A stretch of 62,556 nucleotides of DNA, counting the filler, from Porpidia crustulata (taxonomy: Eukaryota), in NCBI GenBank assembly GCA_964255105.1. It is 10 parts of 10 records of this genome, joined end to end, with 100 filler letters (N's around TTAATTAATTAA, not from the genome) between each part and the next. Parts side by side here need not be neighbours in the genome. Positions count along the whole stretch, not along the records: positions 6,271 to 12,440 come from CAXUWE010001614.1; 9 more parts are not named here. One strand, written 5' to 3'. The translations under genes were made by a program, and so were the position numbers. This document shows positions 1 to 62,556 of this stretch, piece after piece. Numbering within the stretch: the first letter of the stretch is position 1; each line of letters opens with the position of its first letter. The notes beneath the pieces were generated by a model, which worked only from the letters and a program-made list of their open reading frames with translations, was not told the DNA's origin and searched no databases.

Positions 1-2321
1 GGGTTGGGAAGGGGTGGTCGCGGTGGGGTTGTTAGTGGATGTGGGAGAGGTTGAGGCGGTGGCGAGGTCTCGTTTTTTGGGGTTTGAGGGGAAGGATTGC
101 ATTTCTGGAATTTCTGGAATTTCTGGGATGGTGGGTTGGGATGGTTGAGAGGGTTGTGGTGGAGGGAGGTCGTCGGGCTTTGGCTCGGCTGGCGGGTTGG
201 GTTGCAGAGAGGTGGAGCTCGTCTGTGGTTCTTCGACTTGGATCGCGTCCTCGCTGTTGCGGGTGGCGTAGGTGTCAGGGATCGCCATATCGTCGCCACT
301 GTCGCTCTCGTAGCCGCCGTCTTCAACCCTTCTGCGCTGAAGAACCGGCATCCTTGGTCTGATTAATGCCTCCACCTCCATGCAATCGGGGAAGCTTCTT
401 GCGAGCACCGGCATGATACTGCTGTTTTCTTTAGCTCCTTTGCGTTTTGTTGGGGGATTCAGGACAGAAGCTAGCATGGCTTGCTTATTCTGGCTCAGTA
501 TGGCTGTTCGATCGATCTGAGAACGTATGGAGGAGGAGACGAAGTTTGGTGGGAGGGCTGTCAGGAGTAGTGGGAGGAGAGCTGCTGCTGCGACTTGGAG
601 GGTTGTGGATGTCTTTGGACTGGGAGCATGATTAGAGGGGGCTTTGAGGTATAAGTCGGCGTTGATAGCATATGAGCCATTTCGAGGGTGGTTCTTGGTG
701 GTAATCGATGGTATAGTTTCTTTGACAGCGGTCTGTTCGGTCGATGGGAGGAGATCTTCGCAGCAACTTTTGATGCAAGTTGAAAGCGGTTTTGACATAA
801 TCTTTGGAAGTGAAGAGCCGAATAGCATCAAGATCTGAGACACTAGTTTGTATGTTGTTCTTCGGACGTCGCCACTAGCATGCTCATTTTGAAATACCCA
901 GAGGACTTCTTCAAGTATAAGGTGACAAGCGGGGACCAACGCGTGACCAAGACGTAAGTGCAGGAGCAAAAGTATTTCCATAGTCGAGACGTGAATCCGT
1001 GGTAATCCTATCCATAGCCCCTCACGCTCTTCTCTTGAGATCTCAGGGTTGATGCGTAAACTAGTATCACCCGACGGGGGTACAATAGATAGCATTCTAT
1101 TCACCACTTCCAGGAGAGATCCTACCGGAAGTGCCACTGCCATCGAGGTTGGGGTCGCTAGAAAGGCCTGAAGTGTATGCAACAAACCATCCAGTCTCTC
1201 TAACCCAGCATCGATTCCTCTCCAGTTTGGGATGTCCAACGGTGTAGTCGTTGGCCCCGAAACGATTAGCGCGTAGGAGTCAGCGTTTGCGGTGGTCCTT
1301 GGCCTTGTAGAACTCAAGTTCCAATCTTCATTGACCGCTCGGAATGTAAGGTCAGCTGTTCCGTGAATGGCTTCAGTTATAATGTCCAGCGATTTCGCCC
1401 ATTCTTCGCTAGTAGCAATCTTAGGAGCACAGACATTTAATAAGATAAATAGAGTTCGGGAAGATTGCACTATTAATCGCGAGCTGGCCACATTCTGGCT
1501 ATCTTGGCTTCCATTACCGGATTTCTTTGATGCGCTGGAAGGAGTCGAAGCAAGAAACGGTGCAACCAGAGTCCGAATTTGACCTACAAAGGGTCGAAAC
1601 GAATTCGGGTGATGCGGGATAAGTTCAGTTAGACTCTGTAAGACCGTATGGATCATGAAATCTCGTGCATCTGATTTACATAAATTGAGGCAAGAAGTAA
1701 TAAATCCTGGCAGAGAAGGAGTGGTAATCTCCCTGACCAGAGACTGATAGTCATGAGTGAGTAGAAATATTCTAGTCAAGGCGATAATGCACAATTTCTT
1801 TGTGGTTGGAGGATCTCGTTTCTGTGGTATCATTGTCAGCATTGACTACCGCGAAACATGTGGTCTTTCATCAATTTGGAAACATGAAATGCATAGGTTG
1901 AGGAAGGGAAGGCGTTATATGGGTTTGGACCCATTTTTGAAAATTTAATGAGATGATTGTATAGTAGAAAGATTCATACTCCAAGGATTCCCAGCAGGCC
2001 GCGGACCCAAGATCCTGAGCTCTGTAGGATTTCCCATCCTCCGGCTTCAACAGTAGCTTTAATCAGCACTACTGCTGCCCAACGAGCTTGTGGGCTTTTG
2101 TCTTGCAATAAAGTGGACAGCTGAATCCTGTATTTGTGCAAGAGAACTGATGAGCCGTTTCCGTCGCTGGATTGATCTTGCTTTTCTATGGAGAGGAATG
2201 ATTTCCCATGTTGACCTACTGTGCTTGCTAAGTAGGGTACAATGTGTGGGAGTTGCCAGGTTGGCGTCGAAGACAGGCGCTGGGTGATTACTCTGAGCGG
2301 GAGCGAGCTTTCATGTGCCAT
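1..2321 (-). CDS. RIX1: Pre-rRNA-processing protein Rix1 (PELP1 family), 3'-truncated by window start
   Basis: ATG at 2321 (MAHESSLPLRVITQRLSSTPTWQLPHIV...LLQDKSPQARWAAVVLIKATVEAGGWEIL). Intron at about 1979-1822 (GTATGA...CTGAC...CAG). Exon 2 reads KRDPPTTKKLCIIALTRIFLLTHDYQSLVREITTPSLPGF...HHPNSFRPF, typical of fungal Rix1. It appears to stay open to position 1, which would explain its absence from the ORF track. Confidence 0.9.
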
Positions 2322-2625
2322 TAGGTTAAAACCATCCGTTGAACACCATCGTCTGATGATGGCAAAGTCAATTTGGGTAGGTGCGTTAGGTATCAAGCGA
2401 GAGAGGCACCTCAAAATCTATATAAAATTAGATTACGCACTAGCATTCAATAATACGTGTACCATTCAATTGCAATCGCCCATGCATAGATAATTGCTTC
2501 CACCGGCGCCCGAAGAATACCCTTTGGAAAGGGTATAGTAGAAGACCATGCTGCTACTTGGCATATTTCTGTTACATTGAGCAAGCACTCGGAAAAGTCG
2601 TGGCATTCGCGGAGTTAAGGAAGAT
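2322..2625. promoter_or_regulatory. Short divergent (bidirectional) promoter between RIX1 and YPP1
   Basis: About 300 bp between head-to-head start codons, with a TATATAAA-like element at about 2419-2426. Confidence 0.5.
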
Positions 2626-5600
2626 ATGTTGATCGTGAGAGACATCCTATGCGAATTTGTTACGCCGCGGGATCCAATCGAGACTGACAGCTTGCACAGT
2701 ACCGGGAGCATGACAAGACACGACGCTATCTAGATTTGTTGGATACTGCTCGCTGCAACGGTCAATGGAAAGAAATCCCAGAGCTGGTCAGGAAGGTTGA
2801 GAAACATGCTCCACAACGAAAATGTATGTCGAAGGGTGTTGCTCTATTAGATTCCCTAATCATGTACACTCTTTACTCCGTTCACTATCGTGCTAATACT
2901 GTATGTCAAGGTCTCCACCTCACTGCGCAGTCTGAATGCCGAATCGCTTTACAGTCATCAAGCCGCCCTACAACCTCATCCTCGCTCTCGACCACAGGTT
3001 TATCTCAACTCATACCTTCACTCCTGACAGCTGCGGATACCGAGAAGTCTTTCCAGGAAGACGCTTTCCAAGCTCGGGTATGTCTAGGATGGCTTCATTG
3101 GACCATCAGCGAGCCAAGTCTTGCGATCTCGAGGCTTCCTACTGCCTTTGCGCAAGTCTCCGACCGGCTGATGAGCGATGGATCCCCCTTGACCGGATGG
3201 ACACATGTTTGTATCGTCAAAGGCGCATACATACGTGGTCAGTGAGGAAGTCCCCTCTCGATTGACCTCAATTGGTGCTGATCGGCTCATAGGCAATTCA
3301 CAGGAAACAACGGGTAATACATACGATGCCATCCAAACTTACGATTCAATGTTACCTTATATCTCGACGGCACAGATAACATCTGCAAACTGCGTTGAGA
3401 ATCGCTACTGGACTGAGCGCCTTCTTGCTCGGCATTGCTTACTTACAAGCCGTGATGTGAGGTTGCAGATCGAGAAGTCAAAACAAACCTTCTCCCCTGA
3501 GACTGCTTTGGCACCGTTCCGCGCATGGGCCAGATTTTGGGCCACCAGCCTATCTGGGGACAATGAAAAAATTGATGGACAAATACATAAAGGTGGAGTT
3601 TCTCGGCGACGTGTATGGCAAGCTTACTACAATACTCTCTCCCTACTCCTTCAACAAGGGACTTCGTACCCCTATCCTATTGAGGGGTCGCCCATAACCG
3701 CAAAATCCGTCCCGACTTATGAAAGCAAGATCCCGGCCAATCCTAGATTGCAGCAGATGACTGAGTTGAAAGATACCGAGGCTATCTATGAGAGCCTTTT
3801 GCTCAAGGAGGTCAAATTTCCAAAAGCAAGTGAAGCTAGCTCTGAGGTTGAGAGCTGGGCTGGGCAAGTGATAGTCAATTGGAAAATATGTTGTGGCTCG
3901 ACTTGGCAAGATAGCGATGTCGGACATGGGGGCAAAGAAGCTTTAAGCCGCAATGTGCTGCAGGTACGTCAATTACGTTCAAGTCACTCCCGGAACGTAT
4001 TCAAGTCCAAGATGGAGAGATTGATAATGACGATGATACCCACATAGATCCTTTACCGTGCCGCTACAAGGAGCTTTCACTCTACCCAGATATTGCGGTA
4101 CTTGTTTACAGTACATGCTTCCTTAGCCGAATTTGATCTTGCCGGCAAAGCACTTGACTCCTACCTTGAGATCATAACAAAGGGCAAGGCGCGGGTCGAA
4201 AAGTCTGGTGAAGCAGAACCTGGCCTCGATGACGACGCGACGATATTATACACGGCGGCGGCGGGAGTCAGAATGCTATGTGTCTACGGTCGACGAATTG
4301 AGGCAGAGAGGGCATTATATATCGGAAGTATTGTTGAAAAGTGGCTGCACAAGCATGTAAATAATTCGGACACGGGGAGCGAGAACGGTGAGGATCAAGT
4401 ATCAAGATATCTGGTGGATCAACATAATTCGACCGTGTCATCAATTGCTGGCAAGCCTTTGGCCGCCGGCTACCGCGCTTTAGGTATAAGCCAAGCCCAC
4501 TGGGCTCGCCTAACGTACGAAACCTCTGCACGTTCAGATTTACAGCAAAAAGCAATAACAAGCTTTCACACCGCTTTGGATCCTGGTATGGGAGACGACC
4601 GCGATATAGAGACTATTTACAACCTTGCGTTTGTGCTTGCCGAGACTCTAGAGATTGACGCCGCCATCTTAACTATAAAGAAAGCCTTGTCGATCAGCAC
4701 CACAGTGACTGGGAATGAATGGCTTTCCGATGGACAGGAGAGTTCTGAGGATGATTTTGAGTATGACAACTTATCAAACCCTGAACTACCCGGGTTATCG
4801 CTGAGATGTTGGCACTTGTTGGCACTTTTACTGAGCGCTCGGCAGGAGTACTCATCTGCCTCAGCGTCCTGTCAAGCAGCCCTGGAGCCGTACGGAGGCT
4901 TGTCTGCCCTGCTGGGTCGATCAAAACGTCGACTTGATGTAGAAAATTTTGACATACTCCAGAAACGAGACCTCATCGAGATAAAGATGACGCAGCTCGG
5001 GCTTACGGAAGCAGTTGAAGGGCCTGAAGAAGCACTTAACGCAAGTCAAGAGCTTTTAGCGCTGTACGCCAAGCTTTTCGATCACTCCTCGAAACAAGTA
5101 ACCCTTTCTCTGCCTTCAGAAGAAGTTTCACGTCCATCCAGCAGAAGCGGTACGATGAGGAGCTTTCCCGGAAGTGTACTAGGCCGCTTGAAGGATGCCA
5201 CCAAAGACAATCGACAGTCAATGGTATCTAGAGGAAATACTGCACCTGCTTCAGTACGCACACAAGAATCGGTGAATGAGGTCACAAGAACTCCAACCAT
5301 TTCAGTCACCGTAGAAGACAGTACTGCGCCTCAGCGTTCGCCCAATGGCCCTCATTCTCATCATATGTTTCACCATGAGTCAAAAAGGCTACAAAAGAGG
5401 AGTAGTAGAAAAAGCATAGGTAGTCTTCGCAAGGGTCGTGGGGTCTCTCCCGCTCGACCACCTATCTCCATCGGTTCACCTCCATCGAATAAATTATCAC
5501 CCTCAAATGTCTTGACCTCCGCCGATGGACCGACCGGATCTCCTCCTCAAAGCGGAAATTTCGCCCCCGATGAGGTTGGCGTAGCTGTTTCTCACGACAT

Positions 5601-6170
5601 GCCTTCATCAGTAATACCATTGCTAAAAGACCGCAGTGGTCCTGCATCAATAATTGAGCCCCTAACCAGTACACCTAATCAAGACCATACAGATCAAAAT
5701 CCTTCAGTAAGATATCCCAAACCATCCACAGACCAATCTCCGAATGACCCCTCGCCCTCATCCTCTCTCCCGTCGCTCCCAATCCCTACCTTCCCACCAG
5801 CAGAGCAACTCCGCCACTCCCTCACCATTCTCACAAATGTCTGGCGCCTCATCGCATCTCTCTACCGCCGCGCCACACTCTACAAAGACGCCCAAGGCGC
5901 CCTCTCCGAAGCCCTCACCCACGTTCAAAACATCGAAGCCGCTGTAGCCGCCGTCGACTCCAGCGCACAAGGCTTTGCCACACCCGGCTGGGGCGGTCTC
6001 AAATCCGTCGGCGAACTGTGGGCGGATCTGCACGCAGAACAGGGAGCGTTACACCTCGCACTAGACGCAAGAGATAGCGCCGAAGAATCATACGAACAGG
6101 CGCTATCACAGTTCCCCGACCATCCCGCCGCGACCGTGGGCCTGTGCAACCTCCTCCTCGACTTCTACGC
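2626..6170 (+). CDS. YPP1: YPP1/TTC7-like TPR protein (filamentation protein Rhf1 type), 3'-truncated at spacer
   Basis: Spliced from ORFs 2736-3245, 3205-4047 and 4093-6170. N-terminus RYLDLLDTARCNGQWKEIPELVRKVEKHAP, then ILYRAATRSFHSTQILRYLFTVHASLAEFDLA, WHLLALLLSA and C-terminal TPRs (YEQALSQFPDHPAATVGL). The start at 2626 assumes a 9-nt first exon followed by a GTGAGA...CAG intron. Confidence 0.82.
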
Positions 6171-6270
6171 NNNNNNNNNNNNNNNNNNNNNNNNNNNNNN
6201 NNNNNNNNNNNNNNTTAATTAATTAANNNNNNNNNNNNNNNNNNNNNNNNNNNNNNNNNNNNNNNNNNNN
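6171..6270. other. Artificial contig spacer
   Basis: N44-TTAATTAATTAA-N44, giving stops in all six frames. Confidence 0.99.
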
Positions 6271-7723
6271 GCCTTTGTTGTACAGTTGTCGGTTGTTGAA
6301 GATTTGACCTTCGGTTTTGTAACCTGTTAGGTGGGGTATGGGATGGGTGATGTCTAGTGTAAACGGGTTAGTCTGGGGTTTGCTGGGAAGGGGTGGAGAT
6401 ATACCATCATTGGGCATGGTCAGGATGGGGATTTGAGTGATGGATCCATTTCGTCCTTCTACTCGGCCGGCACGTTCATAGATAGTTGATAAATCGGTGT
6501 ACATGTAACCAGGATATCCACGACGACCAGGTACTTCTTCTCGTGCTGCTGAGACTTCTCGCAGGGCGTCGCAGTATGCTGTGAGGTCAGTAAGAATGAC
6601 AAGGACGTGCTTCTCGAGCTGATAAGCGTAGTATTCGGCGGTCGTGAGAGCGAGACGGGGCGTAATGATACGTTCAATCCTGGAAAGATTTAGCTATGGT
6701 CCCGACTTATAGGTGGACAGCAATACGAACGTCGGGTCATTTGCCAAATTCAAGAAGAGCGTAACTTTTTCCATGCTACCATTTTCTTCAAAGTCTCTTG
6801 TGAAAAATCGACTTGTTTCCATGTTTACACCCATGGCAGCAAAGACGATAGAAAAGTTGTCTTCGTGGCCGTCGTGAACGTCCTTCGTTGGCTTATTGAC
6901 CAAGCCTGCTTGACGACAGATTTGAGCAGCGATTTCATTATGAGGCAGACCTGCAGCTGAGAATATGGGTATTTTTTGTCCACGCGCAATGGAGTTCATG
7001 GTATCGATCGCGGATATTCCTGTAGCAATCATTTCTTCGGGATAGACCTTACCGGCCGTGAGCTTTAAGCCGCGATGAGATTTCCTGCTGAACGTACCCG
7101 CGAGTAGGGATTTATGGGGCTTCCATTGATGTCGAGATAATCCTCCGCGAGCACCTTCGGCCCTTTGTCGATTGCTCTACCGGATCCATCGAAGACACGA
7201 CCCAGCATGTCCTCGGAGACGCCAAGCTTAAGGCTGTGCCCAGTAAATTCAACTTTGGTCTGCTGCTCGTTAGCTACCTGCTTAATCCAATTCTTCCCAT
7301 TCTCTGACCTTTTTAACATCAATACCTGTTGTGCCCTCAAACACCTATGCCGGCTCAGCTACACTTGAATATTGTGCATGGGGGTCTGCAACTCTGTACC
7401 TGGACCACGGCTCGGTTTCCTGTACGCAGCAAGTCTTAGCTAAGGCATACCGCGACCTTATATTTTCATCTCAAACGTACCTCGAGCTTCGAGCACTTGC
7501 CCCGACCTCTCGGTGCCATCTGGTAAGGTCAAAGACACAATTTCATTGTACCTTGGGAATTTGACCTATGAGAGTAATTAAGCTTCGAAGGACCAATTAC
7601 AAAGTTTCGTTAATATCTCACATTATCTAGAATCACTAAAGGCCCGTTAATTCCACCAACGGTATTGTAGCGGATTCGAGGATGGATCGCCATCATGCGC
7701 GGATCTGGGCCTTCAGGCGCCAT
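6271..7723 (-). CDS. VMA2: V-type proton ATPase subunit B, 3'-truncated
   Basis: [34 protein letters not shown], then [55 protein letters not shown] and [32 protein letters not shown]. Several short introns. Confidence 0.96.
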
Positions 7724-8292
7724 TGTTATTGGAGCTGAGACGGTTCGGAGAGAAGAAGTCCAAATGTGCGAAGTAGATACACCCCGGACAATTTGAGTCT
7801 GTCTTTAGGGAAGACGAAACTGCCTTCGATACTTCAGGTGCCTGGATACGACGCTGATTGGAGCATGCATCGTCGGAGGTCATGACGGTTATCTACAGCA
7901 GCCTTGTAAGGTTGCTAACCACATCAGCTCTAGAACCGAAGGTCCAGATGCACGCAGTTCGAAAGCTTTTGATTAAGTAGTCATCAAAGATTTGAACAAT
8001 TATACATACATCTCTCTTGTGAAATTGCTTTATATAGTGCTTTCCTATCTACTTGTTCGATTGCAGCTTACTCGCAATCCATCATGGAGAATGTCATTTT
8101 GCCGATACACAAATTGAGATCCAAATTACTCAATCAATAGCGCATCAATTATCCAATTCCAAGAAGCATGTTCTCATGTCCTGACATCAAATATCCTGTC
8201 CTCTCGTCTTATTCCGCATTAGGTCCCGAGACATCTCGAATGGTTTCGTCGTCTGTCACAATTCATGCGTTGCGTTCCTAGTCGTCAAATAT

Positions 8293-8940
8293 TCAAGCTG
8301 TGTTATCTTTAATGGTGTCTGCAGTATCATTGGTTGTCTTCTGAGCAGTTTCGCTGGCTTTGTTTGTCGTACTTTTCATTTCAGCCGGTGCATCTTTCGT
8401 CCCAGCCTCACCGGAGCCTGTCATTGACGACGCTGCGCCAGTCACTGTATCTCCCACCCCACTGACGGTTTGACCCAAGCCGTTGGCCGTCCCACTGACC
8501 ACGCCGGATACACCGCTACCTACGGTACCAACCTGAATACCTTAGCCACGGCTACACCCCTCTGACCCACGCAAAGATAACAAGGCTTTTCAATGTCCCA
8601 GAAGTTGTGGCTTAAAGCCGAGACTCACTGTGTTCCCCGCCGTATCTACCACGCCTTTGATTGTTCCACCAGTGGCACCTGCTAAACCGCCAGCAGTTTT
8701 CTGAAGACCGCCAACAAAGCCTTGAGCTTGTTCTTTTCCTGCCGGCAGGTTTTCTGTAGCTCCTTGAAGTTGGTCTCTGATGGAGATGGTCAGCCTGGTT
8801 ATAAATAACAATAAGCCGTGTAGAGGTCAAGTATACCCTGCAGCATCGACCTGTCCCTGCACTTGCTCTTGGATGTCTTCGGGCTTCTTGCCGGGCATGA
8901 TATCAAGGTCAACGACCTGGTTCTCAAGTACCTTCACCAT
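8293..8940 (-). CDS. Small Gly/Thr/Ala-rich LEA-like hydrophilin, 3 exons
   Basis: MVKVLENQVVDLDIMPGKKPEDIQEQVQGQVDAAG / DQLQGATENLPAGKEQAQGFVGGLQKTAGGLAGATGGTIKGVVDTAGNT / VGTVGSGVSGVVSGTANGLGQTVSGVGDTVTG...DTIKDNTA*. Canonical introns keep the frame. No Cys or Trp. Confidence 0.65.
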
Positions 8941-10396
8941 GGTGCTACAAGTTTGCAGGAATGGTGATTTGGTAGTAAAGGATAATGAGGTCGATGTGTA
9001 ACAGAAGTCGAGAAATCAACAGAAAGAGACGTCATTTGGGTATGGCAATCTAGGCGTGGCCTTGATTTGCATGGTCGAAGTACCTATGACGCACGCGGGG
9101 TTGGCGTTATCAACATAAATCATGCATGCTAATTAGGAACGTTTCCTATCGAAGTCTTTTCGACGATTTCAATGCTTTAATCTCAGAAATGCACCGTTCA
9201 CACTCTACCGCTACCGTTACTTTACTAGTGTTCCTTATTGAAAGAGTCTCTTGGCCGGACTGGTAGCCAACAGTGCTTGGTTACTTCAAATTGGGCGCGG
9301 TGTCGACAATACGTTTCAAGAAGAACATTTTTGTTGCCGTCGCGTTCTCTGCTTCCCAAGTTGCTCATTCTATCAAGGAGACTTCGGGATCAAATTCCGC
9401 CTCACGTAGTAGAAGCAACGGACTCGACCATTTTGTTTCTTCGTTCCAATAATTTACTCTGATAACATTTGGCGTCTACGAAATCCAGAGTTTCGGCAAA
9501 GCTTGTTGTTCTGGCTGGCGCGGATTGTCAACCCGATAACGGTTGCATGAGTAGTATAGTAGCATTCGGGGACGACGATTAATCCAGGTGCTTCTAATGC
9601 TGCAGTATATTGGAGAGGTTACGATATATATGTGAAGAAGCTACTCGTTTTCACCCCTCAACGGATCGTCTGGCCTAGGGTTAGGTTCACTTTCATCAGT
9701 TTGAGCCTAGTTGACCCGTTTAGGGGTTTAACGCGTTTTTAGAGTGACACTTGATAGTATTAGACTAAGTACGTTATATATCTCAACCTCTGAACTGGAT
9801 GTGGACGTTTTGGTCGTTAGCTTCTTCAGAAAATGCTGGCAGCACTAGCTTTACTATATCGCGTGGTAGAGCAATGGAAATAACTAACGAGGAATTCATG
9901 GATCACATGAGTCGATGCCTACAAGGCAAAGCTGACAGCTAGTATACGAGATTCACGTTCGAAATCGAAGATCGTCCTCCCAGTTCGGGCCAGTATGCCG
10001 ACCCCGGTACTCCATCATAACGCTATACAACCACGCTGTGACTGAGATTGAACTGTGCCCATGTAGAACGTGCACGACGCGCAACTTGAGACATGAAGAA
10101 ACATGGATTGCCTCTTGTGGGAATAGAATGACATCGCGACTTCGTGTATCTCTAGCACTTTGACCTCGTCGTTTCTTGTTGGTGAACTTTTCTTTGAACG
10201 CCCTACACTGCCCTTGATTGAGATAGTAGGCGATTCAGTGACTCCTGATCTACGAGTCTGTAGTCGTCTTCGTTGAAATCTTCCTTTTCGTCCTTCTAGA
10301 TTTTGACACTCTCTAAATTCCCCAACCTCCAAAATTCAGAGTACAATTTCCAGAATAAGCTTTGCTGCAATTTATACCGTCGAAGCAACATACACG

Positions 10397-11942
10397 ATGC
10401 TTCTCGTCCGTTTGTGGACTATCTATTCGAGCCTCATCATCACTTCAAGCAAAGTGCTGAAGCTGGACTTTACAAAACAATCCGTCGCCAGCACTTTACT
10501 CAAGCGCCGGAGCCTCGAGCTTCCTATGTACAACGATATCTTCCATCAGGTAAGTTTCAAGCCTTCACCCATCTGGTAGTTGACCCCGTCTACAGAAATA
10601 TACCATCAATGTCACAGTTGGAACACCGCCGCAGCAAGCTACTCTCCTCCTTGATACCGGTAGCAGCGATACGTGGCTCCCAGCAATGGACTCATCAGGA
10701 TGTTCACCCATGTGCCCGCCTGGCTTTTTCGATGCTACCAAGTCCTCTACCCTTTCACCTACAGACTTGATATTTAATGTCTCTTATGGTGTCTCCACAT
10801 CCGATATTCTTCTCGGAAAATACTTCCATGACACTCTTCGACTTGGCAAAGCAGTGATACCGAACATGACAGGTACATCTCTTTTCATCTATAGATCAGC
10901 GCCTATGGGAGAAAGGCTGCCTTGTAGAACTCAAATTTCCAATTCTTCGCCTTCACATTACGCTTGCTAACTGATGATCCGCAGTGAGTACGTTTTGCCT
11001 TATCCAATTCTATAGGAGATTTACGGTGAAAAAATGCACGATATGCTAGCAGACCCGACTATTCCCACTACTAATAGCTAATCGAACCCATGCGTCTAGA
11101 TGGCAGTAGTAGACCTCACCAAAGTTTACTTCGATGACGGGTTTTCTGGCATCATAGGTCTCGGCTCTCCCCTCCAGGAAGCAATCGTCAACGGTAGAAA
11201 TCGCAGCGCAATATACCCGACTATGTACGATGAGCTTCAAGCGCATGGTTACACTGCCAGACGAGCTTTCAGCATCTGGCAAAACAGTATATCCTCTGCA
11301 ACAGGCCACATAATTTTCGGCGGTATTGATACAACCAAGTACTGTGGCAAGCTCGTTAGCGTGCCGGTTATCAAGACCTCACGCGGGGACTTCAGTGACT
11401 GGAGGATTGTCCTGACCTCTGTTACCCGCTACTCAACTGGTCATGGCTATCGCAAAGAAGAAATTTTGACTCCACCAGCTTTCAATATCACCGTGGTCTT
11501 AGATAGTGGTTCGCCGAATATGTACTTGCCCTGGATCCTCGCCCAGAACATCTCCTCGGCTATGAACGCCTCCACACATTTCGGATTTCCCTATGTCAGC
11601 TGTGCGGAGGGCAAAGTCAAATCCACTATCGAGTTTGGCTTCGGGGGTAACTCAGGACCGCGCATCAGTGTCCCTTACTCTGCGCTGATCTACCCATTTG
11701 GAGCTCCCTCTAACATTGGCCCAGTGACCGCTGCTGACGGCACGCCGCTGTGCTATCTCGGCCTTATCGGCTGGAACGTACCGTTGATTCTCCTCGGCGA
11801 TACTTTTATACGCTCCGCATACGTGGTCTATGACGTCGACAATCTTCAAGTTGCCATGGCGCAGGCCAAGTATGATGTTGATGGCGAGAACATTGTGGAG
11901 ATTCCGGCTGGCACAGGCCTCCCAGGAGTCAAACGTCAGTAG
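10397..11942 (+). CDS. Secreted pepsin-like (A1, yapsin-related) aspartic protease
   Basis: Signal peptide, KRR pro-site, catalytic LLDTGSSD and VLDSGS, LLGDTFIRSAYVVYD. Introns at 10550-10595 and a complex intron at 10872-11099. Confidence 0.9.
10872..11099 (+). other. Putative [D1,2] stwintron (intron nested within the donor site of an outer intron)
   Basis: G10872 + [GTACAT...GCTAAC...CAG, 10873-10984] + TGAGT...GCTAAT...TAG11099. Removing the inner intron rebuilds GTGAGT, and removing the outer intron joins PNMT to MAVVDL in frame. Confidence 0.75.
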
Positions 11943-12403
11943 AATGGCCATTTCTCACCTTGTAGCTATGGCAAGGCCTGGACTGGCAAGATTGTAAATA
12001 AAAAAGAAAATGTTTGTCTCAAAAGCTGTCATCCTGGAGGATTGCCCTATCAATCCTTCTCCATGGGAAAGTCATTTGGCAGTTTACTTCAAACCATTAA
12101 ATCAATTTTGTCGATCATAGGATTTTACGGAACGTCAGGCTGGTTTTTCTAACGACGGTCGGATACTGCCGGATCGACGGAGGGGTATATATATCCCAGA
12201 AACAAGTAAAAGCTTACAGGTATCAGACTTTTCTCATTCGTCTTATCAAAGTAAATACTCAAGATTCATATCGTCTTCTTCACGGCGTATTTCGTTACAG
12301 ATACTTCCTTAACTTTCCTTAGCATCCCCAGATAAGATTACCTGTGGCAAATTTTTCTTTCCCTTTCCCCACTCTCAATTCCCAATATACGAAGAAGCCC
12401 GTC

Positions 12404-12440
12404 ATGGCCGAACTGCCCAACCCCCCTTGGACCTTCCTCC
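12404..12440 (+). CDS. Possible first codons of a gene cut by the spacer (MAELPNPPWTFL)
   Basis: ATG in a GTCATGG context after a pyrimidine-rich leader. Too short to identify. Confidence 0.3.
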
Positions 12441-12540
12441 NNNNNNNNNNNNNNNNNNNNNNNNNNNNNNNNNNNNNNNNNNNNTTAATTAATTAANNNN
12501 NNNNNNNNNNNNNNNNNNNNNNNNNNNNNNNNNNNNNNNN
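12441..12540. other. Artificial contig spacer
   Basis: N44-TTAATTAATTAA-N44. Confidence 0.99.
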
Positions 12541-14199
12541 GTGGTAGTGTGTGTTGCCGTTAAAAAGAAAGGATGCAGCAACTTCCTATTAGAAAGAGTG
12601 AAAGGATAAACCAGCAGCGAGTTTGTAAATAAAAAGCGAAGGTATATCGAGTCCGGATGTCAGAGCATTATTCCACAAGAATGAATTGGAACAGCAGAGG
12701 GGGGGTGAGCCTTATTAAACCCAGATAACTAAATACTGGATGGAAAGGTGACAGCAAAACACACCGATCGAGTCACACAAACATGTGTCTTTACCCTAGC
12801 TTGCCTTATCTCCACACGTGGTTTGGGGTTGGGGGTGGAAGAAATGGGTTGATAAGATGGAAGTAAGATACCAAGCACCCAAGGTGTGGACTGCAAGTCT
12901 GTCCCTGTCAGCATCACAGTAACCCAATTCACGAAACAGTCATCCCCGCATCCTTGTGCGAACCTTACCGCTCCTTTCAGCCAACCAGCATCAACCGCTG
13001 TAGTTCCCTTCTTTCGCACGCTCTCGCAAGCGAAGCATCTCCGACGTATGTGCTACCACACCGCGAATAAGAAATCCCTACCGCTGCTCGCATGGCTCGC
13101 AGGGATCTCCTCCTCACCGTTGCTTGTGAATGTGGCTGTTTGGGGGCGGAATTTGCTGATAGGGTGATTTCTTTTCCTTCACAGCATTCGGGTCTAGAAG
13201 GAGGGGGAGGACCAATCGGTCGGTTTTTGGCTGTTTCGAGGGCTGCATAGAAAGTGAAGTGAAGTGAAGGGGACATTTCAAGGCTGAAAAAGACCCCGCC
13301 GCCAGCTGAATGTGAATAGGTACCTTATTCGCTAAATTACTATGTAAATCCACCCCAGCAAAGTTAGAACACCGGCTAGCGAGACTAGCGCCATCAAAAT
13401 CGCCGAGCCCTACAGTGTCAAAAATCCGCCCTATGGCTTGCCAGCGTGATTCCGATAAATGCAACCTCCATGGATCACACACACGGAGCCGGTAGCTAGA
13501 TGCGTGTCCTCAAACCCACAAAATCTAAACAAATGATAACCACGAACTCGATCTCACTCCTTCGAATCCAAAACCGCCCCCTAGAAAAGCATTTCCATAT
13601 GGCTATTTTATTTGGAACATCCCTACGCCACGAGATGATCCCACGTGCGAGACCGGGATGATCAGGAGTTTTTATCATGCACATCCGTTGTTGCTGACCT
13701 TGCTTCCTACAGGGCCGAGATGAAACGGAACCCTGTGCTCTGAAACACTTCATAATATAAAGAGCCATGATTGTCGATGATAGGATTCTGATTTAGGATC
13801 TAACGAATTCGCCGGACACAGGAGCAAATTTGATCATATCTGCTCTTTCGTGCGGTGATCCGCCTCTGTAAATCCTGAAATCGAGATCAGAGTTTTGAGC
13901 ACGACGATACATTAGCTTCTCTCACATGTGGGAACTATGTCGGGCTATTGCAGACGTATCAGTACGTTTCACAGTCAGACTGTCTGACAGTAGCATCATC
14001 TCCACATCATTGCGTTTCGTCTACGTGATTACAATGCATACCGAATGACAGCTGATGATTCACTGTCTTCGTTAACATTACCGAAAATGGTTTCTGTGCG
14101 TTGTGTATAGGACAGGTGCTTATTGGCCGCCAAGCGAAAGCTACCACCCAGATGGCGCATGTAGTGTTGGCGCTTTGCTTTCCTTTTGCTTCCCGGTGA

Positions 14200-14489
14200 A
14201 GAAGTTGCAGATGAGCAAACCTTGGAGAGAAGAATCGTCGAGCAGAACAAGGATACATGCCGACCGAGCTCTCATCGCATACTTGCAACGTCAAAAGAAA
14301 CAGTACAAGGACGCCGAACCGTTATATCATCCAACGTGAACTGGATATAAACAGAAGCTTGAAGAGCACCATCCGGCTACTGCAGCATGTTTACGGCATT
14401 ACTTCTCGATGCTTGAGGAAGAAGAGACCAAGCGAGACAGAGGATCGATGGAATATAGGAAAGAAGTTCACGAAGAAGCTGAGGCTTAG
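14200..14489 (+). pseudogene. Degenerate C-terminal fragment of a TPR-repeat (NB-ARC/TPR NLR-type) gene
   Basis: LIAYLQRQKKQYKDAEPLYHPT*TGYKQKLEEHHPATAACLRHYFSMLEE resembles the terminal TPR/cap of fungal NLR-TPR proteins. It has an in-frame TGA at 14337-14339, and I found no intact upstream ORF. Confidence 0.55.
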
Positions 14490-16054
14490 ACATCAGAATA
14501 ACCAAGCGGTGGAGCAGAAAGCGTCACTAATTGTCGACCGTCAGGAGGTCGCGAAGATCGTGGAGGTTACATCTCACAGCTTTGGACACAAGAGAAATCG
14601 AGTCAACACTTATGAAGAGTACTGAGAGGAAAGCTAGTCATCTTTCGATGGAGCGAAGAGCAGGTTGGTCGGACCCAAAGGAAGAGTGGAAGGGCAATGG
14701 CAATCGTCAACCAGCCATCGACTGGAGAAGGTGCGTGGAAACGAGGCTATGAATCATGCTCTCAATGTTTTGCAAATGGAACGGCATGGAATGCGAAAGA
14801 ACTCGACAGGATTGCAGGTTCTATCACTTGGATAGGAATAGCAATCACTGCTACTGTGAATATCGCAATACCAAGGTATTTCCAACTCTTTACGTCTATA
14901 AAGCACGCTTTTGATGGGGAGACTTTTGTGGGTCAGGATCGAATGCGCGATCATAAAGCCCACCTATCAGAGACTCTCGGAGCATTCCTACCTCACCGTT
15001 GTAAACTAAACCGGCCGAGAAATTATAAGCGAGATACGGGAATCCCCACCCGTCAGATTGGCTTTCGCTCGGAGTTTTAAGGCTTGGAGCGACCCGCCCC
15101 GCCCCAACCAATCTTTAATGTTCGCATCATCCCGTAATTTGATCGGAAATTTTTGACGAGAGGAGAAACTCATTCCTCCCCAAGGACTGAAGACAAAAAA
15201 CAGATCGACAATGACGATGATAAGTTGGATCGCTCTGACAAATGTGGTAGAGCCTTCAGCTTTCGGTGATTTTATTTGATGCTCCAGAGACCTGCCAGAT
15301 GGCTATTGTTATGAATTGTTATGAATTATTGTGAGCGTTACTGGGCCAGGTTTTCCATCGGCAACCCTCAGCCGTTAACCTTAAGGTTTACCCAAGACAA
15401 CATCACCACTTGCCCGCTCGAATCTCGTCCAAAGATCGCCGAGGCGGGCGGGGTGATTTACGGGCCTGGTGCAGCTCAGCATAAAGGTATCGTCATCTAC
15501 AAGCAGGCCTAATGGAAGCTACAGCTGCTGCAATCCTGAATAATCAATTGAAAGAGGATTTCAATCTCGACCGACATACTCCGGAAATCATCGCACCACT
15601 AGGAACATTCCACTCCTAATGCCTTCTCCGCACGAGACGCGTCAAGTAACGGTCGAACTGATTCGCAAACTATCTTGATTTGACGTTGAAGCCGTTCAGA
15701 CCTGTTGAGACTTGACTGTGCCGAGTACAGCCGATTCCTCATGCATCAGCTTTCGGACTCGAATGCTTATTGCTTCAATGGCCTTTATGCGTGCCTATCA
15801 AGTTTCGGCGTCACATTACATGGCGAGCACCTCCTCGTACACCCAACTTGGCGGGGACAGCCAGCCTCTGAGAACTTAAGAGGAGCCAAGCCCGCCATTG
15901 AGCGAAAAGAATCTATACGTCAATTGGCCAACATAGGCTTTTTCGGCATCGAGTTTTTCTTTCTACCTCTCTCATATATAGCTACGAACTCTTAAGGCAG
16001 TTCTGTAGCTTTTTAATGTGACCCTCGAGAGTTGTCGTTCTCATCGACCTCAAT

Positions 16055-18377
16055 ATGAAGACATTCAAGACTCTTCTCGCTACCTTTTCTGCATTCTGCT
16101 GGCTAGCTCAAGCAGGCGTCATCCATCTTGACGTTACCAACAACGGTGACATCACTGTTGACATTGATTCAGGACCCCAAGACCTGCAAAGTGAGAACCC
16201 TTGCGTTGAAAGTGATGACAATCCATATCACCAGGTAGAGACTCAGCATACTATCTTTGATCAGTATGATGTCACTCTTCCGTACGAGGTCCATCGTGGT
16301 TTTCTCTCGGTAAGTCTGAACCTAGATTAAGGGTAAACTTCCTGCTGAAGATATGCAGGATGATAGCAGCTACGTAAAATTCAGCAACATCCCATTTGCT
16401 GAGCCGCCGGTGGGCCCACTACGTTTCAAAGCCCCAGTTCCTCCTCGAAAGAAGAGCAAAGATGTCAACCAAGGCTTAAAGGAACGTGTTTGCCCTCAGT
16501 ATCAAGTCGGCTGGGTGCCAGATGCTCTTAACTTTCTCAATTGCTACGCCGGGGCTCTGAATGAAACACAGTATTGTTCCTTCAAGGACAACTGGACTGA
16601 ACCCATTGATCCGAGCCGCTATTCGGGATTCGATGGAAGTGGTTCAAACGAAAAAGGCAATAGCCGTCCTTCCCCACCATTTCTGCTAGCTAAAATTTTC
16701 CAGCTGATGAAGATTGCTTGTTGCTCGACGTATTTATTCCTAAGTCAGTATGGGACAACAGAGCTGAAAGTAGGGTTCACGGCAAATTTGGTTATTTTCT
16801 GGTAGCTAAGTGTTGTCTAGAAGTACCTGTCGTGGCTTGGATCTTTGGTGGAGGGTACTCTATCCCTTTCTCTGTTTAGGAGTCTAGAAATCTGCTTATA
16901 GCACACAGCTACATCTTTGGCTGGAAAAGCCAAGCTGGCGGCCCTGAACCACTCCTCCAGGCCGCTAAAGAACAGAACAAAGACATTATTTACGTATGCT
17001 TCAAAGCCTTTTCTTCCTGCATACTGTTTACTGACCGGATGAGATAGGTAGCTATGAACTACCGACTTGGAGCCCTTGGCTGGTTAAATGGCCCTAGATT
17101 TATTAGTGAAGGGGGTACACCAAACGCCGGTCTTCACGATCAACGCCTCGCTTTGAGCTGGATCCAAGAGTATATTGGTCTCTTTGGAGGCGACAAGAGC
17201 AGGTGACAGTGACGTTTGTCGCTATTTTGTCTTATATCGACTAATCTTGATACCTAGTGTCACTGTCATGGGTCAGAGCGCTGGTGGTTCAAGCATTCTA
17301 CATCACATTGTTGCCGGTGCCGGTGCTGAAGAATTCAAACCCCAATTTTCGCAAGCGATCCTGCAAAGCCCGGCATTCTTCCCTGAAGGTGATCCGTTCT
17401 CGTCGGATGATGTCTATAACGAGTTCAAAGCTCGACTAGGTGCTCGCAGTGGCAGCCTTGACGATCTCCAGGCAAAGAGCCCTTTTGTGATCCAGATTGT
17501 CAATGCTCTTATGACCTATTACTCCGATTACGGATTATTCAAATTCGGGCCCAAGGTGGATGATGGATACGTACCGCGACTTCCAGGACAACTTCTGTTG
17601 AATAATACATATCATAAAGGTATACCGATGATACTTGGTCATACCTCCCTTGATGGACTTCTCTTCACGCCGCCTTGGATCCGGAGCGACCAGGCCCTCA
17701 GAGACTACATGCTTGACCTTTATCCAGCTACACCTGATACAGTCCTTGACACTATGAAGAAATACACTTATTACGGAATACCGGATAAAAAGGAAACCTT
17801 GGAGATAACCAAGATCAACGCCGTTTCTGATCTTTTAGACGACATTGCCGTCTCGTGCAACAATCATTATCTAACCAGCGCAGTCGTGAAAAATGACTCT
17901 ACTACTCCGATCTGGAGATATCTGTTCAGTGCCAGGCCGGCGATTCATGGGTCGGATGTGCCTTTCACCGTTCGTTCGCCCTTACCGCTCCTCTAACCGT
18001 CCAGCTTGCTCACCCAGTCTTAGTACTATCCGACCGAAGATCCACCTGCATTCGTCATCCCTAAAATGGCCAAATTCATGCAACAGAAATACGTCAACTT
18101 TATTTTGAATGGTAATCCGAACGGTGGCGAGGACCTGGTATGGCCAAGATACGAGGAAAAAGCACTCAAACCGTATCGATCCGTCATGAAGTTTGGCGAC
18201 CTCTTGCTTGGTAACTTCTCGTCCGTCATCACAGATCCAATGAAACATTATCGATGCGATCTTTGGCAGGACGCTCCATTCAGAGAACCCGACGACGAAT
18301 ATATGCCGGAGAAGCAGGGTCCTCACAACCAGTTGGAGCAGGTGATGCCGCCGCCTCTCGTGCTCCAAGGAGTATGA
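16055..18377 (+). CDS. Secreted type-B carboxylesterase/lipase (alpha/beta hydrolase), multi-intron
   Basis: Signal peptide, FSNIPFAEPPVGPLRFKAP, EDCLLLDVFIP, VVAWIFGGGY, VAMNYRLGALGWL, NAGLHDQRLAL, nucleophile GQSAG, catalytic His in AIHGSD. Confidence 0.9.
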
Positions 18378-18709
18378 TATGGCAGAACCGAAGACATCAC
18401 ACACGACTTGTCGTCAACCTTCGAATATCTCCGACACTACCACAGAACCTTCTCCGCCGCACAAAGTCAACCTTTTGCGCTGCCCGATCAAACTATTGCG
18501 CGGCTTCTATATTCAACAATAGAAATATCCGTTGCTCCAAGCCATACCGAAGGCTCACAACAGCCGAGGCCGCTTAGTCTTTCTGACTAATTTCCCTTCC
18601 GACATCTTCTTGCGATTTCCACCGCATAAAAAAGGTTTCGTCACTCATCGTGTATCTAAAGGTTTTTGCTCGAAAACATCAAAAATTGACCAAAAACAAA
18701 AGACTCTTC

Positions 18710-18809
18710 NNNNNNNNNNNNNNNNNNNNNNNNNNNNNNNNNNNNNNNNNNNNTTAATTAATTAANNNNNNNNNNNNNNNNNNNNNNNNNNNNNNNNNNN
18801 NNNNNNNNN
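18710..18809. other. Artificial contig spacer
   Basis: N44-TTAATTAATTAA-N44. Confidence 0.99.
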
Positions 18810-18889
18810 AGCATTTATTTCTTCGTTGATTTACCCCCATAGCTAGGTAGTTAGGAGGCCCCTGACATTCAGCTGATGATACTATGTAG

Positions 18890-19663
18890 AAGTTCTGAAG
18901 TGGGATATCCCACATCTGCTCCCTCTTTCAACGATCGAGAATATCCAGGACCGGAGCAAAGCCGACATTCTCACAAAAGTCTTTGCATGCGTACAATCAG
19001 CGTGGCTTGTCGTGCAGAGCATAACGCGAGCGTCCGCAGGATTACCAATCACAGAATTCGAATTGACAACCATGGGTTTTGTCGTCTGTGCATTAATTAT
19101 GCACGTTCTTTGGTGGAACAAACCATTCGACGTGGATCAGAGAACCATCATTCAGCTAGATTATCCCGAGCGTTTCCTAGTCCGCCTTGAACAAGATGAA
19201 TTGTTACCGGGCGCAGCTCAGTTTACCTGGCGTGTGTCGGACGTGGGCCCAATAAATATGGACAACATAGTCAAGGACGAACGAATTGAACTTCAAGCTC
19301 TGGTGTTTTATGCGAGCGCCTTGATTTTCTCTGGCATACATATTGCAGCATGGAATTGGAAGTTTCCGTCGTCATTGATTCGAACACTGTGGAGAATATA
19401 CTGTCATAGCTGTCGGCGACGTCACCTTTCATACGTCTGCGTTTTCGTACTTCAAATTCCAGTCTGAGCCGAATTTTGACAGCAATTTCGGGAGATTTGT
19501 ATATTTCCTGTACGAAAATGTTCGGGTCCTTGATGTCGTCTTGGACATATATATTGCTGCACGTATCGGACTCATCGGTTTAGTCTTTTATTGTTTCTCG
19601 TCGATGCCAGTAGATGTCTATAAGACGGTGGATTGGACAACAGCTTTCCCGCATTTCTCCTAG
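18890..19663 (+). pseudogene. 3' part of an uncharacterised fungal multi-pass membrane protein, frameshifted near 19400 (pseudogene or sequencing error)
   Basis: IQDRSKADILTKVFACVQSAWLVVQSITRASAGLPITEFELTT...WWNKPFDV...IHIAAWNWKFPS...LWRI. The conserved-looking tail IYIAARIGLIGLVFYCFSSMPVDVYKTVDWTTAFPHFS* lies in a different frame. Confidence 0.65.
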
Positions 19664-19971
19664 GCGATGCATTATAGGTTGTACTTGATTTTGATTTCAA
19701 TGTATTGATCAGTATTTACGGTTCGGGTCAGACTTTACTCCCTTAATGCAGAATTCGTCGCAATTCAAAGAACAGCCCGACTATGGATATTGTGATATTG
19801 TTTCCTCTTCTTAGAATATTGAATTGGCAAAGTCGGTCGCTGTCTGCATAACGACCAGCCAAATAGAAGATCATTATGTTACTATACGAAGGTCTTCAAT
19901 TTCTATACACATTGTTACAACTACTGATTTATTGCATCCTACATCATTACCGCCCTGCCCAATTAAATTAC

Positions 19972-22900
19972 TCACCACTCGCAAGACCCCAACTCCCAAG
20001 CAAAACTCTGAAAGCTTGTGCTGGAGTAGGTCCCACACTGCACAGTCTTCGGCACAGGCGGCACTGTACATTTTATCGGAGCAAGTCCCTGGCACCTTAA
20101 CGCCGCTGCAGTTGATATTCCATCAAGGATACATCCTACGGCTCCGTGAGCGGAAAAAGGCCCAATTTGGAAAGGCATTTGGGCGCCTGGGCCAAATTTT
20201 GAGGTCTGGGTGTAGTTACCAGGCCCGGCGCATGGGTCGGCGGATGCGCCGCCAAGGATCTCGTACACCCGGGCCGTATCGATACAGGGGATGGTGGTGC
20301 AATCTGCGTAGTTGAAGGCTAGAATAGCGACCGTAGGTTCACTGATTACGATGGGAGGGGGTGCAGTCGGTGCTGGCATGAGAGGGTACGATACAGTAGC
20401 CGGGAGAAGGTCTACCGAGACAATGGAGGGCGGAAGAGTGGAGGTTGGGATGGTAAGGCTCGATGTTGCCGTAGCTGGACTTGCCGTGGGTGTACAAGCT
20501 TCTTCGGTACGTTGGATAAGTAAGGGTGCTCCGATCAATCCAACCAGGTCGTAGTTGAATGTCATGGAGTTGACATCGTAGGCCCTCGTGAAAGAACCAA
20601 AAGCTGTTGGTAAAGGCAGCGTAGCAACATTATGGTTCGCCTGATAATGGAGAATGCTATTGGTCAAAGCGCTGGCGGTACTGACTATGAGTGCGTTCTG
20701 ACTAGCGACCTTGGCATTGATCCAGGAGGAGTATGCGGGAGCCCATGTTGCGGACATCGGTGCTCCGCCAAGTGCAGAAGTGATGGGTTGGCCGCAGCCA
20801 GCTTTCTTCCTGAGCAAAGCATCGATCCCTTGGAAAGCTTGGTAAATGCGCGTGTTCGTGTCTTCAAATAGCTTCTTCACTTTAGGATCCTGAACCATTG
20901 ACATTACGACTGCCATATTCCCGAGTAGGCTTAACATAGCGTTCGGGTTCCCTCTATGTTTGAGAATACCTTGCAGTCCAGGATTCCAAAGCTGGTGACG
21001 AAAGTTAGCTTAGCTAAGCATGAGTGAAGGTGGTGAACGAAAACGGGACGAAGCTACATATATCTTTGAGGTTTCCAAGATTGATTAGAGAACGTTAAAG
21101 AAAATGGAGGTATGCTTAACAAGCAATAATTTCGATCATCATAAGCGTCAAGGTCGCCCTTGGAGATGACTACTGTATGAGCTGGAGAGGAAGAGGGGTG
21201 GAAAAAAAAGACATATGATGAAATAAATGAACAAGAAAGGTATTGCGAAACTAAGAAAGTGTAATGACCGGTGGTAGAATTGTCAACCTACACTTCCTTT
21301 CAAGCTATTCAGTCCAGCGTCCATTCCGAGAAAGTCGGGATTCTCAAATGAAGCTAGCTGCGCGAATATGGTATTGAGGCGGGTACCTGTGCCTCCGCTA
21401 ATGGTGCTCACGGTATTTATAGGATCAAAAAGGCCCTGTATATTGGGACAAGTAAAGCCTGTAGCAATTTGATGCTGAAAGAACTCATCCAACGTCCCTT
21501 TTTCGTCTATCGTTCATAGTCAGCTGAATGCTCACAAATTACTTTTTCTCATCGTGTCGTTTTGATGGAGAAACCACTTACAGACATGGTCAATGTTGAC
21601 CGTCTTCCCCCTGCTGCCTCCTATCAGATATCCATCTGCTAGGACTTGGGCTGTATCTTTATACGCCCATCCCGGAGCTGCACAGTTGGCGCCAGCTGTT
21701 GGTACGGCCCAGTGTGTACCTGTACTGAAGAAAGCTACCAGAGACGGGTTTGGAGTTGCCTCAGCCGATGTTATCTGATATCCAGCCGGATAATTCGGTT
21801 TTGGAGTATAAGCAGCAACCGAGCACATATTTCCCCCAACCTTAGACGTTGCAGTTGCAGCAGCCCTTTTATCGAGGAATACTCGTCCAGCTAATGCTCT
21901 ATTTTGCTGGGTATTGTCGTCCACAGCAGGATAAGAATCGTACAGAAATCCGCAAGTACCACAACTGATAGCCGAAGTCGCACATGCTGTACTCGTAGTT
22001 GCTGTACCCGTAGTTGCTGTACCCGTAGTTGCTGTACTCGTAGTTGCTATACTCGTAGTTGCTGTACTCGTAGTTGATGTAGTCGACTTAGATGCGCTGG
22101 TGCTTGGCGTAGACTGCGCCTGGCTTTGAGATGGTGATTCCGGATTCTTGGGCCCTGCAACTTCATTAGGATGATGTTTCCCAATGCTACAGTCTATCTT
22201 GGGTTTATGAAGCTAAGCCAGTGGGATAGGACCTACCTGATCCAGGTGGGACTGCAGGTGGAATCACTGGTGGAATTACTGGTGGGATCACTGGTATTAT
22301 TGGAATAACTGTCCAAGTTAGTGGAAACTCGCCGACCAGTAATATCAATTTTGAATAATCATAAAGATACAATCCCATCCGATAATATGCAAATGATTGG
22401 AGGGAATTACCTGGTATGATGCCGCCCGATGCTGCAGTACTAGTTGAGTGCTTTGAGTTTGTCTTCGGGGTCGTGGTGGGGATAGCAGAGGTCTTTGATG
22501 AAGTGTTCACAGTCTTCTCTTTGGATGATGTTGGGGAGGCGCTTGGAGGTACCGTACTTACAGGTACTGCTGTCGAAGAATCTCCGGTTGGTTTGTCGGC
22601 GACCACAGATGTCGAATTAGAAGGTAGCAAGCCAGTAAAGGGTGGGACAAGGAAGGAGGCGGTTTTTGAAGCTGTCTTAGTGGGCTTTGGAGTCGCGTTT
22701 GCTAGAAATACAGTATCCAAAAACGCAGTGATATTTGCAATTGCTCCGCTAATCAGAGCAGCACTCTCTGAAGGAGAAAGGGACTCCGTAGATACAGAAC
22801 CCGAATTTAGTACTTTGGAGCTTGGACGCTTGCTTGGACTTTCGGTGCTTGCTCCATGGATTTTCGATCTTGTTACATTATTTAATGGAACAGGAGCTGA

Positions 22901-23236
22901 AGGCCTGACTTCCGAAGACGATTTTCGCACAGCAGTATTTCTTGTTGCATTATGATGGTAAAGGGTGGTTCGATCGACCAGTAAATTTCGACCGGAATCA
23001 AGGCAGACGACATCCCCATTGATGGTAACAGGTGCACCATTAGGTGACAGAGTATGGCTGGCAATGATCACATGGGCGGGATCAAAGGTGTATGTACTCG
23101 CTTTGACTGTTATCGTAGCAAGATTATTCGCTGTCTCGTCGCCGAGGATGTTTCCATGTATGGAGTCGCTAGCACGGACTTCTTGCAGGCAAAAGAAGGA
23201 AAGCACAGCTATGCTTAAAGAATGTATTGGGAACAT
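19972..23236 (-). CDS. Large secreted protein: signal peptide, Ser/Thr/Pro-rich region, KR site, DHVYE...NSLKG domain, Cys-rich C-terminal module
   Basis: MFPIHSLSIAVLSFFCLQEVRA signal. Exons at about 23236-22393, 22337-22236, 22156-21581, 21506-21292 and 20993-19972, with canonical splice sites linking ORFs 22205-23269, 21532-21924, 21283-21492 and 19972-20937. Confidence 0.7.
21985..22074 (-). repeat. 15-bp coding tandem repeat x6 (TT[S/G][T/I]A)
   Basis: The plus-strand unit TGCTRTACYCGTAGT is repeated six times. Confidence 0.9.
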
Positions 23237-24747
23237 GTGGCCAAGATAAAGAGTGAAATGTTCCAACAAGAGCTATATACAGAATGCCAACAAATGGTTC
23301 CTTGTCTCTGCACAACTAAAGCACAATACGCCTGAAGTGGGCCCAGACATAATCTTATATCAACATGAAGACCCTCTCTACGAGCTACTTGTAGATCAGA
23401 TGAAATTGCCAGAATGGCATCAAGCCGGTAGGGAGATTACCTTGGGTTCAAGTGACCGTCTGACAAGAAGGCAGATTGGTGAAAGTATCCATTGCCATAT
23501 TAAGCTCTATGGTGGCGCGATGGGCTGTTTCGAGAGGAGCCGGAGTCATATGAATCCCGCTTTCATTTGGGGTCCAAGAAGTTATCCATGTGTAGATCTT
23601 CTTAATCGTGCACTGACTATTATATGCTTCGGGGTCGTTCTGGGAGGAAGGCTTCAGTGTTTCCAAGAGTCGTAGAATCCACTTTTTCAGCACCGCTTCA
23701 GCGTGTAAATGAGATCACGGCGGTGAGTAAGGAGTAAGGAGCTTGATAGTCATGGCACTGCGACCCAACGATACGAGATCGAGACCAAGAATTAGGACGA
23801 TCTCCTAGTGCACCCTTATCCGATGGAAAGACGGGAAGACGAAGACGTGACGACAATGCTAATGATTTGATAACAGGCGATGATTACTTATTGGTGCGCA
23901 AATATGAACGTTTGCAATGGAGTGATTGTTACCCAAAGAGCCAATTTACATAACTATAGACACTACTCAGATGCTAAGTCACCGAAGTAAAAGAGATGCT
24001 CGAACTGGTTTCTGTCTGTCGATTCCATTGCATGGACTCCTGACTACTCAGGAAAGATTTTGATGCTGCCGCTCTCGGATCTATTTTCAGAGAGTTCAAC
24101 GATTTTCGACCTAGGAAACAGATCGCGAAGACGTCCCAGTATCTAGTTCGCGCGGTGAGGAATACGGGTACATCAGAAGACGTGATAGGGACCATACAGA
24201 CAGATGAGGGAGACTTGGTGCAATCCTTGAGAGACGAATTTGAGTGGTCTAGCGTTCATCAGCTGGCTCAAGTTTCCGGTTCATGCTATCTATCCCGTGT
24301 CCGAACAGTAGCTAAGTGTACCCTCCAAAACTATGTATCATCATACGGCGATATTATTACCCAAATCGAGCGCTGTACGCCGATAACTTCTTCTTCTGCG
24401 ACTGAGCTTTCATCTTCTTGGCGGCGAGTGTATCTATCATAACAATCGCAAACTTCGCGACAACTCGCTTTATTGCAGAATTTATAGATTTATAGATATG
24501 TTTGTTGCCTTTTTGAGCTTCAGAAATCGGTGATTTCTGCCATAGTGAAGCTTGATAGTTACTTTGGTCCTTTTGAAAAAGTTCTGACAACTTGAGATGT
24601 TTACCTTTAGAAAAGACCAAAACATCCCTTTGCTAACACCCCTACTTTACGCATATCCGCAGAGGCCCGGTATCATTCTTATCCACTACTGTAGCGCCCG
24701 ACGCCAAAGAACGCTATCTCTCCACTACAGAGAGAATGTGCCTTTTG

Positions 24748-24977
24748 GAGTATTCCCGGGCCCGTGCACGTTCCGGTCCCGTGCACACCCTAAACCCGAT
24801 TTGTAACCCATACTATTTTTATTATTATTCAACCATTATTCATAGAATCAAATTGCAATTAATATAGAGAGTTGTCGATATCTATATAAAGCTTTCAAGC
24901 TATAAGAACCAATCATCAAATAGCTTAAGAGCTTTGAATTGCCTTCCAGCTCGCGTAGACCTGATTTGACTTGATCC
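24748..24977. mobile_element. Possible terminus of a DNA transposon at the contig end
   Basis: Near-identical direct repeats TTCCCGGGCCCGTGCAC (24753-24769) and TTCCGGTCCCGTGCAC (24771-24786), followed by an abrupt AT-rich tract running to the break. The partner end is not visible. Confidence 0.35.
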
Positions 24978-25077
24978 NNNNNNNNNNNNNNNNNNNNNNN
25001 NNNNNNNNNNNNNNNNNNNNNTTAATTAATTAANNNNNNNNNNNNNNNNNNNNNNNNNNNNNNNNNNNNNNNNNNNN
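24978..25077. other. Artificial contig spacer
   Basis: N44-TTAATTAATTAA-N44. Confidence 0.99.
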
Positions 25078-25661
25078 CCCCTAGCTCCACTATTTCGGAG
25101 GAAATGTCCTCCATTATCGTCCCTCTCCTGGAATCCTTCGACTACTGCAAGTACCCATTATCCTCGAAATTGTAGGGCAAACAAACCCGATCACCCCGTC
25201 CACCACCGTGTGCCTCTAGAAAACAATGATCCGATCCCTCAGGCCAATGTGGAGATCCTAATGCGGGTGGAGGACACCTGCGACCTGTGAACTTAATCAC
25301 AGCAGCCTACGTTATCGATAGTGTAAGGCGACGCGACCGAGAACGGAAGCGCGTGCAGGAGACGTTGCTTATTTGAGCGTCTCTCGGCAGCTGGCAGGTT
25401 GTCGAATGCGGTCAAGGTTTCGTGTGGGGGTTGGCAAGTCGGAACGGGGCGGGTGGTGGTTGCTTTACCCCATGTAGTGGTAATGCTGGATGGATGATGG
25501 ATGCTGCCATTATGGCGATCTATTGCATCAACAAAATGTATTTACTTCTTTTATGCCGTCTATGTACGTTTTAACGCCATTTATCCCGTTTTCTGCAGAA
25601 CGCCTTTCGCTGTCTACAGAAATGATACCCTCTGTTCGTACCCGCGTATCACGCTCCCGTC

Positions 25662-26928
25662 CTATCGAAAGACGGACTCATTATTTCGCTCTTTTGTCAG
25701 CGTCGGTGGTTTCGGGAAATCTAGAATGGGCCATGCGGGCATAAATTCTGCATGGTGGGCTTTTTCCAGGTCCTGCTCTGTGCTGACGCAGAACTCCGTC
25801 GTCTTTGTGATGCTTTTGCCGTCCATGGGTGTCAGGTGCCCTTTGCGGCTAGTGTAGTCCACCAGAGAAGGCTTTTGCTGCGGTGTATTTCTCTCAGAAC
25901 CATAGATCTTGAGGAAAGAGCGCCGACTTGACCGTCCGCTTGATGCACCGTTCGCGGTTGCCGCTGTAAGGACTCTGCTGAAAAGTGGTTTCAACGCAGG
26001 GGCCGATGCAAGAATGATCCCGAGTAGATGCTCTATGACCGTGCAAATGGCTGGCTTAGTTATGCTCCAGGTATAATCCTTTGCGAAAACTTCTCGCAAG
26101 ACGATTGCCTTCGCGATGGCGCAACTCCCGGTAACAGCCGCAAGGCCCATAACACAGCATAGAGCCACCTTCGTCCTCTCGTTTAATTTTAGCTGGCGAA
26201 TAACAAATATAGGTATGCCGGCGCAAATTAAATCCGTAAAAGCATCAAGGCCTTCCGTTGAGACAATATGTCAGCCAACGTTCTCGGTATTTCTTATTGA
26301 GGCGACTTACCAAATCCAATGTAGCCAGCGAGATATGTGACGTGGGGAGAGAAGCACTTGCCAGGGATGCGCGGGTCCCAAATAGCTGCCATGGGCCTGC
26401 ACTGGATAAAGAATAAGAGAATTTGCGCGAAGTGACTAGCCGAGACGAAAGCAATGAGGACCCATAGGAATATGTTCAGTGCCTTCCTCCCTCTATCAAT
26501 GAGTCGAAGAACACATAGACACACGGAGACTTTGACAAGTCCGATACCGATATTGTTGACAATCTGTGCCATGATACTCCATCTGACGGTTGCAGGGATT
26601 TTTTCTTTTGGTAGACAGTAAATATGTCGACCAACCCCCGCGAATATCAGCTCAGTCAGGAAAACTGTGCCGATGATAGCGGCAATCTGGGAAGATGTTA
26701 GCATTGTATCTGAACCTGGATATTTGGTGTGTGGCATGTAGGGTCACGTACCAGACTGGCGATGATTGTATAATCATCTCCCCTTATGCCATTCCGTAGA
26801 CCAAGTCTGAAGTAAAGCCGAAGAGACACCGCAATAATGGCAACAGATAGTAGTGCCCAGCTTAGGGTCAGGAGCATTGTCTGCTGGCTCTCATTGCACT
26901 TGAGATATAATGCTGACGAGTCCGCCAT
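25662..26928 (-). CDS. PTH11-like / SAT4-family rhodopsin-domain integral membrane protein (no CFEM), 3 exons
   Basis: AVSLRLYFR...DDYTIIASL, GVGRHI, IGLVKVSVCLCVLRL, QCRPMAAIWDP...GKC, DLICAGIPIFVIRQL, IEHLLGIILASAPALKPLF. Confidence 0.88.
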
Positions 26929-29900
26929 GGCGCTGAAGATATCGATGAAGGAGACAATTATGAGTTATGTTAGCTGGGTTGGAGGGCCTATGACATTACG
27001 CTCGGCAGCTTCAGGTGGGGCTTGGTTTCAGCAAGCACGAGATCGTGTGTTCCCAGCAGAAGATTGCCTTCATATATCACTTCGTAGACCTTCAAGGGTG
27101 TCCGAAATATGCGGACGGACAATCGAAGAGGTATTAAATCAGAGTTTCAAGACGATACCGCAGTTTCAATATTGAAAGCCTATGAAAGAAGAGTCTAGAA
27201 ATGGTTAAAATATTCGAGGGTAAGAAATAAATGGTTGAAGGCACGCGGCATGTCTCCCTCTATGCAGAATTGATGTTGTGAAATCTGAGAATTACAAGGA
27301 TGCTCGAGTGTTGTTCTTATCAGACAGGGAAATGGAGTCTACCATGTGAGTACCCGCAGGCGTGGGAAAGGATCCCTCTTCCCAGGAACATTGCCAGTTC
27401 CTGCATGTCCCACAGGCCACAGGGCTATTGCCTTCGACAAGGGTTTACCCAGATCCTTCCCTCGAGACATCGTGCGGCGGCAGAATGCTCAGACTCTGCT
27501 ATACAGGGCTACGATGTAGACTGTCGATTTCTTGACTACCAATAATCTGTCGAGGCAACAAAAGCGTATCTTAGCACGTAGATGTTGCGGAAGCATCCGT
27601 ATTGGACGCTCCCTCGGGAACGGATCCAAGCGTTATCCAACAGAGGGTGAGAGATGCATGCTTGCTATTGGGTAGAGTGCGCTTGACAGCCAGATCGATA
27701 CGCCACTACCGACATGGCGAATTCTAACTTTGAGCTTCTAACTTCTGGCTTCTCAGCAATGGTAGGGGCGTGTAACCTGGACCTGCTGTGGTCCCGATCG
27801 GTGTGACGGAAACAGCGATTGGAAGTCGTGGCTGACCTTCTGTCTGTCATCTTTTTCCGATTCAAGAGTTGGGTTCTAGCTCAGAGACACGTTGTATGCG
27901 ACAACCATGGACGTATGATGGTTAAAGTTCAAGAGGTGCATGATGCCACCGCGACCCAAGTATCCAAAAGAGAGAGATGCCAAGCCGTCGAGTTTCGCGC
28001 AGGCGCCAGTCCTAGGACCATACATACCTACCTTAGATGTCTGGGTAAGCAATTATAAGAGAAATCGATTGGCGATAACCACAACGACTGGAACGCATAA
28101 TTGTGTTACTGCCGCACATCTTCGGTTGTGGGTGACGACAAGACCATTTCGGCTGCTGCAGATATTGTGAGGATGCTAAAGGCAGGCATTGGAGGCCATT
28201 CACACAATTCCCTCGAATAGCAACTCCATAAATCTATATGAGAGAAGTCCGATTGAGGCTTTACTGCAAGGTTCAATCATATTGCTATTCTTTGGTCGCA
28301 CAAGAAAAATTTGGCGAGGCCATATGTCTGACGTCTCTCCTTTGATTTTGCGACCATCAGTCACCGTCAACCTTAGGTGTCGCTCTTGTTCATCTTGTGC
28401 ATATTCGATGCCTATCTATTCCTGCTTAAAGTTCGTACAACCCTGGCTTCCCCTCCCCCAAATCGTCTCATTCCCTGCTTTTGGAGTCGATATCGTAGTG
28501 AAAGAATGAATCAGTATTTATAACTCCACTACGTGCGATCCATATTAAGAAGCCAGCGCATTTCAACATAAGTGGGCAAGGCTGAGCAGACTTTCTTACC
28601 TTACTATTAAAACTATAGCTCCAGTCATACGGAGTTGAGATGCATCGCAAAGTCGTAAGTAGGATCTTCGATGCCACTCAGAGTAGCTGTAAGAATGCTT
28701 CGATCATCCTGAAGACTGACATAATAAATTCACTATTTTACTTTCCAATATTCCGTCCGACTTATACTTAGCCACGCAAATTGTATGATGTCTAATTTTC
28801 TTCTCGATGGTCTCAATGATAAATGGGGTTTTCCTCGTTACATGAATCAAACTCCTGCTAACGGATGGCTCTTTTGCCATACTCTTTAATTTGTCTGTTA
28901 CAATTCTCTGACTGTTTCTCACTGCTTCCATGTATTCTCTCTTACATGATGCCAATCAGTACTTCACAAGTCGTATCTAATGCCATATTGATGGACATGA
29001 TTGTGCACTTTTATTCTGCTCCTTGGCGACTGATATATCATATCGATAGGATGAGTCCTTCTACGGGCTTGATTTGTGAGAGATACTTCTATTGTCCTTC
29101 AAACTCCAATCCCGCAATTGAGCGGCTCAAAATATCTTGTCCAACTCTTGTACAAACGTTGTCCCTGGTCCTTGATGCATTGCACCCCTAAAATTTCCAC
29201 AAGATTTCTTGATTCGCCGCTTCTTATTCTGCTTGTATATCACCGACACAGAACTTACTTGAGATCGCCCAGCTTTTTCACGACCCGGTCTGCGTTGCCA
29301 ACAATGCAAGGTAGGAGGTATCGCACTTCAGGAAGATATATTACTTACGAAGTACCGTTAGCGTTACTGACGCTGAATGCTCAACAAGTCGATCTGGAGA
29401 GATATTTCCGCTCGTGAGAGAAGCATCTTCGAAGCCCTGCACTATGTCTGCTGTATCCAGTCTTTCAATTTGCTTGTCGGTGGTCAATGTATTTTATCAA
29501 TGACTTGCCACAAAATCGCAAGCTTCTTGTTTCAAGAGCAGAAAAAACTTGTATGTCTAGAGGTGGATCGATGAAAGGTGTGTACGTTTTATGGATTGCA
29601 GCAAGAGGTAGGCAGATTCTTTGATTGCTAAGATCATTGTTACACATGCCGTTGAGTTGTGTTAAGTCTGCGCTAAAAATGTAGATGAATGTCACACATA
29701 TTTGGAAAAGAAATCCGAATCTAGCGTCTAGCAAATACCAAGGAAGTTTCTATAAAGAGATAGCTGGAGTAGCAGAAAGTTATGAGGCCAGATGTCGAGC
29801 AAGTAAAGAAGACTTCTTAGGTCACTACACAACTACTTCTATCTACAATTGACTCTAGTATCATACACAGCGGACGATATTGGTAACCTAATCAAGGTCT

Positions 29901-30370
29901 TGAGGCAGGTCGTGCTGTATAAGGTAGCTTTGTCTAGAACTTGACACCCGTGACACCGTGGATCCCATTTTTGAACCTCCGCCGGCGCCAAGCTCCCCTA
30001 AGAATTACACAGCAGACTGGTAGTGTATAACTTCTAGCACACGAAGTACAAGAGCAGTCCCGGTCACCATCGTCACATTCTCGTCACCTGAGTAGGTATG
30101 GCGGAGCAGCTAATGGAGAAATATACCCGGCCATCGGGCTACATTACTCATTCATGTCTGGGCACATGCATAAACATGATTCTAGGCGCCAATTCTCGCT
30201 TCTGTGCCTAATTAAGCAGTAAACATAGACTTTTGCTTGTGATATTATGTCATGGCTCTTTATTGACAGATCGAGTGGCTGGAGAGTAAACGATCCGCTA
30301 CTCATATGGCGTAGTCTTTAGCGTTCGTTGTAGCAGCCGATTCTAGCTCAAGTTTCTTGTTTGCGTTTCC

Positions 30371-30385
30371 GACGTCATGGAGGGG
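30371..30385 (+). promoter_or_regulatory. CRE-like (GACGTCAT) site adjacent to an STRE (AGGGG) upstream of HSP12
   Basis: GACGTCAT at 30371-30378 and AGGGG at 30381-30385, about 140 bp before the ATG. Confidence 0.45.
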
Positions 30386-30518
30386 CTAAGTGAGTAGGTG
30401 GGGTTCGTTGGGGTATTTATTTACCTCAACATGTCCAGCCCACATTTGCAATATTAGTACAGTCCAGCATCAAACACAAAGTTCATACAACACTAAACCA
30501 AAGTACCAATCCGCAACC

Positions 30519-30952
30519 ATGTCCGACACATTCCGTAAAGATGCGCACACCAGTATGTGAATCTGCTATAGTTAAGGCGACTAGCCATCTGCTAATGCAA
30601 TATAGAGATGGGCGAGAAGATGACTCCAGACTCAACCAAGTCAACGCAACAGAAGTTAAAGGAAGGCATTACGGACACCATGGATAAGACCGCTCGGTAT
30701 GCATCTTCTCCCTCGACCCCCCGGCATTGCCCGCCGTCTAATTTGAGCACTAGTGGTGTACAGCCAGATCATGACAAGTCGGCCAGTCAATCTATGATGG
30801 ACAAGACTGGGCGTGCCTCTGACCGCGAGGTCCACGGTAGCACTGCTGAGAGCATGTACGTTGATGGATACATTTATATGGAAGCTCACTGCTAACATTT
30901 CGGAAGCGGCGATAAATTCAAGGGCGCCCTCGGCATGGATAAGCACCACTAG
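30519..30952 (+). CDS. HSP12: Hsp12/Hsp9-family small stress protein, 4 exons
   Basis: MSDTFRKDAHT/KMGEKMTPDSTKSTQQKLKEGITDTMDKTAR/GVQPDHDKSASQSMMDKTGRASDREVHGSTAES/IGDKFKGALGMDKHH*. Confidence 0.88.
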
Positions 30953-31244
30953 GTATTCTCTTGGTGCAGGATGTTGACGAAGATGGAGTAATGGATATTG
31001 ATACCAGTACGGGACTTTGATTTGGCCTAGAGCCATATTAGCAATGGCAATTGAGATTACTATCATATCGATCATCTACGCGTGAGACCTAAGTGTTGGA
31101 CGATCCCCCCGCATGCTTGTATTCAATTCAAACACTACCTGTCACTCCACAAAGAAACTACCTATACTTGGATATCAAATAGTATTTATAGGGTCCCACT
31201 AACCGTACACCCTCTTTGCCTACTCGTACACCCCCCCAAATGGG

Positions 31245-31344
31245 NNNNNNNNNNNNNNNNNNNNNNNNNNNNNNNNNNNNNNNNNNNNTTAATTAATTAA
31301 NNNNNNNNNNNNNNNNNNNNNNNNNNNNNNNNNNNNNNNNNNNN
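31245..31344. other. Artificial contig spacer
   Basis: N44-TTAATTAATTAA-N44. Confidence 0.99.
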
Positions 31345-31464
31345 GTTGTGGGGAGGAGGGTTTCGTGGATGAGCGCGTTGCAGATATTGAAGGGGGGGAA
31401 TTAGTGGTACTGAAAGGTCTAGATTATATGCTATGTACATTGACACATGGCTTGTTATCTCCCT

Positions 31465-32536
31465 TTACCACGAAGAATGGCCGCCGTCCATCCTCAGGTC
31501 TGAGCCGGTCATGAACGAACTTGCGTCCGAGATCAGGAACACCGCCGCCCCTCTGTACTCCTCCGGTCTGCTTAACCTTCCCAACATGTTTTGCTCCGGC
31601 CACTCCGTCTTTCGCTCCGGATATCGAAGGAATAATTCCTCCACCATGGCAGTGACGATATAGCCGGGCGAGATGGTGTTGACTCTGATGCCATGTTCTC
31701 CCCATTCCGATGCAAGGTTTTTGGCTAGTTGGATGACACCGGCTTTGGAGGCGTTGTATACGGGACAAATGAGACCCTTGAGTTGTGAGCATGAGCTAGA
31801 CATGTCGACGGTGTGGGATAAAAGGAAATACCCGGTTTGCGACGGTGCCGCTCATCGACGCTATTAGGGCAATGCTTCCCCCGCTGCCGAAATTTATCAT
31901 CTGCTTCGCTACTGCTTGGGCCGTCATGAAAACGCCTGTGATGTTGATCTCCAACATCATATTGGCATCCTTGGCAGTGTATTCCAACGCCGTAGTTTCC
32001 TGCTGGATACCAGCCGCTGCAATCAGCCCGTCCATCCGTCCATGCTTCTCCCCTATGTCACCAACAATTCGATTCAGCCCTTCAACATCTCGTACGTCTA
32101 TTTGCCGGTAATGGAAGGTCGTGCCCAATTCTTCTGCTGCCTTTTTCTGCACGCGGTAGAAATCGGGAGATGGCTCTGCGAGGCGATCGAGCGCATAGAC
32201 GGTGGCCCCTGCCTCAAGGAGGGCTTCTGCTTGTGTGAGTCCTAACCCCCGAGCTGCACCAGAGACGAGGACAACTTTGTCTGTAAGACTGAACTCTGGC
32301 ATCCGTTTCGTCGTCCCCAGAAAATTAGGCGACTTAGTATTACTATGGAGGTTATCTGCGTCTTCACGGGGAGCGTCTGGAAGACCACGGCCTGGGGTTT
32401 GTGAATCTTTCCCGAGGGACGTCCTTTGTGTGGTTGAAAGCGGCCGCATTACACAACGGCTTATTAAGGAAGCTCTCATGCAAGGAAACAAGGCCCCTCG
32501 GATGGTAGGCATGGCCCAAGGTAGCTGGCGCAGCAT
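31465..32536 (-). CDS. Short-chain dehydrogenase/reductase, D-arabinitol 2-dehydrogenase / sorbose reductase-like
   Basis: VLVSGAARGLG, IASMSGTVANR/GLICPVYNASKAGV (YxxxK), NTISPGYIVT, ASSFMTGSDLRMDGG. One intron at about 31831-31780. Confidence 0.88.
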
Positions 32537-33529
32537 CTTGAGATTGCTGTATTTGAATAGCTTCTAGATTGTGGTTCGAAGGAGATATTTGAGATACTTG
32601 ACAATCGACTGTTTTGGATTAGGTATTCATAAAGGCATCACAAACGTCCATCATTATTGTATATAGGAGATAATAAAACTAGACGAAGAATTGAGAGCGT
32701 CAGGCTCGACTGGGGTCGATTGAGGAACGGAAATTGTTCGAAGTAGCTGCAAAGGCATGCGGTGTTTGGATCCTAACATGGGAAACATTCCCATATGGTT
32801 TCCGAAATAACATTAGGCAATATGGCGTAAGCCGTTGCATGTGGCCGGGTGGGATTGCCTCAGTCCCTTAGACGTGCCGCCCCGTGAGCTGCGCCAGCCC
32901 GAAGGATCTTAGCAGTGCCTGGAGACCACCCGGAAGCCCCAGTGAGTTAGGCTATGGTACCACCTCAATCCAACATTTCAAGCAATTTTAGGTAGCTCAG
33001 CCGCCTAAATTAGCGAGATTCCTGGGGGAGCGCTAGAGGCGGGGGTGTATCGATCTTTCAACCGCGTGGCTATGTGGGTTACATCTATCTTGCGGGGGCG
33101 GGGGCGGAACGGCTAAGGGACTAATCCACGTTCTATCTACGTCATTGGCATCATCTTACCAGAAGCTAAGCACCCAGTATAGCTTTGTTTGTTTTGAAAA
33201 CAATTCCAATGATATTTCGTTTGAGCACCTGATTAAATATCTCTTATCAAAAAAATTTGTAGTATCATGGTATTCAGCTATTTTGCCTTACTCATACCCA
33301 TCATCTGTGTCTCTCTTGTGATGAGATGAATATGGCTAGGCTTTGCTAATCGAGCTATGGAGGTGCCCCTCAGTTCGGCCTGATAAGAGCTTTGAATTCA
33401 TTCACTGAGACAGCCCCTCATTAGATAGATTATAATTGCTTTCACCTTGACCATGCAGACCTCACTTTGTCAAATATCACTCTTTTCCTTCAAGCATATT
33501 CGTCCCAGCTTACAAAACGCACAACCACC

Positions 33530-35369
33530 ATGTCAAAACCAAGCTGGGAAGACGTTGCCAAGAAGGCTCAAGAACATCGGGATGCTAGTATCAAGCTTGT
33601 CAAGCCTGCAGTTCCTGATGTTCCGTCTGATTTGCCCTTGAATGTTACGGAGATCCCGAAATCCCTGCTCACCACAGAGGAAGTGACTATTACCGAGACA
33701 GCGGCAGAGGATCTTATATTTTCTCTTGCTTCTGGAAAGCTCAGTAGTACGACCGTGACGAATGCTTTCCTCCGCCGAGCGGCAATTGCTCAACAGCTTG
33801 TTAGTCATTTGTACATGCTTTCGTTTTCAGGAAAGCTAATACTTCAAGGATCTAGGTCAATTGTATTACTGAGCTCCTTCCTAAGAAAGCGTTAGCTAGA
33901 GCCAAGTATCTTGACAATTATTATGAGAAGAATAAGAAGCCTGTTGGACCCTTACACGGTCTCCCTATCAGTGTCAAGGAGCATGTTGGGATGAAAGGTC
34001 TGGGGCTAAACGCTGGATTCGTCAGCTGGTTCGACAAGAAAGGTGCAGACGACGCCCATCTACTCAAGATTCTCTGGAATGCAGGTTGCGTGTTCTATGC
34101 TCGGACAACCCAGCCGCAGACGTTGATGCATTTGGAGACTTCCAGTAATCTCTATGGAGTTACGGTCAATCCATTCAACCGTAATCTTACAGCCGGAGGT
34201 AGTTCTGGCGGAGAAGGTTCCTTGATCGGTTTACGAGGTAGCTGTCTCGGTATAGGGACCGACATCGGCGGATCCATCCGGAGTCCGGCAGCCAATTGTG
34301 GTCTCTATGGTTTCAGACCTACCAGCTACCGGCTTCCCACCGATGGATGGGCTTTGACGATGGATGGAGGGGAGCAAATAGTAGCCGTCATCGGCCCTTT
34401 GAGTACATCGCTAGAGGGAATAAAGCTGTTCATGAAGACGGTGATTGCGGCAAAGCCTTGGCTTGTGGAGTCCTCCTTAATACCCTTTCCCTGGAGAGAT
34501 CAGGAAAGCTACCTGGAGAAAGTAGGGGAAAAGAAATTGAAAGTTGGCGTCATTTGGGACGACGGGGTTGTAAAGCCCCATCCACCAGTAATTCGAGCTC
34601 TCAAGGAGGTGGTGGACAAGCTTAAGGGAGTACAAGGCGTCGAAATAATCAGCTGGAAACCGTACAAGCATGACGAAGCGTGGGAAATCATCGCTAGTCT
34701 GTACTTCTGCGATGGAGGTAGCGAAGAGAAGGAAGCAATTGAGGCATCCGGTGAACCGTATCGGCCATTATCAAATTTTATACTCAAAGACAACCCTCAT
34801 GTCAAACATCATAGCATCGAGGACGTATGGTACTGGACAACGAGACGTGAGAAGTATAGACGAGCTTATGCCAAGGCCTGGAATGATACTGCCATCAACT
34901 CTAACGAATATGGTGAGCCAGAAGGAATGGTTGATGTATTGTTGTGTCCCGTTGGGCCAGGTGCCGCGCCTCCCATCGATCATGCACAGTATTGGGGCTA
35001 CACTAGCCAATGGAATTTGCTAGACTATCCTGCCTTGGTGTTTCCTGTTTCCAAGGTGAACCCGGAAATTGATGTTATAGACAAAGGCTACAAGCCGATG
35101 AACGAGCAAGACGATTTCAACCATAAGCTTTGTTAGTCAAGCATGCGCTTCGTGAATGGGAAAATATGCTAATATGTGTTAGACGATCCCGAAGTATACA
35201 AAGGTGCACCAGTGTCATTGCAGCTCGTCGGACGTAGATACGAAGATGAAAAGGTCGGTGAATGTTTCCAAAGAGGGTTGCATAGAAATCTGACAGAGTA
35301 ACCTAGGTGATTGAAGCAATTGACTTCATCAAAAGCCAAATCAGTCTTCCCTTCGCCACCTTTGTTTGA
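33530..35369 (+). CDS. Amidase-signature family acetamidase (AmdS-like)
   Basis: MSKPSWEDVAKKAQEHRD, GPLHGLPISVKEH, GGSSGGEG, GTDIGGSIRSPA, YTSQWNLLDYPALVFP, PVSLQLVGRRYEDEK. 3 introns. Confidence 0.93.
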
Positions 35370-36199
35370 GGATGATCAATCTCAGGTGGCCTTCACCTAG
35401 AGTAACTTCATAGGATTTACCCATTGACTAGTTGGTATGGCTGGAAATTCCATGGCTTTAGATATCTGCCTCAGGATCCTCAGAACTTGGTCTAGCATAG
35501 ATACAGAGCTCGACATGAAGCTCGTCCATAATTTATCAACCTGGACCCATTGTGCGAAAATGACACATTGTAGCTGCATCAAGGGCTATCCGTAGAGCTC
35601 AGTGAAACAGTAGCTAAACAAGGCATCGACAACGTGGAATGTGAAGCCTCATCCTGACTCCAAACCGCCTTAGCCGCTTGCCATTCCGACGTCATTCAAA
35701 CATTCGTACAACAAGTAGGCTGTGAGGCTGCTACATGGCCTTTAGAGTAGTCGTTCAAGAGCCATCGAGACTCAAGTGCTAGTGTGCGTGACACGTTTCG
35801 GTTCTAATTGTCTGCGGCAGTTGATCAGCGGTTCCTGCAGGAACAGCACGGAAAGTGTCATAGTACACAGCCACACAGCCTGCAGCGCCGCAGTAGCGTC
35901 GTCATCGTGCAATGAATGTAGCCACGCTTAAATTCAAGATCATAATATGAATACATGGTGGAATACTCTCCTAACGTGAGTTTCAATGTACCGTATCACT
36001 CTGATGATTAGGGATAAGAGTGCTCTTAAAGTTCTTCTATGTGTTCCGCTTTCCGTCATTTAGTCTGGGAGGCACAATCTAAACCATTTCCTGAAACACA
36101 GCATCTGACACTACTCTGACTTACTTTCTCTCTCTATTTCTCTCTTCTTGTGTCTGTATCTGTCCATTCCTGTTCGTACATACTGCTGTTTAGCTCAAC

Positions 36200-37510
36200 A
36201 TGATTCTTCCGAGGTGCCTGTCGAGCGTGACAGTTCTGCTAGCAGCAGGGGCGTCATCTCATGGTAAACAGTCGTGTCGTCTTGGTTGCGATTTAGGATA
36301 CTAACGTCAACAGCGTTTGGTCTTCCACCCGATTCCTTGACGAGATATGATGCTACTATAGCATTCTCCGCTCTCGAAAGTCGGGCAATTCCCAATGCAC
36401 CAAAAGGCTATACCCCTGTGGGCGACAATTGTCCCTCCAAACGACCCACTATTCGCAGTGCGGCAGGCCTTTCACCAAACGAAACATCATGGCTAGAAAT
36501 ACGGCTCAACAACACAATCACACCCATGCGAGATTTCCTCGCAAGGCTCAACATCAGCGGCTTCGATGCCGCGTTTTACATCACGAATCACGCAAAAAAT
36601 GCAACCGCATTCCCTAACGTTGCTATCGCTGTCAGCGGAGGTGGCTACAGAGCCTTAATGACGGGAGCAGGAGCTGTTCAAGCATTTGATAGCAGGGAAG
36701 AAAATACAACCGCTACTGGTCATCTTGGGGGCCTGCTCCAGTCCGCAACATACCTCGCCGGGTTGAGTGGAGGCAGCTGGCTTGTGGGCAGTATATATGT
36801 CAACAATTTCACAACGGTCTCCACACTACAGAGCAATACCTCATCCACATGGGAGTTCCAGAACTCTATTTTCACTGGTCCAGCTCAGGGCGGTATCCAA
36901 TTACTGAATTCCGCGGACTATTTCAAGAATGTAGAGAATGCTGTTAGCGACAAGAAAGACGCTGGCTTCCCGACATCTGTAACGGATTACTGGGGACGTG
37001 CTCTTTCTTTCCAGCTGATCAATGCGACTGACGGCGGACCTGGCTACACATGGTCCTCTATTGCGCAAGATTCGACCTTTGCCCAGGGTAATGCTCCAAT
37101 GCCAATTATAGTAACCGATGGCCGTGCTCCCGGCGAGCAAGCGATCCCAACTAATACAACAGTCTACGAATTCAATCCGTGGGAGTTTGGAACATTCGAT
37201 CCAACCACTTATGGCTTTGCTCCCCTCGAATATCTAGGTTCCAACTTCTCAAATGGAATTATTCCAGCGAATGGAACATGTGTACGAGGCTTTGATAATG
37301 CCGGATACGTCATGGGCACCTCATCGTCGTTGTTCAATCAATTCCTCCTTCAGGTGAATTCGACCTCGATTCCTACCATAGCAAAGGACTTCGCCACCAA
37401 AATTCTCGGCTCTGTAAGCCAGGCGAACAATGATATTGCCGAGTATCCCAACCCGTTCTACGGTTACCACAACACAACCTCGCTCAACGCTCAATCCCAC
37501 ACTCTATCCC
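36200..37510 (+). CDS. PLB1: Secreted lysophospholipase / phospholipase B, 3'-truncated
   Basis: Signal exon MILPRCLSSVTVLLAAG, then IAVSGGGYRALM, AGLSGGSWLVGS, DYWGRALSFQL, YEFNPWEFG, FDNAGYVMGTSS. Confidence 0.93.
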
Positions 37511-37610
37511 NNNNNNNNNNNNNNNNNNNNNNNNNNNNNNNNNNNNNNNNNNNNTTAATTAATTAANNNNNNNNNNNNNNNNNNNNNNNNNNNNNNNNNN
37601 NNNNNNNNNN
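37511..37610. other. Artificial contig spacer
   Basis: N44-TTAATTAATTAA-N44. Confidence 0.99.
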
Positions 37611-38308
37611 GAATCGGGGTAGGCGACGTTTTGGGGGAAGACGATGGTTTGGAAGATGGTGTCGGTTTTGAGATCGATGCCGATGAGTTTCGCTCCGCCG
37701 TATGTCGCTAGCACCGTGGTTCCAGCTGGAGTTGTCGCTCTGCCCGTGTCTAGAATCCAGAGTCTATCCTTGCCGTCTATGACGACCGACTGGGGACCAA
37801 CGGAATAGTTCTGGTAGTTTGCTCCGGCTCAAAGATTGTAATTCAACGGTATTAGCCTGCCAAAAGGCTCCATTTCTTCAAGGTATATCAAAACTGACTA
37901 GGGGGATTGGTGGTGTAGTTGATGAATCCGCCGGGCGGAGAGTTGAACTCTACGCTCGGGTAGGGCTTCTCGGTCGTACGAGTAGTGAGCTCAGCGACGC
38001 CATATTTGGTGTTGTTGGAGTCGAGGGTGGGGGGATAGTTGCTGAATATTCTGCCAGTAGCTGAGACGGCGATGCCTGGCGGCAAATGAGATTTACTTTC
38101 GACGGAATAGATACAGGGCGGACTAAAAAAATCGCAAGTAGCAACTTGCTCGAATAAACCTACATGATGGGAATTGATCATAGTAGAGATGAACTAATTC
38201 TATGGGAGGACCATAAACTCCTGGATCTGATGCAACTTCTTGGCTTGAGGTTGAGAAAATATGATGACTAAAGATGGTCACAATGAGAATGAGATACTTA
38301 AAAGCCAT
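37611..38308 (-). CDS. Secreted major royal jelly protein / yellow family beta-propeller, 3'-truncated
   Basis: SDPGVYGPPIELVHLYYDQFP, IAVSATGRIFSNYP, PYPSVEFNSPPGG, GANYQNYSVGPQSVVIDGKDRLWILDTGR, YGGAKLIGIDL. Confidence 0.88.
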
Positions 38309-38952
38309 TCCGTTTCTTCGTTACAGTTAAAAGATCAGTGAGTAATGCGTCAAGTCAAGTCAAGATGAAGTACAATTCAGTAGAGAGATGTGGGAGTTGA
38401 TGTCGAGGTACCTTATGTACTCAGGCATGTCTTGTAGATTAATAATCGAGGTAGATTCATAATCTGCCCGGTATTGGTATTCTGCGACATCCTCAGCGGG
38501 CATATCCGATGTGCTCTGATATTCTGACATAGCCTGAAAATGCTGCAGCCCACAGGAATGGATGGGAATGAATTCGTGGTTGGGATTAAGGAATTTGTGT
38601 GGTGTGCTGTGTGTGCAATGGTAATACACGAGCGTCAGAAAGTGTTACAATCGGTACAGGACGTGAGTAATCCAGCTGACAGCCGGGTAATGCGAAGAAT
38701 CTGAAAGCATCAATCAAACCATGTGGAGTCATAAGAAAAAGATGCTGCAGGTATCCGCTCTAGCGCCCTCGCGAGTCAACACCGATTCTTATATGATCCC
38801 AAAAGGCGTAAAAACATGGGAGGGACAGGGGGAGAAACAGGCGCCAGGAATTGTCCATCACTTCTCGCGCGACTGCATTGTGTGGTTCCTCATTTCGAGA
38901 CTCCGACCTTTGGTCTCTTCCCCATCAAATCTCTACTCGATCACTTACCGGC

Positions 38953-41349
38953 CTATCTGAATCTTGCGGAACATCGTCCCATGATCTCACCTTGACACAC
39001 TAGCTCTGCATTGAACTCACTGCCGTCGAGGGCGAGAAGTATGTCGAAGTAGACGCCTACGAATAATTATTATCAATATTACTGCTTCCAGGAAAGCCGG
39101 GGACGAAAAAGGATTAAGGGGATGTTTACGATAAAATGTCCCCTGCGGCGTGTCCATCCTCTCGAAGTCCTTCTCCAAGTTCTTTCTGCTCAGGTCACTC
39201 GTCAAAGTGACCACTTCCTTGATTCTCGGATCCTTCGTGTACTCAGGGCACACATCCTCATCGCATGCGTACAAGATATCTTCGTACATCAATGTGGCCC
39301 CTGGCGCTACCTGCCTGAAAAAGCTGACTTTGACCGGCTCCCCAGTCTTGACCCTTTGCCCCTTTTGCACAAAGATTTGCCGCGTGTATTTGCAGCGATC
39401 TTTACCATCTAAGCTAGGGACTCGGTACTGTTCGGGGTGATGGCCTTCTTTGAAAGGTTGAAGGGTGGCCATCAGGTAGTGACGACGTGCTACTCGGGAG
39501 GTAATAACGCGCTCGGTGATCCCGGCGGTGACGGCGCCTTTAACGATAGCGGCCACGGAGTCCATAGGGCGGACAACCTTGGCTTGGAATTGAGGAGGAA
39601 CGTGGAGTTTGATTTGCTGGAAAAGGTATTCGGAAGCGCCAAAGCCGCCGACAACAAGGACGTTCTGTGGGCAAAGAGGTCAGCTATATCAATGGTAGAA
39701 GAACTTCCAGGGGAGGTCTACTTGTAATATTCTGTTCTGGGCTTGGATGGCGATGATTTGATTTCGCACTAGTTCTAGGATGCGGTTGACAACAGGCTCG
39801 AAACATTGCAGGATCTCTTCGTTCGTAAAGGTCATGTATCCCTCCTCTATACTGGCTTCGAGATATTCAGCCTCAATGCCCACATCGACAGCCCATTTTT
39901 GTCCGTTGTTGCGGAAATCTGCTTTTATCCGGTTCTCAAAGTCCATTATACTCTTTGCATACACCTTCCCTGCAGTCTTTGATCCATCGGGAAGTTTCAT
40001 TTTGCGAATCTTTGCTCTTAAAATATTGCTGAAGTTTCGATTCAGTGCGGTGGAGCCACAGGAGTCTCCAGATCCTGCGGTGCATTCTGCGACTGTGAAG
40101 GGTGTCTCTTCTTCCACTTCGTATGCAATCAAGTCCACGGTTCCTCCACCGCAGTCTACAATGAGAACGGCATCCCGAATCTTGAGATTGAGGAGACCTG
40201 TCTTGGAGCAAAACATAGCAGCCGCTTCGGGTTCGGTAATCAGCGTTAGTCTGTTGTCATTTTCATCCCGTAAGAAGCCAGCTTGGATTGCAGCAGCGCG
40301 CGTTGCAGCCTTTCCAGCGTCATTCCAGATAGCAGGAACAGTAAGGAAATATCTGATGTTGCGTTCTTCTCGATTGAAGACTTCTCCGAGGGTTTTCTGT
40401 AGCTGGTTTCTCATCGCTTGCCGTAATTTGAAAAGGTAGTCCGCCGCAACGTCGATTTCTGACTTGCCAGGTGGTAGGGGAGGAAGGTTGATGGGATCGA
40501 TGTATGTGTTTCCGGAAAGCATGAGTTGTAGTTTGAACCATTCCACCTTCTGTACACCGGGTTTGGGGTAGCCGGTAGGCGCAAGGGCTTCAGCAATGTC
40601 AGGACCCCAGCCAACTACCTTTTGGTATTGGTCATAATAGAGAACGGTGGGAATCTTGTACTATTAGCATAGTCTCCAAGAATTCGAAAATGTACTTTAC
40701 TTTTTGTTTGGTCTGATTGCCGGCACCTGGCCATTCTGTGATGATATCCTCCTTGGCCTCAGTGTTCGTCGCGAAGGCGAAGGCGACCCCAGAAAATGTA
40801 GTACCCTGGAACGTATGTCAGTCGAGACTGCGGCTTCAAGAGAACTGTGACATGTACAAAATCAATGCCAACAATCAATTGCGCTTTACTCCTGCCGGCA
40901 CCTTCGACTTCCACAGGCGCCCCTCGACCTGAATAATGGCCCAAGGTTGGCTGCGGTGCGCCAGCGCCGTGCATACCGCCATTGGTTTGAGCATACCCGC
41001 CTGCGTATCCTGGCGGTTGCGCGGCGCCATTGAGAGCAGGGTGACCTTGCGGATAAGATCCCGTATTGATCGGTGGTGGGTGATGTGGTAATTGCTGTGT
41101 TGCTGGAGGCAATGGACTGGATGATCTTGGAGCGTGAGGATTGTATGTGTAGCTTGGAGGGCGCCCGAGCCCGTTGGGGTTTTGGGCCATGGGAAGACTG
41201 GTTGTTGAAGAGGTGCCGAGTGGTGGGGTTTGAACAGCGCCGTTGGTGGAGGCAGGCTGAATGGAATTTGGGGAGGATGTCTGAGTCTGCCTATTGGGGT
41301 TGCGCTTCGAACCAAGGGAAGCACCGAACTGTTTGAATCGTGCGTTCAT
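38953..41349 (-). CDS. Atypical Hsp70-family (actin-like ATPase) chaperone with Pro/Gly/Gln-rich N-terminus
   Basis: LIVGIDF/GTTFSGVAFAF, LTVPAIWND, ITEPEAAAMF, IVDCGGGTVDL, VVGGFGASEYL, C-terminus AELVCQGEIMGRCSARFR*. The start codon is uncertain. Confidence 0.9.
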
Positions 41350-42058
41350 GAGGCCGATATGATGCCTAGGGTAAGGATAAGTCAACTTTAAGGAAACCAC
41401 GGCAGCCGGGCTTCATCGTGTAATGTGGGGATGATTTCGAGAGTACCTTGTCCCTTCGCTACAACTAATGTGCCTACTAAATTGTCCACCTTAGGGCCTC
41501 AAGGCGGTGCTTACCAAGAATAGCAGCAAGAGGGGCGCAGTGACGAAGATTTTCAATAAAGATATCAATGTTTAGACAATATTTTTATATCATCCTTCGA
41601 ATCTATCGGAGAACATTATGATCACACTGGTGGTAAGGCACGATTGGCTCCTATCTACTTGTACAACTTGCGAAGGGCTGCCTGATACGCGGGGCTATCG
41701 AGATTTCGTCGAAGACATCTGGCCTCCTGCCACGTTTGCTGGCGACTATCTGTTCCACACTGGTCTCGTCATCTTAGAACAAAACACCACAACAGTGTCA
41801 TCCTCAGCTGCGGTGATCAGCTCTGTCATCCTGAGTTGTTAACAGTAGAAAGGGTCGAGTTGATGCGGCCTCACCAGCCCAATGCTTGGCATTTCCGACT
41901 GTTGGCGCCGTAAACTCCAATCAAACCTGCAAGATTGCTCAGTAAGCGTAGATCACCGAAATGCCGGGAGGACTTTAGTACGACCATCAGAAGCGCAAAC
42001 ACAGACATCCAAGGATCTCTCAAGTCCTCCCAAGTCCTCCCAGTCCTCCCAGAGACCA

Positions 42059-43496
42059 TTATGGAACATGCTTTCCTTGTTTCTTCCTGGCTATCCAATG
42101 CGACGTTCTATAAATATTCTGCAACATACTTTCTGAATCCCGAATATAACCAGATCCGTCACTCCGAATTTCATGCTTCTCAATTTCGAACCCATATGAC
42201 CGCACCAGCATTAGGACCTCTTCGTCCGTGAACTCGAAACTACCAGGCTCTTCAATGCCTCTTCGTTCTTTCAGGCCGCCGCTGCGTCTCTCCTCGGTAG
42301 AACTCGAGAGTTCCCGATCCCCAAAGTGCCATAGCAGAGGCCCTAGATTGACCCACACGCCTCCCTCCTTTAAGCAATTGTGCACCGTCTCTATATACTT
42401 TATTAAATTCGGTGCTGTATCTATAAAATAGACCATCACAACTGCATCATACATTCGGTGATGCTGTGGATCGCCATACAAGATAATAAAATCCCCGGCC
42501 GTCATGGTCATTCTATCGACCGGTCGATGATCGATGGTAGCTACCGGTGTCATAAGATCACTTCCAGGATGGACATCGGGAATCTTAACCACTTTGAATT
42601 GCTGCTCCCTATTGACCAGATTGGAAAATTCTAGTACAAAAGGATAGAGATCGAATTGCTCGGCTCGGTCAGTGTGATTCAAAACCCAGCTGCTTGTTAT
42701 CAATTGGTGGTATGAAATTTCGTTTCCTTCGACAGTGTACCCTTTGTGGCAAAAATCATAGACAAGACGACCTAGGCCAGCTCCGGGTACAAGCACTTTG
42801 ATGTTACTTTTGTTCGGAATAGTATGAAAAGCTTCGCCTACATCTCGTAGCACGGGTTCGTAGCATGCACGTCGTTCATCAGCGCCTTCAGCACTCCAAT
42901 CACGATATAGTTGTCGGATAATCGTTTTGACCTTGTTCACATCCTGAGACTTCGCTGCGCCATGCCACTCCCAGGCTGGAGATTTTGCAGTAGGATCGAC
43001 GCCAAACAAGTGCAGACCAGTAGTAAGAATCTCCTGAGCGAGATCCCCATTGATATCGATAGTATCATCAACACGTTCTAAGTTCTTGAGAAGGTTAAAG
43101 GGAGGCGCGGCCAATCTCTGCCATTGTGCCGTTGGTAAGGCATAGAAGTTTTGGCGGCGGCGATGAGTCACGTTGAAGTGGGCAATTCTTCGATAGATGC
43201 TAAGTTACTGGATAGTTAGGCTGTAAATACGTGACCATCATACTAGAAATAAGGGAGAGACAGGAATGAGATTCACATGAACGTATGTATGTATTATAAT
43301 AGACATGACTGTACACAGAAAGCGCAGCCTGCAACGCAATTGAGAATTGGTCTAAATATAGAAACCACCTTCTTGATGTCCACTCTGTACTTGACACTCA
43401 CCGGAAAGAATCTAGAGCAGCAAACAAGACTCGTCTCTCCTCCGGATCTGCGAGAGGATCGTGGCCACCACTTAGATCTTCTGGCGCTAGAGACAT
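42059..43496 (-). CDS. Carnosine N-methyltransferase (N2227-like, class I SAM methyltransferase)
   Basis: Exon 1 MSLAPEDLSGGHDPLADPEERRVLFAALDSFR, then IRQLYRDWSAEG, VLVPGAGLGRL, EGNEISYHQL, YFIDTAPNLIKY, WVNLGPLLWHF. Confidence 0.9.
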
Positions 43497-43774
43497 TGGA
43501 ATATCTTGAGACAGTGCTAGTGAAAACTCAGGATCTAGGCAGTTTTTGCAACGAAGGAAAGACGGACAAAAAGAATGGCTTTAACTTTTTGTCAAGATAG
43601 TAATAGAAAGGAATAGACCATAGTTCAAGTAGCAGTCCAAGTAGCAACAAAACTTGTGATGGAGCGCTGTTAGTCTGTAACTAGGATACGATTGACTGAC
43701 GACAGCGAGTAGCACGATGGCGTAGGGCTGAACAGCACCCCTTCAACCAATCAAAACCACGAAAACACCAATAT

Positions 43775-43874
43775 NNNNNNNNNNNNNNNNNNNNNNNNNN
43801 NNNNNNNNNNNNNNNNNNTTAATTAATTAANNNNNNNNNNNNNNNNNNNNNNNNNNNNNNNNNNNNNNNNNNNN
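43775..43874. other. Artificial contig spacer
   Basis: N44-TTAATTAATTAA-N44. Confidence 0.99.
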
Positions 43875-44493
43875 GGGTGAGCGTGCGATGCGGCGCTAGG
43901 GCCAGTGCTCCCCCCCCAACCTCCCCAATCACATGCGCCGCATGCCTATCCTCCTCCTGCTCCCGCACCATCTCGCCGCTGTCCAGCGCGTGCACGCCCT
44001 CGGCGCCCACCCACCGGCCCCAGCTCGTCGGGTCGCGCGCCAGCATGTCCCCGGCCAGGATCCGGTCGCCGCTGGCGTCCTGCACGTTGATGTGCAGGTC
44101 GGCGCAGTTCATGGGCAGGACGACATCGAGGTTGATCTGGAGCTCGTGCGAGACGCCTTTTTCGACGCTGAAGAGGTGGATTTCGTGACCGTGGTACCAG
44201 CGGAGAAGTTCGGTGAGGGAGAGGAGGGCGGAGATGATGATGAGGGCGAAGGTGGTGTAGCCGCCGGATGAGCTGCGGCGGGTGTAGGTGGGTTTGGTTT
44301 TTGCTTTGAGGATGGTTAGATGGGGTTTTCGCAGGGAACTGGGCAAGGGCCCAGCATGGATCTTGTGACGCTGAGGGCACATAGAAACGAGGGAGGTCTT
44401 ACGGAAGGCATCGAATGTTCTGATATTGTCCCTGAAGCTTCCCTTCTCCCCAAAGGCCGACTCATCCAGTCCGTGATCGGCGAAACCGTTCAT
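43875..44493 (-). CDS. ERV41: COPII vesicle protein Erv41 (ERGIC family), 3'-truncated
   Basis: MNGFADHGLDESAFGEK...FDAF/PKTKPTY...FSVEKGVSHELQINLDVVLPMNCADLHINVQDASGDRILAG. Confidence 0.9.
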
Positions 44494-45017
44494 GAAGGAT
44501 CATATAGTTCGTACAATCATCGAAATGATATGATCAAAGGAATTGTGCCAACAATCACTTGCAAAGTATATGGTGCGGGGCTCTCAAATGCTACTTTGAG
44601 AAGATGACAGCTTGGGGATTGATGCTAGCGCAGGAAATATAATTCCATCAGCCCTAGCCGCCGTCGGACAACCTCAGGGGCAAGAATCTATGTCACTCTA
44701 GCATAAAGCGATGACAGTTGGAAACCGTTGTCTTAAATCAATATTTCACCAATGTCAACAACTTTGCGGTATTCAAGTTCAGCAGATAGTATCCAAATCA
44801 CATCATTTCTACTGCCTAGCTATTCACTTTTCCAATCCACAGCACCTATCGTAAAGTGTGTCGTTACCAAATTGTACAGATGAGCAAAACGTGTTTGCCG
44901 AATCATCGTAGAAGTAAAAAAGTCCCAAAGCGTATCATGTAGAGTACCAACCCAGATACTCTACCCATCCCGACTCTACTGCCAGAGGTCCCAAGCGCCA
45001 TGCTTGGTAAATGACGC

Positions 45018-46896
45018 TTAGATCGAAGACATAAAGTGATGACCGGCACGACGGTGCTTGGCGTGTCGCTTCTTCATGGTGAGTGAGCCTGACTTTGTGT
45101 AGATGCTCATTCTGGCAGGACCGCCACAGATCTCGGAGCTGTTGCCGTCGCACTTTGAGGTACACTCCCCGGCTTTCTCAGAACTATCTTTCAGAGCATC
45201 TCCACAAAAGCATTGGCCTCCATTCTCCAAACCGGCAATCTTCTTGCCCAGAACGTCGCAGCGCTGAACGCAGTTGGTTGCAGTGACGCCGTGGTCCGAC
45301 ATGGTGTGGGGATCATACTCAAATCTATCGTCGAGAGAGCGATGAGGGTTGATCAGGTCAGAGTAGCATCCGACTGCTTTCCAATCGCCAGACCCAGCCT
45401 TGATGCTTGCAGGGGTGAGACCTGACGGGGTGGCGTTTCCAGGCGATGCGGCGGTAGAGGATTCAGCAATAGATGCAGGGGCAGCTGCAAGAGTCGTGCC
45501 TCCAGGCGCAGTCGCGATAGGAGGAACTGGCGAGACTTTGTCGCTGACGGCTGTAAGGGGAGCTGAGGCTACAGTGGAAACCGGTGTGGATGATGCCATA
45601 GCCGTAGCAGAGGAAGCCATGGGTGCAGCTGAAGATGAGCCTCCTGACGAAGAATTACCAGAGCCGACAGTATCGGGGGACACAGATCCTCCGCCGTACA
45701 CGAGAGAGGTCTGGACGTTGGCACAATTCGTTTGGACGGTAGCCAGCTGAGGACCGGGCTGAATTGGGTTGCAGCCCGGAAGCGACATTCCAATATTGGC
45801 AAGAGGGGTTTTGCCACCGTCTTTTTGGTTGAAGTTGGCCAGGCCGACGTTCTCATTGACTGCGGGCTTCGAAACTCTACAATCATCCGTCTCTGTATTG
45901 GAACGAATTCCAGCAGCGCCAAAGCACCCGGGCCCGTCAAGACCAGCTCCGTCGCCAATGGTGCAGGTCTTCATCGCTTGTCCCAGAACACCGGGCTTCC
46001 ATCCAGCCAACTGATGAGGTTAGTCTCATGCATTTGTAAAGAAATATACTCGGGAATTAGGGACTTACGAAATCCGCGTGGAATCCGAAACCGGTGGGAT
46101 CACCTTGAGCCAGGACCCATGGCACATCATTGGCACCATACTTGCCGTTGAACAAGGAAACATCGAGCCAGTACTCGGTAAAGATCTCGGGGAAGCGCTT
46201 GACGGTGAATCCAGTAGGACAGCCGGCCATACCATCTTTGTTGATGGGGAAAGCCATGTGAGCATGGGGGTCTTTGGGATTGAAGTCCTGACCATTCCAG
46301 CATGATGGGAATCGAATAGACGCAGCGAGGCCACCAAAATAGTTGGCATCACAATCCGTGAAGCCCTTGGGAAAGCCAGTTGCCTTGGGCGAATTGGCAT
46401 TGTTGTGGCATTGCCAATTCATCTGATTGCCGGCATTTCCAGAGGAACCATCATCAGAGCGCAGCATGGCATTTCCGGTGATCATGCGGAAACCGCTGGG
46501 AAATTCGCTCATTTCGAGGTCCGGTTGATTGTGTCCTGTACCGAATTTGTAGTAGACCTTATGAAACGGCTTCTCTGGAACACGAGTGAAGGAGCCATCC
46601 TTTGGGTCCTTGAAGTACAACGCAGGCATCCAGTAATTGCTCAAGTCGTCGCGAACCGGGTTCGTGCTGCAAGTTGACGTCTGAGTAGTGGCGAAGTCCA
46701 TTTCGGCCTGGAATGCATTACCACCGAGAACGGAGTGGACATGATTGGAGACCTTTCCAGCGGACAAGAGGGGGTCAACTCGCTCAAGAGCAACGGGCAT
46801 GCCCATGCCAATGGTGAAGAAAGCATCAGCATTGGTTCGGGCAGCAAGCGTAGCTAACAGCCCAGCAGTGGAGGCACGGCCATTGTTGAAGCGCAT
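45018..46896 (-). CDS. Secreted DUF1996 + Ser/Ala linker + WSC domain protein
   Basis: ERVDPLLSAGKVSNHVHSVLGG, DLSNYWMPALY, IRFPSCWNG, GDPTGFGFHADF/LAGW. WSC domain GCYSD...CVQRC...AGLENGGQCFCG...CDGNSSEICGG. Basic His-rich tail. Confidence 0.9.
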
Positions 46897-49393
46897 TTTT
46901 GCTAGAATTGTGATTGTTGTAGATTGTTGGTTATGGTTGGACAATTGTTTAGATATCAAATCTAAGATGGAAGAATCAAGGAGTGTGGTTCGTCAAGAAC
47001 GTATCAATGAACGACAGTAAGGATCGTGGTGCACCAGAGTCTCGGACTCTAAAGCGCAAGAAAAAGAGCGTACACGTAAACCGGAGGTGAGGTTGTAGAG
47101 GTTGAAGAAAGAGAAAGGAAAAGAAAGAGAACTTTGGTGTGGGATATGATGTGGATTATGAACAAGTGAATTCAACGCTAAGGCAGGTACACACACCCCG
47201 ATAAGATTAGGAAGAAAACGATTCACTTCGAGGTAAAACGAAACATTATCGACGCTAAGGTAAACAATCTCAGATTTCGTCGTGTTCTATTACAGAATTG
47301 CAAGTTTTACGCTCGGTTAGATGGTTAGTGCATAGTTAGTGGTAGTATTGAAAAATTGGATGTTGAAATTGGGCTTTGTGAATCTACAGGAGGAGGCCAA
47401 GCGCCTGATCTCGGCATTCTGAAACGATGACCATCACCATCCACCCTCACCCCCTCTTCTCGATCGGGATCATTAGTGCAATGTAGAAAGCACCAATCCA
47501 TCTTAGTCAGGTACAAATCCCTCCTGAGTTTCAGTTCAGATTAGCTTACTTAGCCGTTGGCCGCTAATCGAGGCGCTCAATGGTAGTCTGACAGTCTGAC
47601 AAATTTGCTCTAATGTTTCTCGTATCTCATGATTGAGTGGCTCGTCCGGGTAGAATTCAGTTGGCATTGGTAGGTGGGGAGTGTTGGCCGTTTGAGATCT
47701 TCCAGCGACGAGGCCAAGTCGCACACTCCTCTTCTTCCCTATTCCCTATGAATTCCTCGCTATTTACCGAAAGGTGCCCCCGCCCCCTTCTTCGTGCAGA
47801 TGTGAAGTCACCATCCTGATCCGTCGGTCGAGGCGTCCACTACGGACAGTGTCCGCATGCCACATGCTACTGACTCCTCGCAACCATTTACGACCGGTCC
47901 AATTGCGCCACAGAAAAGCTTCAATTGGTTGTTCCATCAGCTTTTTCCCCTTGGGCGAAACGCTGACTGCCAAAATGTCGGAACAGCGGGACGCCACCTT
48001 TGGATGTTGACAGCCGAGGCCGAATCACCATCTAGCTCTGTCTGCAGGCTGCAGGGGAACGATGCAGCATTATCGATAAATGATAAGTCATTATTGTCAT
48101 TGCAGGATAAGCTCGTCCCATGCAGATTACCTGTCATCTCCCAGTCCCAGTGCGTCTTTGTACTACGTGTTCTTTGACCATGCCACCGTGCCTCCGTACT
48201 TCCTCGCCTGTGCCTCGGTGGAATCTCAGTGAAACAACACTTGACTGAATAACAATGACTGATAAAGTTTGGTGGTGGTAATGATGATGCCGATAATGAT
48301 GACACGGCGGTCTAGAGCGGAGAATGAATGGGAAATACTAGTACTGTAGTGTGATTCACCCCGATGAAAGCGCACCATTCGTGGACGATGGCGGGTGGGC
48401 GGCAACCGAATTCTGAACAGACCCCTTACGTTCGACCACCTATAATCTCATCGTCAGACACGCACAGACAAAAACCGCCTGTCGGTACCAATCGTACTTG
48501 ACCGAAGGATCCATTCTCATGTTGGTCTCCGCTAGCAAAATTGCTATCCTGACGCGCGGTTTCCGGCGTTGGCGGGCTGAGGCTTATTGGTAAAGCTTCA
48601 ACGATGGCCAATTCGCCAACATTATTCTAATAAACTCTTGGATGTTGGATACCACCCTGCTCAACTTTCTTTCTTTCTTTCAACAAGCAGGCGATGTCGC
48701 TTGTTCTTCAAGACTCGGGTCTACAATGTATATATTTTCATTCAATTATCGATACTGCCTTCACAGTCAGCATTTTCAATTGGCACTAGAGTAGTATTTG
48801 CTACGAAGCCGGCCTTCCAAGACATGTGCACATCATGGTTTCGGAAAGCAGAATTCGAAGATCATTGTTCGCTGGTCACGGTCTGAATAATTGACGCTGC
48901 AGGCACAAAAGACGAAGCATTGAAAAAGTAATGATGGACTGCGTGCGCCATCATCTCTGAGACAAGATATTGAATTGTATGATAGTAAATGAACATATGC
49001 AATATTAGACGGGTGTGGCTACTAAGTCTCATGGCAATTGAGACAAGTCAAGTCCTAACCGTTCATGTACTTTACACACCTAAAGCCGTAGAGCAACATC
49101 TTCGATGTAGAAGATTGCATTGTCGATGACCTGGCACCATGACCACAAGTCACTGCAACTTGATCCCCAGGATGTGAGACATGGTGATACCTGCCCGAAT
49201 GCAGTATAGCTTATCTCGCTTGTTCCTGGGGAGAGCTTCCAATGATTGTCAACAAGGACTTCCGATTGCCATATATGGACATGCGACGACACGATGATTG
49301 ACAGTACTTTCTTGTACCCCGGGCTACATGGAATCCTATACATATAAGAAAGATAGCTCAAAGCTTGCGTGAGACAGATTTACCGGAGATAGG

Positions 49394-50038
49394 ATGCCTG
49401 CTGCAGTATCGATGTTACGCTTGGCTGGCTACAGACCCATTGCGCAGAGCACAAGAGCATCAACATTGCGAAAGCGTTTCTTTTCAACGCCAGCATGCTT
49501 CCCCAAACGGAATCAAAGATTGTTCTCATCCTTTCGAAAAACACCCAAACCCTTGCCATCATCGGATCACAAACAAAATCTTCTCATCGTCCTCCCAATT
49601 CTCTGTCTCCTTACCTTGGCCTACAAGCACCTTGACCTCGGATTCGGTACACCCCTCGCCCTCGATACGCTCGACCCTATTTCGATAGAAATTTCAGCAA
49701 GATACCCCTCATTCCCGATGCCCTCATCCATCGAAGAAGCCAACATACGCTTAAGATTGGAAGAGGCGTCGCAAATCCTCGGCCATCCTCTTGACGTCCT
49801 TCGTTACGAGTCCGTCCGCGTCGCCAGTAATCTCGGGTGCGAAGACGAGTACACCTCTGCTACCAAGTCATCGCCCGAGAATCAACGCCTGCAATGGGTG
49901 ATGTGGGGTATATTTGATGGCCATGCGTAAGTGTCTCCCCTCAAGCCCCCGCGTTTTCTTTAAAACACCCATTTCACTACTCCTAGCGGCCTCGAGACCG
50001 CGCTAATGCTAAATACTATGCTCTCAACATTCCTCACC
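49394..50038 (+). CDS. PP2C phosphatase, pyruvate dehydrogenase phosphatase (Ptc5)-like, 3'-truncated
   Basis: Arg/Ser-rich mitochondrial-type presequence plus a hydrophobic segment, then RYESVRVASNLGCED and WVMWGIFDGHA/G. Confidence 0.8.
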
Positions 50039-50138
50039 NNNNNNNNNNNNNNNNNNNNNNNNNNNNNNNNNNNNNNNNNNNNTTAATTAATTAANNNNNN
50101 NNNNNNNNNNNNNNNNNNNNNNNNNNNNNNNNNNNNNN
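50039..50138. other. Artificial contig spacer
   Basis: N44-TTAATTAATTAA-N44. Confidence 0.99.
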
Positions 50139-50370
50139 ATATGAAATAGGGTGGTTCTTGGACAAATAAAAAGATAGGTAGAAGGGGGAAGGCTAAGAGA
50201 ATTGGGGGGGAGAGAGGTTTGGAAAAAGGTATGTGGCGGTATTGGCTCCCTAGATTTCTAGGATTAGGATCATAAGGTTTGATTGCTGCACTACTATTGC
50301 TTTCATTCCAAGCATTTTCCAATGAGCTCGAGACGAAACTGCTCAGAACGCCCAATATCCGACCCCTGCC

Positions 50371-51606
50371 TTAGAACTGTAATCATGGTTAGCACCTGGA
50401 TTATATCAAGTGAGGGCCAGGCATCTGCCTACCGACACCAATTGGTTAAGATCGTATTCGCCGCCGACGGACAATTGCGGTATCTGCTGGTATTTCTGCT
50501 GCAGCGCGCCCCGCGTGTTCTGCAGGACGTTGATGTAACTCTGGCGTGGGTTTTCGCGCATAGTCTTGATAAAAGCCCACGACATGGCACCTGTTGCCCG
50601 TCGATTAGCCGAGAATTATCCACGAAACATCAAGCGCAGAACGAACCGGTGGCGGCTCCGGCGATGCTGGTGTCGGCCGAGGTCTGGTCGTCCGCGCACC
50701 CGCTGAACATCCAAACGTCCTTGCGTTCGTTCCTCCAATCCTCGACGAAATGTTCCTCGCCAAGCCCGTCCTCATTGGTCGGTTCGTTGCGGTGTTGCAG
50801 GCCTTTGAAGAACGACGTGGCTCCGCCCATCAGCACTTTGGCGTCTTGGACTTTGTTCATGGAGAAGCCTCCGCGTAGGAGATCCGAGGCGGCTGCGACG
50901 AGGCCGATGCCTTGCTTCACGTTGTCCATGAGGTTAACGTTGCCGTGGGAGTCGGGGCGGTAGACGAAGGGGAGTTCGACGGCGGAGCCGGAGTGACAGC
51001 AGTCGAAGAGGATGGTCATGCGGCAACTCGGAGACATTGCGGAGACGAGCACTCGATGCAACTATTTCAATTCCGTTGGGTCTGAAATTTTATAGGGGAC
51101 CGCAGGAAGGCTTACAGTGTCGCTCGAGATTTGCCCAGACCTTTCAAAATCCAATGGGCATATTGTGTCATCAAACCTGCCGATCTATCAGTATAACTTC
51201 TTGCTCAAAGACGACTTTGTCACTTACCCAGAGTCTCGATCACCGTCAGGGTCTTTAACCTGGCCTGTCAAGGCGTCAGACAGACGGTCTAAGACATCAC
51301 CAATTGACTTGGGAAATCCATACCACCATGTCCCGAATAGGAGATCCACAGCGAGCTGCCCGGGGGATTGCCGATGACTAACCAATTGAAAGCGGACATC
51401 ATGTTCGCGCCGGTTGGCTCAAAGGGAGTGCCTCTATTTTGCGGGGTGTCTGTCAACATGACCATATCGCTTTGGTTGGGAGAAAAGCCGCGGTCCTCTA
51501 CCAGGTATCTCTGCATGTTTAAGGCATCGTTGATGCATCCGGCCAATTGATGGCTGCTACCCGTATAATTAATTCCTATCAGGAGAGCTTTTCTGCGTCC
51601 CGGCAT
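50371..51606 (-). CDS. Metacaspase (peptidase C14B) apparently lacking the Pro/Gln-rich prodomain
   Basis: RRKALLIGINY...LAGCINDA, YSGHG (catalytic His), FDCCHSG (catalytic Cys), MFSGCADDQTSAD, GAMSWAFI, QIPQLS. 5 introns. Confidence 0.92.
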
Positions 51607-53151
51607 ATTCGTTGTCCAAGAATGCTAATTCGAGCAGAAAATAGCAAGTCTACGGTTGCTTACTGCTGTTATGGAGGTGTACTAAACAACCCCGTAAGGC
51701 GCGTAGAGGACCTTTCAGCTGTAGGAAACAGGAGTCTGCTCAATTGGGCGAGTGATGCTATTCAAGAAGTTGTGCATTCACAGTGTTCTTTGATGTTTGT
51801 AGATCTAGACAGAACTCAAAGTAAGGTGGTAAGGTGGTAAGGTAAGGGCATAGCTGGTGGAGGAAGGTGGGGAGTGGAGGAGGGGTGGAGGGATTGTAAG
51901 GCTGTTGGGCTTCCTTCTGAGGGGCAATCCAGCTTATCGTGAATTGCCCGCGTTAAGCGTTAAATCCCCTTCGAAAAGAATCAAATCCGCCGTGTGCAAC
52001 ATTCTACTGGATTACTTTCGTCTTGTTAACGACTCATTGAATTCTGTTATTACCCATGTGGATAGAAGTGGGCGATCAGACACGTCACAGCTGTGACGGC
52101 GTTTCGTCCGCCAGAAACATTAACTAAATCGTCTTTGACTTTCATGAGCTGCAGCGACTGCTCAAACGCCAATGCTACTTATTCATGCCTATCAAATTAC
52201 GACAAGGTACGAGGGCTGATGCACTGTTCGTGACATGAAAGTACGACTGTCACGAGGCAGCAGCCAGGGAGTTCAGGCCCAATGCCCATGCACAGCGCTT
52301 CCATTTTGCTGCACGAAATACTGACATGGTTGGTGTTCAAGCCGCCTTGGTCAAACGTGAGCTGAAAGCTGACAATGCTGGCGCACAGCAGGCTCCGTGA
52401 TCGAGGGTGCGGCTCGATGCATGGGAATTCGATGCCGTGAGATGAGAAACACTTCATCTTACCCTTTTATCTTTTGAAATATCTGGTCACGATGGTTTAT
52501 GGCTGTATGTGTCGCGTCCCGTCCTTGTCACGGGTTTGTTGCACAGCCACATCTCATTGTCTAGCTCGGCGATCAGGCGCGACGTCAGCCACTCACGCCA
52601 TTATCTTCCCTGACTGCGTTCAGGAGATGCGACATGAAATGTTCGAGATCATAGTCTCCGCGTGCGGGTCCTCATGCTGTCTCGAACTTTCTGTCACCGT
52701 GACTATCACTCTTCTCACAATTCTCTCAATGCTTTAATTTTCATTCGCTCACAGTCGAGCAAGACTGTAAGTGTTGTTGTACTTGGGGGGCAGCACAGCG
52801 GAAGACGTTTATTGATTGCGTCAGCTTTGCTACTTCCAGTTACCTTACGTACCGCTATTACCACCACCACTACATAGCATAGGCCATGCTACCAATTCCC
52901 ATGTAATCAGTCAACAAGCCTCCAATCAACATCGCCACCCACAATAGCTCGAGCCCGGGCTAGTACATATAGGGATTCCTCAGATCTCCAAGTCACTCAC
53001 TCACTTCTACTGTCCGCGTCATCGCTTAACAAAACCTATCTTAAACCAACTCGAAAGTCTTTCTTTTCCTTTGCGCGCATAACCTAGACCTAGAAGCATC
53101 AGTATCTCATTCGCCCTCACTTACAGCAACAGTATTTCAATTGCTCCCGCC

Positions 53152-54647
53152 ATGAAAATTAGGAGTTTTGCTGCTTGCACAGCAGCATTTCTAGTCGCAT
53201 CATCCAGCGCTCTTTTCCTGGTTGAGCGAGGAGATGCTTCGCCTGCTGTCGTTGGGCTTAACATCCAGAGGAAGCACATCCTTGATCCTGCGAAGAGAGA
53301 CCTTCAACGGCGGCAGCAAGTTGTTTCGGAGACCTTAGACAACCTGGTAAGCTTCTACTGTCATCCATTCACTCTAGCACCTATATTAATCTACCTTAGG
53401 GAACATTATACTTTGCCAACGTCACCTTAGGAACCCGCGGTCAACCCCTTCGTCTACACATTGATACCGGTAGCAGCGATCTCTGGACCAATGCTCCGAA
53501 TTCAAGACTTTGTCAGCAGAATCAAGAACAATGCGCTATCTCCGGCACGTACGATTCCACCCAGTCAAGCACCTACAAGCTTGTGTCAACCGACTTCAAT
53601 ATATCCTACGTTGATGGGTCGGGTGCGCTGGGTAATTACGCCACGGACACGCTGAATATCGGTGGTCAACAATTACAGGGTCTCCAATTTGGCATTGGAC
53701 TACGATCGAGCTCTCCAGAAGGGATTCTTGGCATTGGCTACACAAGTAATGAAGTCCAAGTAAACCGGAATAATAAACAAGCCTATCCCAATGTTCCCCA
53801 ATTCATGGCGGACAATGGCTTGATCAAGTCGAATGCGTACAGTCTTTGGTTGGATGATCTGGAGGCCAATAGTGGATCGATTCTCTTCGGCGGAGTCGAC
53901 TCGGATAAGTTTCACGGAACGCTTGGAACCTTGCCTATCCAGCAAGCTTTTGGAGCGTTCACTGAATTCGTGATTACCTTGAGTGGAGTCAGTACCACTG
54001 TCAATGGCAAGACTCAGACTCTATCGCAAGATTTGCCCACTCCAGCGCTTCTGGACTCGGGCAGCAGCCTGACCTATCTTCCAAACAATTTAATAAATGC
54101 CCTTTACGGCGCCTGGAACGTACAATACGATAATCAGCAGCAGGTAGCAATTGTCGACTGTAACCTTGCTAATTCGAAAGATACGGTCGATTTCACCTTC
54201 AGCTCACCCAAGATCAGTGTCCCTGCCAGCGAGCTTGTTATTCCTGCAGGCACAGACCAACAGGGGAACATCATTTGTATTTTCGGCATCAACCCGGCTG
54301 ATGGAACCACGCCTGTATTGGGCGATACCTTCATCCGCAGTGCGTATGTCGTGTACGACTTGGCCAACAATGAAATATCCCTCGCGCAAACCAATTTCAA
54401 CGCGACTACGAGCCACGTCCTTGAAATTGGTACTGGCAGCAATGCTGTTCCAAGTGCATCAGTGGTCCAAAATCCGGTACTGGCCTCGCCGTCCGCAACC
54501 GGCGGCGCCAGGATCGCTCCGGTTACGGCCACCGGCACAGGCAGTAGCTCGAAGCCCACAAGTACAAAGTCCGCAGCGCCTTCCATTCGGATTTCATACT
54601 TTGCACTCCTGGGACTCAGCGGCATGGCTGCACTAGCATTCAGATGA
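53152..54647 (+). CDS. Yapsin/OpsB-like aspartic protease, probably GPI-anchored
   Basis: Signal peptide, KR sites, HIDTGSSDLW, LLDSGSSLTYLP, LGDTFIRSAYVVYD, Ser/Thr linker and hydrophobic tail (KSAA...FALLGLSGMAALAF). One intron at 53347-53399. Confidence 0.93.
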
Positions 54648-54807
54648 TCTTGCAGGTTTGGTTAGATGCGAATCTTCAGCGTTGGCGTGGCATTCATGAA
54701 GCATTGTGGGACGGAATCAGCGGCATTGCTACGGCGTTGACTTCATAGTTTCTTGGAGGTTCTGGGGAAACACGATGGCCATTGGGCTTGGAACGCATTG
54801 CGTCTTG

Positions 54808-56103
54808 TCAATTAGGAGGATGGAAACAATTAGATGGTAGCTGTATACACCTTTTAGAAAGATATTGTAGCTTCGACTTTTCATGCTGGCGCAATATCGT
54901 GACATATGCTCTAGGAAAGTAATGATCCCCAGCTAGATAGCACAATAAGTACCTGATCACGAGTAACGGAATTATCCGCTCCAACCTCCCATTGCCCTCC
55001 TTCTTCGACCGTTCCATATATGTTCTAAGCAGTGACAATTCTACAGGTAATATTCCAAATAGGGGACGCATAAATTTCATGTGCTCCATCCTGGTGTGTC
55101 TAATATTCTCTCAATTAAGAATGCGACGAACATCACCAGGAATATCAATTAGCCTGTTGGGCTTGAGAGCCGCTGGAGATCAACATGAGAGTCGTCCTTC
55201 ACCGACATAAAGCCTTTGATGAAGAGATTAGGGCACGTTCCGGGCAACCGTGGCGCACAATCTTCCAGCATGAGAACAAGCTTCGATTGTGGAAACTTGG
55301 GGATTATATTGTGGATGTGAAAGTCATTTCTTAGCAACTCCGACCTTCGTGAGCTCATTGAATTGCCCAATTCGGCCAAAAGCAATTGCGACTTCTTAAT
55401 CCAGATTTTACATCATCGACTACAACTCACGAACCACTATTCAGCCCTCGAGTTGACACTGAAGCTTATTTTCTCCAGTCCTGTGCTTTGATATTTGTTG
55501 ATCTTGAAGATAAGATTCTCTATTTATCTTTTCTATAGGTCTGGTTTTCCTACTATCTACTCAGCCACTTCGTGGTCTATCCTATTACGTGCCTTGATGT
55601 GCACTGGAAATAATGAGAGCAATATCTCGCCTTCCAATTAACAGAGGTGCAGCAGATCGCCCTAGGCCTCCCAAATAGCGAACTTACACCATGAATCTCG
55701 CTCAGCCGCACGAGAAAACCTTCATTTACTTTTAGGTCCTCGAACTCGCCCGTTATATCGACTATCGACACTAAATACTTTGCGCTGCCTGATAGAAAGA
55801 CTAGGAAACCCTCGGCCCAACGTGGCGCACAACCTTCGAACACGACGACATGCGTCGATCTTAGGAACTCGGAAATCATTCTATACGCCTGAAAACCATC
55901 CTTTTATGTCACATTCAGGTTGCCTTAATTTTGGGGATGGCAATCATTGTGTCTTCAGATCTCAACGCAAGCGTGGCAAATATAGAACTAACGGTGGACG
56001 ATTTCGGCAGGGTAAAAGCAATTTTCATGCGTACGGTGGGCCTGAAAGAGATGGATCTTTGCGCTGCTGCGCCGTGTTGAGGAAGGGCCTGAAGGTGTTT
56101 CAA
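54808..56103 (-). pseudogene. Possible decayed gene with an internal duplication, family unknown
   Basis: Chain of short same-strand ORFs (55915-56103, 55577-55879, 55149-55385, 54808-55089), two of which share E[GD]CAPR. Confidence 0.25.
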
Positions 56104-56301
56104 GAGGCTTAACAGCTTCTAAGATTTAGCGGCGGGTCAGGAATGGCCGGGCTGGGAAGGTTCCAGCTGTTTTCAGCAGTGAAAAATTGGTTTATATCAC
56201 GGCTATAATATAGGCGAAACATGCAGCACGTCACAGCGCCGAGAATTCAAATCAAGAAACACGGTCAGAAGCCATACAAAGCCGCATTCGCTGATACTGA
56301 T

Positions 56302-56401
56302 NNNNNNNNNNNNNNNNNNNNNNNNNNNNNNNNNNNNNNNNNNNNTTAATTAATTAANNNNNNNNNNNNNNNNNNNNNNNNNNNNNNNNNNNNNNNNNNN
56401 N
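56302..56401. other. Artificial contig spacer
   Basis: N44-TTAATTAATTAA-N44. Confidence 0.99.
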
Positions 56402-56875
56402 GGCGTGGACATGGTGGGAGGAGGAGCTGGGGGAGGTTCAACAGAGCGTTGGAGGTACGAGAATTTCTCAATACGCACACAATGATTTTGATATACAGCT
56501 AACCAAAATGGGTGTCTAATCTAGAAACAACCAAGAGGCGGAGAAGATCAATCTTCCGTATCTAGTACATCAAGCAGCAACTCTGGAGGCGGCACTCAGG
56601 ATAGCGAAGAGTCGGAGACGGAAAAGGCCGAGAGGAAGGCAAACCGAAAGGCGAAGAAGGTAGAGATGGCCAGGGAGGCGGAGAGACGGCAGAGCAAGGT
56701 GGTGAAGCTGAATAAGCTATCAGCGATTTCAGGAGCTGGTGGGGGCGGTACGAGTAAGGACATCAAGTGTTTCCGGTGCGGGGAGATGGGGCATCGGAAG
56801 AATGAATGCGAGTATCTGGGGAGCGGGAAAAGGGAAGGTGGGAGAAGGGAGGCGATTGGAGAAAGTAGGAGATAA
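56402..56875 (+). CDS. 3' end of an Mpp6-like exosome cofactor with a C-terminal CCHC zinc knuckle (5'-truncated)
   Basis: GRRSWGRFNRALE, intron 56455-56524, then KQPRGG...VKLNKLSAISG...CFRCGEMGHRKNEC. Confidence 0.65.
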
Positions 56876-56976
56876 TGGTAGTTGGGATCGTAATCCAGAG
56901 ACACTTACGTATTGCTGCCAACGGACCATGCTGTCAATCAAGTAATGTGATAGGTCACGCCGCTTCGAGAATCATA

Positions 56977-58230
56977 TTAATTCTCCTGCCTCGATGAGTC
57001 AGAGTCGTCAGGAGGATGGTGGGTGGAGGACGGGGTTCGATACGAGGACGGTTTAGGCTTCTCGTCAACATTGCTAGCTACCTCGCTCAACAGGTCGCTT
57101 CCGCCTGCCGGAGAAGCTGGGGAAAGGCCACCGGCATTCCACGTAGTATTTTGGGCCGTCTGAGATGACAAATCGACGAAACCAGAATCCACGGTACTGT
57201 CCGCCTCACTATCAAGATCATCTTCATCGTCGTCTTGTACGTAACTGAGTGGAGGACCCGGACGACTTGGCGGGCTGCTGCCCCGGACAACTGGGGTGGG
57301 TGGAGGGGTGTAGGGACCTGAAAGGTTCCATTCGTCCACTTTGCGGATTGGATGGAGGGAGGAATCTCCATGGTGGCCGGAAGGGCGAGATGACGAGGAG
57401 GCCACGACGTTTGGCGGCAGCTTCGAGGTAGGTTGGTGGGCTGTGGCCCGCCCGCTCTTCTTGGTGCCCATTGGTACGTTCGGAGGCGTCCACTCCACGA
57501 AGGAGTCATCAGAGCCGGGCAGGGAGGAGGTAGTGGAGGTGGCGGTGGTGGCGGAGTCGTTGGAGCGGGTCACTGGGTCCATGGTGAAGCGGACTTTTTT
57601 GACGGTGGCGGTTTTCGGAATGTCGAAGTGTACCTTCTTCGGCGTCGAGATTCTTGCTTGGCGTCCCTTCGAATCAACGACTTTTTCAAGCTGTCTTGTG
57701 TGTAACTCCTGCGTCCCGGACGCCGTTGGCCCTTTAGCCTTCTTCCCTTTCGTGGCCTGTTTCTTGGATGAGGTGGTTTCGGTCGGATTGACTTCCGATG
57801 GCGTTTTGCCAGGTCTCTCAACAGCCGGAACTGTGTCTGGAGTAGGCGATAACGCAGTTGGTATAGTTGGAAGCTGAGGCTGAGGCTGTTCAAGCTGTTC
57901 TGTTGGTCGGACTGGACTCGTAACGACGGCAGAATGAGATGGCGCAGGAACGGCAGGGGCGCGTTCGATTGGAGAAATCGGTACTTCCCACGGAGAGGAC
58001 TTGCACCAATTGTTGGGATGCTTCCGTGGAGGTGAGACAAGAAACGCTGTTCGATTGTACCTGACAGGCCTTCCGGGTGTCTTGTCAGGAGGATTTATGA
58101 CAATGCCGCACATTCCTCGAGTCGAAATCTCAGAAATGAAGTAAAGAGACAAGTTTTTAAATACAGACATTAAGAAAGCTGCAACCGGAACATGCGGTTC
58201 GACCATATGATTCTTGAAGCAAAGACCCAT
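56977..58230 (-). CDS. Orphan, largely disordered Ser/Pro/Thr-rich protein with two RVxF-type motifs
   Basis: 417-aa open frame containing KKVHF and KKVRF, an acidic patch and many S/T-P sites. Confidence 0.6.
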   Translation of the reverse strand: MGLCFKNHMVEPHVPVAAFLMSVFKNLSLYFISEISTRGMCGIVINPPDKTPGRPVRYNRTAFLVSPPRKHPNNWCKSSPWEVPISPIERAPAVPAPSHSAVVTSPVRPTEQLEQPQPQLPTIPTALSPTPDTVPAVERPGKTPSEVNPTETTSSKKQATKGKKAKGPTASGTQELHTRQLEKVVDSKGRQARISTPKKVHFDIPKTATVKKVRFTMDPVTRSNDSATTATSTTSSLPGSDDSFVEWTPPNVPMGTKKSGRATAHQPTSKLPPNVVASSSSRPSGHHGDSSLHPIRKVDEWNLSGPYTPPPTPVVRGSSPPSRPGPPLSYVQDDDEDDLDSEADSTVDSGFVDLSSQTAQNTTWNAGGLSPASPAGGSDLLSEVASNVDEKPKPSSYRTPSSTHHPPDDSDSSRQEN

Positions 58231-59390
58231 CTGAGGTGGAGTGGTTGCGCGGAGAAGAGAGAGAGAGACAGAGAAACAAAATGGGAGGAGAGGGAATTTA
58301 TACCCACGAAGAAGGCTAATTTATGTATTTCCCCATTTCCGCAGGGACAAATTCACTCTGCTCACCAGAGGTAGCAACGTCTCAATTAGGAGAATACAAG
58401 GATCAGACAACGAAGTAATGGGGAGCCTTGTATGCGTTCGACCCTGACTTGGTGGCTTCATGAGTAACGTAGTCATCATTCGGCATGATGACATTACCAG
58501 TCGAGATTGCCCGATTCGGATACAATGGTGCATCGGTACATGCCATAGGTAAGTTCCACAGTCCTCTGTGGCTGCCATTTAGGCCCGTCAGATGTCGATT
58601 CCTAGAGCAGACACCCGTCCCCATGATGGAAATACAGCTACCGTAGCTGTAGAGGTGGTCCTCAGCGCTGTCGTTCCTCCGTCCCTCATTTACAGGATTT
58701 GAACATGCACATTGAGCACTTTAGAAATTCTCACGACCGTTGGGCTTTGGTGACCATCACTGTACCACAGATACGACATTCGAGAGTCATGTTGGTTCCC
58801 CTGGAACAGGTCCACCTCGATCTAAACTCACCCTGATCACAATGGCACACGATAGGAGAGCGAATTGGTGAGAATATGTCTTTCATGTCCAATGTTGCCT
58901 GTTCAAGCTGTCCAGATAGGTTAACTCATTGCTAGCGTGAAGCAATATAGACGATGTAGCCGCATTAGGCGATTTAAGCTCGATAATCTTATACTTTACC
59001 GCCGTTAGCGTGCTGTCTGCAATCGTCATCTCCCACTAGCGTCGGGAATGGCCCGCATGCATAAGCAAATCCTTCATTCATTTGCTTGGTGGAAGAAAGT
59101 CTTACATTTTATTTAAGTGGAGTCTTAGGTACATCAATGCACATATTACTTGCATCGAGGCCATTCTTATTGGCAGCTGGGAAATGCGACGGGGATGATA
59201 TGAGGTCATGGACTTAATCCACGTTTCAAGAAAAACAACTCTGGCCCGAAGGATTCCCCGCTTATGCCCCTCCGCCTCGATCCATTTAGCTACAATTCTT
59301 TTCTATCCTGATCTGTCCTGTGCGCAAATTCCACCGTGCTGTATTTCCTGATCGGGGGATACCCTCGGTGGACATCGCTTCAGGTTCATC

Positions 59391-62336
59391 ATGTTCGGTC
59401 CTTTCCTCGAGTCGTTCGAATGGCTGAAGGCTCAAAACCCACGCTTGCTGCTCAAGAAGGGACGATTCAATTTCCTTACGATACACTGTACAGTTACCTA
59501 GCCCACTTGAGCCTTGTACTGAAGACAATCATGGCATATTAACTTCATCTGGTCCAGATATCTACATCCTCTGCCTTGCTATCATTGGGTCAATCCTTCT
59601 TTATCCTGCCGGTAATATGACCTACATCGACGCACTATTCTTGTCTTGCGGAGCTGCAACTCAAAGTGGACTGAACACGTACGTCAATGGGGCTCCGAGA
59701 AGTTACCCAGTACCGTTACTGAATTAGGTCTATGCAGAATTGATGTGAATAAACTCAATACATATCAGCAGGTGATTGCAATGGGCGGGCAAAGGACCGA
59801 ACCTGAAATGCTTACCCAGTGCCTAGATCGTCTTCTACTTCATGGCTATGGTTGCCACGCCAGTCTTCATCAACACGTTTGTGGTATTTGTTAGACTGTA
59901 CTGGTTCGAGCAGCGCTTTCAGCATGTGGTCAGAGAGGCGCGCAACATGGGTCGCGCTCGCACGCGATCGCGGACCAACACTGAGGCTAGAAAAGACACC
60001 CAGGAGCCAGGGGTGCTGGAACGAGGTGTCAATGGTCGGGATATTGTGGTGCTGCACAATGGCGATTCTCGGAATGGCAGCACCGGGGATCAGTACGTTT
60101 TGGACGGAGCAAACCCCGGCAAAGAACTCGACAGTGCAACAGGCTCATCATCGAGTCAGCAAGACACCGTGCAACCGTTCGAATCCCGGCCTCAAGTGCC
60201 TCTTCAGCAGCCACCCACACTTCATCGGGAAGTCACATTTGCAGACGAAGTTGAGAAGAGAAAGGATACAATCTTCACACTGGAAGCGATACCCCAGCGC
60301 CTGACTCCTGAGCAACACATCGCTTTTCTAGAAAACCAGAGGAACCCAAAGGACAAGGGGACTCTTCGGATACCTGGTCCTAGAGATTTTGATCGTGGTG
60401 ATGTGCCTCAGACATTGGCTAATGAGGACGATGGTGGACCGCTGAACCACGAGATTACCAGCCCAACTGAGCGCAGAGAGACCGCAAACGGAATACCGGT
60501 GAAGCGGCATATTACCATTGATGGGCCTGATCATCAGTTAACAAAAGCCGATACCGGCATTCTCCCCAAGCTCTCGTACCGGAAGACTGGCAATTCTGAA
60601 GCGATAAAAGCGGCCCCGACAGAGGAAATAGGTCCGCTTTCCGCTCGACTCCGATCGCGTACGGGTACATTTGGAAGTCTGAGGGCATCCGCTTCAAGGG
60701 ACAAGGACCCAATGCCATATCTTAGCTGGCAGCCGACCTTGGGCAGGAATTCGGCGTTTGTCGATTTGACGGAAGAGCAAAGGGAGGAACTTGGTGGGAT
60801 AGAATATCGCTCACTGAAGACCTTGGCTATTGTACTAGTTTGTAAGCTTGCCCAAGTGTGCAAACCTACGAATTTGCCAATTACTAAGTTCCATCCGACT
60901 CCAGCATACTACATTTTCTTTCATCTACTAGGTGTCGTCACTCTGACACCCTGGATCATCCGTGGTGGCACCTATGGTTCTGTACTCGATGGCGATGGCC
61001 AATCGAGAAGTTGGTGGTAAGGAGATCAAGTCTGCATGTCTCTGCAAAAGCTTACACCGGACAAGGGGGATCTTTACACCGGCCTCCATGTTCAATGATC
61101 TTGGCTTCACACTCACGCCTGATTCGATGATCTCCTTTCAAAGAGCTGTATTACCTCTTCTACTTGGGAGCTTCCTGATTGTGATTGGAAATACTGGTTT
61201 CCCTTGCATGCTACGTTTCGTAATCTGGTTGACCTCCTCTGTAGTGCCTCGGACCAGTGGGGTGTGGGAGGAATTGAGGTTTTTGCTCGATCATCCTCGC
61301 CGCTGCTTTACCTTACTTTTCCCGAGTTCCGCCACATGGTGGCTGTTTTGGATCCTCGTAGTACTCAACGGTCTTGACCTGATCTTCTTCATTGTTCTTG
61401 ATGTAAGCCTCTCAGATAGAATCGCCGCTCTGAGAAATGCCACTAATACGCTGCCAGCTCAACGACCCGACCGTTACAGATATTGGTCCCCCTGGCTATC
61501 GCGTCCTCGATGGTCTATTCCAAGCTGTGTCTACGCGTACTGCCGGCTTCGCCCTTGTCAATCTCGCCAATCTCCACCCCGGCATACAAGTCTCCTACCT
61601 AATCATGATGTACATTTCCGTCTTTCCCATTGCTATTTCCGTGCGTCGCACAAATGTCTACGAAGAGAAGTCCCTCGGCATCTGGGGATCCTCGGTCGAG
61701 GAAGCCGAAGACGACAAGGAACCCAGCTACGTTGGTGCCCATTTGCGTCGCCAGCTGAGTTTCGACTTGTGGTACATATTTCTAGGGCTATTCATCATTG
61801 CGATTGCCGAGGGACCGAGGCTACAGAACCCGACAGACACCGCGTTCACGCTCTTCTCCTGCCTCTTCGAAATCGTCTCCGCGTACGGCACCGTCGGGCT
61901 CTCTCTCGGCTATCCCAACATCAACGCCTCCTTTTCCACCGAGTTCACCGTCGTGTCTAAGCTCGTCGTCATTGCCATGATGGTGCGCGGCCGGCATCGC
62001 GGACTCCCCTACGCCCTCGACCGCGCCATCCTCCTTCCCTCGGACTCCCTTCACCGAAAGGAAGACGAGGATGCCTCCAAACGCTTACAGAGGCGTAACT
62101 CAAATGCAAGTCAGATGGACCACAACGGTCATCCACTGAGTATGCAACCCACCACAGCCACGGCGACAGGGAGGGATATCGCCGGAAGGGATCTCGAGAT
62201 TGTCGAGAACGGCGCTTCTGCCAAGGTCCACGCAGGACATACGAGGGGAGCCTTAGGAAGGATGATGGCAGGGCTGGCGAGCCACACGCAGCTTCATATA
62301 AAGACCGAGAAAGAAGCAGAGGAAAAGGATGTATAA
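59391..62336 (+). CDS. TRK1: TRK-family potassium transporter
   Basis: FNFLTIH/Y, YIDALFLSCGAATQSGLNT, GGIEYRSLKTL, SMFNDLGFTL, FLLDHPRRCFTLLFP, STRTAGF, FEIVSAYGTVGLSLGY, RGRHRGLP. Confidence 0.95.
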
Positions 62337-62556
62337 AGGTGATGGGTGGGTATATATATTCGGATTGACGATAATATCGACTGGGTCATCGGAGTTTTTG
62401 AAAGGGATACTCATGTTTACGAACGAGTATACGACGTTTTGGGCACGTCTTCGGGTTTTCGTTTCGCGATATAGAAGGGGGTATCGCTGGATGCTGAAGG
62501 AGGCAGGATGTATATAGTATCCATTTATTAATCGAGGGAACCAATCCTTATAAAAC

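Follow-up and report, generated by a model that had tools for sequence, protein, structure and literature searches.

Stwintrons (spliceosomal twin introns) of the [D1,2] type have been surveyed most closely to the present case in Hypoxylon sp. CO27-5, where 117 were reported together with 1413 more in 19 related genomes, and where 81 uniquely occurring [D1,2] stwintrons are distinguished (Fekete et al., 2022, PMC9024468). In that survey conservation in orthologues was used as comparative verification, and the search relied on a motif, Model A, all 24 donors of which carry G at +5 and which limits the distance from donor to branch to 80 nt (PMC9024468). A second well-described case is the [D1,2] stwintron of lipS, a putative lipase gene of Aspergillus nidulans and A. 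niger, which is old, is reported across Eurotiomycetes, Lecanoromycetes and Leotiomycetes, and whose splicing intermediate was demonstrated by RT-PCR (Flipphi et al., 2017, PMC5639578). The sister (propagating) stwintrons of Hypoxylaceae and Xylariaceae are similar in sequence to one another, multi-copy and internally symmetrical, and occupy species-specific positions (PMC8469720, PMC12403724). Finally, alternatively spliced [D1,2]/[A2,3] stwintrons also consist of a nested pair starting with GGU, and require that the downstream exon begin with a G (Fekete et al., 2017, PMC5587772; PMC5639578). In a full-text search, none of the papers that mention stwintrons also mentions an aspartic protease or a peptidase, protease terms are absent from the main texts of PMC9024468, PMC12403724 and PMC5639578, and no A1 protease was found in Table S1 of PMC9024468, the text of which is possibly incomplete and which contains only an S53 peptidase.

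We analysed a stretch of 62,556 nt of the Porpidia crustulata assembly (hereafter the window), whose + strand encodes a pepsin-like (A1) aspartic protease between positions 10397 and 11942. Exon 1 (10397..10549) opens with the ATG at 10397 and provides 51 codons, with a hydrophobic N-terminus and a C-terminal end reading ...YNDIFHQ. It is followed by an ordinary phase-0 intron of 46 nt (intron 1, 10550..10595, GTAAGT...CAG) and by exon 2 (10596..10871), which provides 92 codons, includes the first catalytic motif (DTGSS) and ends in phase 0 with ...VIPNMT. Exon 3 (11100..11942) starts with MAVVDL, contains the second catalytic motif (DSGSP), and comprises 280 codons plus a TAG stop; no internal stop interrupts the translation of the resulting model. 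The exon 1/2 junction, ...HQ|(K/R)Y... in general and HQ|KY in the window, agrees with four continuous homologues (P0023, P0026, P0036 and P0039). Membership in the A1 family (PF00026) is indicated by both lobes, exon 2 matching positions 1-88 of the Pfam profile (E 8.5e-17) and exon 3 (11100-11939) positions 105-315 (E 3.1e-29), and by the presence of both catalytic D-T/S-G motifs in the translation.

The remainder of the window has the ordinary gene content of a fungus, with Pfam matches to RIX1 (ribosome biogenesis; 1-1845), a carboxylesterase fragment (17157-17996), an amidase adjoining a lysophospholipase (PLA2_B; 33856-37566), and a pair formed by DUF1996 and a WSC domain (45018-46992). 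A run of N at about 12440-12540, just downstream of the protease gene, appears as X in all six frames. On the - strand, 42059-43204 is an open reading frame for a carnosine N-methyltransferase (PF07942), whose nearest named relatives belong only to lichen-forming Lecanoromycetes and show 54-60% identity (Letharia columbiana at 60%, then Alectoria, Lignoscripta, Psora, Stereocaulon, Lasallia and Xylographa), with unnamed relatives reaching 72%. This neighbouring gene makes a lichen-forming Lecanoromycete the most likely source of the window. A second A1 aspartic protease lies at 53400-54647 (+) as one open frame of 415 codons that matches PF00026 over its full profile length (E 2e-72); at its C-terminus, a Ser/Thr-rich stretch and a hydrophobic tail look like a GPI-anchor signal, and it has no intron at the position discussed below.

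The second intervening sequence of the first protease gene, from 10872 to 11099, is 228 nt long, a multiple of three, with GG as its first and AG as its last bases. We consider it very probable, from its sequence and that of its relatives, that this interval is a [D1,2] stwintron, as an earlier note on this DNA had proposed; the proposal is supported here by the alignment of the protein family, by an enumeration of reading frames, and by the same layout in three further orthologous lineages. The final full codon of exon 2, ACA (10869-10871), is followed by G10872 and by GTACAT (10873-10878). The interval therefore opens with the 5'-GGU of [D1,2] stwintrons, G10872 standing directly before the internal GT, and this single base is both the first G of a split external donor and the -1 G of the internal donor context CAG|GTACAT.

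The internal intron (10873..10984, 112 nt) is a complete U2 intron as these stwintrons contain, with donor, DYTRAY branch, HAG acceptor and a length of at least 42 nt. Its donor, GTACAT, deviates at +5, where it has no G, and the CAG| of the exon context would presumably add U1 pairing. The internal branch element GCTAAC (10966-10971) places its A10970 at 14 nt from the 3' end, and the internal acceptor CAG (10982-10984) is directly followed by TGAGT (10985-10989), an instance of the U2-R-W-G-Y pattern, such that CAG|TGAGT yields GTGAGT once joined to the split G. The rest of the external intron (10985..11099) is 115 nt long, or 116 nt with G10872, its TGAGT completing the donor GTGAGT, and it has a branch element and an acceptor of its own: GCTAAT (11077-11082), with A11081 at 18 nt from the end, and TAG (11097-11099), after which exon 3 begins with ATG GCA GTA at 11100. 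Every coordinate in the earlier note (ACA, G|GTACAT, GCTAAC, CAG, TGAGT, GCTAAT, TAG and ATG) proved exact when re-read in the sequence. It had also set aside an [A2,3] route, and rightly so, since this route is closed by the A at 11100.

Two features of the internal boundary deserve mention. The genomic DNA already reads GTGAGT at 10984-10989, which every [D1,2] layout entails. Moreover, a GAG at 10986-10988 followed by TACGT forms a second possible internal acceptor, which could serve as a weaker alternative to the CAG; its use would rebuild GTACGT and lead to the same mature mRNA. GTACGT is also the donor rebuilt in the most divergent orthologue discussed below (L008).

Splicing of the interval would proceed in two steps. 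In the first, the spliceosome would remove the internal U2-type intron 10873-10984 (CAG|GUACAU ... GCUAAC, with A10970 ... CAG), joining G10872 to UGAGU so that a consensus donor ACA|GUGAGU arises in an intermediate reading ...ACAG|TGAGTACG.... In the second, the external intron of 116 nt would be removed through the branch GCUAAU (A11081) and the acceptor UAG at 11099, giving the junction ACA|AUG and a protease of 423 residues reading ...VIPNMT-MAVVDL.... The reverse order would not be possible, as the external donor is formed only by excision of the internal intron. Both this order and the intermediate are suggested by the anatomy of the interval and by the RT-PCR carried out on other [D1,2] stwintrons (PMC5639578).

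Frame arithmetic agrees with removal of the whole interval. Taking out 10872-11099 leaves a coding sequence of 1272 nt with one terminal stop, whereas one-step splicing from the obvious donor (10873-11099) leaves 1273 nt, which is not divisible by 3 and contains 13 stops, beginning at residue index 155, some 12 codons beyond the junction; the frameshift that the earlier note had predicted for this route is thus borne out by computation. We then enumerated single GT/GC-AG introns with donors in 10780-10975 and acceptors in 10990-11200, and none of them joins ...NMT to MAV.... The sequence ...VIPNMT is retained only with the 10873 donor combined with AGs inside exon 3 (11106, 11109, 11112 and further ones), each at the cost of at least the M and the A; the in-frame single introns from this donor include 10873-11106, 10873-11109 and 10873-11112. 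Single introns from the donors 10854 (GTGATA), 10851, 10791, 10899, 10962 and others delete or add several residues relative to the family and were discarded. The nested [D1,2] pair is the only canonical GT-AG solution that yields the junction ACA|ATG.

The enumeration also confirmed the in-frame alternative with the protein ...NMT-VVDL... that the earlier note had pointed out, namely a plain single intron of 234 nt from 10873 to a competing CAG at 11104..11106, 7 nt downstream of the external acceptor. Here the internal branch, the internal acceptor and the TGAGT would all be due to chance. Such an intron requires one reaction only, from a donor that every model uses anyway, and its product, with a junction reading ...ACAG|TAGTAG..., stays in frame up to one terminal stop; equivalent introns can be drawn in two orthologous loci, L001 (2768-3007) and L007 (2770-3007). 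It would have to skip, however, a consensus GCTAAC/CAG pair as well as the first AG after the distal branch, and it loses M and A. Removal of GTGAGT(10984)...TAG(11099) as a first step was considered too, and is taken as part of this single-intron reading: it leaves ...CCGCA|ATGGCAG, a joint without AG, and could be completed only at the CAG at 11106, with the same shorter product.

What the mature protein should look like can be judged from its family. Of 121 proteins, the 71 homologues with a length of 355 aa or more were aligned together with both candidate proteins; the other 50 were shorter, being mostly fragments or last-exon ORFs. Use of the simple intron 10873-11106 would remove two columns, which are both filled in 70 of these 71 homologues, one row being gapped, and are occupied by MG in 47, LG in 6, IG in 5, VG in 4, VA and FG in 2 each, and LA, KG, FA and MA in 1 each. 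When M and A are kept, no gap is needed between IPNMT and GIIGLG to align the window protein with the full-length relatives nearest to it. In relatives without an interruption the coding sequence continues across the junction point, as in locus L010 (...IPHHPVALVEV...), in the homologue P0010 (...PNMTLAIANV...), and in the second A1 protease of the window (...LQFGIGL...). The filled columns, the read-through relatives and the gapless alignment together require the mature junction ACA|ATG, and therefore a removed interval that starts with GG; only removal of the whole GG...AG interval restores both the frame and a protein consistent with the family. We therefore regard the single 234-nt intron as improbable, although the form shorter by two residues may occur as a minor isoform in the window gene and in L001 and L007.

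Gene calls among the relatives bear the trace of the same position. Among the 14 closest ones (P0001-P0014), 12 are prokaryote-style ORF calls that start at the M of exon 3, which is what would be expected if their genomes were interrupted at the position of the stwintron. The first residues of P0010 (385 aa, 60% identical), MLQ, look as if a prokaryote-style caller had translated the 3' end of intron 1 (...CAG), and its source seems to have kept intron 1 and to be without the stwintron.

We then scanned metagenome contigs with an alignment of the exon-3 relatives and obtained 11 loci. Seven of them (L001-L006 and L009, hereafter the L001 group) comprise three sequence variants and show 69% identity, while identity to the window protein is 67% for L007 and 46% for L008. 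In the L001 group, L007 and L008 we found an intervening sequence at exactly the same position as in the window, and an intron also occupies the position of intron 1 in L001, L007 and L008. The earlier note had suggested a comparison of orthologues, and all of these carry the same nested layout: ...AC(A/C) G|GTAC..., a branch, YAG|T(G/A)(A/C)GT, a second branch, TAG, and a phase-0 exon starting AT(G/C) GC. Internal and external introns measure 112 and 122 nt in the L001 group, 111 and 121 nt in L007, and 51 and 67 nt in L008. The window and L007 share the internal donor GTACAT, for which the L001 group has GTACCC; the internal acceptor context is TAG|TGAGT in L001 and L007 and TAG|TACGT, rebuilding GTACGT, in L008. 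Both position and layout are thus kept among orthologues. When exon-2 read-through ORFs of orthologues were checked for a GGT boundary, one of the three candidates matched.

Across the window, L001, L003, L006 and L007, the equivalent of G10872 is invariant, and it is present in L008 too; the elements that remain invariant within an otherwise diverged intron are GGTAC, CT(A/G)ACT, AGTGAGT, GCTAA and TCTAGATGGCAGTAG, the base preceding the internal AG varying between C and T. A plain single intron leaves the invariance of AG|TGAGT and of the internal branch unexplained. Because the window, the L001 group and L007 are closely related, they weigh less than three independent observations would.

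The strongest test comes from L008, whose intron sequence, apart from this layout, differs too much to be aligned. Here excision of GTACGT...GCTGAC...TAG rebuilds GTACGT. The competing CAG at 11104-11106, conserved in L001 and L007, is absent from L008, which has no counterpart of the single intron 10873-11106, there being no AG for about 80 nt past the start of exon 3. From the L008 donor at 382 (GTACGT), the only in-frame one-step acceptors are at 580 and 601, with a loss of at least 27 residues that include the GLG motif, and every other single intron adds 7-11 or deletes 6-7 residues, so that no single intron gives a protein consistent with the family. The external branch element of L008 is only near-consensus (CTTAAC), a TCTGAC lying too close to the acceptor. 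The same locus has DIGST rather than DTGSS as first catalytic motif, at about 160-175, and may encode a variant or inactive protease.

The orthologues bear equally on the possibility of an artefact or of decay, that is, of an assembly error that added a G at 10872/10873, or of a pseudogene whose intron is no longer spliced in frame. A GG start is indeed the look expected from a one-base insertion beside a plain GT donor. A Logan contig (6099 nt) of X1, the one public run found to cover this stretch, is identical to the window over 10300-12050, with 0 differences, 0 gaps and no joints; being unspliced DNA and probably derived from the same source data as the window, it excludes an assembly slip only. 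GGT is found at the start of the interval in ten of ten orthologous loci, which come from separate assemblies and represent six distinct sequences and four lineages. Both exons, moreover, are open, score as PF00026, and retain DTGSS and DSGSP. An artefact or a decayed gene is accordingly very improbable.

The [D1,2] layout also exceeds what chance would produce. We shuffled the interior of the intervals with dinucleotides preserved, keeping the first 7 and last 30 nt fixed, 20000 times each, and a relaxed [D1,2] layout recurred in only 60, 49, 60, 47 and 60 of these shuffles for the window, L001, L003, L006 and L007, respectively. Over the two strands of the 62.5-kb window, with 1772 GGT sites (922 + 850), the relaxed pattern has a single match, at 10872. 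The real sequence of L008 fails this pattern, because its external CTTAAC misses the first degenerate position. The published Model A (PMC9024468) matched none of the six distinct sequences and no site in the window; it misses the window interval because the internal donor lacks a G at +5 and the gap from donor to branch, 87 nt, exceeds 80. Model A is a search heuristic and not a definition of the [D1,2] stwintron.

It may be asked whether more than one route is used, with two-step splicing leading to an active protease, 10873-11099 to a frameshift, and 10873-11106 to a protein shorter by two residues, so that the whole would form a checkpoint, leaky or regulated, on protease output. For Hypoxylon [D1,2] stwintrons, rare distal-site splicing with a frameshift and alternative (mis)splicing have been reported (PMC9024468), and both alternative products are possible in the window gene. 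Nevertheless, the sequence holds no pointer to regulation, and the predicted RNA fold is unremarkable: no unusual fold or symmetry was found in the interval, the minimum free energy being -41 kcal/mol, compared with an average of -44.8 for shuffled sequences (z = 0.88). We think it improbable that several routes are used in this way. In a bolder version of the same idea, the amount of active protease would be tuned by competition between two-step splicing, the frameshifting distal route and splicing to the CAG at 11106.

Returning to the [D1,2] stwintron as the preferred reading, its practical consequence lies in annotation. Automatic predictors cannot model an intron that starts with GG, and here would either disrupt the gene or choose the CAG at 11106 and so omit two conserved residues; a case with comparative support may therefore help to correct the annotation of the A1 protease family in lichen-forming fungi. 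It would also add one more instance for Lecanoromycetes, a class with few described [D1,2] stwintrons, and indicates that real candidates escape a published motif that demands G at +5 and no more than 80 nt between donor and branch. A more tentative possibility is that we are dealing with an old [D1,2] stwintron with an internal donor lacking the +5 G, common to a group of orthologues that probably belong to lichen-forming fungi and invisible to published motif models. Should such off-model stwintrons be common, the current census would be a clear undercount, and minor errors such as a missing conserved M-G/A pair would be numerous in automatically annotated genomes. Our view of how stwintrons work is left unchanged by this case.

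Comparison with the described systems places the interval within a well-known type. Like the uniquely occurring [D1,2] stwintrons of Hypoxylaceae (PMC9024468), it combines a 5'-GGU, a complete internal U2 intron, and a YAG followed by U-R-W-G-Y with a separate external branch and acceptor; in both cases the position is kept among orthologues, automatic predictors are blind to the structure, and splicing at the distal site causes a frameshift. It departs from them in its host gene, an A1 protease, in its organism, which is probably a Lecanoromycete rather than a member of the Xylariales, and in its internal donor without G5 and its 87-nt donor-to-branch gap, both outside Model A. With the stwintron of lipS (PMC5639578) it shares the type, the rebuilt external donor GUGAGU, and the branch elements GCUAAC and GCUAAU, whereas the lipS introns measure 52-57 nt against 112 and 116 nt here, the gene is a different one, and the intermediate demonstrated there is predicted in the present case. 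From the alternatively spliced [D1,2]/[A2,3] stwintrons (PMC5587772, PMC5639578), with which it has in common a nested pair starting with GGU, it is set apart by the A at 11100 in place of the G that they require. The sister stwintrons (PMC8469720, PMC12403724) have the same [D1,2] architecture; unlike them, the one described here occurs as a single copy in the window (beyond itself, the best match spans 30 nt at 90% identity), shows no unusual fold and has a position common to diverged orthologues, and it resembles the uniquely occurring rather than the propagating class. It is thus well supported as a further example of the already well-known [D1,2] stwintrons, and would be a new instance in an A1 protease gene.
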